From Marsupella aquatica (lineage: Eukaryota > Plantae > Marchantiophyta), in the NCBI GenBank assembly GCA_973895155.1, contig OZ316896.1, forward strand, positions 14,976,684-15,040,683: a DNA stretch of 64,000 bases. Reading direction: 5' to 3'. Below are positions 1 through 64,000 of this stretch, piece by piece. Every line of letters begins with the position of its first letter. Position 1 is the stretch's first letter. The notes under the pieces are model-generated. The model was given only the letters and a program-made list of their open reading frames with translations. It searched no databases and was not told where the DNA came from. The position numbers were made by a program, and so were the translations under genes.

Positions 1-183
1 GGTTTCATAAACAGTACCGTGGGGACTCGCCCTAAGCGTAGGCAAAATTGTGAGTGGGTTTTCATTGAGGGTCCTCCGCCAGCACCTTATGGCCAGACAT
101 ATCATCATGACCATTGCCTAGTTGTAGCAACAAGGACCATTAACTCAGGGGATGAGTTATTTACTCACTATGAGTGGGATTAG
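1..183 (+). CDS. 3' end of a SET-domain (lysine methyltransferase-like) ORF, truncated by the window edge
   Basis: Frame 1 from base 1 is open to TAG at 181-183: GFINSTVGTRPKRRQNCEWVFIEGPPPAPYGQTYHHDHCLVVATRTINSGDELFTHYEWD*. This matches the SET C-terminal motifs (RFINHS..PNC ... A.RDI..GEEL..DY). Missing from the ORF track because no start codon lies in the window. Confidence 0.8.
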   Translation, partial: GFINSTVGTRPKRRQNCEWVFIEGPPPAPYGQTYHHDHCLVVATRTINSGDELFTHYEWD

Positions 184-359
184 GGTTAAGTTAAGGGTCA
201 TAGGTGGTATGTTGCATATCAAAGGGCACTACATATGGCCTTTGGCCACATTTTGTATTTGCACCACAACCAATATTATTTCATTTTTGCACACCCCTAG
301 CCCATTTGTGTGTGTGTTCTCTTTGCAATATAACTTTCAATTGTTTGCTTTGTTTTTAG

Positions 360-2358
360 AATGTGCGACCCTCTCCAAATATGTTACCACGGAGATTGAG
401 AGCAACATATCAAGAAATGGGTATGCTAGAAGAAGGACATGGATCAGAGTCACACTCCTCATCAAGTGCTAGTGGAAGCAGTAACCCTGATGAAGAGGTA
501 CCTCAGACGGATGAACAAGTAACTGATGACCAGGATAGAGCCATGGATGACTTTATGGTTGATTGGTTTGGTGCCGACAACCTTGGTGATGACCTTCCCA
601 ATGAAGGGTAGGTGCCCCCCAATGATCCACACCCAAGACATACCCCTGAGGGACAACGCCAATGGGAAGAAGCAGAGGAACATGCCCGAACACCTATCTA
701 TGAGGGTGCTCGTTTGAGTCGTCTTTCAGCCATCTTGGGGTTGATGAACCTACAGGCCAAACACAAGGCAAGCAATGCCTTGTTATCTGATATGTTTGCA
801 CTTTGCCATGACCTTATGTTGCCCACTGAGAATGTGTTGCCAGCAACTTGGAAGGAGGCAAAGAGTGTTCTCTCATCTATTGGCATGGAATATCATATTG
901 TTCATGCATGTGTGAATGATTGCATGTTATTTCATGGGGCCAATGCAAACATGACACAATGTACAACATGTGATGAGCCTCGCTATGACCCCAACATGCT
1001 AACAAAGAAGGTGCCAAGGAAGGCTGTTCGTTGGTTTCCCATCATTCCTCGGTTGTTGCACATGTATCGGTGTTCTGACTTGGCAGAGTTGATGGTATGG
1101 CATAAGACTCATCGATCAGAGTCTGGTGTCATGCGGTTGCCAGTTGACTCCCCTGCTCACAAACATATTGAGGCAACATGGCCAGACTTTGCACATGATC
1201 CTCGCCATGTGAGGCTAGGATTGGCATCTGATGGAGTTAGCCCTCATTCACTTGGAGGAAAGGGGCAACCTACATCAGTTTGGCCTGTGGTTGTCATGAA
1301 TTATAACCTCCCACCATGGCTATCCATGAAGAAGGGGTTCCTTTTATTGTCTTTGATTATCCCAGGTCCAAAAAAGGTGAAGAACTTTGACACTTACTTG
1401 GCACTATTGGTTGGAGAACTTCAAAAATTATGGAATGGAGTGTGGGCATATGATGGCAGGAAAATTACAGGAGGTTTTCCACGTGTCTTTCAATTGAGAG
1501 GGATCATTTGTTGGACAATGCATGACTATCCTGGTAAGATGACTTCCATGCCATTTGCAACCCTTCAATAATGTGTAGTTCCTATTGATGTTTCTCATGT
1601 GACAACTCTAACATAAAGTTTGCATGGTTTGATTTCTTCTATGTAAGCAGGGTTTGGTTTTGTCTCTGGATTGCAAACTCAGGGGTACAAAGCTTGCTCT
1701 ACTTGTGGCCCAAGCTTAGAGGACATGGCCACATATTGTTCATGGATTAGAAAGATTGTTTATATTGGGCATACAAAGTTTCTTCCCATGGGGCATGAGA
1801 TGAGGTTTGACCCACTTCTATTCTCCTCCTTTGACATGCCATTTGGTGATGAGCGTGAAATTCCTGATGCAACAAGTTTTGCACATTGGAAGTCACTAGC
1901 TGATAGGGTGGCAGACCCAAATGATTCCTTCACCTTTGATAGGACAGGTTTGACCAGGTGGAGTATACTAGCCACTTTGCCCTATTGGTCTGAGTTGAAG
2001 ATCCGCCATCTTTTAGACCCCATGCACATAGAGGGAAATGTGGGGAAGGCTTTGATAAAGCATTTTTATGGGGAGAAGGACACTAATTTTAGGGAGGCAT
2101 GCGAGGAGATGGAAATGCATCCAGATGTTTGGGTGACAATTGATCCTATCACAGGTGTGGAGAATCGTCCTTCTGCTCCTTGGGTGTTGAGTGTTGGCCA
2201 AAGACGTGAATTTTGGAACCGTATAGGAGAGATGCGGTTTCCTACAGGCTATGGTGCCAACCTTCGAAAAGCTTTTGGGATGGAGGACAATCACAAGTGG
2301 CCACGATATCTGAAGACACATGACTATCATCGCCTATTGCAGCATATATTGCCTCCGT
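360..2358 (+). pseudogene. CACTA transposase (Transposase_21/TnpD-like), disrupted
   Basis: Motifs HACVNDCMLF, FPIIPRL, RHVRLGLASDGVSP, WPVVVMNYNLPPW, HDYPG|FG (GT-AG intron 1534-1650), HLLDPMHIEGN, LKTHDYHRLLQHILP. In-frame TAG at 609-611; homology stops abruptly at about 2358. Confidence 0.9.
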
Positions 2359-3089
2359 GGTACGTCTGTCCCTCCTCCTCCCTTCCTCTTTCTCCTCCCT
2401 CCTTCCTCTTCCATTGTACTCCCTCCCTTTTCCATCCTTCATTGTACCTCCCTCCATCCTCCCTTCCTCTGCCCTCCTGCCCCATCCATATATTGGACCA
2501 TCCACCCTCTTCATTGTCTCACCTCACAATAATCTTAATTTTTAGTTTGCAAACAATTTGCGAAGCTCACAAACTCTCACCGGGCTCGCAATTTCTATGA
2601 ATCTTCTCGTTTCTCAATATTTCCATACTACACTCTTCGCACACTTGTGATGCAAAATCAATCACAAATTTCATATTTTCACCGTTTTGCAAATCTTCCA
2701 TCCTCCGACATTCTCAAACTTGTCAAACAAATACTATCGCAAAACATTTTCAATCCAATCTTCTTCGCAAATATTTACATGAGTTAGTTTCGGAGTCGGC
2801 GAGCGATTTTTCCGTCTTCAGAAGGCGCCTTTCCATTCAACGCGTTTCGGTAAAATTTGCAAAACCACGTACTTCGCAATTTATTAGCGATATAATTCGC
2901 TTCAGCTATTAGATTTGCGATAGGGATAGAATCACAAATTGCGATGCGGGTTGATTCGCAAAATATGCAAAGCGCCGCCCATCGGAAATACAAGAGCGTC
3001 GACAAAAATACCTTCGCAAAAGTGTCAAATATGTTGTAGTGAAGAATGTATATAAATGCATGCATCTAAGGTCATATGCTTCGAATACC

Positions 3090-3931
3090 TTGACGGCTTC
3101 TTCACGTTTTGCATCTTCTGCTGAAATAACTTGAAATTCTCAGGATCAATTAAATCCTTGTAAACTGAGAGGTCTGTGCGCAAAACTCTTCTGGACCCGA
3201 TCAGCTTCCAGCACCCATGAATTTTTGACGTGGCATTGTGTCAACCTGACATTCAGGATAGAATTCAGCAATTAGCCAGACCAAATTGGGCATGAAAAAT
3301 GAATCAAAAAGATCAAATGTGTCAAAGATCTTCTCACCAGTTGAGAGCATGCATCGCAGATTCAATCTGCACGAAAGTATCCTTCTCTCCTTTGAATATC
3401 TTTGAGACAACTTGAGGATGATATTTGACATCGTGACAATTCTCAGCAGCAAGTAGGTTCCACGAATAGACGGTGATTGCCATCGAATACACAAAACATT
3501 TTATCCTTGAGCACAGCAAAATCAGGATGCGAATCACACTCCCTCTTGAAAGCTTCATTCTGCGCCAACCACATTGGATCCCAGCTCTGTCTGATTGTGT
3601 CATTCAGAAATTGTACGTCCCCATTCTCATTTCTCATTTGCACATAGAAACGAGGCGCATCCTCAATGTACCCCTGAGCTCTGAACTCATTCTTCAAAGT
3701 CTCAATTGCATTCAAATCTGTCTGAAGAGACCTTACGAGTTGCATGTTCTGCATTCGACATAGTGGAATTTGGGGGGGAACAAGAGTATACCCAAATTTG
3801 TCTGGCCCAAACTGGTAAAGGTGTTGGTTAATGACAACTGAGAAAGGCTCAGACTTGACAGAATCCATCAAAGGTGGCACAATATCCATAGGATCAACAA
3901 GCTTTTGCCTCCTTGGCGTTTTCAGCCCCAA
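3090..3931 (-). pseudogene. Degenerate ParB/Srx-like domain gene (TE-associated)
   Basis: VRSL....I..LKNEF..QGY followed by MFCVFDGNHRLF, a ParB-type DGxHR motif. A frameshift continues into WNLLAAENCHDVKYHPQV...MHALN. Boundaries approximate. Confidence 0.65.
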
Positions 3932-4139
3932 AGCAAGTGCTTTGTGGCTTGTAGAACTCCTGGTCTCTCGACGTTGAGAGGCAACTAGCTAATTGTGAGG
4001 CAACGAACAAAATAGACTCAGGGGATGCAAAAGATGCCATCGACTGATAAGGAGAGAAGAACCACACGAAGGGCATACAAGGAATTGGTATGGGGATTTG
4101 CAAAGGAATCCAAAGTCACATATGTTAGGAATCCAAAGC

Positions 4140-4340
4140 AAGACACATGATCAAAATTCAGCATCCAATAGCACAGTCTCGCCGGTGCGGGCAAAATACT
4201 TTCGACCGGGATCAGAAAAATCTCATTTATCAGAAGCTTCTTCTCCCTCTACTTTCGCTTCCCTATATATCACTCTCTCCATGGTCGTTGCTGCAGTAGT
4301 TTTTGTTGTCTCTGTCGTAGTTGCTGGAGTTCCTTTGGCT
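4140..4340 (-). pseudogene. Fragment paralogous to the N-terminus of the ParB-like gene at 27.7 kb
   Basis: 4176-4232 (tctcgccggtgcgggcaaaatactttcgaccgggatcagaaaaatctcatttatc) is nearly identical to 27701-27755. It translates as INEIFLIPVESILPAPARLCYWMLNFDHV. Confidence 0.8.
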
Positions 4341-4341
4341 G

Positions 4342-4625
4342 GCATCTCAGGGGTCTCACTATATGGGGACCTCCCCATCACCTGCGACGTTTTTAGGGCT
4401 CGAACCCCCTAAAATGTACGATTTAAAAAAATAAAATTTAACCCCTATAAAGTTAGAATATTCTTGGATTATTCCAAAAATTGGATTAAAAGGACCCTAA
4501 TGTTCTTATAAATCTCAAAATTGAATTTAAACAACCCTATTGTTCTTCTGTAGAAATTCTTAAGTCTTCCCTTAGAACCAATAAAACGACCCTAGCCTTC
4601 GTCGCACGTGATATGTCATTTTTGT
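4342..4625 (+). repeat. Dispersed AT-rich repeat, copy 1 (about 45-bp internal periodicity)
   Basis: Recurrent attaaaa..accct..gttctt units. Similar to the reverse complement of 19955-20210 and to 53920-54150. Confidence 0.65.
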
Positions 4626-6170
4626 GGAAGTGAAACCCCTGAGGCTGGCATAGACTCAATTATGTTGCGTGCTTGTGTACTTTTCTTCAACTTCACCAAA
4701 GACTCTACCCATAGATTTGCTTTTCCCATGCCAGGTTGATCAAGCGTTTCTTCAAAGGCTAGTGCCTTGTCAATCCAAACATTTGAGTCTAGTGATAACA
4801 AACCTGCTTTCTCAAGCAAATTGTTTAAAGTCCATGTGGTTGGAAGAAAGAAGTTTGATGGGTTGTTTAGAATGTTGAGTTTCAAATATAGAAACCCATA
4901 AAGAATGTCCAAGGGAAGCATTCCCTTCAGTCCTTCAATAATCTTCTCCTTCGTGTAGGATTTTGGAAAAAATCCCATCGACAACAGACTCAATTCCCCA
5001 CTTGCATGTACCATAATATTCCACATTGAACTCGGCCTGCCTTTGACGGGAGTTGCAATTGTGCCCACCTCATTGTGTCAGCCACCTCTACAATGATAGA
5101 ATTCATTCCTCTTCCTACAATGTTTGATTGTTGCTTGTCCTGATGATCTTGACACACAAAATTGGATATTTCCTAACAGTTTCTTGACTGCAGCCGGAAG
5201 TTTACTCGTGAGAACTCAAGTCCCCACCGAAATCCTGGATCACGGTCCTTCAAAATGAGTCCATCGTCGCAATCTGTTGCTGAAATGGCGTGATTTATAT
5301 TCACAAGATCACTCCCTGCATCAGAGAGTGTAAATTCATGTTAAACTTGAAATCCATGAAATTAGTTTCAACAAATCACTGACAAAGTGAGATTGAGGGC
5401 TGTTGGATTCGGACCATCCAAATCCAAACAACCCTCTTGGATTTGGATGGTCTGAATCCAATGACTCAACATGCACGAATAAACCTCCAGAAACTTACTT
5501 TGGACTTGTGATTGAAATGTTTGGGAATTCACAAGTGCTAGGGCCACAAGATCACCGATAGAGGAGAGATCCAAATCGTCAGATTCCTCCGCTAGCAGGA
5601 TGATGACGGTTTTCTTGGCAACTTCCATTTTCTAGAGTGACGCACAGCTTGAAATGTGCACGGGCTTGTTGTGACTCTACTCATTCCCACTCCCCCATTG
5701 AAGTCCAGGGACATGGTGCCTTGGTAAGCATGGCCTCCTGCTCCAGTTCCTTCCGTATCAATGTTTGAGGAAAGCTGTCCTTCAAGCGAGAAAACCCCGC
5801 GGAAAACTAGTTCTCCCTGTTTCTCTTTAGCCTTGATTGATGCTTCAATCCAAAAGTATGAAACAATCTGCAACTCCCACTGCATACGTGCCCAATCTTC
5901 TCCAGGAACAGACAATCTGTGAGCAACACGTTTGAAGCACTCTCCAACAATATGAGTGGTGCCTCCGTGCAGCTTGAAGAGGGCTTTATATTATTGAACT
6001 TGTCTTATTGGAGAGTACCTTGCACAAAAGCAGAAAAAATGCCATCAAAGCTTCTGGGCTCCTTTTCAGATTCATCAGTCAGAGATCCAATGAATGAATT
6101 TCCAAACCAGTCAGCTTAGTTAGACGTCACGGCTGCCAATACAAGTTCTACCATAATTTTGCCTTCGTCA
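4616..6170 (-). pseudogene. Degraded coding fragments of unknown, probably TE-borne gene(s)
   Basis: Co-oriented protein-like ORF pieces (5592-5915, 5368-5628, 4616-5068) broken by stops and frameshifts. No family recognised. Confidence 0.3.
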
Positions 6171-6420
6171 TTGCCATGGTACGGAAGGTGCAATGAGATG
6201 TTGGTACACACGCAACAGACTGTCAAGAAAAGGCAAGACACAACCTAATGCAGCAATGAGATGTTGCTGCAACATGCAATGGACTTAGGCCACAAGGGAG
6301 TCAAGCAGCAAAGATGTTGCTACGCTACACACGCAAGAAATTGTCAAAGAAAGGCAATGTAGCCTGAATGCAAATGTGTGCAGCAACCAGATGTTGTTAC
6401 GGTCAAAATGCAGAACTCTT

Positions 6421-6683
6421 TTAACAATGCTCAATGACCAGAATTAAGTCCACAACGCTTTGAAGGATCGATGCAAGCTATACTGAAAATGAACACAGAA
6501 TCCACTGATGACATAATGGGAAAGAAAACCCTATGAGGTATTTGTAGTACTCTATTAACAATGCTCAATGACCAGAAGTCCACAATGCTTTGAAGATCGA
6601 TGCAAGCTATACTGAAGAAGAGCACAGAATCCACTGATGACATAATGGGAAAGAAAACCCTCAGTATGAGGGTATTTGTAGTC
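6421..6683. repeat. About 135-bp tandem duplication
   Basis: ttaacaatgctcaatgaccagaa...cacagaatccactgatgacataatgggaaagaaaaccct...gtatttgtagt occurs at 6421 and about 6555. Confidence 0.9.
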
Positions 6684-9184
6684 GGTCGAGTCCACGAAAT
6701 GCCCCGCGAAATGCTGATTGCTGAGCTAAGCCACGTCCTCCAAAATGTTGTTACTTGTTACACAGAGAAGGTAGCGGTTATCTAAGTTGAAATTCCCGCT
6801 TCGATCATATTACAATGCACCATAGCTCCATCTCCCGCTTTGTTCTACAAGTAGGATTCATGGAATAGTAGCTGATTGTGCCTTGATTTCATGTTTCTTG
6901 CTAAGCAAATGAGATCAGGATCAAGAGGGATATATCGGTGGCAAAGTTGCTCCCCCCTGATGTGGGAACGGTGGCAGGTGGTAAGTCGATCGGCAGCTAA
7001 TGGCGTAGTGCTTAGGGGCAAAACAAGGTGACGAATGCAAGATTGCCACCTGCAAACTGTGTGGCTACAATAATGTGTTTTTACAAGACATTCATCAAAA
7101 TAGCTATCCTATGGATGATTTTCAAACCCCTTTTGCAGAATTTCAAACCCCTTTTGCAGAAAAGTGCAACCTTAGGTTTGATTTAATATTTTTCCCCCTT
7201 AAGGAAATTATAAAGTTACATTTAACCCAAAATCCCCAGCAATGTCGGGCTTTTTTTTCGAGACGATTGGCTGGACTTGGCACTTGACACCCAAGCACTT
7301 AAAACTCTGTCAGGGAATTGTACCTTGCACTGTCCAGCCTTCCAAGCAAAGTAACTTCGTCTAAGCCCACCACTCTCTTTACAAATGCACACTAAACGAA
7401 AGATGCAATGCCTCGCTGCTCTCTCTACAAATGTACAAGAGAAAGAAAGATGCAATCGAGGATGCAATGCGTACATCATTGGCCACGTACTATACTTACT
7501 AGGCCGAGCTCTGCACACCCTCTCTAAGGCAATTAAGGACAATAGCCAAGAGTTAAAAACGAGCATAATTAATACACTGAGGGTGAGGGCACCAACACGA
7601 CCAGGTTCCAATCCAATAGATCAGAGCTTCAACCTGCAATATATTGCTCAATATATATATAGCTCAATCCAGCCCATTAAAGCATGTGACCACAGAACAG
7701 ATTCGTTCACTCATTCGTCCAACATGATTGACATGACCAGTGAGGATATGAACTCACGAGTAGGGGATAGCTAGCAACTCCTAGTGCGTCCATGGCCTTC
7801 AAGGTGATAGAAATTTCAATGACTCCGAGAACCAGACATACGCACACCGAGTCACAGTCATGGACCAGTAGTAGAGTAAAACCGCAAGCCACGTTCGAGC
7901 CGGCCAAGTCAATTACTGTCCTTAATTAAGCAACCTTCTTCTTGCTTAGATCTAGCTCCAAGCCCGGGATCGAGGCAAAAGCACTGTCCGAACTCTCGTT
8001 TAACCTTAATTTCCTGTCCCCAACACCAATCAATTAAAAACACAGACTGAGCCATTAAAGAAAAGTCGAATCTGAGACTCCCAGCTTGAGGTCAAGAGAG
8101 AGCACAGGCAGGGAGTAAATTAAGATTTATGACAAGTTACAGCGAGCAAACGAGCACCCAGACAGTGAGCAGTGAGCACCAACAGCGAGCAGCATCCGGC
8201 AGCAGCGAGAAGCAGCACAAGTAAACAGCAAAGAGGGTCCCAACAGTGTCCAGCAGAAGACAAAACCACTCTATAGCATCGAGCAACAGCCCAGATCAAA
8301 GATTGCTCCAAAGCGCGCCAGTGCACACCCATATATTGAGTGACCATATAGAAGACTGCGGATTTCCGTGCTGAGCTCACCATATGCTCGAACCGAACAA
8401 AATACAGTAGTAGCAAATGAATACAAGACAGTCTAACTGGTACGTTTTCAAAAGTGCCAAATTTGTAACAAGTTCTAAACGGACTTTATTTCTTAGTTCC
8501 TTTATTTGGGCACATGCAACAATCGGCCCTAACCAGAAGTTCTGTATTATTGCATCAACTATAACAAAAGAACGTGAAGGGTAATCCTATGTATGCTACC
8601 CTTCACAGAAACCCAGATCCACTAGCTACTGTATCGGTGCATGCTGCGCGCAGCTAGCTCCAGACAGACTGCAGGTGAGCTTCAAACTCGCATTGCAGTC
8701 AAAAGGGTAGTAAGTGTTACACACACTAATTCAAGTCCTACGGTTGGAATTGAAGCTTCACATGTGCCTGAAACTTTCAGCTATATATTGTGACCAGTTT
8801 CCAACGAAGCAAGCCAAGTTCAAAACGCTAAACTGCATCCAAGCCTGACTTCCAGCCCGAGCCGTGCCCAGATCAGCCTCATTCAGCTATCAACTCGTGA
8901 GCTAGATCAGCCTCATTGAGTTCTCAACTGATACTATAGAATAAGTAGTGTCGTCGTCCACGACGATGGAATTTCTTGGCTCGAAGCTGGTCGCATAAGC
9001 AGTAACGTACACATCTGCGAAGTATATGAAATGCAATCCATGGCAGCTACAGACAATCGTCGATTCCTGAGAGATACTCGTTCATGTTGCACATTTTGTT
9101 TGGTCCTGTGCTCCCGCCTGGGCTTGGCCTGCAGGGCGGAACATTCTAAGTAATGTCGATCCGTCTACGAAGTTGATCGATCGA

Positions 9185-9580
9185 TCAGACGAAGCAATCC
9201 GCGGGCGAACACCCAAATTGACATGAAACGGAGCAAATGCCGTTCGCCTGGTCGGGCGCCGAGTTCTGAAACGCGTAGGTGGCGCCGGCCACGTTTGTAT
9301 ATACGGTGATGAACGTGCTGGGGTCCCAGGTGGCTGCACTGTTCGTCGCGCAATTGAGGTTGTAGAGGCCATCGGCGCCGGGATAGCCGTCGAAGGAGCA
9401 CACTGGGTTGTTTCTATCGTTGTCATATAGAAGAATGGAGGCATGGAAGGGATCAAGAACATTGTGATAGTAGCATGCTTCGAAATTGACACAGCCGTGT
9501 GCTGTGGATGCGAGCATGAGCATCGCGGTGAGGACCGAGAGCCCGACTGAGAGACGGGCGAGGAGAGATTTAGGATTCAT
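9185..9580 (-). CDS. Small secreted cysteine-rich protein (131 aa), unknown function
   Basis: Intronless ATG ORF with a signal peptide (..LSVLTAMLMLASTAHG|C), 8 Cys in the mature part, and a TATA box about 210 bp upstream. Confidence 0.8.
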   Translation of the reverse strand: MNPKSLLARLSVGLSVLTAMLMLASTAHGCVNFEACYYHNVLDPFHASILLYDNDRNNPVCSFDGYPGADGLYNLNCATNSAATWDPSTFITVYTNVAGATYAFQNSAPDQANGICSVSCQFGCSPADCFV

Positions 9581-9790
9581 TGTCTGCGAACCCGTCTTCG
9601 AGCTAAGAGTATCTGGTACTGGTACGAAACAATAGAATCTGATGCTCTTCCTTCTGTTGAGAAGAGAGATCTACAAGAGTGGTGGAATTGCTTGGCAAGC
9701 CAAAACCCGGCCCTAACAAAGAAAAATGGCTGGCTAATCAGTGAACGTTGACTGAGGAGCTCAATGCAGATAACCGCGAGAGGCCATGGT

Positions 9791-9797
9791 ATTTATA
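9791..9797 (-). promoter_or_regulatory. TATA box of the secreted-protein gene
   Basis: The minus strand reads CATATAAATAC. A 32-bp tandem duplication (9846-9909) lies just upstream. Confidence 0.55.
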
Positions 9798-10046
9798 TGT
9801 GGAGAATCCGTGATTGATTACTTAGTAAAACACCACGATCTGCAATGAATCCGGTAGTGATGACAGTGCTGATGCGTTGAATCCGGTAGTGATGACAGTG
9901 CTGATGCGTTGGATGGAAGCTACCGAATTGATACTTTACTAAATTAAGAACGGTGAAAAGACTCATGCAAAATTAGATAATTATAATACAAAGAGTACAA
10001 AGAGGGCGACGACGAGTCGAGAACTAGAGTGGAGTTCAATGGCGAC

Positions 10047-10150
10047 AAAAAGATGTTTGTCCATAAAAGATTGTACAAAAGATGTTTGTCCATAAAAGAT
10101 TGTACAAAAGATGTTCCATAAAAGATATTGTACAAAAAATGTTGTTCCAA
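10047..10150. repeat. 29-bp minisatellite (aaaagatgtttgtccataaaagattgtac, about 3.5 copies)
   Basis: Directly visible. The AAGATGTT motif persists in degenerate form to about 10450. Confidence 0.85.
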
Positions 10151-12167
10151 AGCAGATATGGTGATGCCAAAGATTGTAAAGTCAAAATGTAATTATTTCA
10201 AAAATGTTATTATCTCAAAGATGTTGGGAAATAAAAAGACCTTATGTCAAAGATGTCATCAAGTGCAAAGATGTTGTGGCAGCAAAAATGTTGTTAAGTT
10301 AGAAAATGTAGATAACTAAGTAAAGGGATGTAGTTAGTAACAGATGATTTTAAATACAAAGTGTTTATTAGTAGAAGATGTTGTTGATGTAACATGTGTT
10401 GTTAACCAAAAGATGCTGCCAAGTAAAAGACATTGTTGAGGTGACAGAAGTCATCAAGTAAGTGATGTAGTTGTGCAAATGGTGATGTTGTTGGGCACCC
10501 CCAACCCGGGCCCCAACCCATGCGTCTTTAAGTGCAGAACCAAGTGCCAAGACATAACAACAACCAAGGGCTCGGGGGGGGGGGGGGGGAGTTGGAACCA
10601 AGGCAAGGGGCTGAGGTAGGGCCAATGATGGCTCACTTGACACTGAGTATCTGTCCAAGTTGGGTGCGTCTGGACCTGAGACCCGGGGTGGTCCCTCCCG
10701 GCCAGTCGCAAGGGCACTCTGAGAGTAGTTTCGATTGTGTGAGGGAGGGAGGCGGTGCCAGGGCGAGTTGGGAGGGAAGTTGAGGGATTTGCCTCGCCTT
10801 GCCTTGAGGTAGCGCACTAGGGAGGAGGGAGGAATGATTGGGGTTGTCAGGGCGGAGGGAGGCGGAGGCAGCGCAGAAGGCATGCAGTTGGGGCTCGATC
10901 ACCACAACCTGCATCCAAGCTAGGGATGGCAAGGTTTTTTTGCTAAGCCGTGTTGTATTCTGCGTTTTGATTTCTTTCACCCAAAACAGCCCAGCACTTT
11001 TGAATGACGACCACGCCATAAATTGGTGCAAGAGTGTATCATAGTTTTTAATAATATATATTCTTGTGCTAGTTAGCTAGACAGTTTAAAGCTTGTGGTT
11101 GAGGGCAAATACTGAGGCGGAAGGAGAGAACTCACACGCCAAAGGAGGGACCGAGCATCAAAGATACCTCACCCCTCCTTGTCATCCATGCATGTTGAGG
11201 ATGAATTTGAATTCCTTTAAACCACTAATCGTGGTTTAAGTACTCCGGGTGACCCGGAGTAGTCATTCCAGAAACGCGAGTGTCACGTTTGCGGACGCGC
11301 GCCTCACCACAGCCCTCCGATCGAACCTCCCAGGCATCTCATTTGTTCACCGTTTGAGGTGATCTATGGCTCAGATTGAAGATCTCTTTGAGATCTACGC
11401 CTAGCAAAAAACAGCAATAAAAAATGACCCAAAATAAGTGAGAAACAACCGAAAAAGAAACAGACTCTTCTGATTGGTTGCCTACACAATTTCAAATTTC
11501 AAATTTTCGGGCAGGCAGGGCAGTGGACACCTGGCCTCTGAAATACACCTTGCAGGGGATATAGGCGGGTGGGAGCCGCCGGCCTTTGTAAGGGTTCCTC
11601 AGACGTTGCGGAGGTACCCACGGACAGGGCTCACTCCACCCGGCATGGGGGCTGGGATTCTGTTACTACTTTATGATTAGTTATGGTTCCCTTGTATTTG
11701 AAGAGTCCTCATAGCATATTGGTTGGAATCATTGCCTTCCATCCCACAGGTCTCAGGTTCAAGCTTCACTCTCGTAGACACAGGTAAAGTATCAATTTTT
11801 GGCAGTTTCTGCTGTATTCTGTACCCCATGCGGATGGCAACTACGGGAGTTAGTGCAGCCGCCACTTAGGGAGGCAATTAGGGTTAGTTACAAGACCCTT
11901 TCGAACCTCCATGATCCAACGGTCACAAATGTACCCAATGGGGAAGAGGGGTGGAGGAGTGATAACGGGGCAAAAGGGTATGTGTGGTTCACATTTGCCA
12001 TTCCTCTTCACTTCTCTATTGTTGGGTTAGTACTTCTTCTTTCTCCTTGTGTTTTTGCATTCTTTTTGTACAACTTTGTTATTATTCACCGGGTTGGGCT
12101 TGGCATCCGGTCTCCGTTCTAGAGTGTAGATAGGGTTTTTTTTACATAGGTTTTAGAGTAGGTTACT

Positions 12168-15100
12168 ATGAGTGCGGCGGGCCATCCCCCCCCTCTTCCG
12201 GATGGGAGGCTGAAACGCCCCCCCCGGGGAGGTGGTCCACCAAGACAGCGGTATCCGAGTGATGACATAGACTACAAGAAAAGGAGGAGACCGGATGCCA
12301 AGCCCGAAATCCGGGTCCCACTAGATCGGTGGGATGAGTGGGAGGACCTTAGAGCTCTACTTGGACAGGATACCACACACTCCACTGTTGTCACATGGTT
12401 ACTTGATCGTGCGCGACCGACAATTCAGGAGCTTCGGGTATGGCGAGCGTCAGAGGCAGCTCCAATTGGGCCCGAGGCACAACCATCGCCCACGAGTGAG
12501 CAGCACATGGGTCAGCCTTCACGACCACCACGTCAGGTATGTGGATACCTTCTTTCATTCACTTAGCATTTGCCCATTTTATCATTATTTGTTTTTACTC
12601 ACGCTGATGGTACTTATGTCAACTATGCATAATGGGCAGAAACAAAAATATATAGGTTCTTATTTATAGTAACAAATATCAGGGTACTCAAATATTTGTC
12701 CTAATAAACCACAAGTGAAATAGTAAACAAAATTAGGGTACTGTCCACACATTATAATCTATATATCAAGCAATAACAAAGGCCCTGGTAAATAGCAACA
12801 AGAACACATTGTCCAATACTTGCATAAACTGTGACTACCAATGTCCACACATTATAAACCACCATACCAACAAGCACATAGTACTCTCCCCTTACAAATA
12901 GTGTGAATCATAGTTTCTTTATTTTGTTATGTTATGCAGCATTGTAGTAACCAAACAATGGTGCATTCCATAATGTGAGTCATGCCTTTGGGTTCAGGTT
13001 TTTGGGTCTTTCAACAAAATAACTTCAATACCCAAGGACCAACAGCAATTGTTTTTACTCCCTTGAAGTTTATGGTTTAGGTAAAATCATATTTGAGGGT
13101 ACTAATTATTCTATAATCCCCACATTGTTTCTAGGATGGATGGGATTCACCTCTTGAGCAGGATGTAGTTTTGGAGGAGCATATTGCCGAGCAATACGGA
13201 TCAGACGCAGAAGATGATGCCATTTACCGAGATGATGATCCGGAGTCTCTTACAGCTTTAGGAGCTAACAACGTTGGGAATGAGGATACCTTTCAGGTTT
13301 GACCCCCCCCCCCCCTCCCTTTGACACTCTCCTTGCCTTTCCTTGTACAAATTCCAAATTTCTGAATAACACTTTTTGATATATGTATGTGGGCTTCTTC
13401 TACCAGGAGCCATTCATTGCACCTGATTCTCAGCCATCATCAGATATTGGGCCTCGGCCACCAGCACAAACAGACTCACACGAGTCTCATATCCCTGATT
13501 CTCAGCCATCACAGCCTCCGGACCTTGTCCCGACTCGTAGAGCAACGCCTCGTCAACCTGCTAGGGTAGCATTTTTTGATCGCAACTTGTTGGCTACTTT
13601 TGTTGATAGGCTACTCCCTCGGTGTCATATACATGGATGTTCTAGGAGTCCAAGGGTTCAACGAGTGAGGGAGTTACATCAGTTGTGGTCGATTCACATT
13701 GGTTGTGGAGAGGATGGCCATGGCTGGACTTTTGTTACTGGTGACAATGAGCCTGGGAGGAGTTCTCCTATGATTACCCCCCAGTTGTATCATTCCACCC
13801 TTTGCGCTGGCCTCACCTATACGTCTTTGGCTGCTGTTGCTGCACATCTTGGTTTACATGTTCCTACTGCAGCTCATTGGCATGATTTTCAGAGTGGTCG
13901 TGGCCGACCTCGTGGTGGATGGATAGCAGCTGTGAAGGCACAATGGGAAGAAAATAAAAGGCACATGTGGCAGCAGTTGAAGGATGATATTCAGCAACGG
14001 CGAGCAACTGAGCTTGGTAAGTAATTATCTGTTTTAGGTCCTTCAGCTTTTTGGGGTATTCAAGGACCATGCTCTTCTAGCCAAAGTTTTAGTTGATCTG
14101 TTTCTCATATATAGTGCATGTGTGTGTGCTTTGTTTATGACAGACCCTGGGTTACTAGTGTACTTAGATACTCGATGGGATTCTTCTCGGAGCGGTTTTC
14201 ATGGTACCACCTCTATCCTCAATGTTGACGATAATAGGGTAATTGAAATGGTGACAATTACTAGGAGGGAGGAGAGAAATGCTTGGCACATGGAGGACAA
14301 GGGTACTGAAAGAGCATTGGAAAATTTGAGAGAGGGAGGGATCTCTATCACGGAGGTTATCCATGATGACAAAGCCACTATTGATAATATTGTGGAGGAC
14401 ATGGGGATTAGGAACCAGAAAGACTTGTGGCATAAGGCCAAAAATCTCATCAAGAAGTTTGTGGAGAAGATGGTGAGAGCAACCTACACTGTGACCATTG
14501 ACATTGACACTGCTGCATCTCGTTCTGAGTTGCAAGCAGTCACAGCTAAGAAGTTACAGGATTGGTTGAAGAGTAGGGGAGTGAGAGGGTACTCTACTCT
14601 TAGGAAGGAAGCACTCATCCATAAAGTAGGTGACATGCGTGGGCTGCCTCCTGGAGAACTAGTACATATTCCGACACGTGGCCTCAAGTACCCAGAGTTG
14701 TCTCAGCACAACATTGCCACAAAGCTGAAGACATGGTTCTACGTATGTTGTCGTCGGTGTAAGAACAGGTATGCATAGTGCTAATATGGTGTGACTTCTT
14801 GACTTTTACATATCCAAGTGTAGTAATTGTTGCAGATGTGATGATTTAGTTTTGACAAAAGTAACAACTTTCAATGTTCATTATGCAGTGGTGGAGATGC
14901 TGCATCCTTGGCTTTTGAATTGGGCAACTGTGGTGATCATTGGGCCGGGGATCACAGATTATGTGCAGGACTATCTGACCGGCCTTGTCAGCATCTTGGG
15001 GAGCCTGGAGCCATCCAAGTTGACCATTACTATGAGAATGGTAAATCTTTTACTAATTATGCAATTTTAATGTGAGTTATAACTTAGGTTAGCATCGTTG

Positions 15101-15480
15101 ATATTTTATGACTTTTTGTATATGTAGGTGGAGAGACTCATAAGGCCATGCAAAAGTTCATGAGAAAATATATTACTCCCGCGAAGATGAGGTTTTATAC
15201 CATGGCCCGAGAGAATTTCATGTCAGAGACCTACCATTCCGTGATGGGCAAGTATGCGACCAAGCGCATTCATTTCTCAGCCAGTCATGAGGCCCGTTTG
15301 AGTTGTGCTGCCATGGATTGGAACGAGAATATCAGAAGACATGTCTGGAAGGTATACAATCGTACACCTGTGAACACTGCTGTGAGGGAGCGCCCTCCTC
15401 GAACACGAGTATTGGTGGACCGGACCATGAGTTGGAAGGAAGCAACAAGTGAACGCATTTATGGTGTGACTCGTCCATGA
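12168..15480 (+). CDS. Kolobok-type DDE transposase, 6 exons, 756 aa
   Basis: Exons 12168-12536, 13135-13296, 13407-14016, 14144-14768, 14889-15040, 15128-15480. All introns GT-AG and phase-compatible; 2271 nt with no internal stop. Motifs: IRVPLDRWDEWEDLR..LG.....VVTWLLD; C..C..C..GH.W ribbon; YLDTRWDS (D); IHDDK (D); KDLWHKAKN; HWAGDH..C..C.H; SETYHS..KYATKRIHFS...ARL..AAMDWNEN (E). Confidence 0.88.
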
Positions 15481-15944
15481 GGTAACACACTGCTCTATAA
15501 ATATGATTGCCAACATAAAATGTAAGGAAACTCTATGCTCATGGTAATTCTAATTACAATGAGTTTTTTTGGCAGGATGATCCTGGTTGCTCAAACATTA
15601 CCACCCAAGTAGTGTCTCTATATAAGGTCAGCGTACATATGGAGTCACACCTCCATATATGACCTCAGCTAACATACCTCAGGTAAGTGAAAAGTTGTGA
15701 CTCAATCTTTTTGGAAACAATTCATTGTAGTGTGAAAGTTTATCATTTTGTGTACCTCAATTCTAATTTATTGTTTACTATTGCAGGGGTGATTCCTTGA
15801 GGAGGGCTGAGACCTGGCATGACTTGTATTCCACCCTTTTTGGATAGGGTTAGCAAACCACTTGTATTCCAACCTTTTTGGGTAGGGTTAGCAAACCTGC
15901 TTGGGGGGGTACACTATTACAAACACCTGGAATGCTATGCCAAA

Positions 15945-16250
15945 TTTTCACACTTTTATAAATTATCTTTGTAGTCTTGTTTTTTCATGCTGTGGCCCAA
16001 AAACTCTTATAACTTGAGCACCAAGTGAGGGAATGATTATCTTTGTAGTTTGGTTTTTTCATGCCGTGGCCCAAAAAATCGTATAACCTTAGCACCAAGT
16101 GAGTGAATGTGAAAAGTTCATAACTTTTCACACTTTTATAAAAAAAAAATTGTCAAGTTTTTTCATACCGTGGCCAGACAATCTTATAACTTGACCACCA
16201 AGTGAGGGAATGATAAAACTTTAGGACTTGAACCAAGTGAGGGAATGAGT
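15945..16250. repeat. Degenerate tandem repeats in the Kolobok intergenic spacer
   Basis: gtggccca....cttataactt.agcaccaagtgag.gaatga occurs 3-4 times. A separate 58-bp duplication lies at 16394-16504. Confidence 0.8.
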
Positions 16251-16583
16251 AAAGTTTGTGGTTATTGAATGACATATGACAACAAAAAACAGCTTTGAGA
16301 GGTAGTAATCATTTGAGTCCCTTTGGCAACCTTGTTCATTTTGGTTTCATTGAATATGGACACATCCCAAGGGAACTTTTATGGTATTGTAACGCATGTA
16401 CTCCCAAGAGGAATTGAACCCCTTCTGCTGCCAACCAGCAGGAGTTCTACTGCATGTACTCCCAAGGGGAATTGAACCCCTTCCGCTGCCAACCAGCAGG
16501 AGTTATACTCTGCAAAAACTTTATTAGTAGCTCTTCACAAAAATTTCAAACAACAGTGAAACATAGCAGAAGCCTATCTACTC

Positions 16584-16982
16584 CTAATTTGGGATAAATC
16601 CTACAAATTCCTCCCCTTCATCATGCCAAGTTGCCTTCACACAAGCTTCAATAGCTTCGGGAAACTTGGTTCTATCAGAAAACCCAGCTACATAAGCCAA
16701 GTGAGTGTAGACCTGATATCTTTTCCTTCTCATGACAGTTTCAGCATAACTGTATGCTGCGCACATGATAAACTGTTCAATTGGGACTGCAGGATTGAGA
16801 TCCACATGACACTCTGAAATTGTAGTACAGAACTCTGGAAATGTAGCTTGGACTTGTTCCAATGTAACAATCCGGACAACGGGTGGAGCATTGTCAACAT
16901 CAGTAGGATCCTGCCAACTCAAGATGTAGCTCCCATTGTCACGTTCAGTCAATGTGGCTCTCAGCTTTCTAATTGGTGCCAT
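16584..16982 (-). CDS. KolX-like accessory protein (P2X7 cytoplasmic-tail-like), 132 aa
   Basis: ATG at 16982 just after a splice acceptor (ttttatcag|gaacATG). The C-terminus RKRYQVYTHLAYVAGFSDRTKFPEAIEACVKATWHDEGEEFVGF matches the RY..YR......G...R...P.C....IR..FP...G.Y.GF pattern. Convergent with the transposase. Confidence 0.75.
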   Translation of the reverse strand: MAPIRKLRATLTERDNGSYILSWQDPTDVDNAPPVVRIVTLEQVQATFPEFCTTISECHVDLNPAVPIEQFIMCAAYSYAETVMRRKRYQVYTHLAYVAGFSDRTKFPEAIEACVKATWHDEGEEFVGFIPN

Positions 16983-17499
16983 GTTCCTGATAAAATGCAA
17001 CAGTCACATATCACATATGCTGTTGTTGCCCAACATTCTCATATTGCTCGAAACTTGACATTGCAATCACAATATGGCAGCAGAGAAGAAATTCGCTAGC
17101 AAATTTGATTAGGAAGTTCGCTCAAACGTGGTTGTGAGCCAAAATGGATGTCGAGAGCCCAGAAAATCACTGTCAGTGGAGACTGAGAGTACAGTGAGAC
17201 TGAGAGTAACAGCAACAAAATCGTAGTTGAAACTCCAGTAGAAATGCCTCAGCTCGCAGCAGCAGCAAAAAAACCCAACACAAACTCGGGCAAAAGGGCT
17301 ACCAACTCGCAACAGCACAATGAGGCCGAGATCAACAGACTCCTAATCGAATGTTATACAATGTAAACAAGGAGGAGAAAAGACCAGCGAGTTGGAGCTT
17401 CCCTGGTGAACCTGAAGCTGGAAAAACACCTCTATCCTCAACGTTGAATGTGGGCACAATGACATGAACAAGGAGCTTGAGGAATGGAGCGAGCAACCC

Positions 17500-18520
17500 T
17501 TCACCTGCAGCAACAAGCAAGCTTCAGTAGCGATCTAGATTGGTGAGGGAAACCAAGGCAGCAGCGAGCAAGCTTCAGCAGGATCAGCGAGCTTGGACCG
17601 AGGCAACAACAATTCGGGGCACACTTTCAGCTGGGAGGAAGATGCGAGTTGAAGCAGCGAGCTTCAGCTTCAGCAGCAACAGCCGAGGCAGCAGCGAGCT
17701 TCAACCGAGGGAGCAACAGCCAAGGGAGCAACAGCTGAGGCAGCAGGGAGGCAGCAGCGAGCTTTACCAGCAAGTAGAAGGTGCAGCGAGTTGAAGCAGC
17801 ATCAGCCGAAGAAGCAAATCGATTCAGCAACGCCGAGGAGTGAGCAAAAGCGAGCAAGGGTAGCCGATGGCACAACAAGCAGGGGCAGCCGAGGGCGCAA
17901 CAAGCAGCGGCAGACAGTGGCTGGCTATGGCGCCGTAAGGTCGAAGGGAGGAGGGCACACATTCAGCTGGGAGGGTGCAGTGAGTTGAAGCAGCAACCTT
18001 CAGCTTCAGCAGCAACAGCCAAGGCAGCAGCGAGGCAGCAGCGACCTTCAGCCGAGGCAGCAACAGCCGAGGCAGCAACGAGGCAGCAGCGAGCTTCAGC
18101 AGCGAGCTTCAGCAGCGAGCTTCAGCAGCGAGTTGAAGGTGCAGCGAGTTGAAGCAGCATCAGCCGAGGAAGCAACGAGCAACAGCCGGTAGCAAATCGA
18201 TTCAGCAACAGCTGAGGAGTGAGCAAAAGCGAGCAAGGGCAGCCGATGGCACAACAAGCAGGGGAAGCCAAGGGCGCAGCAAGCAGCGGCAGTCAGTGGC
18301 TGGCTATGGCAGCCATAAGCTCGAAGGTAGAGGGAGAGACATGCAGCAGAGAAGCAGAGAAGCAGAGCAGCAGCTCGCAAGAGGAGGCCGAGGATGCAGC
18401 AGCTCGTAGGAGGAGGGGAGGGCAAGGCAGGCAGGCAGCAGATCGCAGTGGCAGCCGAGGGCGAGGCAGGCAGGCAGCAACTTGCAGGGGCAGCGGAGGG
18501 CGAGGCAGGCAGCAGCTCAC
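17500..18520. repeat. CAG/GCAGCAGCGAG-rich compound repeat with an about 350-bp internal duplication
   Basis: gaaggtgcagcgagttgaagcagcatcagccga...gtggctggctatggc occurs at about 17778 and 18136; agcagcgagcttc is repeated in tandem. Confidence 0.85.
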
Positions 18521-19027
18521 AGGGGCAACCGAGGGCTCTAGGGCTGGTGGGGAGGGGGCCCTACTGACGCCGGGTTAGTCCTCCGGGGGAGAACTGGCCG
18601 CTGACCCAGCGGGCAGAGTGGCACGCGCTCGGGCAGGGCTCGGGGTCATTATATACCCCGAGTTGTGGTTTAATAATATTACCATTGAATGATATTTTCT
18701 CTATCATCTATATATATAACCTATTGTGTTTAATTATATAACCTACTTCAATTAAATTATTATCATTATTATATTATGCAATTCAATATTATAGTACCTA
18801 CAGTACTATAATTATTAGTAGAGAGTACCAATGGCATATTCATTATGTGCTCTAGCTTGTACTTCTTGTGAATAGATTACTAACCGCCTTAGTCCTTGTG
18901 GATGTGCATTCTCTCCCTCTTAGTTTGTGTCCTATTTGATTCCCCTCTTGTTTGGAAAATACTTGAATGATTCCCTTTTTGGTGCACACTAAATTTAATA
19001 TAGCGCTTATTCATTCTCTTTCATAGG

Positions 19028-19511
19028 ATTAACCTTTTTGGGACACTGCAAATTTGAATGACGGCCACTGTAAAAAGAAGGCGCAATTCAACATGCTATT
19101 ATAATTAGTCTTAACCCGTGATTGATTACTTAGTGATCAATGGTAGTGATATGCAACGGGAGATACCAACCAAAAAATCTACTTCACTAAATTAAGAAGG
19201 GCAAAAAGAGTGAGGCAAGTCAGATAATTATACAAAGAGGACAAAGATTATTCATTATATTCTTCAGATTGATAGTATTAACCTTTTGGGACACTGCAAA
19301 TTTGAATGACGGCCACTGTAAAAAGAAGGCGCAATTCAACATGCTACTATAGTCTTTAATCCATTCAGATTGATTACTTAGTGATTGATTACTTAGTGAT
19401 CAATGGTGGTGATATGCACAACAGAAGATATCGACCAATATGTCTCCTTCACTAAATTAAGAAGGGCGTAAAGAGTGAGGCAAGTCAGATAATAATACAA
19501 AGAGGACAAAG
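19028..19511. repeat. About 245-bp tandem duplication
   Basis: attaacctttt(t)gggacactgcaaatttgaatgacggccactg...gcaagtcagataat..tacaaagaggacaaaga occurs at 19028 and 19277. Confidence 0.9.
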
Positions 19512-19954
19512 AGGGTGATGATATATGAGTAGAGGGCTACTCACTCTAGCTGTAGGACTAAACATGGAGGTGGACTTGTGGATCCGTTTTTGGTCAAGAG
19601 GAAAACTTTTTGTCAAGTGGAAAGCTAGGTGGAAAAGGTCTTTAGTTAACCTAAAGGATTCAAGCCAATTGAAATGGACCTTTAGGCCAACTCTCGCATT
19701 TACAGGGTCTTTCAGAAGAAAGCAGATGCAATTCAAACGCACATATGAGTGAGCAAGAATTTATAATTATGCCTTAACGCCTCCAGTCCTATGCCATGCC
19801 TAAAGGCAGACAGTATTGTGGACTCCAAAGGGAAAGGGCCAGAAACCTTTTGGCTTTTGAGGTTCAAACCTTTGATCTCATAGTAAAACAAAAGCACATT
19901 GCAAGGCAGCGGCGTATCCATGCAGATCCTCAAGCAGATTCCCAAGTACTTCCA

Positions 19955-20210
19955 TAAAAATGACATTTCACGTGGGACAAAGAATAGAGTCCTTTTATTG
20001 GTTCTAAGGGAACTCATTCCAAGACTTAATAAGAATTTTCTGGGAAGAACATTAGGGTCATTTAAATGCAATTTTGACGCTTGTAAGAACATTAGGGTGT
20101 TTTTAATCAAAACTTGGAATATTCCAATAATATTATAACTCTATAGGAGCTAAAAAGCTAAAAAATGTTTCTTATATTTTAGGGGATTTGAGGTCTAAAA
20201 ACATTGCAGG
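19955..20210 (-). repeat. Dispersed AT-rich repeat, copy 2
   Basis: The reverse complement aligns with 4342-4625 (shared atgtcattttt.tggaagt, ttagaaccaataaaa.gac, ccctaatgttctt). Confidence 0.65.
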
Positions 20211-22770
20211 TAATGAGGAGGCCACCATATATATAGTATCACATAGAGGCCACCATATAGACTTCTCACATAGGTTGTTTAATACATTCATAATGAAATA
20301 CAAGAATTATATACTACTAGCCCCAATTACCCATCCTTTGAACATGAATAGAGGAGAGTACAATAAAAATGTCAATAAAATATATTTATTATAATTTACA
20401 TTCTTTGAAGGTTAATGACATTATTAAAAAACCATTATACCTGGCCCCATCATGTTAACAATCCTACACATCCTTTCTATACACACACATAAAGGTAGGG
20501 CCCTAGAGTCATGGTCTAGAGGCTTCACTCTAGAAGCCTAGCTAGCTAGACCTCAACTCCATATAAGATAAGGTGGGTTGACAGGAGTTCAAAGTCAATA
20601 GAGATACTTTTGTAGTGTCAAGAGTCAACGATTGCGGAGCATATAATTATAGTCATGGGAGCCTAAGATGTTTATAGTTTATAAGCCAATTTTGGTTTCC
20701 TTCTAACATGCAAACCTCGTAAAGTGTTGCTTGCCCGTCCTTCTAACCTAAATATCCTTAATCCAATTTCAGTCTGACCTGTCAAGTGGATTGAGAATGT
20801 AGCAACATTAAAAAACCTTTAAAGTCACTTCAATCTCTAATCAGATAAATGCATACTTACCATGCACATGCTGTGGGTCATCATTATAAAAGTGAGTGTT
20901 TTTTCTTATGTAGGTGACACACCTGGCAGCTAGCTACTGTAGTCACTGAATGCAATAGTTAATAAAAAACAACCAGTTGAATTTAGGAGGAGAATCCAAA
21001 GGCCAAGTCAGATCGTTCCAGTGAAGTGTAAGTGATGGGAAACCCAAAATCCAAGTGGGACGAGGAATAGAAAGGAGGACAAATGAAGCGTACACTCTAA
21101 AAAGAACTTTGATTTCCATGCTCTGCGCTCAATTCAAACATGGACTGGTATAAGTCCAATTAACACTTAAATTGTATGGAAGGGTCATGACAGACTTGGA
21201 ATTTGGCCAACACAGTTTGCATTGGGTGTGGTCTATCTGCACTTGTTCCAAATTCCAATTTTTGGGGGGCACATATAGAAGCTAAGGGAAACCCAGCCCC
21301 ATCAAACCTTACTGCAATCATATTCAATTGTGTCCGACTCGATCTAGATTGTCTAGCTCTCGACCATCATCGTTGGAATCACCGCTAAGTTTGAATTGCC
21401 ATGCAATAGAATTGGATTATTCCAGAATCAACACACTGACGGACCAAACAAGAAGTATGACCACTAAACGAGAAATGTGTTTATACGCTGCCTTCCACAA
21501 AGTGTCTCTCATTTTGAGAGTCGCAATAAACAAAGCATTTGCACTGCAACAAGAACATTGTCTTCATCACTTGACCACCCGAGAAAAAATCAAGAATCAA
21601 GTCTCCAGGTTCTAACAGGGATTCAATAATCCTCTGTATCATCCGCGTGGGTTTGCATGGCATGTGGATTCACCCAACCACCGCGAGCACCAACTATCTC
21701 AAATCGAGGGGCCATGTGCAAAACCTTGGTCGCCTCTTCTGTGGTCAGCATCATTTTTAGATCTTCGGGTTTTGACACGTCGTCCGTGTCAACCTTCACC
21801 TTCCTGGTGTCAATCTTGCTGACCTCAAAATCAGTGTCTTTTGAACCAAAAAGGAATTTTGGCTTCAGGTGATTGGGTTTGAAAACGGCATTCCAATTGA
21901 CATTTTCATCTCAGTCAAGAAATTCCTGCAAATATAACTTCATCAATTCCTCCCCCCCCCCAACATGAATCAAGCGGGTGCGGTTGATCCTCTCGAGAAT
22001 AACTCCCATACTCAATGTGAATGGTGAGAGATTTTCCTTGTCCCAATTTTTGAAGCAAACTTAGGCCGGACATTCATTGCAAGAGGCCCCGGCCGGATGA
22101 ACAGTTATGGCTACAACGTTGTAAGATTTTGTGGTAGCTCCACAACGTATTGCAAAACGACCAAAACTTATGCTTTTGTCCACTGCTTTTGATGAAGTCG
22201 ACTGAAGTCAACAATGGCAAGCGGGCATGTTGGAGATGATTCTTCTAATGCTACTGGATCTACTGTTTTCATAAGATTGTCACTAAAGAACGTGACCCAG
22301 GGCTGGCTCCGAGAATGTGTCCCTCTGCCAAATTTATGGCATTAATTAAATGTCATCAAGGCGCATCATTAAAGCTATTGGCAAGATTGCACTCTCCTTG
22401 GTATGATTCAGCTTCAACAAATTTGACAAAAAGACTTCACCAGCCGCTCTTCTACATTTGTTGAATTCTGCATCAATACTCAACAATGGCAGAACCTCTA
22501 CTACTTTCTTCCAGTCGGTATCCGACGGAAAATTCTGTGCATCTTTGCTGAAGTAGTATTCTTCGATAAGAGACTTGAGCTTCCTGACTTTTTTCACATC
22601 CTTTGCAAGCTCCTCTATTGAGGGGATGTCAAATTTATTTGTGGCATCTTTCTTCATAAATGCCTTTCCTGACTTCACCTATGTTAGGATTTTTGTGATG
22701 TCTCTCTGTGAGATTAACTCACCATGAAAGGGACGAAACATGGCAATGGTGTCACCTGCTTATCAAACGA

Positions 22771-25700
22771 TTTACACGACAAATACATATTTACTCCTAC
22801 TAAAATCGTTTGTTATCGTACGACGGGAACGTGGAGGGACGCTATTAGGATTCTATTGCATGTAGGATGAGTATGTTTATTTCTGCTCACGGAAATGTAA
22901 TTTTTGATCAAGTCTACCGACTAGCCGCTCTGCTTTTGATCAAGTCCCATGGACTACGCCACACACACACTCCTACTGGTCGTTGGTGGAGTGCTCTCAT
23001 CACCCCTCCTACTCACAGGGTTGACCAAACCATGCAAGGATTCCTTAGACACTTCTTGGGGAAAGAACACAATCTTGAACCAGAAAAGATACCGCCACAC
23101 CAAAACTTGAGGAATCAAACTAAATCCATATCATTTGGCAAAACATCATAACACATTGCAAGGACAACCCGGCCGTCTACCCAACTACTGCCTCACTGGG
23201 ACAAGTGCTACACCTCTACCTCACTACTCTGGCTTGATTCCCTCTTCCGGCTATGAGCTAACTTCCCTAAGCAAATACTAGACTGAGTTCCCCCCTAACT
23301 ACTTCGGGGCTCTCCCCCTAAATACCAAAAAAACACACCAAAGCACCCCTCACGGGGCCACAACGATGGCGGCTTACCCTAGCGGCGCCGCTAAACCCTT
23401 CACTAAGAAACCCCTAAACTAAAAGCATGCGGCACACACATGCTTCTAAAACCCTAAACCCTAAACTAACAATGGGACCGATGGTGCCTTCGACGGCGCC
23501 CCAACATTACTCCGTGAACCGTGAAATTGCAAGGGACCCCACAATGGCTGAAACTAGGTGCCCCTCCACTTGCATTTCTGAGTTCACCCCTGGATAGCCC
23601 CCCTCCTCCTGAGCATGAATCACTCAACCGCTCTTGAAACGGACATCGGACGACCAAGTTATGGCCGTTTCAGTATCCCGTAAACCCAACTTCGTCGGGC
23701 CCTAACTTGCTCGTCCTGGCTCCGTTTGAGGAGCGCCGCCTCTTGTTGGAATCAGCTCCGCGAGCTCTTTCCAAAAAGCCTGTGAGTGACCCCTCACAAA
23801 AAAGTTGGAAAGTCAATGGGTCATACAACCACGTCCGTACGACCACCCTAATCCTCCTCCTCTTCACTCACGATGCCCTGGCTTGAGCCCCGTGAGTGGG
23901 CCTCCCCATCACTCTCCACTGGAGTGAGTGCCACTTCACTCCTATTCTTCTTCACCGGGGTACTCCTTGTGCTAGTGCTCCCCTGCTTCCTCAAATTGGC
24001 CAAGGCCTGCCACGCCTTGATGTACCCCTCACCAATGGTGTCCTTCCATAAGGCCGCCTCTTCACCGGACCGCAACTCCAACGGTAAAACCTGTCCGGTG
24101 GCCATGGGAGTCCCAGGGGTGACAGATCGGGGTGGCATCCCCGGGGTCCCCGTGTTGACCTGAGCCTCTTGTAACGATTTACGTACCTCCCTGAGCTTCT
24201 TCTCTAAGCTCTTGCTCTTCTCTTGACTCTTCTTGGCTGCATCCAACAGGGGTCCATACTTCCCACTGACTTCCTTCACCACCATCTCAATGGCCCTGGA
24301 GATCAAATCCGGGAAAAGTGTGGAGCTAGGTGTGCAGGGGCTCTTCCGTTTCCCTAGACTCAAGGCCTCACTCCTCTTAGTCCTTGTCTCAAAGATCATC
24401 ATTTGACCCCGTAGTGCTCCCACCTGAGCTCTTAACTCCACCACTTCCCCAGAATTTTGCTTCTCTTTGGCCAGTGCCTGTTTCAATACTCCAACCTCTT
24501 CCGCTTCCTTGGCCTTGGTGGACAAGGCTCCTTTCAAGTTGGAGATCTCTACGTGAGCTGCTTGGAAAAGCTTAGCCTTCTCATGAATGGCCTCCTCCTT
24601 GGCCTTGATCACCTCCTTCATAGACAAGGCACTCTGCTCCAAAGTCTCTACTCTGGCGGTGGCCTGCTTGAGAGAATCTCTCAATGCATGGACTAGCTTG
24701 AGTCCCTCATGGACTCCCTCCCGGAAATCCCGTAACTCCGCCAGGTAGACATCAGGAATGTCATAGACTAGGGCTCCTTCGGATTTCCCACAAGTGATTC
24801 AAGCCACTCCAATGTGGAGTCCTCATCCTGGTTTTCTTCCTCTCTATTATCATCCCCAACCGCCGACGATGATCCCTCCGTTAGTTTCCCCAAGATGGTA
24901 GTGGCAATACTCCTGATTTCCGTGGTAAGGGATGATCCAGAATCTTCCTGTCCCGGGGAAACAATCCACCCTTCTGCTCTGGCCAGCAAAAATGACCCCA
25001 TCAAATGTACAGCCCCACTTGGTTTCACACTCCCGGGATCGGCATCCAATAGCTTCTTCAACTCGTAGTACCACCATCCGTACACATGGGCTGGATAGTT
25101 CTTGATGTCCATAGCTACCACGAAATGTTCTCCATTCACCACCCCGGATTGCACGTTACCAAGGATCCGTTGATGAACCTTGGCCAGAAATCCCTTGTGC
25201 TCAGCATCCTTGACGGCAGAAAGAGGAATGGAAGTAGTGGAGGTGGGATTAATCACCCAACCGGCCACCATTTTACTCCTCCTTGCGGCTGCGCCTCGCC
25301 TACTTGCGGGGCTCTTCCCCTCCTTGCGGCTTGCTTGGCCCGGAGCCAGGAGTTTAATTGCCCCCGTCGCCTCCCCTGGAGTGGGGAATTGAATCCCCTC
25401 ACTCCCCTCCGTGACCCTTTCCTACCGGCAGCTCCTCGCCGACTCACCTCAGCTCGCGCCTGCCTCCTCCTTCTCGGTCACAGCTGGTGGGCTCGCGGCC
25501 CTATGCAAGGCTCGCAGCCCTCTCCTCCGTTCACTCGCGGGGCCCTTTTAAGAGGGCTCCTTAAGAGGGGTTTAATCCCCCCAACTCCTTCTCGCCATGC
25601 GCCCTGGCTGCCTCTATGGAGATGCCAGGTGGCGTCCATAGGAGCTGCCCCTTATGGACCCCTTTAAGGATTCCATGTGTCACCTCCAGGGGTGCTCCCT

Positions 25701-26085
25701 ATGGGCGCCCCCTATTCCTCGCCCCTTTACTCCAAAAACTTTTAACCTCTCAAAAGAACTCATTCTCTTCTTTTGGCCCTTCAGTTGTTGTGGTTATACC
25801 CATTTAACCCCAAAAAGAAAAGTTAACCTCTTGGACTTATAGGGGGAACTTGACAATGGTTCAAGAGAAATGGCCAGGCCACCTATTTTCCCCCCTCCTA
25901 GGTTGCCGTGACCGTTTAGAACAATTCTGAGAAGAAAATAAAGTAAAGTCCTCCTGGCAGCACCAACTTGAAAGGACGAAATTAACTCGAAAATTAAAAA
26001 ACAGCTTATTTACAGTGGCTATTAACAATGCACAGGCCTCCGCGACCAGTTATGTGTGACTTCCCGTGACGGGGTACCCGTCACA
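22771..26085 (-). mobile_element. 3.3-kb solo-LTR-like insertion carrying an ORF
   Basis: 5-bp TSD AACGA (22766-22770) / AACGG (26086-26090). Minus-strand termini TGTGACGGG...GTCGTGTAAA (CA mutated). The host coding sequence rejoins across it. No internal LTR pair or pol seen. Confidence 0.65.
23848..25447 (-). pseudogene. Coiled-coil protein gene inside the 3.3-kb insertion (stop and frameshift)
   Basis: Collinear ORFs 25253-25447, 24768-25271 and 23848-24684; heptad-rich K/E/A segment and an acidic tail. Confidence 0.55.
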
Positions 26086-26803
26086 AACGGTAATTGATTT
26101 TTTGGACTTGTTATTTCCTTCCACCCCATCTCCATCAAGTATTTTCCCATGCAACCACATCTCACATACTAAACGCCACAACTCAAAAAGATCATTGTCC
26201 GCAAAAAATAACCAATATACATTTTGCAAGACCTTCCTCCCCATAGACATTCTTACCAGAGCCAACCAATCCTAGAATCCAAAAGGAAAGCTAGTCAGTT
26301 ATCCCCATGTCCAACTCAAGCGATGGAAACAAATAGGATTCTAATGTGCAATAATAGTTTTGGATTCAGATGGTCTCAATCAAAAACAAAACTCAAACCA
26401 AAAATTCCAACACTCTGCGACAAATCATTTCGGATTGAGACAATCCAAATCCAAAATAGAATTACTCTCAGATATGGTAGAGGAATGCACACAAAGCAAT
26501 CAACTTTAATTCATACCTGAAATTTGGTTGTTTTGAGCATTTGTTTTGTTGTCACCATGTTTTGGTTTGTTTGGTCTTCCATATTCAACAAACTGTCGCC
26601 TTGCATGGACAACTGTATCCTTAAAGCAAACTGAAACACCATTGTGCTATTGATGGCATTCGATCTCATGGAGTGCTCAACAAGAATTGTAGACGGTGTG
26701 CGATCAGACAATATTCTAGACTTCCTGAATTCTAACTTCTTGGCCAATTGGGTTAGCTTGGCATCCTTCTTTGCCCAATCACAAATCCACCTCGCAGCTC
26801 TTG

Positions 26804-27468
26804 CCCTGGGCCCCCAGCATTATTAATAATGGGCTGGACGTGCAAACGGATGAAGGGTGCAAAAAATCTGATTTGAGATTAATTTTTATAATTGGCTTAG
26901 AAATATCAAGGGATGGTTTTATTCAAAGAACCCTTTCTAACTAATATAGGCTTATATAAATGTGACCCAAGTTAATATGCTTCAAGAGGTGATGTAATAT
27001 GGATGTGACATGCGTCACAATAGGATTGGTCCTTGTGGTCACCCTTTATTGGAACATGTGTATATGACATATAATTATGCTTGCAACATCTATGATTCAG
27101 AGTAGTTTAGGACTTTGGAGCTTTTGAACCCTGACTACCCTGCCATGTGGTTCAAAAATGCCCCAAAGTTGAAGTTTGGGGTTAAAGGGTCACAAACACA
27201 AAAATGTATGTACCCAAAACCCTTCCAAAACACTCCCATCAGTTTTAGAACCGTTTGCACATGATGAATTTATAACTTTTCAAGGCTTTCATAAATGGTG
27301 TAAAATGTGAAATTATAATATCTCAAAGGGGCAAATTTATTCTCCAAAATTAAGTTTCTAAGAATAACAAGAGAAATTTTTATAGGCTTCCAAAAATAAT
27401 AACGGGTACTAGGGAGGGGGGTGTATGCACATATACCTCTTTAGTTTACAAAGGCTGGGGGCCCAGGG
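26804..27468. mobile_element. Non-autonomous TIR element (MITE, hAT-like), 665 bp
   Basis: Perfect 15-bp TIR CCCTGGGCCCCCAGC / GCTGGGGGCCCAGGG. 8-bp TSD AGCTCTTG at 26796-26803 and 27469-27476. Confidence 0.92.
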
Positions 27469-27759
27469 AGCTCTTGCAGAGTACGTGTTGACCACTAACG
27501 GCAAGAAACTGGACCTCACCCTTTTTCACTCCAGCCAAAAAATCCTTCCGGTCCGACTCCGTATTCTCAAAGTGGAGTACCTTTCTTTGCTTGACATTAA
27601 AAGGAATCAAATCCGCAACATGTGGCTTGTGCCCAGGTGTTTTGACCATGGAATCAACAATGTCTTGCACATGATCAGAATTCAGCATCCGATGGCATAG
27701 TCTTGCCGGCGCGGGCAAAATACTTTCGATCGGGATCAAAAAAATCTCATTTATCCTAA

Positions 27760-28032
27760 AAGTGTAGTTCACCTCCACATGAGGCTACGTCCACAGGAAC
27801 ACACAAGAACTTTACTGCACTCTTGGCCGACCAGCCATACCAAGCATCCACAGCACAAGCTCTCCCTATCTCTTAACTAGCTCCGTAACAATGAGCCTAA
27901 GTTCCACCAGGGTCTGGCATCAGCCCTGGCTATATGCACAACAGCACTACCGCTAACATTAGCTAAGTCCTAACCCAAGTTAGACTAACTATAGTTAGCT
28001 CATGAGTCACAAGACTAGAGCAATATCTAACA
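27760..28032 (-). mobile_element. Truncated LTR (same family as the solo LTR at 40491) inserted into the copia 5' LTR
   Basis: The minus strand starts TGTTAGATATTGCTC and shares gtggaacttaggctcattgtta, gagagctt, cttggtatggc and tcttgtgtgttcc.gtggacgtagcctc with 40491-40837. Confidence 0.8.
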
Positions 28033-29354
28033 TGGATTTCTCTCACGGCCGCGGACGTACGTAGCCCAGACGGGGTGAACCAGGTACTTTCAATGTCAGA
28101 GTCTATGGATGTTGTTCACATGTGTTGACGCTGTCTCGTTTGGTCTAGATCATATCCCAACAATTGGTATCAGAGCTTGGGGACCGAGATTGAGAAGCGT
28201 TTGGGGCTCATCGTGACCGATTTGTGGCGTTCGGTGCGGGATGTGAGCGTGAATCGTCTCCTAGGCAAAGTAGCATAGGCTTTGGTCTGTTCCTGTGTTG
28301 TTTAGGCAGAAGATTGCACGCATTTTGAAGGTGGGAAGAATTCCCTTTGTGTTCGATGGGTTTTCAATGATTTTCTTCAATGTGAGCGCAATCCGGGTGT
28401 CTCGCTTGTTCGTTTTTGTCGTTGATTTGATCCGGGGAGTTACAAACGGGACGCGGATCAGTTTGCAATAAATGGGAAATACTTTGGTGGTGTGTGTGAC
28501 CACTAACTTGATGTCAAAGCTGGCTGTTAAGCTCAAGCAGTCGTAGCTAGGAACTCAAAGCGACGATCGTACAATTGTACGAATTTAGGTCGATTTTTTA
28601 AAATCATGATCTTGTGTTTCCCATAGGCTTGTTGGAAATATCTCGTCGCGCTCGTTCCAACCATATAAATTATAGATTGATCGGAGATTAGACGGTTGAG
28701 ATATGGGCAGTCAAAGCAGGTTTGACTTTGGCTGCATGGCAGGGCGCGGGAAGGGCGTTCGGCCGAGTACGGGAAGGGTGGCAGGGCGGCAGGGGGGCAG
28801 CAGGGTGCTTGGGTCATGGTGCAAACAGGCATAGTCCTATTTGTGGCAAGTTCCACAGGGCAATTTGCCCCTGCGTAGGGCCAAACGCCCCCTGTACTTT
28901 TATTCCCTATATTCCCAATTTTCCAGAACGTTAAAATGCAGTGGTAAATTAGGGATCCGGCAAGGCAAATGGGTTCCATTTTTGGAGATTTTTGCAGGGG
29001 TGTTCTTGGGGGAGTTAGGGAGAGGCCTGAAAAATTGGTTTAGGAAACGGAGGTGCATGGAAGTTTTTATTAAAAAGATTCCTTGAGGGGGTCGGAAGTG
29101 ACATTTTGACCCCCTTGCAATTAGCGGTTAATAACTCTTGGCTTGAGTGTCTGTTTGCGGAGCTGTTTGGTGTTCTGGAAAGGTTATCTTCGAGGCTACA
29201 GGAAGGTGAAGTCAGTTATTGATTTAGATCACTTTCATTTTTGGGTGATTTTTTGGGTGAGGCTGCTTGGAGGGTCCGATACGGTTTGGCAGCCTTACAA
29301 GCACCTTGGTAGCTTACATTGAATACATTGCATGTAAGAGTAGGGGACATTGTG

Positions 29355-32300
29355 ATGGCATCCCGGAAGGTGATCAGTGTAAAGTATGAAGTGGAGCAAT
29401 TCACCGGCCACAATAACTTCACGTCATGGAAAGTACAAATGAAGGACGTTCTTGTTTCCTAGGGCTTGGGTTCAGCATTCAGCACCAAGCCATCCTCCAT
29501 GACCGATGAGGAGTGAGAAGACATTGGCAATCGTGCTCTCAGTTTGATTAGGCTCCACTTGGCACCTGAAGTTTACTTCAGGTTATGACGGAGGACACAG
29601 TTACAAAGCTGTGGGATCGACTGAAGCTTATGTATCAGAAGAAGTAGTTGACAAATCGACTATACACGAGCTTGAAGTTGATGAACTTCAAGATGGTTGA
29701 AGGTAAAACTATGCACGGACATATTGATGGTTTTAATTTAATCGTTGCAGAGTTGGCGAGTCTCAATGAGAAGGTGGAGGATGAGAAGAAGGCCCTTCAT
29801 TTGCTTACTTCCTTGCCACGCTCATATGAGAACCTGGTCTAGACAATCTTGTATGGCAAGACAACGTTGACCTATGATGAGACAGTGAACACTCTGTTGT
29901 CAGACAAAATGCAAAAGAAGATACACAACGGTTCTTCTTCTTCTTCTTCATCTGGATCAGCACTAGCAGTTACCATGGGCAGGTCACGACAGCGTTTTAT
30001 AGGCTCCTCTGGTAAAACCAAGGCTAGATCAAAGTCACGTGACTCGAATGGTGTTGAGTGCTGGAAATATGGTCAGAAGGGCCACATTAAGAGGAATTGC
30101 AGGAGTGGTGGTAGCATTCAAAGTCAGTCGAGTCTTGTTACTTTTGATGATGTTGTTGGTTTTGCCTTATGTACCGGTTCCAAGGTGGGGGACCAGAGTG
30201 GATTTTAGATTCTGCATGTTCCTTTCATATGTGCCATGACAAGGAGGTCTTTTGCACCTATGAACCAAAATCAGGGAACGTCTTGATGGGGAATGATCAA
30301 CCCTGTCAAGTCATTGGCAAAGGTACAGTGCGCATTCAAATGTTTGATGGAGCTGTGCATACGTTGACGAACGTTCGTCACATTCCAGATTTGAAGCGGA
30401 ATTTGATCTCTTTGGGAGCATTGGACACATCTGGTTGTCAATGGAGTACAACCAATGGAGTTTTGAGGGTCACACATGATCCTCTAGCAGTGATGGAAGG
30501 TAGGAAGCAAGGTAATCTATATATCCTGGTAGGCACCACAATTCTTGGTAGTGCCAATGCAGTTTCATCAGAGGTGGATCAGACACGATTGTGGCATGCA
30601 CGGTTGGGTCACTTGAGTGAGAAAGGGTTGAATGTGTTGTGCAAACAGAATCTCTTGCCAAGTGCAAAATCGTGCAAGTTGGGGTTTTGTCAGCACTGTG
30701 TCCTTGGTAAGCAGCATCGTGTAAGTTTCTCAACAGCCAGTCATACCTCTAAAGATATTTTGGATTACATTCATTCTGATGTGTGGAAATCACCTGAGCT
30801 CTCAATGTCAGGAATGAAGTATTACATATCTTTTATTGATGATTATTCAAGGATGATCTGGGTGTACTTTATGCGTGAGAAGTTTGAGGTGTTCTCAATC
30901 TTCAAGAAGTGGAAGATGTAGGTTGAGACACAAACAGGAAAGAACGTGAAATTTCTTTGTTCAGACAATGGAGGTGAGTATATCTCTAATGAATTTCATC
31001 TCTATTTAGAGCGTGAAGACATTACTCGACATTTGACCAATGCATATACTCCTCAATAGAATGGTGTTTTTGAGAGGCTGAACAGGACACTATTGGAGAG
31101 GTACAGAAGTATGTTGAGCCAAGCAGGTCTATCGAAGATCTTTAATTTGGGTTGAAGCTGTCAACACAACAGCTTACCTACTAACATTGTCTCCAATTAG
31201 CAGTATTGGTCTTAAGACTCCGTTTGAGATGTGGCACAAGAGACCTGTAGATTACACGAGGTTGCGTGTGTTTGGATGTGAGGCATATGCGTTATTGCCT
31301 CCAGTTTCACGGAATAAGCTTGATCCAAAGTCTGTGAAATGTGTGTTTCTTGGCTACCAGAAGGGAGTAAAAGGGTATCGTCTTTGGGACCCGAAGGCAC
31401 AGAAGTTGGTAGGACTTCAGCAAGGATGTTTCCTTCAATGAAGGTCCATCATTGAAGGAGGGGGAAGAAATGCCACATACTCCTGATGCTGACACAATTG
31501 AGGGGGAGATTGAGCATGAGTATGCTCATGGACCAACACCCGCGCCGACGGTACCATTGGCACCAGTACCAGTAGCTATAGTTAGTGGAGAATCAGTTGC
31601 TCTTGGTGTGGGTGAGTCATCTAGGCGGTCATCTTCACGGCCAGTTCAAGCTCCAAAAATGTATGGTACATGGTTTCCCTCAGACCAGTTGGAGAGTGAT
31701 GATGATATTGATGATTCTGAAGCCGTTATGCTTATAGAAGATGGTGATCCATCTACATATGGTGAAGCCATGTCTTCTATGGATAAAGCACAATGGAGTG
31801 TTGCCATGCAAACAGAGATGCAGTCACTGTATAAGAACAAGACTTGGGAGTTGGCTGAGCTTCCTAAAGGTTAACAGGTCATTGACAACAAGTGGGTGTT
31901 CAAGAAGAAGGATGACACTTCTGAACATGCAAAGAAGATCTACAAGGTCAAGCTTGTGGCCAAGGGATTCACCCAAAGGAAGGGTGTGGACTATAATGAG
32001 GTCTTCTCACCAGTAGTAGCGATGGCTACTTTGCGCTTGATTATGGCATTGGTTGTTCTGTTTGATCTCTGCATGGAGCAAATGGATGTAGTCACAACTT
32101 TTTTGTATATATGGACTACTAAATGAATTGATATTCCTGAGGCATCCACAAGGATTTGTGGCTAAGGGTAGGGAGCACTTGGTGTGTAAGCTGTGGAAGT
32201 TGCTTTATGGTCTGAAGCAAAGTCCAAGGTAGTGGAACAAGAGGTTTTATACCTTTATGTTGTCACTGGGCTTTGTTCAGAGTGAATATGACGGTTGTGT

Positions 32301-32995
32301 CTACATGAAGAAGGTGAGCAATGCAGTGTTTGGTTTCATTATTTTGGTCCTTTATGTGGATGATATGCTCATTGTTGCCAAGGATATGGCAGAGATTATT
32401 AAACTCAAGACTCAGTTGAGCTCAGAGTTTAGTATGAAGGATTTAGGATCAGCCAGACGCATACTTGGGATGGAGATTCATAGAGACAGGAAGAAGGGGA
32501 AATTGTGGCTGACGTAGAGTAAACTGTATACAACGAAGGTACAAGTTGCTAAGTTCAACATGGCAAGTGCTAAGGTTGTAACTACTCCTCTGGCAACAGA
32601 TTTCAAGTTTTCGGCCGCATCTTGTCCCACAGATGCAATTGAAAAGGGATTGATGTCTAAGGTTCTTTACGACAGTGAAATGGGCAGTTTGATGTACCTT
32701 ATGGTTAGTACTCGACCAGACATAGCGCATGTTGTGGGTGTGGTGAGTAGGTACATGCCTTGGTTAACCTAGGGAAGGTACATTGGGAAGCAGTCAAATG
32801 GATTCTAAGGTACTTACACGGCACATCTGAGGTTGGTTTGTTGTTTGATGCACATTCAAACAATGCGATGTCTTTTGTTGGATATGTGGATTCAGCTACG
32901 GTGGTGATTTGGATCAACGAAAGTCTACTATAGGGTATTCTTTCACGTTGGCAAGAGGATGTGTAAGTTGGAGATCCATGAAGCAGAAGTATTCT
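29355..32995 (+). pseudogene. Copia gag-pol polyprotein, disrupted
   Basis: EQFTGHNNFTSWK (gag); CWKYGQKGHIKRNC (degenerate knuckle); WILDSACSFHM (PR); LWHARLGH..CQHC, HSDVW, SDNGGEY (IN); LYVDDMLI (RT); start of RNase H (RKSTIGYSF..GCVSWRSMKQK), cut off at 32995. Many stops and frameshifts. Confidence 0.95.
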
Positions 32996-35900
32996 TGTAT
33001 ATGTATTCTCTATCCGGTATGTACCGGCTACGGTCTAATTCTAATTAACCGTCATGGAGAAGGGGGGAACATATGTTTTCTATCTAGAATTTCCCGAGGA
33101 GATACATATGGGTAACAAGAGCTAGTACTAGGTAGGTAGTTTATTTCTTAAGTATGTCTGCTCTATTTGACACTTTGTCAACTACGGCTTAGTTCTAGTT
33201 AGCTCTCAAGTATAGAGGGAAAACTCATTGGTTTTACCTTCTAGAACTTCCCGAGGATATTCATACGGATAGTTAGAAGTAACTGTGATGCCTAGACAGG
33301 AATCACTCGGCCGGTTAAGTGGGTAAAGCAGGAAGGCACCTTAGGAACACCTTAGTATAGGGACAAAACAAGGAAAATATAAACAATTAGGGGCAACCAT
33401 GGAACCCGGGCCGAGGCCGGAGGTAAGGCTGAGGGTGAAAACCCGATTAGGGTTAGGGCGCGTTAAGCGTCGGCGGCTAGGAAGGATCAACGGGAAGAAG
33501 GACCGGCGGAGGAGAGGGGTAAGGAGCGCTTGCAGGAGATGGTGGCTCATTTGCGAGCACGAACTAGGCAGACGACTACGGGAGGCCAACTACTGTCAGC
33601 TGCTTAGGCAAGCACTCGGGGAGAGAGTAGATACCGACGATCGACCTAAGGAGGGTATGAGCAACGTCAATCAAGCGGCACATTTCTGGGGATGCCTGTT
33701 CAAACGGGCAACTGAGTACATCAAGACTTACGAGGACGAGGAGTCAGAAAGGGCAGCTCGAGAACGGCAGGAGCTCGCTCGATTGTGGGAGCTGCAGAAG
33801 ATGGCTTTCTTAGGAGGCGAACTCATCAAGGACGAGTTCCTGTGGACGCCTACTTCCAATCAACTCGACGATCTTCTGTTTTGCAAAGACAGCGTCGTCG
33901 GCATCCGAGAGGCCATCAAGAACTGCAACGACATACACTGGGAATTAAAGGGTAGCACGGAAAGGTGGACCCAGGCAACGGTGCTAGGAGAAACCTCTAC
34001 GGCAGCAGAGATGAAGAGGAAGGGAGCCGTCAACGATGAAGCCACCCCGGCAAAAAGAACGAGGTCGGCGGCACCAAAGAAGCCAGCCGAGCAGCAGAAC
34101 AGGAGGCAGGGAGAAGCCGAAGAGGAGGAGGTCGATCCCATCAAGGCCATTCCAACCAGGGATGACACCTGGAATGGCTGGGCGGCAACCCTACCGGTGG
34201 AGGTGCAACTACATTTTGCACGGGAGGAGGATGCATGCTTTACGGCCATGCAAACCAAGAGGTACCAAGGCTTCATGGCCGGATCCGGCTTGGAGGCCTT
34301 TGTAAGATTACCATGGCTGAAGCCGGAGGTACCGGAGTCAGACCTATTAGAATTCGTGGGGTCATGGGAACCCGAGACCAATTGCACGAGGATATATGGG
34401 AAGGATTTCTATCTTACTCCCAAGGTAATTGCCGAAGTGTTTGGCCTGCCGATAGGCAATAAGACCAAAGTTGATACCAGGAAGACCTTGCCTGACAAGG
34501 AGTTCCGGTCGTTCCCCGGGCCATCAACGAAGAATGGCTTCTTCCGGAACACCTGCACCAACCCGCACATAGGAGAGATGATCGACTTCTTGCGGGTGAC
34601 CATGCATTGTAACTTGCCGAGGGCAGAGATCGGCAAGGCACAGGTCTATCTGGCAGAAAGGCCAGACCCAAGCCGGGACTACAACGGGTACCTCCTCAAC
34701 CAATTGAAGAAGATCTTAAAGGAGGAGCAGCAGGTAATCGGCATGGGGAGCGTGTCGCGGCTGGGCTATCATATGCCGCTGTTGTGCCGGTATGCCAGAG
34801 GTCAGACTTTTGCCCCGGTACTTCCCCTGCAGGTAAGGGCACCCGAGGAAGCTCCAACGCCGAGGCCGTTGGCTGAGAAGCCTCAACCACCTGTTAGTCC
34901 TACGATCGAGCAGGTGTTTAGGCCCAAGAAGGAGGACTTGCCGATGCAGCAACCAGGCATGCAGAGTCTGCTGAAACTACTGGAGAAAGAAAAGAAATCG
35001 GCATCGGCAACAACAACGGCAACGGCAACAATGCAGGACACTACTACAGAGGTAGGCCTACACCGGCTCACAAGAGAAAACCCCTTTGCTGGAGACAAGG
35101 AGAGAATCAGGCCGGAATCCAAGCCAGGTGTTCGAATGTACGTGGGAACCTCAAGCTCCGAATCTGAGGCAGAATTGCCTGAAGCTCCTACCGATGAAGA
35201 GGAGAGGGAGAAGCCGGAAGTCCAAGAGGTAGAGGAGGCAGTGGAGGCAGTGGAGGACTGCAGCCATGATAATTCCGGCTATGGGTCGGACCATCACGTT
35301 CCAGGAGTAAGGACCTGTGGCCGGTTTGTCCCCACACTTCCAAGGGTAGTGCGAGGGGACCCCAACCAGCAGAGTAGCCCTGAGTCTCCCCCACCAGATG
35401 TTGCTCCCCCGAGCTTCGACGGCATAAAACAGACGGTGCAGGAATTTCAGGAGCGAATCAAGCAGGAGGAGGAGGCCGCCCTGGCTAAGGAAAAGGATTT
35501 ACCAGGAGGAGATTGGCCGGAGGACATCAGGCGGCTAGCCAAAAAAGGAAGCAAACCTCTAGCCACGATTGAAGAGATCCGCAGGACGGCTTGGGAGCAG
35601 AGGCCGCGATGGGCGATGCCGATCACTTCTACTTACTCCACCTACGCTAAGAATAGAGCCATGGAGTATGGTGAGATGTGTGGGGAACTTGCGCTCGGCA
35701 TCTTTGGAGAGGAGTTGGAGGTAGGACCCTTTTTCCATAGGGAGCAGTTGGAGAAGCACCAATTAGCAGAAGCGGTGGCTTTAGAGAGAAGCAAGAAGGA
35801 CGAGGTCATTCGGCGGCTTAGGAGGATGGAAGCCGAGATTGAAGATCTAAGGGCGGCCAAGAAAGCCCAAGATGAACTGCGGATTAAACGACATGAGCTG

Positions 35901-37961
35901 AACATCATGTAGGGGCAGTTGGACACCGCGCAGGCTGATAATCAGAATATCAAGGATAAACTGACTCAGACGCAGGAAGAGTTGGCCGACACGATCAAAG
36001 AGAGGGAGAAGTGGAAGCAAGAGCTGAAGAATACAGAGGAGGCCCACATAACAGCCAACAGCCGGGCCATGGCGGAAACCCAAAGAAAGGAATGGGCGTT
36101 GAAAGGGGAGCTCGAGAAAATCCGCGGAGCCCTTGAGCAGAAGGAGGCCGAGTTAGGGAAATCCTATCAAGGGATTATGGCGCTGCAGCAGGAGCTTGCG
36201 TCCCTGACGGCCAGCTTCAAGGCCGACCTAAGGGAGAAGGACGAGATGCTCGAACAGACTTACGCCAAGATGAACCAGATGGAGTCTGTCATCATTGCAG
36301 AGCTCGACAAGGAGCTAAAAGCAACCCAGGAGGAGAGGACTACCTTGAAACAAGAACGGGAGGAAGCCCAGAAGGAACTAGAGGAGGCACGCAAGGACCT
36401 GGATGAGACCCAGGAGGAGTTGGAGGAAATCACGAGGAAGATGGAGAACCTCCAGCGGCGGGCCGACAACCAAACGGAGCGGCTGAAGAAACAAGCCGCA
36501 GTATTTAGGTGCTTGTCTTCATCAGGCCCAACTCCAATTGGGGCAACCAAGTTACCAGGAGTGGTACTGGCCGAAGAAAAAGCCGCGCCAACTGCACCAG
36601 TGCCGGAGGTAAGTGGGAAGGGGAAGGGACCAGCTGCCGAACCAGAAAAGAAGAAAAAGCGGAAACCTTCAGGGTCAAGGAGTAATCCGACTCCACAAGC
36701 CGTGGTGACCAAAGAGGTAGAACCAGCACCATCCTCCGACATGAATACGGCAATAGATCCCGCTATGATCACAGGTAGGGATGGTGCGGCCCAAGCCGAA
36801 CTACTCAGTAAGGAGGCCAGTATTCCAGATCCGCCTCTTGAGCAGGCCGGGGAGACCGTAGCCGAGGCTGAGGCCGTAACCGATTCTCGAGCCGATGCCG
36901 ACGCCGATGGTGGACCCAGTCAGGCCGATGGAGAGTTGACTCAGTCAAGGGCAGGTAATCTGTCAGGGAATGAGCATACGGCAGTGGCTGAGGAGGAAGC
37001 GTTGGGGGCGTCCATTAAGGATCCACCACCGGTGTCGTGACGGTGCAAGGGCGCCGTTCCTTTTAGGGAGGGCGGACGTGGAGGGAGGAGGCGTGAGTGG
37101 GCAGGGCGGGCGCGGATCTCCACGTTTAGGATTAGGATCAGAACCAGGAGCGGCCCTGACACTTAGCTTAGTGGGATTGCGGTCCCACTGGTAGGAGCAA
37201 CACTTGTGCTCCTGCCTTGCTGTACATAGGTAGATTCGGGCAAGTAGATTACTGTTAAGTAGATTAGGCTTACGATGCAAAGAATGGCGGATCCACTACC
37301 AGGATAAGTACCTGGGCAGCGGGGAGCTCAGGGCCTCTTCTTTAGCAAGTTTTTAGTTTGCACCAGCCGGGCTGGGATCAAGTAGTACGAGAAGCTCTCG
37401 GTTAGTCATACAGTGACCCTTGTGTATATTCATGTTTCCTCATGCCTAAGAGCTGAATAGAGTTGGCCTCACGGCTTAGTTCGCAGAACTTGTGTATGAG
37501 ATGTACTGTTTGTATGGCAAGTGCATGGTATGACTCAGTCAGAATGAGTCATTTTGCTATTTGTGTGTCGCATTAACTTGTGTGAAGAGTGCCCACATCA
37601 ACAGAAGGAAGGAAAGTAAGCAGGGGAGTGAGAGTTGGATGTGTCGAGCTAAGAGAGGTCTTAGCGGCTTAACCAAGCCTATTGGGGATCATTCTGGCGG
37701 CGGAATCCAAACATACCTAACAAGACGGAGGGGAAGACAGGGGAAGACAAGGGAAGGCCTATATTAGGCCGGCTACGTATCTCATGACCCGATGAAGGAT
37801 CTGTCCAGTATATGTGTGTAAAATGTTAATAGTAGTAGTAGAAGGTTAGCAGCGTCCCATGCCGCTAAGCCGCGGAAACGGCCTCGCCAAGCACGAAACC
37901 TGCGGGAATCGGCTTGAGCTGGGGGGTTTCTTGGGTTTAAGGAGCCATGGGACGCACCACA
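32996..37961. mobile_element. 5.0-kb TG..CA-bounded insertion (solo-LTR-like, Ty3/gypsy-related) replacing the end of the copia RNase H
   Basis: Begins TGTATATGTATTC exactly where copia homology stops and ends ...GGGACGCACCACA shortly before the copia PPT. No matching TSD, no internal LTR pair, no pol. Confidence 0.6.
33399..37040 (+). CDS. About 1210-codon retroelement accessory ORF (putative plant-transposon domain plus long coiled coil), one in-frame TAG
   Basis: ORFs 33399-35912 and 35919-37040 share a frame, separated only by TAG at 35910-35912. GLEAFVRLPW...LLEFVGSW...IYGKDFYLTPKVIAEVFGLP resembles the extra ORF of Athila/Tat-type elements. Extended heptad region. Confidence 0.65.
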
Positions 37962-40004
37962 GTAACACTACCAGGTAGTTAGCTGAGGACGTACTAGAGT
38001 CAAGGGGGAGTTTGTTAGGTTATGCCTCTAGTATAACCTATATACTTCCATAGTACTAGCTAGACTTCACTATACTAGGATAGCACTAGTTTGAGTTCCA
38101 GGTTCCCATAGACCGTGGGTGCATGGGGGTATACCCAAGGGGAACACAAACTTGTGCTCACATTTGAAGTTTCACTCTTCAAGAGACAGAGTGAGATCTA
38201 GTAAGAGGAGGAGCTCTAGCACGTTGGTTATGGCGGATATAATCGGTGTGTATTACTGGATTTCTCTCACGGCCATGGACGTAGCCTAGACGGGTTGAAC
38301 CACGTACTTTCAGTGTCAAAGTCTATGGATGTTGTTCACATGTGTTGACGCTGTCTTGTTTGGTCTAGATCATATCCCAACACGTTGAAAGGGAATGAGC
38401 CACAACAACGACATAACAATTGAATGTGTGTGTGGCTGGAGTGTTTGCCTGATCAGATATATATCTCCCCACATTATCTTGGACACAAATTTGAAAACCC
38501 AAATTCTCACTGAACTTGTGCTGCTGAGAGCACGGGGCCTCAGTCACTCAAATTTGTAACAGTTGTGTATATATTATAGCACTTGTTAGTGATAGTTTCA
38601 TGATGGTGTTGACCATACTGAAGTGGCATAGATTGATAAAAGAGTGTGGCTGCATGATTTTCCTCCCTTTGTCAGTGAGCAGTCTATCTTGTGCTTCTTA
38701 ACAGAAACTGTACATTTGTGCCCTAAATTCTGCGCCCAGCTCCCTGAGTGCATTTGTAACTCTAGCTTCTAAGTATGAGCATGCATTTATCAGTGAGTGC
38801 AATTTTATGGGGTTTGTGCAATTACCAATAAGTGCAGAGAGACACTTATCAAGGGGTTTGCACTTATAAAGTAGTTGTTTCTTGAAATGATTCCAGGCCT
38901 ATGTGAACTCAATTAGAATTAAAAGATCATGCACAAAAAGTGTTCACTCAGTGTAAAATGAAAGGGAAGAACTGGATGTCCTGTGCTTAACCAATTACTG
39001 CGGTTATGGAGTACAGTGCACTTAGACAGAGCTGACTGTAAAGGTATTTTTAAATCTAAAAATGATTCCGGGCCTTTGAATTGTGTGAATTAAAAGACAC
39101 ACTTTTGTTTGAAGATTTTTGGCTGGACATGCAAAAGGAGACAACCATAGACATATATCACAGTCAACAATACTGGCAGGTACTAAGACTGAGACGACAC
39201 TAAATAATATATATTCTCTTAAAATCAGTTTTAATCTCCTAAATCAAAAATAAGTTAATTTTCTTCAAACCCTTCTATATTGAGTTCTATATCATAATTT
39301 AGTAGTGGCTGCAAAGAAAAAGGCCCTCGTTGGGGACTATTTTCTGGTAACAATTGTATTAATGATTAATGTGTTATTCATGGGGTGAAAAAATAATTTA
39401 ATAAGTTTTTTGGAATTTAATTTAATTTTTTATATTTTAAATAGATAAAATAAATAGTAATAGTGCATTGTTTTAATTATTGAATTTCAAGACATAGTTT
39501 TATGATGTGTGATAAAGTAGTACAGCTTTTTACTAAACTACCCCCCAAACTGGTAGTTATTACCATATTGCCCCCAAAACTAAAATATTTAGTACACTGC
39601 CCCCCTAATTGTATTTTGTCACTTTTAACCCGAGTACTTGACCACTGCTGCATTCCAATTGGCCAAAAAATAACCATAGTCAGAAACCTAAGGTCAACCT
39701 TACTGCAGTATTGTCTTCGTCTGGGCTGAAGGCGCAATCATGTTCAATGTGTATTGAATGGGTCGGAAGCTAGTGCCACGCTTGCATTGGGGATTGGGAC
39801 CTGAAGTAACCCTCTGCTTATCGGGCCTCCATCAAGGCGCCTTGTTTTCTTTGGGAAAAACAACACCAAAGTGTCATTTTTTTAAGCCCTGCCAGTTCTG
39901 AGTTCTGAGTTTCATGATGCAAGTGATCATGAAAGGAAGGCGCAATGCTGGGAGACAAGGATTGGGGCAGATGAAGGCGATCGATTTGTTAAAAAAAAAG
40001 ATTG

Positions 40005-40325
40005 GGGCAGAAGGCGAGCCAGTTTGGGAGAGAGGGACGGGGAGAGGGATTGAGGCAGAAGGCAATCAATTTTGGGAGAGAGGGATCGGGGCAGGAGGCA
40101 AGCTATTTCAGGAGAGAGGGATCGGGGCAGAATCGCAAGTCATTTTGGGAGAGAGGGATCGGGGCCTAAGCTGAGCGAGGGACGTACGGAGGGACTCGAG
40201 TTGCAGGCCTTGTTGCCTTGAGATTTTGGGCCTTGTTTTGATTGGGAAAAACTTCCAAAAAAACAGCCGGTTCAGGCCCAATTGTTCAACGTCAAGGGCA
40301 GGTGCCGGGAGAGAGGGATCAGGTC
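40005..40325. repeat. Degenerate repeats of gggagagagggatcggggcag
   Basis: About 5 copies are visible. Confidence 0.7.
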
Positions 40326-40490
40326 AAAAGGCACAGGTGTGTTCTCATAATGCACATTCAACTCTCTTTTGCTTGGCCTGCATTTCATTCTCATTTTTGT
40401 TGCCTGAAAATTCAGTCTAAAGATAACTAAGTCACATAAAGATTATATTTAAAGATGAAAAGTTGTGTCTCTTGAATAAACCTTTTGATC

Positions 40491-40837
40491 TGTTAGGTAT
40501 TTACTCAAGGTCTAGGGTTATGACATGTAACCGTAGTTAGACTAACCATAGTTGGAGACGTGGTTAGGTTAACTAGGATGCACACTATATGCCAAGCGGT
40601 GTTTGCTTGGATAAGTGGAACTTAGGCTCATTGTTATAGAGCCACTTGAGAGATGAGGAGAGCTTACACTATGGAGACTTGGTATGGCCGATGGGCTTAG
40701 AGTTCAGTAAAGCTCTCTTGTGTGTTCCCGTGGACGTAGCCTCGAGGAGGTGAACCACGTATCTCTTAACTGTGTCAACTAGTTGCGCATTGGATGTGTC
40801 ATGTGCTTACCGTTACGAGTGTCGTCTATGCTCAACA
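40491..40837 (+). mobile_element. Solo LTR, 347 bp
   Basis: TGTTAGG...CTCAACA with a perfect 5-bp TSD TGATC (40486-40490, 40838-40842). Confidence 0.92.
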
Positions 40838-41519
40838 TGATCTAATCAATCACAAAATTAATCCGTGGACCCCATGTTCATCCAAGGAATGTGTGTGTGT
40901 GATGAAGTGAAACCAATTTTCAGCTAGGTGATAACCAATGATTTTGAGTCTCTCGGTGGTCTTGGTGACTGTGTGCTCGTACAAAAGAGAACGCTCGAAA
41001 GATAGAGGAGATCAATCTGGTTGAGATGATCTCTCTTGTTTATCAAACGGAAGGTTCAATGTGGAGGAATTGAGTTTTTTTACGGTTTTCACTTACACAT
41101 TGGAGAAATCTTGTTCTCTACCATTCCTGATTGATCGTTTGGGAGCTACGTTGAGCATTACCGCCACAAGACAAATTGGAGGACAGCATTCAGTTGTTTG
41201 CAAAATAACGCTTGTCATTTTGGTGGGAAGAACGCACAAAACGGATGAGCCATCACTTCACATGAAGGTTTTGTAGTTTTTTATTTAAGAAAGTTATGGT
41301 GTGAGGGGGAGACCATCGATTGTTTCTTTGACATAGAGGCTGCATTTGGCGTCAACCTGTGTTCAGAGTAAGCTTCAGTTGAAGACTAGAGGGACGCAAA
41401 AAATTAAAGCCAGGAAGCAAGCATTGCGGACAAGCGATGGCGACGTAGTCAAAGAAATCAATCTGTGGCAGCTAAATTTGTGACGGTGACGAGATTGTGG
41501 CATCTTTTAATCAAGAAAG

Positions 41520-41990
41520 GGGTTTCCAATGAGCCTCATATTGACAAATTTGTCAAGTTCCAAATGAGTTTATGAATTTCTATGCCTTTCCAATGAGTGT
41601 GACAATAAGAAATTTTGATCATGAGTTCATGCATTCTTTTAGCTTTCCAATATTGAGTCCAACATTAACAAATTCCATGTCAGATTTTGTCACCGTATTA
41701 AAGAGATCATGAAGTTTTCAATCTCTCTAGCTTTTTAATGTGTGACATTGGGAGTATTTGTCAAGAATTAGAGAGATCATGAGTATACAAATTTCTCTAG
41801 CTTTCCAATGAACCTAACATTGATAGATTTTTTCAAGTACTAAGGAGATGCATTTCTATTTTACTCTAGCTTTCCAATGAGTGTGACATTGAGAGATTTG
41901 ATCAAGACAGTACTAAAGAGGTATGAGTTTCTAAATCTTGATCTTGAGCTTTCAAAATGAATCAAACATTTCATCAAGTACTAAAGAAAT
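41520..41990. repeat. Degenerate tandem array of about 60 bp (ctctagctttccaatgag..gacattga..aattt.tcaag)
   Basis: The ctttccaat core recurs about every 60 bp. Probably a TE subterminal repeat. Confidence 0.7.
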
Positions 41991-43699
41991 TGATTATTTA
42001 GTTTTACAATGTGGAGCCAAAAGGTTCTATATATGTATATTTCTATCGATTGGTTTTTTCAAACTTGCACAAATTAAAAATACAAGCATTTTGATATAAA
42101 ACACTGATATATCATTGACAAACATCAGAATGGTGACTTTATTTCACTAATTGACATCTCTTCTTTTGTATTCTGGTTTTTTTATGCTGAATACTTACGG
42201 CATGGCACCCCAAAAATTACATTATTTTTGCCACAAACATGAATGTGCACTTTTGTTACTGTAAAAACTATGATCTTTCCTGTTTGTGGTTGTGCTGATG
42301 TGGCACAACCTCGTGGCAGGGAATTTGCAAGGGACCTCTCATGGGGGTCTGCAAATAATAAAAGACATTTGATTAATGACTAAAAGTGAATTTTTGAAAT
42401 GGACAGCCCTCGCTGCTCTCGGGAATTTTTACAGCCACTAAATCCATTTATAATGTTGACATCTCTTTGTTGACAATGAACCGACAGGCTGACATTGCTA
42501 ATTGTCCAGCTTTTTCAGATGGAACAACAAAATGAACTGTAACAAATCCCCACTTTGTCCACCACTTGCACTTACTTAGCACCTCTATGACGAGTCAGTC
42601 TTCCCCATCAAGTGTCCAATGATGTATTCCCTAATTGTTTGAGTAAATAATATTTTCACCAAGTCAGAGTAGTGTACATGTAAGCACCACCTGCCCGTCT
42701 TTGTATATATATCCAAGAGGCAATTAAGGGAGAGTAGATCATCTTGTTCAATACAATTTGTTGGGGGTTTTGCCTTTCTATCTTGGATGACAAGACTAAT
42801 CCCACAAGACACTGGAGTCTAGGAAAGGTAAGGGGATGGGGTAGCTGGCTGGGCATGAAATAGTGCCAAACCTGCAAATATTTATAGGTGAGCCTTTTAC
42901 ATGATACCATAGGCTAGGAAAGAGTGTCAAGATCTCTCTAAATCTACCCTCCTTTAAAGTAGGTGAACAAATATCTCTCAAAAAATCTCTCAAAAGTTCA
43001 CCTACTTAATCTCTTTAAATCTCTTATTAAAGTAGGTGACAGCGCCATTAATATGGCAGTTCCAGGGATTGGTAGCCCCAAATGTTGAAATTCAGAACTT
43101 CCCTTTCTGTCCTCAATATCTTCTTTAGACAACTGATGTCAAGGGCAGTGTTCTTTTTAGTGGCAAAAATTAGCTAATTCCACCTCCCCAAAAATCTTTT
43201 GCCACTTTTGGCTAAACTCTGCTACTATTATGCTCACTCGTTAGCCAGTGTTCCACCTAATCCCAGGCCCCATTAGCCAGAATCTAATGGTCAACCTTTA
43301 ATATAGGGAGTGCTGATGGTCAGAAAAATAATTGAATAAGGAATCTTTTGAGTATCTTCTCCTTCACACACTCTACTAACAGTCGCCCCTCTGGCAAAAA
43401 AGTAAACTACTTAAAAAAATACGCTGGTCAGTGGCACCAGAAAGTGGCTCATGCCATCACTATTCCTTGTAGGTCAAAGCTACTGATTTCAAGGTTCTAG
43501 ACAAATTTTTGTGACTTCCCCTATGCACTTCACTGTGGAGTTTGACCACACTTTTTGACCACACGTACTTTTCAGTTTTCTGGTCAGTAGCTTTAATTAG
43601 TTCTTTGGCCGTTAAGTATAGGGGATTCTTGAGCTTTGTGGTTCTTGGGTCTTCCTGGTTGGGGTTTCCCTTGTTTTCAATTCTCCCCTTCCTTTAATT

Positions 43700-44200
43700 T
43701 ACCTGGTCCTCCCCCACAGCAATTGCGGGTTGATTTGACCATGGTCCATGATGGCCGATGTACTTTGGCGGATGTTGTGGTAGCAAACCCTTTGTGTCCG
43801 AACCTCATTGAGTTAGCGGCGACAACGGTAGGGGCAGCGGCATCCCGGGCAGCCTCGACAAAGGAAGCAAAATATGTCGCTCAATTAGCTTCATGTGATA
43901 TCTTTCTCCCCCTCTCTATTGAGCTCTTTGGGAGTCTTCATTATCAGTTCGATGGGCTTCTTCAACAGGCTGCTCGTGATATTCACGGACGGATGGGTCC
44001 CTCCGGATCCCCACTATCCATCTTGACCACAAACTTTTGTCAGTGCATTTCAGTGGCCTTACAACACGCCCAAGCTCGAGTCATTTATTGTCGATCCCTC
44101 ATAGTGGGTGCCACTGTGCCCCCTAGACACTAGCGCCCCTAGAGGACATTCATGTCCCACTTGCTGATTTGGTTAGGACATTGGATGTGACCCACTAGCT
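43700..44200 (+). mobile_element. 5'-truncated CRE-like non-LTR retrotransposon (C-terminal restriction-like endonuclease)
   Basis: RVDL......TLADVVVANP.....A...GAAA.RA..TKEAKY.....FLPLSIELFG.....ISVALQHAQA follows the REL-domain pattern (R.D..D..K..KY..P...E..G). T-rich 3' region. Confidence 0.8.
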
Positions 44201-47200
44201 CTTGTCACATATTCCAATGTAAACATTAGTCATTGAGTTTGCACTCATGTAGTGTTTGATGCTTTTCTCTTTTTATTTGTCTTTTTTAGGTTTACACTTG
44301 CTTTTATTTTTTCTGGTTAGGTGTTGTCCTCTTTGGAACTATTTTTCTTTCCTTTCATTGTACTTTGTTTTAATTTCCCTTACTTATACATTTTGGTGAG
44401 TCTTTCCTTCCTTGGTCTCCTGCCTTTTGCATACTGCATGTATTCCCTTTTGGTGCTTTTGTTCGTTGGCAATGCAATATACACTTCTAGACACAACTAG
44501 ACCCAGAGCACTTTTGTTGATCTTGTATGGTCCGCCAATATTCGGGCATGGAGATACTTCATGATTAGTATCCACCAGCCTGGTTTAGTTATTGTGCAGG
44601 AATGTGGTCTGATCTACTCTCAAAGTTAGAGCTAGAATTTGATTAAACAGTTTAAAGAAGTCACTACCGCTAACATGGGGCTAAACTTGCCAATGAATTT
44701 AACAAAATAAAGGGAACTGTCTTGTGAATGAAGCAACAAATTGGTGTGTCGACACCAATGAATTGGATTATGCATAATTAGGACCTGATTGGACTTTTTT
44801 ACATGAAGCTTTGATTTTTCTTGGTTAACTGGGCTGCAGTAGCAAACATGATCTTCGATCACTGGCGAGATTGATGGAATTATGTCATCTATGCCTACGG
44901 TTCCTCCCTTGCCTTTAATCAATTTGCATTTTCTCAAATGAGGGCTCATAGTGTTGGAAGGATCATAAGCAAGTACATAACTGCTCCTTTGATTTATGCA
45001 AGTAGCCATGATTGTTGGAAGAACCATAACAGGAGATATGGCCACAGAATAAATCTGTTACCGTCATATGATCAAGGAAAAAAAAGAGGGAATGGTTGTC
45101 ACTTTTTCATGCCACAAAATAGAGTCTTTTATCAATAGCAGATTTGTATGCCACTAGCTCCCCCCAACCCCACACTGGCAACCATACCTAGTGAGAAATT
45201 GAAGGGTGACCTGAACCTGAGATCTGTAATTGTCCTTATGACAAAACAAATCATGCATATGGATAAGAAGATTATTACAAAGTTAGCTATTGGTTGATAG
45301 TTAAAATGCACTCAAAGTCATAGTAAGGTCGAGTGAGTTGCTGTAGTAACTTACTGACATCCACTAATCACATTTCAATTAGAATCAAATCTCTTAATTG
45401 AAGGAGCTTTTGGTGCCCAAAATACGTGATCATCAGTAAGTCCTTCACAGCCATTTTTTCAGTCAAAGTTTTACCTATATAGCAATAGCATGTCCCTCGA
45501 CATATATGGGCAGCCACAGCAACATGGGTCCCACCAATAGGGCCAACAATGACCACACCCCTGAAGGGATGAACTCCTGCCCCCAGTTTGAACTGATGGA
45601 CATGTTGTCATAAATTGTCCAACACTACAACTTGTCATTTGTCGGCTCCAAAAGGGGTCAAATGTTGCATATTCACCTAATTCCCCAGCCAGTCGGGACA
45701 GGTCGGGACAGGCCAGGACAGGCCGGGGTCAGGGTCGGGGTCGGGGTCGGAATGGGGTGTGGGCTGGGGCTGGCGCAGACAACCGGGTGTGACACATGTC
45801 AAATGACGGGGTCCAGACCCCTCATTTGTCCGACAAGCTGTCCAAACCGGGCGCCTGCCCAAGATAAAGACCAGATCCGCACTCAGCCAATCAGCTAGGA
45901 ACCCCATCCCGGGTGGCAGCACATGTCCCTATTCCATTGGGACATGGTCCCTACTATAAAGATGTCGCTGTTACATTGTGACATGGTGCTACCTCCTAAA
46001 TAAATAGAGTCTCCCAGTAGCTCTAGGCACTAGGTTCATACTCACAAGTGACCCTGGGACTAGGTTTAGTTCAGACTCTAGACACAGATCTCTGGAGATC
46101 CATAGACAGTTGTCCTGGGAATGAATCAATGGACTTAATGGCAAGAGATGGATGCATAATCTTCTCGTGCAAGCTATCTGCATGTGGGGCTGTGTGCCCC
46201 TTTACTTTGTTCTTAGATATCACATTTCTACTGTAGCTGTCTGTTCCCCTCAATATTAAAATAAAGCCACTTTTTACTTAAAGTATGGAATGCAGACAAC
46301 CGTTGCAAGCCGTGTGCATGTGGGACCTTCCTGTGGGCCCGATGTGTAGCCACGTACCGTTGGCTACTTCTGTTCTTCGGTGGAAGCCTACAACTCCCAT
46401 GGATGCGCGCAACACCGTTTCCATCTTGACACCCTTGACACCTTTCCTGGTTTTTCTAAGGTCTTGTTCCAAAATCCAAAGGGCTCCTTTCAATTTTCCC
46501 TTCGGTGTTCTAAGGGCTTGCTCCAAGAAACTTGGAAAGATCTTTCCAAGAAATATAATACTTCTTTCAGTAAATATTGAGAGAGCTACTACTTTGCAAA
46601 TGATTACACCACTCTGTCCGTCATTCATTGTACACTCTTCCAGCTTCCAAACCGTTTTGACGAGAGCATTTTGCCCTTCAGTTTCTCCTTCTTACCCAAT
46701 CAATTGGGCTATCCTTGGCTCCTACGATGTGACGTTCGGGGTGGCGTTGCGCTTCGTTTGGCCAACTTTCCTTAAGAATAGAATTGAGAGAGCTAGAGAC
46801 AGTCAGTTAGTTTTCCTGCCACGTTTCACTGTCATGTAAAACTAAGTCTTGTTCGAGGATTACGTGAGGTTAACGCGGATTGGGCTCGTCGTGGTAGTCT
46901 ATCGGGCATTTTGCAAACCCAGAGATCCATCAGGGCTAATTTTTCTACTACGGTACTTACTTTACTGAATTTTGCAATGTAATTTCGCGTGAGTCCAGCT
47001 TGCATTATGAAATTCGTAGAAAAGCAGAAAAGAGATACACTTTCTTTAATTGTCTTGCTGGGCAGCGAAGAAGAGTGCGTGCCGTAAGCATCTCTTCGTG
47101 AGGGGACATTTGCTGCAGAAGGATGAGCTCACATTACGTACGTACCGTAATTCAATCATTGAACGAGCTCATGATTAATGGGAATATTTGAAGGAAAACA

Positions 47201-50200
47201 AGACACAAGCTCGTACAGAGGCTTTTCAGAATCTTAAGACATAACGAGATTTTTTGGAACACGGGAACACGAATGTTCGATGGGAATCCTTTTCTCGTAA
47301 GTCGTCAGAGTCTGATCACAGTCTGATTACATAGCAGTACATATTGGAATTCCGATGTATTGTAATAAGACATTGTACGTGATTAGGGCTCGACGTTCAC
47401 AGTCATGGTGCTGTTCTTACCTGTGTAAAATGGAAATGGAAAGTATCTTCCGATCGATGAGATTACACCCACTAAAGCTCTGCGGGAGGGCCGTTATAGG
47501 GGACGGCATACCTTAGAAAAGGACCGGACGAACTAAGAGAGCTGACGATTATTCAAAGGATCTCGATAATTCTCACAATCCAGCAGATAGTGTTTTTGCT
47601 AGAGACATGGGAAAGAGATTGAAGAGCTTGGACAGAAACCATTATCTATTTTGTCAGCTAGCTAGCTCTCACTGCTGTTGGCGCGTGTGCTGGCCTGGCT
47701 CCTGGGCCATCGAGAAGACCTCGAAAAGCTCAACCCTGCAGCTGTGGATGCTTCGTTTGTAGTGAGGCCCGAGAAGAGCTGTGGTACCTCAATTTCAACC
47801 GGGCCCAAGCGTCGTAGCTAGCTAGCGGCCCCGCCCACGCATGAGTGAATGAGGGTATGGTGAATAATCGGAATTTGGAAAATCCTCCATCTAGCGAGCA
47901 GTAGTATCTTCGATGAAATTAATCAGGGACGGCGACTAAATTACATAGAATGCTTCAATCGAGCTCCAACGACAACACAGGACTCAGTCATCCATGCAAT
48001 ATCATTTTAAAGATATAGCAGTAGCTACGAGAGTTCAAGGCCCACGGTCCATCAATATATCCACAAACTTAGCCAGAAACTTTTTCACACTGCCAAACAA
48101 CACAAAACGCCATACCCCATCCACAAACTTAGCCAGGAAAGTATATATCAGGACTTCACTCCCGAAGAACAGAAAGAGCCAAATAGGGCCGGAGACTGTA
48201 TCCCAAAATGCAGGAGACCCATCGATCTACTAACTTAGCCAGGAAATCATATAGCAATCACTTCCGGAAAAGCAAAAAGAGCTCCAAAGTGGTGCATCCC
48301 AATCCCAAAGGCGGGTGACCCAAATAAGGGGACAAAACAGTCGCGAAAACCCGAAAGCTAATTGAACAGCCAAGCAGAGTCACAAGAACGCACTGCAAAA
48401 AGAACTCTAGTGATGAGTAGTAAACTGAAAAGCCTGGTAAAGCTCAGGTAAGCAGAAAAAGGAAGCCAAGTTGCATGGTTCTAAGTCCAAATAAAAGGAA
48501 CGTTACCACGTACTCATTGCTCCGCAAATCCAGTAGGACCAGTACGCCTGACTCATACCATCAGAAACTGTACCAGATCGAGGGTCCAGAAAAGACCCTC
48601 GAGGGATGTCACGCCAAACTGAGCATGAATGTCAATTGGCGAGCGGGTCTGGCCTCTTCGCTGGTCAGGCTTACGAGCATGTAGTAAGTAATCAAGTTGT
48701 CAGGTTCGAAATCTTCTGCTGCCAAAGAATCTTGCATCATTGATCGTTCATTCTGCTTGGATGTGGTGGAACCTTGGAAGCGCATCACGCGCGCGGTGCG
48801 TTGGCCTTTCCGGGCCCACGGACAGCCCCACAGGCGCCCACACCAAGGCCTCGATCCTGTAATGCCTGCGGCTGGCTTTTCTGCAGAATTCTTGTCTGAG
48901 TGTCCTGCGGAGGTGACGACCGATTGAAGGTGCTGCACTCATGAGGTCCACTTTTGAAAGCGATGCGACTAGCGGTACATTTTGGGAACCGGATTGCCTG
49001 GCCGCTGGCCCGTCCATATTCATCAGTTTGATGATGGACACTTCAAGACAGATCTGAGATTACAGAATCCGATCAGATCTTGCATGGTAGAAGATCTGGG
49101 AGTGAAGATCCGACAGATCGGAGGTGGTCCCGTTGCTTATTACCTGATCCCAAGACAGCCCGAGCATAGATCGAAACAACGACACTCAGTATATATTCAG
49201 TTAAATTTGGGAGATTGGAAGGCATAGTCTCCGAGTAATGACTTGCAATACAACTCTGATACACAAGAGCAAAGACCCGTTGGAAGAAGAATGAGTCTAG
49301 CACGTACCGACAGGAACGGATGAAGTACGGGACGCAGAGAGAGAATAAATCCATGCACTTGATCGAAGAAGCGCTGTTTGTAAGCTCAAGAAGCAGCAGA
49401 TTGTTGGAAGGGGAAACCAGCTGAGCTGAGCAGCACCGGTGCAACAACGGCGCACGAGCACTCGAGGGAGTACCTAGCGCGCTTGCCGCTGAGCGAGTTA
49501 CACATTCGGAATCGTTACGACCTGGAGGCTCCTCACTCCCGAGGAATGAATGTTGCTGTCAAGTCATGACGTTATATGTCTACATCTTGTTTTCTCCGAT
49601 CCTGTCAACATAGTCTGATATCGTGTCTCGCCTTGTCTGCCTTAGTTTCTCTGACAGCGGCAAAAACACGAAGAATCATTCTGCGTGCCGTTCTAATGCT
49701 GGCAATTCAACTCACTCCTTCTAAAGTAGAAAACCAGCGGGATCTTTACCTAAGTGCATGCCCGAGCGGATGATTACCGTTCTACACAACTTTCGGAGTC
49801 TGTCCGGACGCTAAGGCCACATTTTGCTTCCCAGGCTTGGAGATCTCGTTGTCTCTCTGCTCGACCCAGTGAATGACGCTTGGTTCCACTTTACAATTTT
49901 CTGTCTATATTTTTTTGGTCGTCGACACGATGTGTGTTTGAAGCCATATCAAGTCGTTCTGTTCCATTGCTCGATGATGTATTTATTATGTAAGTTGTCC
50001 CAATGTCCCCTGACGAGTGAGCTGAGTAGCTAACACTTCACAGTTCACACGCTGCTGGCCCGAGTTGTTTCTCCTCGTTGATTTAGTGACCCGTACGTGC
50101 GTACGTGAGCAACAGTTAAATATGTATATTGAAAGTTTAATGTTTCTGCATAGGTCTACCTATATGATATTGTGTTAGCATAACCTAGAGTACTCACTTC

Positions 50201-50451
50201 TTCCAAACCCACGTACTAACGATATATATCTCTGGTGTTACGTGATCCATGTTGATGTCGTTTCATTTATTTTGATAGCATCAGTGGGGCCCAAGTTGCG
50301 GTGAGATCTTCGGAGTCCGTCATTCGCTTGCCAGATCTGATTTAGTTTGGTTGTATGCTAGACACCTCTCTCGAATCCCACCGACGATTCAAAATTTCAA
50401 GAAAGTAACGAGATTCTTGGTATTTCACGTTGCTTGACCAATGACGAATTG

Positions 50452-50527
50452 TGTGTTGGGAATGCTGATGCACATCAGCCGGAGATACTCCATCTACGGC
50501 TGATCTGCATCAGCATACCCATCACAT
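50452..50527. ncRNA. Candidate MIRNA-like stem-loop
   Basis: tgggaatgctgatgcacatcagccggagat-actcc-atctacggctgatctgcatcagcataccca forms a 30-bp stem with 3 symmetric mismatches and a 5-nt loop, in non-repetitive DNA. Confidence 0.4.
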
Positions 50528-51651
50528 CCTTCGTCACCTGATGTGGAGGAGTTGGGACTTCTTAGACGCAACATCATCGACTGGTTTTGTTCTGGATATC
50601 TTCGATAAAAGTTTTCCTTCAGAACTCACTGGTGAATCTGATTGCACTGGTAGCACGTCAGGATATAGATGTTTGTCAAAGCCACATCTGAAACATTATA
50701 TGTCTTGTGATCTCCTAGTCATTTCACGAAATATTTCAGACGTCGACGTCTTGTGCTTTCGGGGCATTTCAATTCGCGTGTTTGCTGCGAACTTGTTGCT
50801 CTCGTTGGTGTGCAGAAGCTATCTTTGTCCTACTTGAATCGATCAGACCACATGCGTGCTATATATAGTAATCATATCTCGATTGAATCTTAGATGGTAG
50901 GATGTTAGCAAGCTTGTGCCACGATCTGATTACGCACTGCAAGCTGTTCAGCAGTACCGACATGTTCATCCTAAGAAAAAAACCATGTATTCGACAACTT
51001 CTCGTTTCTTCTTTGCTCGACTGGAAAGTAATCTAGATGACTGTCCGATGAAAAAGTACGCCATTTTTGTTACTATTGTCGATGTGCCCGCAATTACTTC
51101 GGCGCACAGACACAATTCAGCATGCATGCTACCCACAGACACAGCTACATTCATTGCCATTCTTTCAATGGCTAGCTCTTGCAATGAAACATCCTGACTG
51201 TGCTGACCCACTATCATCACGTGTGCCACAGATCACTGTCGCACAATGTTAATTGTGACATCATCGTAGTTCAAGTGGGAAAAGTAATCATGTGGATGTA
51301 GCTTGCGCTTGAAACATTGTGGTGGACAAATTAGCTATAATTGGAATCATTGTCGTTCTGCAGAGTGTTTCGAGTGGCATCAACCGTTTTGAAAGTGAGA
51401 AGTATTCTGGATGGACCCCCATCAACGCTGTTATGTCTCTAATTAGCGTGAGTATGAAAAAAGTATTACTAACAAGAGGAATTGGCTTTTTAAACACTAA
51501 TGGATTGATGATTGACTGATGCATGCTAGAGTCAAGGATTTTCACGTGGAGCCGGGGGTACCCACCTTGTTTCCATTGGACAAAAAACGGTTGTTCAAAA
51601 TGTATGATTTCCTCAAGTTAGGTAGCATTAACTCATAATTGGAGCTGAAAT

Positions 51652-51850
51652 CTGAATTAGTGTAACACTACTTGCACTGAACAGTACGTCCAACCTGAGC
51701 TTGAACGGGGCTTGGACATTGAGCTAGAGTAATGATTGAAAGCAAAATGAAGAAACCTGAATTAGTGTAACACTATTGCACTGAACAGTACGTACAACCT
51801 GTGCTTGAACGGGGCTTGAACAGTGAGCTGGAGGAATGATTGAAAGCAAA
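51652..51850. repeat. About 105-bp tandem duplication
   Basis: ctgaattagtgtaacacta..gcactgaacagtacgt...aatgattgaaagcaaa occurs twice. Confidence 0.9.
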
Positions 51851-52377
51851 CTGTGTCATTCCAAACTTGATAATTGGAAGGATAGAAATTGAGATGTTGA
51901 CTAAATATATATTGTAGAGGCCACATTTAAACAAAATACATTATAGATCAATTTGTGAGAATAAGATAATGAGGAAAAATCTCAAGGAACAGTCAAAATC
52001 GAAGACTGTTTCACCCAAACTTAAGCCTGAAATTCTACAATGAAAATTTTCCATCGACTGAATTGATGCGGTAGTTGAATTTGCAAGCGTTGAGTTGCAC
52101 ATCCTGTGTAGCGCCTGCGATTATGTTGGAACCTAGTAAAAGCTTCAATTTCCGGCTTCCAAGATTTTATATGATGTCCAAGACTCGGGTGAACGTACTT
52201 GGGGCTGACGTGAGCGTCTTCCTACTTGTTTATCACTCATCTCCTCGACTCTGTCCAACATGCACTGTTAAACCTCGGTATCAAAACTATCAGCAGATCC
52301 AAAGAAGGGCAGCTCTGGCTGCTAAAAGTGTCTTCTGACATACTCATCACAAGAGCCAAATGTGTTCTTGCCAATCC

Positions 52378-52655
52378 TTAGTAACGGAATGATCTAGTTT
52401 GTAATGTTGCTCTGTTCTAAAGAAACGGTCAAAGTTCGGGTTGTTGCCAGTCCCCTAATATTAGTAACGGAATGATCTAGTTTGTAATGTTGCTCTGTTC
52501 TAAAGAAACGGTCAAAGTTCGGGTTGTTGCCAGTCCCCTAATATAATGAGATGTTCATCGATCACACAATCGAAGTGAGTTCTTGCCAATCCCCAATACC
52601 ACAATGATCTAGTCTTCAAAATTGCATTGATCTAACGAACGGTCCAAGTTCGAGT
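52378..52655. repeat. About 84-bp tandem repeat (2 near-identical copies and 1 degenerate copy)
   Basis: Unit ttagtaacggaatgatctagtttgtaatgttgctctgttctaaagaaacggtcaaagttcgggttgttgccagtcccctaata. Confidence 0.9.
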
Positions 52656-53162
52656 TGCTGCCAGTTCCCTCATAACTATACCCAGGTCGAATCTCCAATG
52701 GGTGATCTGACAAGAAACTCGGGCAGCTACTTAATTGTTCTGGATTTCTGGCTTGCACTTTCGTTTACTTAGTTGGCCTTCCAGAAGCAGAGCCCAACTT
52801 CGATCAACTTCGATCAAGCATGATTGCAAACTTCCAGACCAGCCACTACTGACGGATATCACTTCGATATGACAATTCTAGCAAGGTTGAGCAAAAGAAT
52901 ACGCCCCTACCAGCGACTAGTACTCTACCCACTTCGCGTTTTCCAGACATGACATCTTGAAGGCTGCGCTAAGGAACAAAAAACATAAGGGCAGAAGCAA
53001 AAGCAAATTACTCACAGGGAAACGCGGAATGAGTGAAATGTGATACCCTCTGTTGTGTTTATATGTTACATATAATTATGCTACATACTACAGCAAGAAG
53101 TGAGATTTGATAAGAAAAAATATGGTTTAGATGGACTACACCAATGATTAAAAGGTGATAAG

Positions 53163-53530
53163 GTCAGTTGGCTCCCGGATTAGCCTGGTGCTGAAAGGTC
53201 CCAGGTTCAATCCCCCCCCCTCCACACACATGGGTGTGCGAGTGTATGGAGGGGATATGTGTGGGTGGGATGTGTCTTGTGGGTAGCGGATGGGAGTTCT
53301 GATTATCTACTTGGCCCTTGGATTAACCTCTCTCTCTGATTATCTACTTGGCCCTTGGATTAACCTCTCTCTCTCGTGATGCGGGTCTCTCTCCCTCTTG
53401 ATGTGGGTCCCTCTTGGATATGTGGGGGCTCACCCTGAAATGGGTTCCCTACAATGAATGTATGTCACTACTGGGTGGGGAGAGTCTACTAAGTGTTCTA
53501 GCTTCTTCATTTCTTTTCAAGACCAAAAAG
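53163..53530 (+). mobile_element. tRNA-derived SINE, 368 bp
   Basis: A-box-like TTGGCTCCCGG, B-box GGTTCAATCC (53204-53213), A-rich tail. 12-bp TSD AAAGGTGATAAG / AAATGTGATAAG with 1 mismatch. An uninterrupted copy of the target sequence lies at about 53735-53770. Confidence 0.75.
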
Positions 53531-53919
53531 AAATGTGATAAGAAAACTGGACAGTCATCTTTGAAAATTTGTTAGAAGATCTTTCAACTTTTAATGATAT
53601 ATGAAATCATTAAGCTCTGTGGAAAGATCTACCCAGCCATGACCCCCTCTATTGCCTAAATGTTCAAATGGACTTTCCCAATCCAGATGGATTGCAGTAC
53701 AACCTTCTTTTCTATATACTTGTATGGTACATTACACTAATGAGTCAAATGTGATAAGAAAACTAGACACTAGTCTTTGGAAAGTTTTTGGGTCTCAACT
53801 TTTAATGAATATTGAAGGTATTAGACTCAGTGAGAATATACTCCCAAGTTAATTCTAACCTTGGGGGCGTCATTCCAAGAGAGTTTCCATTATATCATGA
53901 GCGAAGTTTTAAGTAATAA

Positions 53920-54150
53920 ACACCCTAAAACTTAAGAAACTAAAGTATATTTTTAGTTACTAATTTTGAACCCCTGACTTTATAGAATGTTTCAGGAATA
54001 TTCTTAAATTTGATATTAAAAAACCCCATAGTTCTTATAATTCTCAAAATTAGATTAAAACACCCTTACTTTTCTTCAACAATTTTTTTTAAGTCTTCAA
54101 TCCGCCCAATTGAATTAAAAAACCCTAACTTATATTCTTGGCATGTGATG
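53920..54150 (+). repeat. Dispersed AT-rich repeat, copy 3
   Basis: Shares gaatattctt, gttcttataa.tctcaaaatt and ttaagtcttc with 4380-4610. Confidence 0.55.
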
Positions 54151-55725
54151 GGTTGAAAGAAAAGAAATGAGGTCCCCAGGATTCTAACAACCCAACAGAA
54201 CCTTTTCTATCTGATGTACTTAGAGTATGATATTGAATGTCCAAATGAAACTTAAATGAGCTCAAAGTTTGGACAGTTAGTGATAGACTAATCTAAGTAA
54301 ATAAATTCTTATCTTTCTGAACTGTGATTAGACTGGCTGAATGAAAGTTAAGCCCAAATGGACCTAGGGGTTTGTTTTGCCCATCCCCATTTACTGTGAC
54401 ACACAGCGCTTCACTTTACACCCAAAGTCCACATTGTCAGGCTATCTTTAGAGGGACGCCTCAAGTAGTTTTTCCAGGTTTCTCAACCAACTCTTAAATG
54501 CTAGTTAAGCAAACTTGTGCATTTATTTGGACAACTTTTGGATCTCAGTTTCAGCTCAAAAATTCCCATAATGTTCTCTGATGTCCAGTCTATTACTAGA
54601 CGTACAAAGGAAACCAGTTGGTCCATCGCAGTAGATAAGTGAGAAGATGGTCAAATATTATAAAACGCTTCACTTTTGTGAAGAATGCCCTCGGTGCCTG
54701 AGCACAAGCACCAACATACCACTGTGGGAAAGGATGCTTCACTTTTGTGAAGAATGCCCTGGGTAGTTTGCTTGAGCCTTGACTTACCACCGCACAAACG
54801 GTCAGGAACAAGTCACATATGAGTCAAAACTGTAAATAGTGCTATCTGAGTCAGTCCATCCCAGCTTTGGAAATCCATGGGAGCTTCACAACAAACCCCT
54901 CTGTCCATCCAGGAGAAGGAGAGCCCATAAAGGAGAGAAAACAAAGGAAAAACTAGGGATGACCAAGGAGTCCAAAAGCCCAGAAGCAAACAAAGGTACA
55001 AGTTCCCAACAATGGCAAAAGAACAAAACCCTTGCGGAGCAGTGACTGAGCTGAAAAGCCCAGTAGAGCTCCATAGTAAACCACATACTTAGAAGGGTCA
55101 TGAAAGGGCGTTTGACAAGTGGCCCTAAATCCAACCCTAAACCAATTGTCTTGGCCCTAGAGAGAATTATACTGAATGTCTGAGCCCCTTGTAGTGCAAT
55201 TGAGCTGTCAAAGAAGCCAATGAGTATCAAAACATGGGGATCATAAGGCATCTGCTTGACACTACACACCACACAAGTTTGACTGGTAAGTAAGACTGGT
55301 GGAAAGATCTTTCAAAGACTATTTCAAAGAACCCAAAACAGAAGATTCACTTAGATATTTAGTTTGAGACATTAATGCTCAAATTTGCTCTTGAAAACTT
55401 TTTGGAGACCAGAAAGGTGTCAACAAGTGGTTTTGGAAATTTGTCAATGAGTAATGAGTGGTTTTGGAAACAAGAAGGGTGTCAATAATTGGTGGACAGG
55501 TGTAAAAGGTGTCAATTGTCCATGGGGTTGCATGTGTGAAAATAAGAAGGATGTCAATAAGTGGTGGTGTAAAAGATGTAACTGTCCATGATGTTGCATG
55601 TTCACAGGCTCTTGTACATGGGAGCATCATTTCTCCCCTAACAGTTCAGTTAAGGTCATGTGCTCAATTTTTACCTTTTTGAGCTTTAAACTGCTGCCAA
55701 GTAAGGCTTTAGGCTGCTTTCATGT

Positions 55726-55940
55726 AAGCAATCTTGGCTCTCATTCTATTAGGGCATCTCAAAACTGACGATTTGATGTACCTTGACTCCCTACTTAAGC
55801 AATGTTGGCTCTCATTCTATTAGGGCATCTCAAAACTGAAAATTTAATGGTCCCTTGACTCCCTTAGTAAGCAATCTTGGCTCTCATTCTACTATAGGGC
55901 CATCTCAAAACTGAAATTTTGATGTACTTAACTCCCTAGT
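55726..55940. repeat. About 70-bp tandem repeat, 3 copies
   Basis: Unit taagcaatcttggctctcattctattagggcatctcaaaactga..tttgatgtaccttgactcccta. Confidence 0.9.
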
Positions 55941-56444
55941 TGTTACAGACACAAAAACTAAGTGTCCACAAAATTCATACTCCATAACTTTTTGCCATCA
56001 TAATTGGTATCATGGTATCATGATGGTGAAACAAAAAACAAATAAACTTTATGGCTAATGCCATCATTTCTAATTTCTCAACTTTTGAGACTCCCTATTT
56101 CATAAATTGGATTTCTCTCAGCTTCAGCCATATATTTAATTCTTGTGAGGAAGAAAGGTTACGGGGTGGGTAACCTTTTCTACTAGATGCCATCATTTCC
56201 ATAACCCTGTGCCCAGAAAGTCTTGCCCGATAAACTTTTTTTCGGACAAGTATTAGGTATGGTAAGGACTGTTTGGGCTGGGGTTACTCTCTTAAACCTA
56301 TTCCCACAAAGCTCAGAAAGTTTTCCCAGTTGCTGTTAGTCATTCCCGGTTGCTGCTGGTAAGCATTTGTTCATTTTCTGGTCACAGGTTACTGACCAGG
56401 GTTATCACTTTCTGGTCACAGGTTCAGGACTAGGGGTTAGACAA

Positions 56445-56765
56445 AGTAACCCCCAAAGTAACCCAGACAAAGCCCTCATTACCCTATACATAATGTCAAG
56501 CGCCACAAAGTAGCGCCACAAAGTACCCCAGACAAAGCCCTCATTACCCTATACATAATGTCAAGCGCCAGATATGGCAGACTATCGCGCAAAGTAGCAA
56601 AGTAACACATTGATCGGATATGGCAGACTAGATCGCGCAAAGTAACACATTGATCGGATATGGCAGACTAGATCGCGCAAACTAACACATTGATCGGATA
56701 TGGCAGACTATGGCGCAAACTAACATATCAATCGGATATGGCAGACTATCGCGCAAACTAACACG
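56445..56765. repeat. About 65-bp duplication followed by a 40-bp minisatellite (about 5 copies)
   Basis: Minisatellite unit aa.taacacattgatcggatatggcagactagatcgcgca. Confidence 0.9.
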
Positions 56766-56781
56766 TTGGACGGCCCGACCA

Positions 56782-57490
56782 GCTCCTGTGCGTACGTCAG
56801 CAATTGCAGAACAGAAATCGAGTTTGATTCATTTGAACGGAGAAAGTTCAGGAGCATGTTCAAATTCGGAGTTAGAAGCATACACATAATTATTATTGAG
56901 CAGCTCGTTCTTTACAATCCTTTAGAAAGCTCCTGTGACGAGTACGTCAGCAATCGAAGAGCGAAAATAGATTAGATTCATCTGAACTGAGAAAGTAAAC
57001 GAGCATGCTTAAATTCCAAAACGGTAGCGTTTACATTTAATGATTATTGAGCAGCTGGTTACAATCTTTTGGAAAGTCCCTGTGACTTATGTCAGCAGTC
57101 GAAAAGCTAGAATCGAATCGATTCATTTGAACTAAGAAAGTTCACGAGCATGCTTAAATTCCAAGACAATGCATTCACATTTAATAATTATTGAACTGCG
57201 GGCTCGTTCTTTACAGTTTTTTCGAAAGCTCCTCACCTGTGACGTACGTCAGCAATCGAAGAGCTAAAATAGAATGGATTCGTCGGAACTGAGAAAGTTC
57301 ACAATCGTGTTTAATTTCCGAGACAGTAGCATTCACATCTAATAGATATTGAGCACCTCGTTCTTTACAATTCTTTAGAAAGGTCCTGTGACTTACGTCA
57401 GCAATCGAAGAGCGAAAATCGATTACGATTCATTTGAGCATGTCGAAATTCCGAGATAGAGGCTTTAGATAATGATCATGGAGCAGCTTG
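56782..57490. repeat. About 150-bp tandem array, 5 copies, with TGACG/ACGTCA cores
   Basis: Units start at about 56782, 56929, 57076, 57228 and 57382 (cctgtgac.tacgtcagcaatcgaagagc.aaaat.ga..gattcatttgaac.gagaaagt). Confidence 0.9.
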
Positions 57491-58048
57491 CCAGTCGGAC
57501 AAGTCCTACCTTCTTAGTTGCTTGCATCTTTACTTCACAAACAGAGAGTTTGTTTGCCGGTCTCGTTTACGGACTCTATCCGGTTCAATGAATCGACAGA
57601 TCAATGACTCTTTCTATTTTGCGCCTCTCATTCGTTTGTGTCGTGGATTCGTTCTAATGATGTTATGAAATCTTCCAGTTAATAACTGATGATGGTAGCA
57701 TGATTCTTCCTATTTTGCCTATTTTGCCTATTTTGGCCCTCCGTTTCAGTACAGTGGTCCGGACCATTCGTATCCTGTTCTGGAATCATCCCCTGAGGAA
57801 GAAATCCATTGTAGTCTTTGGACCACGGCCCGACTTACCTGTGCGCGGTCCATTGGCTGCATGAGCTGGAACTGATCTAGAACACGAAAACAAAATTCTA
57901 CAAAGCACATAGATGCTTGGCTGGCTGAAGCCTCTGAGGCTCCGCTGAACTCGAACAAGGAAGAAGCTCTGCGGGTTTTGGAGATGCCGGACGACCATAC
58001 GTTCGTCGGTGACGGGTTCAGGGTGGGGTTCACGAATGAGGCGGCGAA

Positions 58049-58540
58049 ACGTGGAACAAGCAACTTTTTTTGTATTCTTTTCCGTACGTGAAAAGATTGG
58101 TTGTGTCGACGATGAATCAGAATGGATAGGATTTTGATCGCTTAGAATAGTCATGTGTGCAGGTTGTTAACCGGCGAGCTGTGATTGGGGCGCAGCTCCC
58201 CCTCCCTCGTCATCATTTGGCCATTTGGGCATCGGTACCAGCAAGCCCTTTTCACATTCCAATTCTTGGGAGAGACACGACAGCCGTTTGCATTGCAACG
58301 TGTTGATGCATGCCAGCGTCCACTCGAGGGATCCAGGGCTCGAGCCACGTGCTCCGACTTCCCGCATGACTGTTTCCCTCGACTCCTGTCACCTGGCAGT
58401 TGATGGGAACCACAGCTGGTTCTCTCCTTCTCATCTGAATCCAACGTTTCTACGTGGGCATGACAGATCATCATCAACCGACTGCAGAATGCATGGCATG
58501 CTCGAAATTATGTTCGAGACTTCCCACGAAATGATATAAG
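58049..58540 (+). promoter_or_regulatory. LEA promoter with ABRE/G-box and RY motifs and a TATA-like box
   Basis: ACGTGG 58049, TACGTG 58085, GCCACGTG 58344 (CACGTGGC on the minus strand), TACGTGG 58451; TGCATG 58307 and 58490; TATAAG 58535. Confidence 0.6.
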
Positions 58541-58852
58541 TTCAAAACCGCCCCGAGTATGGCAATGCAAATGGTAGTGAGTAGGGATTCCGACCTCTCC
58601 ATGAGAAGCTAAGGAGGTTATGACATTGGATGAAGGGAAGAAGTAGTAGATAGCTTTATCGAATTTCCGTCGGATTTACGCCCAAGGAGAGTGATTTTTC
58701 TGTGTGCGAATGTGGCGAACCGTTAAGTTTTGTAGCATTGTTTGAATGCATGCAGATTAGACCGTTGTGAGGATCAAAACCCAACAGCGAATTGCGGTCC
58801 CCCATTTGTTTCATATAGCGTCGCTTCTGAATCTCGTTCAGAACGAGTAAGT

Positions 58853-60958
58853 ATGGCTGCCCGTTGCAGACGATGGGTGCTGCCACTGCTGTTGATTGTG
58901 CTGCTGCAGATTTCTGTAACGCAAGCTGCGTGGCCATGGACGTCGGAAACTGAAGGCGATTCGGCAGGAGATGTTGCAGGCACTGTAGATGAGTATAAAA
59001 CGAAGGCAGGCGAGCACCTCTCCGAAAGCGCTTCAACTGCGAAGGATAAAGTTGGAGATACTTCAGCAGCTGCAAAGGAGTATGCGGATAAAGCTGGAGA
59101 TACTTCAGCTGCTGCAAAGGAGTATGCGTCGCAAAACAAGGACGAAGCTGTCAATTCCGGTGCAGGTGTCATCGACCGTGCCTTAGAGTATGGACGCTCC
59201 GCCTCGGAAAAATTGGGAGAGACCTACGAGAATGCCAAGCTCAGCATCAATGAGTTTGTAAGCGGAGGAGCAGAGAAGGCCACCGGCACGAAAGATCACG
59301 TAGTTGGCTCCGCGAAAGACGCCGCTGACAGTGAATTAACAGACCCGTACCACTATGCAACAAGGGCTCAAGAGGCAGCAGCGGGAGTTACGGGCTCTGC
59401 CAAAGGGTACACTGGAGCGGCTGGGGAGAAGTTGAACGAAGCCAAGGAGTATGCGAGACAGGCCTCTGGGAAGGTATTCGGGAAGTCGAGTGAAGCGAAG
59501 GATTCTGCAAAGGAGCAAGTAAGCAGCACCGGAGAGCAGGCAGCTGCCACCAAGGATGGAGTGGTGCATTCCGTCGGAGAGTACGCGAGCGCCACCGGTG
59601 AGAAGTTGGGAGATACTTACGACATCACCAAACAGAAAATCACAGGCACAGCTTCTGCTGCTGGAGAGAAAATCATCCCGGACAAAAATAACCCGGACTC
59701 CATCAAGGAGCATGCTACCAAGGCCAGCGAGAAAACGGCTGCCACGAAGGATGAAGTGACCGATTCTACTCGGGACTACTCTAATTTGGCAGGAGAGAAG
59801 TTGGATTCGGCCAGGTACGGAGCTGCAGGCACTGCGAACGAGTATGCTGGAAAAGCCTCGGACAAAGCCGCTGCGAGCAAGGAATCCGTCGGGCAAAAGG
59901 TGGAAGAGACTACGGGAGCAGCCTCAGAAAAAGCTTCAGCAACCAAGAACTCAGCCGGACAGAAGTTGGGAGAGACTGCTGGATCTGTCTCAGAGAAAGC
60001 AGGAGCTACCAAGAATTCAGTCGGACAGAAGGCTGGAGAGGCCTCGGACAAAGCAGGAGCGACCAAGAATACAGTCGGACAGAAGGTTGGAGAGGCATCT
60101 GACAAAGCAGCAGCGACCAAGAATTCGGTCGGGCAATCGCTGGGGGAGACTGCTGGAGCAGCCTCAGAAAAGGCAACCGCGTCCAAGAACTCAGTTGGGC
60201 AAACCGTTGGCGAAACTGCTGGATCAATTTCAGAGAAAGCAGCAGCTGGCAAGGACGCAGTCGGGCAGAAATTGGGGGAGGCCTCGGATAAAGCTGCAGC
60301 AAGTAAGGAGGCAGCTGGGCAAAAGTTGGGGGAAACCTACGAATCGACTAAGCAGACTGTCCAAGATTTGCCAGTAATCACGAAGGATTACAGCTCCAAA
60401 ACTGGGGAGAAAATCACCGACATCAAGGATGAGGTGGTAGGAACTGTCTCAGATGCCACCCGGAAAGCTGGTGCATACGCTTCGGAAACTAAGGATGGAG
60501 TGGTGGGATCTGTTTCGGATGCTACCGGGAAAGCTGGTAAATACGCTTCGGAAACTAAGGATGGAGTGGTGGGATCTGTTTCGGATGCTACCGGGAAAGC
60601 TGGTAAATACGCTTCGGAAACTAAAGATGGAGTGGTGGGATCTGTTTCGGATGCTACCGGGAAAGCTGGCAAATACGCTTCGGAAACTAAAGATGGAGTG
60701 AAGAGATCTACGTCGGATGCTGCAGGGAAAGCTGGTGCATACTCTTCGGAAACCAAGGATCAAACAACGCAAGCCGCTTCCGAACATGGTTCCAAGGCTG
60801 GAGAGTATGCTAAAGCTGCCAAGGATGCAGCAGGGCGACCTTTCGAGAGTGTTACAGAGAGTGCCAAGAATCTCGCTCACGACGCGTCACAAAAGTATAA
60901 CGATGTGCAAACACTAGAGAACAGTGACGACCCTACAACCGTCCACTCGGCATTGTAA
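58853..60958 (+). CDS. Group 3 (LEA_4-like) late embryogenesis abundant protein, secretory/ER type, 701 aa
   Basis: True ATG at 58853 (MAARCRRWVLPLLLIVLLQISVTQAAWPW, signal peptide). A/K/E/T/S/G-rich 11/22-mer repeats (AKEYADKAGDT; ASETKDGVVGSVSDATGKAGKY). C-terminal HSAL. Intronless. Confidence 0.9.
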   Translation: MAARCRRWVLPLLLIVLLQISVTQAAWPWTSETEGDSAGDVAGTVDEYKTKAGEHLSESASTAKDKVGDTSAAAKEYADKAGDTSAAAKEYASQNKDEAVNSGAGVIDRALEYGRSASEKLGETYENAKLSINEFVSGGAEKATGTKDHVVGSAKDAADSELTDPYHYATRAQEAAAGVTGSAKGYTGAAGEKLNEAKEYARQASGKVFGKSSEAKDSAKEQVSSTGEQAAATKDGVVHSVGEYASATGEKLGDTYDITKQKITGTASAAGEKIIPDKNNPDSIKEHATKASEKTAATKDEVTDSTRDYSNLAGEKLDSARYGAAGTANEYAGKASDKAAASKESVGQKVEETTGAASEKASATKNSAGQKLGETAGSVSEKAGATKNSVGQKAGEASDKAGATKNTVGQKVGEASDKAAATKNSVGQSLGETAGAASEKATASKNSVGQTVGETAGSISEKAAAGKDAVGQKLGEASDKAAASKEAAGQKLGETYESTKQTVQDLPVITKDYSSKTGEKITDIKDEVVGTVSDATRKAGAYASETKDGVVGSVSDATGKAGKYASETKDGVVGSVSDATGKAGKYASETKDGVVGSVSDATGKAGKYASETKDGVKRSTSDAAGKAGAYSSETKDQTTQAASEHGSKAGEYAKAAKDAAGRPFESVTESAKNLAHDASQKYNDVQTLENSDDPTTVHSAL

Positions 60959-62821
60959 ATTTTCTGAAACTTCATCATCGCGTGACGTGAGGAGGTCGAG
61001 AAGTTTTAACTGTCACAGATGTTTTGGCAGAGTGTCTAGATTCGGACCTGTAACCAGGCCAAAGTCATCAAAGTCTAACATAGTTGGTGGTCGCCAGTAA
61101 CCTTGACCGGTGAATGTAGGTAGATTTCTCTATCTGGGTTTGAGAACATACTCAAATGGGGACAAGTATCCAAAGACTGTACATCTAGGATCATGTAAAG
61201 TTAGAACTTTGGCTGAAACGACTGGATATACGTACCCAATATCGACTTTAGTGTTGTACTGTTCAGACCAGCAATCTGTGAATAACTATTGAGGGCAAAA
61301 ATTCGAATGCCGAAAGCAATCCTCGGAATTTGTTCAGTAACACATTCAAAGTTGTTTGTACTTACCACCAAATGATTTACAATTCATTTCTAAACGCACG
61401 CATTGGACATACTACTATGCAATCTTCGTAACAATTTCGTAACTCACCAGTGTTGAGGACTGGCATCTGTGTACCACCACACTTGCAGTGGAGCAGGCAA
61501 TGATTTCTCTGTAACGTTCATTTGGAAAAGACTTGTTGTCGACATTACACAATAGTGGGTGTCACTTTCTCCTCTGGTCATCGACTTGGTTTCGCCAATG
61601 TACAGGGTTGGTTGTACAGGATTGGTTGTCACTCTTTCTACCGACTATCGACTTTCTCTTGGGCATCAGCGAATTTCTCTTGCTCAACGTCTCAATTTTA
61701 CGTTTGCTTTAATGTAATTAAGTTTACTGCTGCTACACGCGTTTAGTATGTCCTGATACTCTTGGGTAATTTCTAAACGAACAGTGGAGACGCTACCTCA
61801 TAGCGAAACATCTCAGCAAGCGAACCACTAGTATCTACTAGAAATGTGTAGGCTCAAAAGTAGGTCGAGCCTCCTCAGATCGTTAGTGTCCATTAACCTT
61901 TGCCTTATTGACACTAAGAATTAACCAGGCTTCTAGAGCTTCAAATTCTTTCATACAATTTCTGGCTTAATGTTTCTTGAATCGAAAGTGATTGGAAATT
62001 TGAAGGATTATGTTAGACGTGGTGGGTTTTCCTCATTGTTCCGTGCACTGACATAATTTACGATAATTTTGTTTGTAAAATTGATTTAAGAAGTTGGGAA
62101 ACTGGCTAATAAATCTTCGAACTCCATTTGTTGCGAAGTTTGTCTACCTGCGTTTCCTCCGGACGAAGCCTTGGAACAAGCTTCAGTGTGCAGAATGGCA
62201 CTCTGATCTTAAAATATGACAAGAAAACCTCCTGGGTTTCTGCAAATTCGAAGTCCGTGGACGTAAACTCGTTGTACTTTACACATGACCGGACTTTTCA
62301 ACATATTGAACCTCAAGCTATTCCAAACTAATCTTCTCCTTCTGCGATCAATGAACTTCTTCGCCTAAATAAGGTGGTAAAACAAGTCACGCCGAGAACT
62401 TAGAATGAAGACGATACGAACCTAGAAAGGCTATCACGAAATTGCGTAGATTAATAAGCTCTCCAATTTAAAGTTTCTTACTTCCCCGAATTCTGTTCGC
62501 CAGATAATATAGAAGGTGTTACGTCCAAATCCACGCCACGCCAAAAAGATTGCGATGGATATCCTTCACGTTTCATTTGCTCTTATTGCTGATTTCCAGC
62601 TGAGTAAAAACAACTCATTTCAAACGCGTACAAAATTTTGACTGCAACAACGTTTCCAATATAGCTACAAGAGAAGAAACCTTGATGCAGATCCAGCTAA
62701 ACATAAATGTGTTCTTGTACGGATGCCCACTGCGTACTGAGTGAAGGAGGGAACACCTCTCCAGTAACGGATTCCTAATGTTTACGTCAACCTTTAAAAT
62801 CCAACAATTGTAGGACTCGGC

Positions 62822-64000
62822 TTAATCTAGGTGCCACAACCCAAAAATGTTGTGAGTTTTACTCAGCAGAAAATATCCATCCCAACCCCACGGATTTACT
62901 TCTGGACTCAGAAGGTAAAAACCATATGCAGCGGCAGAGCACACAGCAATAGTACCAGCTGCAGCAGCACACGCAGAGAAGCGAGATGTCTTCCTTAGCA
63001 ATGACTTCGTTACCGATTCAGCTGCCTTCAATTCTGACACGAGCTCTTTGTCTCCTTCTGCATCTTTCAAGGCGTTCCGATGCTGGAAATAGAAAAAGCG
63101 AGTGTTAATAGCATACTCAGCAAACAAGACCAGGAGAAGAGACACTTGAACCAAGAACAGAACAGTAGGAGTGACGCAGGTAGGAAGTTGAAGTTGAACA
63201 CTTAACACGCTCATTGATTCAAAACGAAGGGCCCAAATAGACAAGATCTTGAGTATATTGGTACCTTCAGTGATAAAGCTTGCAAAGTATGTTTGAAGTC
63301 ATCTAGCGGCATCAACCGCGTAGCATTCTCTTTCCAATCGCTGTTGATACGGTTCAAAATCCGAGTACTTGCTTTGAGATTTTCCAGATGCAATTTCTCC
63401 TGAGCAGGTCAACAAGTTTTTTAGTGTTTTCTTTTTGTTAAGAACATTGACATGAATTGCTGAAAAACTTCCAGCTATGAAAAGCACCTGGTTTAGTTAG
63501 AGTAGACCAAACTCAAACCACATAAACAATGTCCAAAATAGGCACGAGGAAACTTACCCACTGCTTGTAGCAATCAGAGTTCTGAGCCAAAGACCACACA
63601 AACCAGCTGATGGCCTCTTGCTGCAGAGCATCATTATCTACAGCACCGAAAAATGTGAGTGACGGATAGGTCTCCAAACTGACACAATACCAGAAGAAAG
63701 AAACCTCTGTACCTCTTGAAAAGACAACCGCGCGAAGTCACAACACTAAAGCAAATACAAGTTCTACATCGCAACTTCAATGCATCAACTCTTCTTTTGA
63801 GAGAGACACCGTAAATTTTGCATAGAAATTAGAAAATTCAGACGCGCTATTTGGTTGATGGTCACCCCGACTAAATATCCTGTACCTTCGGCAGCAATTG
63901 TGAGACTCAGTGGTAGAAGCTGCGGAGCAACAGGTTTTGTCGCTTTACTTCTTAAGGACCCCGCCAGAGCCAATTCCTTCAGAAGAGGATATATTGCTTG
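62822..64000 (-). CDS. TMEM214: TMEM214-like (DUF2359) membrane protein, 3' part
   Basis: Exons 63886->64000, 63558-63637, 63265-63399, 62822-63082 (GT-AG, phase-compatible) give QAIYPLLKELALAGSLRSKATK..AAEDNDALQQEAISWFVWSLAQNSDCYKQWEKLHLENLKAS..WK..TM helix..NPWGW. Matches plant DUF2359 proteins as I recall them. Confidence 0.85.

Follow-up and report, generated by a model that had tools for sequence, protein, structure and literature searches.

The window, a 64,000-nt stretch of the Marsupella aquatica genome, contains a TTAA-flanked element with two convergent genes (Table 1). The larger gene comprises six exons which, joined at GT-AG sites across five predicted introns, encode a 756-residue DDE transposase with one terminal stop and none internally. 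Codons at 14167, 14365 and 15226 specify the triad D389, D455 and E673. A DLWH signature, the C/DxxH feature, occupies residues 474-477, after the second D and ahead of the E, and a His/Cys zinc finger (H606, H611, C614, C622, then H624) lies between DxxH and the E. The alignment shows no insertion after the first D and no CCHC finger at that position. THAP gave no match on exon 1 at E values up to 1, while a tick relative scores E 6e-25. The stop-free frame, the triad, the DxWH and H..H..C..C.H motifs, the lack of THAP and the small convergent gene had been described in the initial annotation, and all were borne out.

Table 1. Features of the element, in window coordinates
Feature	Position	Strand	Remarks
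Left TTAA target duplication copy	11217..11220	+	Contig loose ends, piece starts
Left terminus	11221..11260	+	ACCAC TIR core; inner inverted core copy at 11231-11239; perfect 9-bp palindrome
Inverted repeat	12096..12305	+	Perfect 20-bp arms enclosing predicted start codon at 12168
Exon 1	12168..12536	+	Helical N-terminal domain common to Riccia relatives; no THAP
Exon 2	13135..13296	+	Acidic linker; least certain exon, without homology support
Exon 3	13407..14016	+	Cys/His motif C250, C255, C277, H282; helical region preceding core
Exon 4	14144..14768	+	D389, D455, DLWH signature, SAP-like insert
Exon 5	14889..15040	+	
Exon 6	15128..15480	+	E673, DWNEN motif, stop
Two tandem 46-nt tRNA-like folds	16400..16503	-	3' of small gene; Rfam mascRNA-menRNA below gathering score
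Convergent accessory gene, 132 aa	16584..16982	-	KolX-like C-terminal motif; no cysteine cluster
GC-rich nested tandem repeats	17530..18560	.	Upstream of small gene
Right terminus	18634..18669	-	ACCAC TIR core; 8-bp palindrome resembling the left one
Right TTAA target duplication copy	18670..18673	+	Flanking repeat has a single TTAA where the element is absent

Predicted junctions 3-5 fall inside sequence that aligns with homologues, and exon 4 is 30-47% identical to the first six matches. None of the 15 contig joints listed, out of 87, coincided exactly with a predicted intron, and a Pfam scan of the window's exons returned nothing above curated cut-offs. Nuclease and helicase families were likewise without a Pfam match on the exons and second ORF scanned. 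The coding differences listed for related copies are largely silent: 7 of 8 in exon 3 are synonymous, and 9 of 10 overall, drawn from 40 of 1276 rows, are synonymous third positions.

The left boundary was observed directly in public contigs. Other copies start at the TTAA at 11217 with unrelated flanks; contigs in runs X1, X2 and X4 (4, 7 and 5, respectively; agreement 0.47-0.53) have loose ends just before this position, and 9 of the 30 pieces listed start at exactly 11217, with none at 11216 or 11218. At the right end, one contig (depth 65.5, no differences) stops at 18674. The flanking repeat also occurs elsewhere without the element, where it carries a single TTAA. This supplies evidence of the empty form called for in the initial annotation and agrees with its TTAA duplication. 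Its expectation that other copies would share these termini held for the left ends that start at TTAA, but further contig starts cluster at 11234-11241 and mark relatives whose left ends differ. The sharp boundary beyond which flanks are unrelated, together with the target copies that have no element, indicates mobility. Segmental duplication was rejected, as the left flanks of other copies are unrelated, and so was assembly contamination, as contigs without a single difference contain the junction of flank and element.

The termini carry short imperfect TIRs, as previously claimed, and no long terminal repeats were found in the element. The inverted arms span 22 nt with 82% complementarity around a 5-bp core, and TTAA plus ACCAC is their perfect part. 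This string matches the window three times against 0.71 expected, a number reached in 2 of 100 shuffles; the TIR alone is thus weak evidence, and the element end rests on the contigs. The left terminus folds into two hairpins (z -6.7; 0 of 200 shuffles), and its palindrome and two ACCAC copies are likely to be binding sites for the transposase.

In run X1, five long exact contigs reach a depth of 60-70 against 13-15 for the flank, a ratio of 4.7. Summed contig depth is no copy count, and the runs may include the window's own sample and are not independent; even so, the roughly 4.7-fold excess in this one run points to a family of likely 4-5 young, near-identical copies, in keeping with the earlier view of the element as young. 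Run X5, at a depth of about 4, contained only diverged family members and was given no weight as an absence. The accompanying statement that every other transposable element in the window is decayed was not confirmed: a Copia pol is in separate pieces, but a CACTA transposase at 612-2600 retains two long open frames.

The closest relatives of the spliced protein are unannotated and come from the liverworts Riccia and Calypogeia, from Chara and from Closterium; Kolobok-type transposases follow. Thirty matches checked for names divide into 7 Riccia, 2 Calypogeia, 6 Chara, 3 Closterium, one cluster labelled Pyramimonas/Prorocentrum, 3 animal and 8 unnamed. An alignment of 732 columns makes it 39% identical to one Riccia protein (P0001; E 9e-155). 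The same domain order and the same insert recur in proteins of Riccia sorocarpa and R. fluitans ('SAP domain-containing'), Calypogeia fissa, Chara braunii and Closterium, which unlike the transposase recognised here are deposited as hypothetical host proteins. Among 1.84 billion proteins, the nearest classifiable non-green matches have Kolobok-like motifs and alignments that start ahead of the first D and run past the E, and a profile match to a loach Kolobok-like protein extends over 229 columns (probability 97.8, E 1e-12). Together with the TTAA duplication, these results sustain the assignment to a TTAA-targeting, Kolobok-type transposase. Scans with the locus returned a single 1-kb fragment, from a distant relative, among metagenome contigs and nothing among viral contigs.

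The green proteins share a SAP-like insert of about 65 residues within the catalytic core. Most green rows have about 100 residues between the histidine of DxxH and a conserved W, compared with 28-39 in rows of the Kol0 and DARH types, and most green rows keep zinc-finger residues H606, H611, C614 and C622. Pfam assigns SAP matches to the Riccia relatives; the window's own exon gives a weak Rho_N match (E 0.029) and no SAP match. The initial annotation had passed over this insert.

The weaker matches were sorted by their first-D motifs, which resemble rows of a published Kolobok alignment; with labels taken from comparison by eye with Data S5 of PMC9587614, patterns marked 8 of 150 as Kol0-like and 7 of 150 as DARH-like, and 83 were unclassified fragments or variants. 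In a tree the green proteins form their own branch (support 99/98 without three long rows, 89/74 with them), the Kol0-like rows form another (100/99) that excludes the window protein, and the DARH-type rows a third (100/99). The outgroups were Kol0-like and DARH-like rows only, with MULE, hAT, P, other Kolobok lineages and Repbase sequences left out, so the root is arbitrary. The tree also departs from the species tree, in that Closterium falls outside Chara and the Pyramimonas/Prorocentrum-labelled protein lies among liverwort rows, and it therefore does not establish vertical descent. The earlier alternatives of ancient or horizontal origin are both unproven, although with relatives in two liverwort genera as well as in Chara and Closterium a long stay in green plants looks likelier than a recent horizontal arrival.

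With the Kolobok superfamily, as set out in the accessible parts of Kojima & Bao 2022 (PMC9587614), the element shares the DDE and C/DxxH residues, the His/Cys finger and the TTAA duplication; it differs in its AC...GT ends, its SAP-like insert after DxxH and its lack of THAP, a domain described in available portions of PMC6004289 as usual in Kolobok. Like Kol0 (type Kolobok-1_XT, with KolX), it has a DxWH signature, no CCHC after the first D and a short second gene whose tail motif resembles that of KolX. Its first-D motif, however, is DxRWDS against GDGxxDSPG in Kol0, and its second gene has a different N-terminal half and no seven-cysteine zinc cluster, which, with the separate branch, led us to reject Kol0 membership. 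The initial annotation had defined Kolobok partly by KolX; the Kolobok type stands, but Kol0 is the lineage that defines KolX, and the window protein belongs to the green branch. DARH-type rows (Kolobok_1_MyEd, Kolobok_1_OwFu, Kolobok_16_CGi; Data S5) resemble the element in the C-terminal core (K-R-I-H-F...DWN in database matches of this type) but have no SAP-like insert (36-39 residues against about 100). KolobokP, E, D and H were rejected, as the element has neither a CCHC insertion after the first D nor long terminal repeats, nor a nuclease or helicase family on the exons and second ORF scanned.

On sequence grounds, then, the element is taken to work like a Kolobok and to descend from one while failing two classical marks, RR...YY ends and THAP. 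With TTAA as the duplication its ends read AC...GT, against the 5'-RR...YY-3' rule given for Kolobok termini in the available text of PMC9587614 and PMC6004289. The transposase might instead duplicate just the TA in the middle of a strictly required TTAA; the ends would become AA...TT, satisfying RR...YY but breaking the 4-bp duplication rule. Filled and empty sites are letter-identical under the two readings, so the sequence cannot tell them apart, but the elements described in the accessible portions of the same two papers have TTAA duplications or, for KolobokP, 3-5 bp, with none of 2 bp among them. We consider duplication of TA alone unlikely.

The TTAA target and a KolX-like second gene speak against placing the green branch in a separate C/DxxH-group superfamily, sister to Kolobok. 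Such a placement would accommodate the non-canonical ends, the missing THAP, the private insert and the long branch. A model of a Riccia homolog (pLDDT 78.8) finds its best fold matches in the C/DxxH group, namely the IS256-type ISCth4 (Z 13.8), P element and Hermes, but the fold results include no Kolobok structure, and the ISCth4 match does not discriminate. Given the Kolobok-like motifs of the nearest classifiable non-green matches, aligned across the core, separate rank is quite improbable. The piggyBac transposases use a DDD triad and lack C/DxxH; here the third residue is E, DxxH is present and piggyBac ranks low among the fold matches (Z 7.7 against 13.8), and piggyBac was rejected. MULE/MuDR elements have long TIRs and variable 9-11 bp duplications, as opposed to the 5-bp TIR core and fixed TTAA found here. 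That short core could suggest a domesticated, immobile gene pair with chance TTAA and TIRs, and the relatives match Pfam 'Mutator-like' PF20700 weakly, as a MULE-like element might. PF20700, however, also matches two Kol0-like proteins (P0148, P0149) above cut-off, PF10551 (MULE) matched none of the named green rows scanned, and the exact boundary with its unrelated flanks and the targets without the element largely refute immobility, leaving either version very improbable. Of the two groupings named earlier as refuting Kolobok, piggyBac is thus rejected and MULE, absent from the tree, is most likely not correct.

The small gene's product has two homologs (64% and 72% identity), and contig depth over it is high, from diverged copies. 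A by-eye comparison with Data S6 of PMC9587614 shows that the final 46 residues have R, Y, T, G, R, P, W, DE and GF in common with piggyBac-2_GrCh_2p, in register and almost without gaps. Two patterns, defined post hoc, match nothing in the window but this ORF (300 shuffles gave 0.0 and 0.02 matches per shuffle). Pfam, PDB sequence, Atlas and fold searches returned neither KolX nor P2X7, to whose ballast KolX is homologous: the PDB sequence searches yielded nothing beyond weak matches to formate dehydrogenase, those of the Atlas no usable match, and the fold searches, on a model of pLDDT 55, a best Z of 5.9 with no E below 0.001. None of the transposase proteins analysed carries a similar domain. 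Four scattered cysteines stand in place of the seven-cysteine zinc cluster of KolX, counted on a single ORF upstream of which a further coding exon is possible. The earlier identification as KolX is therefore backed by the tail motif and not by any profile or fold match; the protein is likely a relative of the KolX accessory protein, free of the cluster cysteines.

We are fairly confident that the locus holds a stop-free, two-gene TTAA transposon whose Kolobok-homologous DDE transposase belongs to a separate green branch, and that recent cut-and-paste transposition likely left about 4-5 near-identical copies. The N-terminal helical and Cys/His domains of the spliced protein, standing in for THAP, would bind both the subterminal palindromes and the short ACCAC ends, and the SAP-like insert, lying in the catalytic insertion domain, could add grip on DNA. 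D389, D455 and E673 would cleave at the ends and insert these into TTAA, staggered by 4 nt, and the likely KolX relative would travel with the element. The family has probably resided in green plants since before land plants and been lost or overlooked in seed plants. More tentatively, and with slightly more doubt than confidence, we propose a still active, undescribed TTAA-specific lineage that is native to the green plants and spans streptophyte algae, liverworts and the present host, in which THAP was replaced, SAP gained in the catalytic core, an AC terminus adopted, a zinc-free KolX kept, and self-limiting RNA structures acquired in the form of a start-codon hairpin and, past the convergent gene, tRNA-like elements in tandem.

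Land-plant DNA transposons are usually sorted into a handful of superfamilies. The initial annotation had placed Kolobok outside the standard plant set, which requires amendment: accessible parts of PMC9587614 list other Kolobok lineages under plants, only for a chlorophyte and red algae, whereas the element's kin are in liverworts and streptophyte algae; one published alignment row name suggests a Kolobok in Klebsormidium. In its available text, a survey that screened 1007 plant genomes for Kolobok among others reports recent activity for just seven superfamilies, and Kolobok is not one of these (PMC12973397), and a spinach repeat survey, as accessible, has Kolobok among 67 minor automated calls (PMC6337768). 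Our literature search, with Repbase, Dfam and subscription journals, where the family may be catalogued, outside its scope, found no description of a Kolobok in a bryophyte or of the green branch. The superfamily itself is known; what appears new is a green branch with a SAP-like insert, AC...GT ends and no THAP. If correct, this young, complete element would extend Kolobok to land plants and add a superfamily to their mobilome, and liverwort 'SAP domain' host-gene annotations would be corrected as unrecognised transposase relatives. The RR...YY rule would prove not universal, the function of KolX would gain a testable system, and a plant-native, plant-adapted TTAA-specific enzyme could serve as a tool.

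The inverted repeat over the start codon folds well beyond expectation (z -5.0; 0 of 200 shuffles), and the hairpin might damp transposase output. The paired folds behind the small gene have an acceptor-like stem and a T-like loop but no anticodon arm, and ARAGORN found no tRNA. Two other T-loop-like matches in the window fold no more than usual. The paired folds score 32 and 28.8 bits as mascRNA-menRNA, below the gathering score of 42.5 (E 0.0018 and 0.013), with fold z values of only -1.9 and -1.4, a hint of tRNA-like elements downstream of the small gene.

Apart from its second gene's origin and its superfamily label, the element bears out the initial annotation: a TTAA target copy flanks each end, and the stop-free six-exon transposase with D/D/E, DxWH and His/Cys motifs and the convergent small gene are recovered as predicted features. 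Taken by itself, the 9-base end motif carries little weight: it has 3 matches in the window against 0.71 expected, and 2 of 100 shuffles reach as high a count.

Features of the element and its surroundings (window coordinates or protein residues)
Feature	Position	Strand	Details
TTAA target copies	11217-11220 and 18670-18673		ACCAC directly inward of each
Transposase model			six exons, five GT-AG introns; 756 residues, no internal stop
Catalytic residues, predicted transposase	D389, D455, E673		codons named in the initial annotation
DLWH signature	residues 474-477
His/Cys cluster	residues 606-624
Small-gene ORF	16584-16982	minus	132 aa; opposite direction to transposase
Perfect inverted repeat	12096-12305		20 bp; around transposase start codon; z -5.0
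Two tandem tRNA-like folds	16400-16445, 16458-16503	minus	no anticodon arm; 80 bases behind small-gene stop
Single-exon ORF	9188-9580	minus	small cysteine-rich protein, signal-peptide-like start
LEA-like protein	58736-60958	plus	long, repetitive; hydrophobic N-terminus
CACTA (Transposase_21) gene	612-2600	plus	two long open frames
Two adjacent long ORFs	33345-37040	plus	855 and 375 aa
Copia pol pieces	30151-32514		beside the 855- and 375-aa ORFs

The six-exon structure is predicted splicing, with homology support in exons 1 and 3-6. The predicted protein can be aligned over 732 columns with a Riccia protein (39%), and exon junctions 3, 4 and 5 lie inside aligned sequence; exon 2, in an acidic linker, has no homology support in this comparison. 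Public contigs from related copies concentrate on the exons and the small gene and are sparse over most introns. Nine of 10 coding differences, a selected subset from the 40 rows shown of 1276, are synonymous third-position changes, a bias that fits both reading frames.

The window is present in six public sequencing runs from two studies, four of them at ≥80% of its words, and these may include the source sample. At the left end, contigs begin precisely at 11217 and continue into unrelated sequence (4 in run X1, 7 in X2 and 5 in X4; agreement ~0.5). Nine of the 30 pieces listed, from a set with 111 more, start at 11217, and none of the 30 at 11216 or 11218. A second pile of contig starts, at 11234-11241, appears to represent diverged relatives that share the left subterminal region and lack the first ~20 bases. 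On the right, a zero-difference contig (depth 65.5) ends at 18674; no other right flanks appear among the rows shown. The insertion lies inside a repeat, other copies of which cross a single TTAA into right-flank-like sequence (6 contigs in X2, 5 in X4, 2 in X5); agreement with the right flank is 11 of 12 bases in X2 and X4 and 10 of 12 in X5. These element-free copies are the empty form that the initial annotation proposed looking for, from paralogous repeat copies rather than the same locus.

Five long exact contigs in X1 have depths of 60-70 against 13-15 for the flank, a ratio of 4.7 from which, depth being no copy number, we infer four to five near-identical copies, in keeping with the youth first proposed. 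More diverged relatives (85-95%) are numerous. In both X1 and X4, flank and element are joined in a contig with zero differences, so contaminant origin is unlikely. The element is real and young, and apparently complete.

Exon 4 matched six longer proteins, all from Riccia, and a search of 1.84 billion proteins with it gave 171 representatives with E no higher than 0.001; of 30 proteins returned by a profile search, 29 were from Riccia. Names obtained for 30 of the 150 listed matches comprised Riccia (7), Calypogeia (2), Chara (6), Closterium (3), animals (3: loach, scallop, tick), unnamed entries (8) and one cluster labelled Pyramimonas/Prorocentrum. Seed plants, ferns, lycophytes and mosses were absent from the names obtained, a weak observation because transposons are often masked ahead of annotation. 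The liverwort affinity of the nearest relatives, taken with the LEA-like gene, the CACTA transposase and the Copia pieces in the window, points to a seed-free land plant as the likely host. By sequence pattern, the 150 listed matches divide into 52 of green type (the type of the liverwort, Chara and Closterium proteins), 8 Kol0-like, 7 DARH-like and 83 unclassified, the Kol0-like and DARH-like labels following Data S5 of PMC9587614. A profile from 12 close relatives matched a Kol0-like loach protein at E 1e-12, and the model of a Riccia homolog (pLDDT 78.8) gave its best fold matches to ISCth4, P element and Hermes, members of the C/DxxH group that includes Kolobok (PMC9587614, in part).

In a 38-row tree of 248 columns, with the insert taken out, green rows cluster at 89/74; with three long rows (P0142, P0145, P0147) removed, 23 green rows group at 99/98, separate from the Kol0-like and DARH-like rows. 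Riccia and Calypogeia proteins join the window protein in a set of 14 rows (97/95). The root is arbitrary because the rows include neither MULE nor other Kolobok lineages; nearest hits suggest that the green branch lies inside Kolobok. One 891-aa protein, P0033, from the Pyramimonas and Prorocentrum cluster, nests among liverwort rows on a long branch, possibly through transfer, old paralogy or cross-contamination. Between the DxxH histidine and the conserved tryptophan, green rows have ~100 residues as opposed to 28-39 in Kol0-like and DARH-like rows, and this longer spacing is an insert common to the green rows. Pfam labels it SAP in several Riccia proteins; for the window's own exon SAP is not significant. 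The insertion domain in the Riccia homolog model (P0001, residues 385-575) also gave a middling match to Arabidopsis Plastid Redox Insensitive 2 (Z 7.0, 92 residues), which probably reflects a common helical arrangement.

The alignment row KlNi we take to be Klebsormidium. In the parts available, PMC9587614 takes TTAA duplication and RR...YY ends as the defining marks of Kolobok, lists among plants a chlorophyte and rhodophytes only, and aligns rows named for Micromonas and Chondrus together with KlNi; the Micromonas and KlNi rows carry a CCHC finger after the first D, which our element lacks. AG ends and THAP are usual in Kolobok (PMC6004289, in part), whereas this element has non-THAP N-terminal domains and, if TTAA is duplicated, AC...GT ends. 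Alternatively, TA within TTAA would have been duplicated, with AA...TT ends; the two readings yield identical letters, and one classical Kolobok rule is broken under either. The original assignment to Kolobok is upheld by TTAA and by Kolobok-like nearest non-green matches, but not by the RR...YY terminal rule, which was tested and failed, and we therefore do not file the element as canonical Kolobok. It works like Kolobok and likely descends from it. In 1007 plant genomes screened for 17 superfamilies, Kolobok among them, the active elements belonged to seven other superfamilies (PMC12973397, in part), and the available main text of the Riccia genome paper (PMC11923412) does not mention Kolobok. 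Our literature search, with Repbase and Dfam outside its scope, found no description of the green branch, and the element apparently belongs to an undescribed green-plant variant of Kolobok-type transposons.

For the second gene there are two unnamed homologs (64% and 72%), and diverged copies in public contigs extend over it, so it likely travels with the transposon family. As initially proposed, it is putatively KolX, the accessory protein of the Kol0 lineage: by eye its last 46 residues align almost without gaps to a KolX-like protein in Data S6 of PMC9587614, with post hoc patterns matching this ORF alone within the window, but profile and fold searches gave no confirmation and the KolX cysteine cluster is absent. 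We consider descent from KolX fairly probable.

The DDE core would most likely perform ordinary cut-and-paste at TTAA. The ends may be recognized through the short TIR and paired palindromes close to both ends, with the non-THAP N-terminal domains and SAP-like insert as putative contributors. If transcribed, the inverted repeat around the start codon would limit translation. Near 12323, summed contig depth in X1 is ~80x that of the flank, so high-copy sequence, perhaps non-autonomous derivatives, has this stretch in common.

The tandem tRNA-like folds show a weak Rfam mascRNA match under the gathering score and may act as 3'-end processing signals or be what is left of a tRNA-derived repeat. 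Other contigs cover this region at very high depth. Elsewhere in the window, the cysteine-rich ORF has no Pfam family above cut-off and the 855- and 375-aa ORFs have no Pfam match. The CACTA gene may be intron-split instead of decayed.
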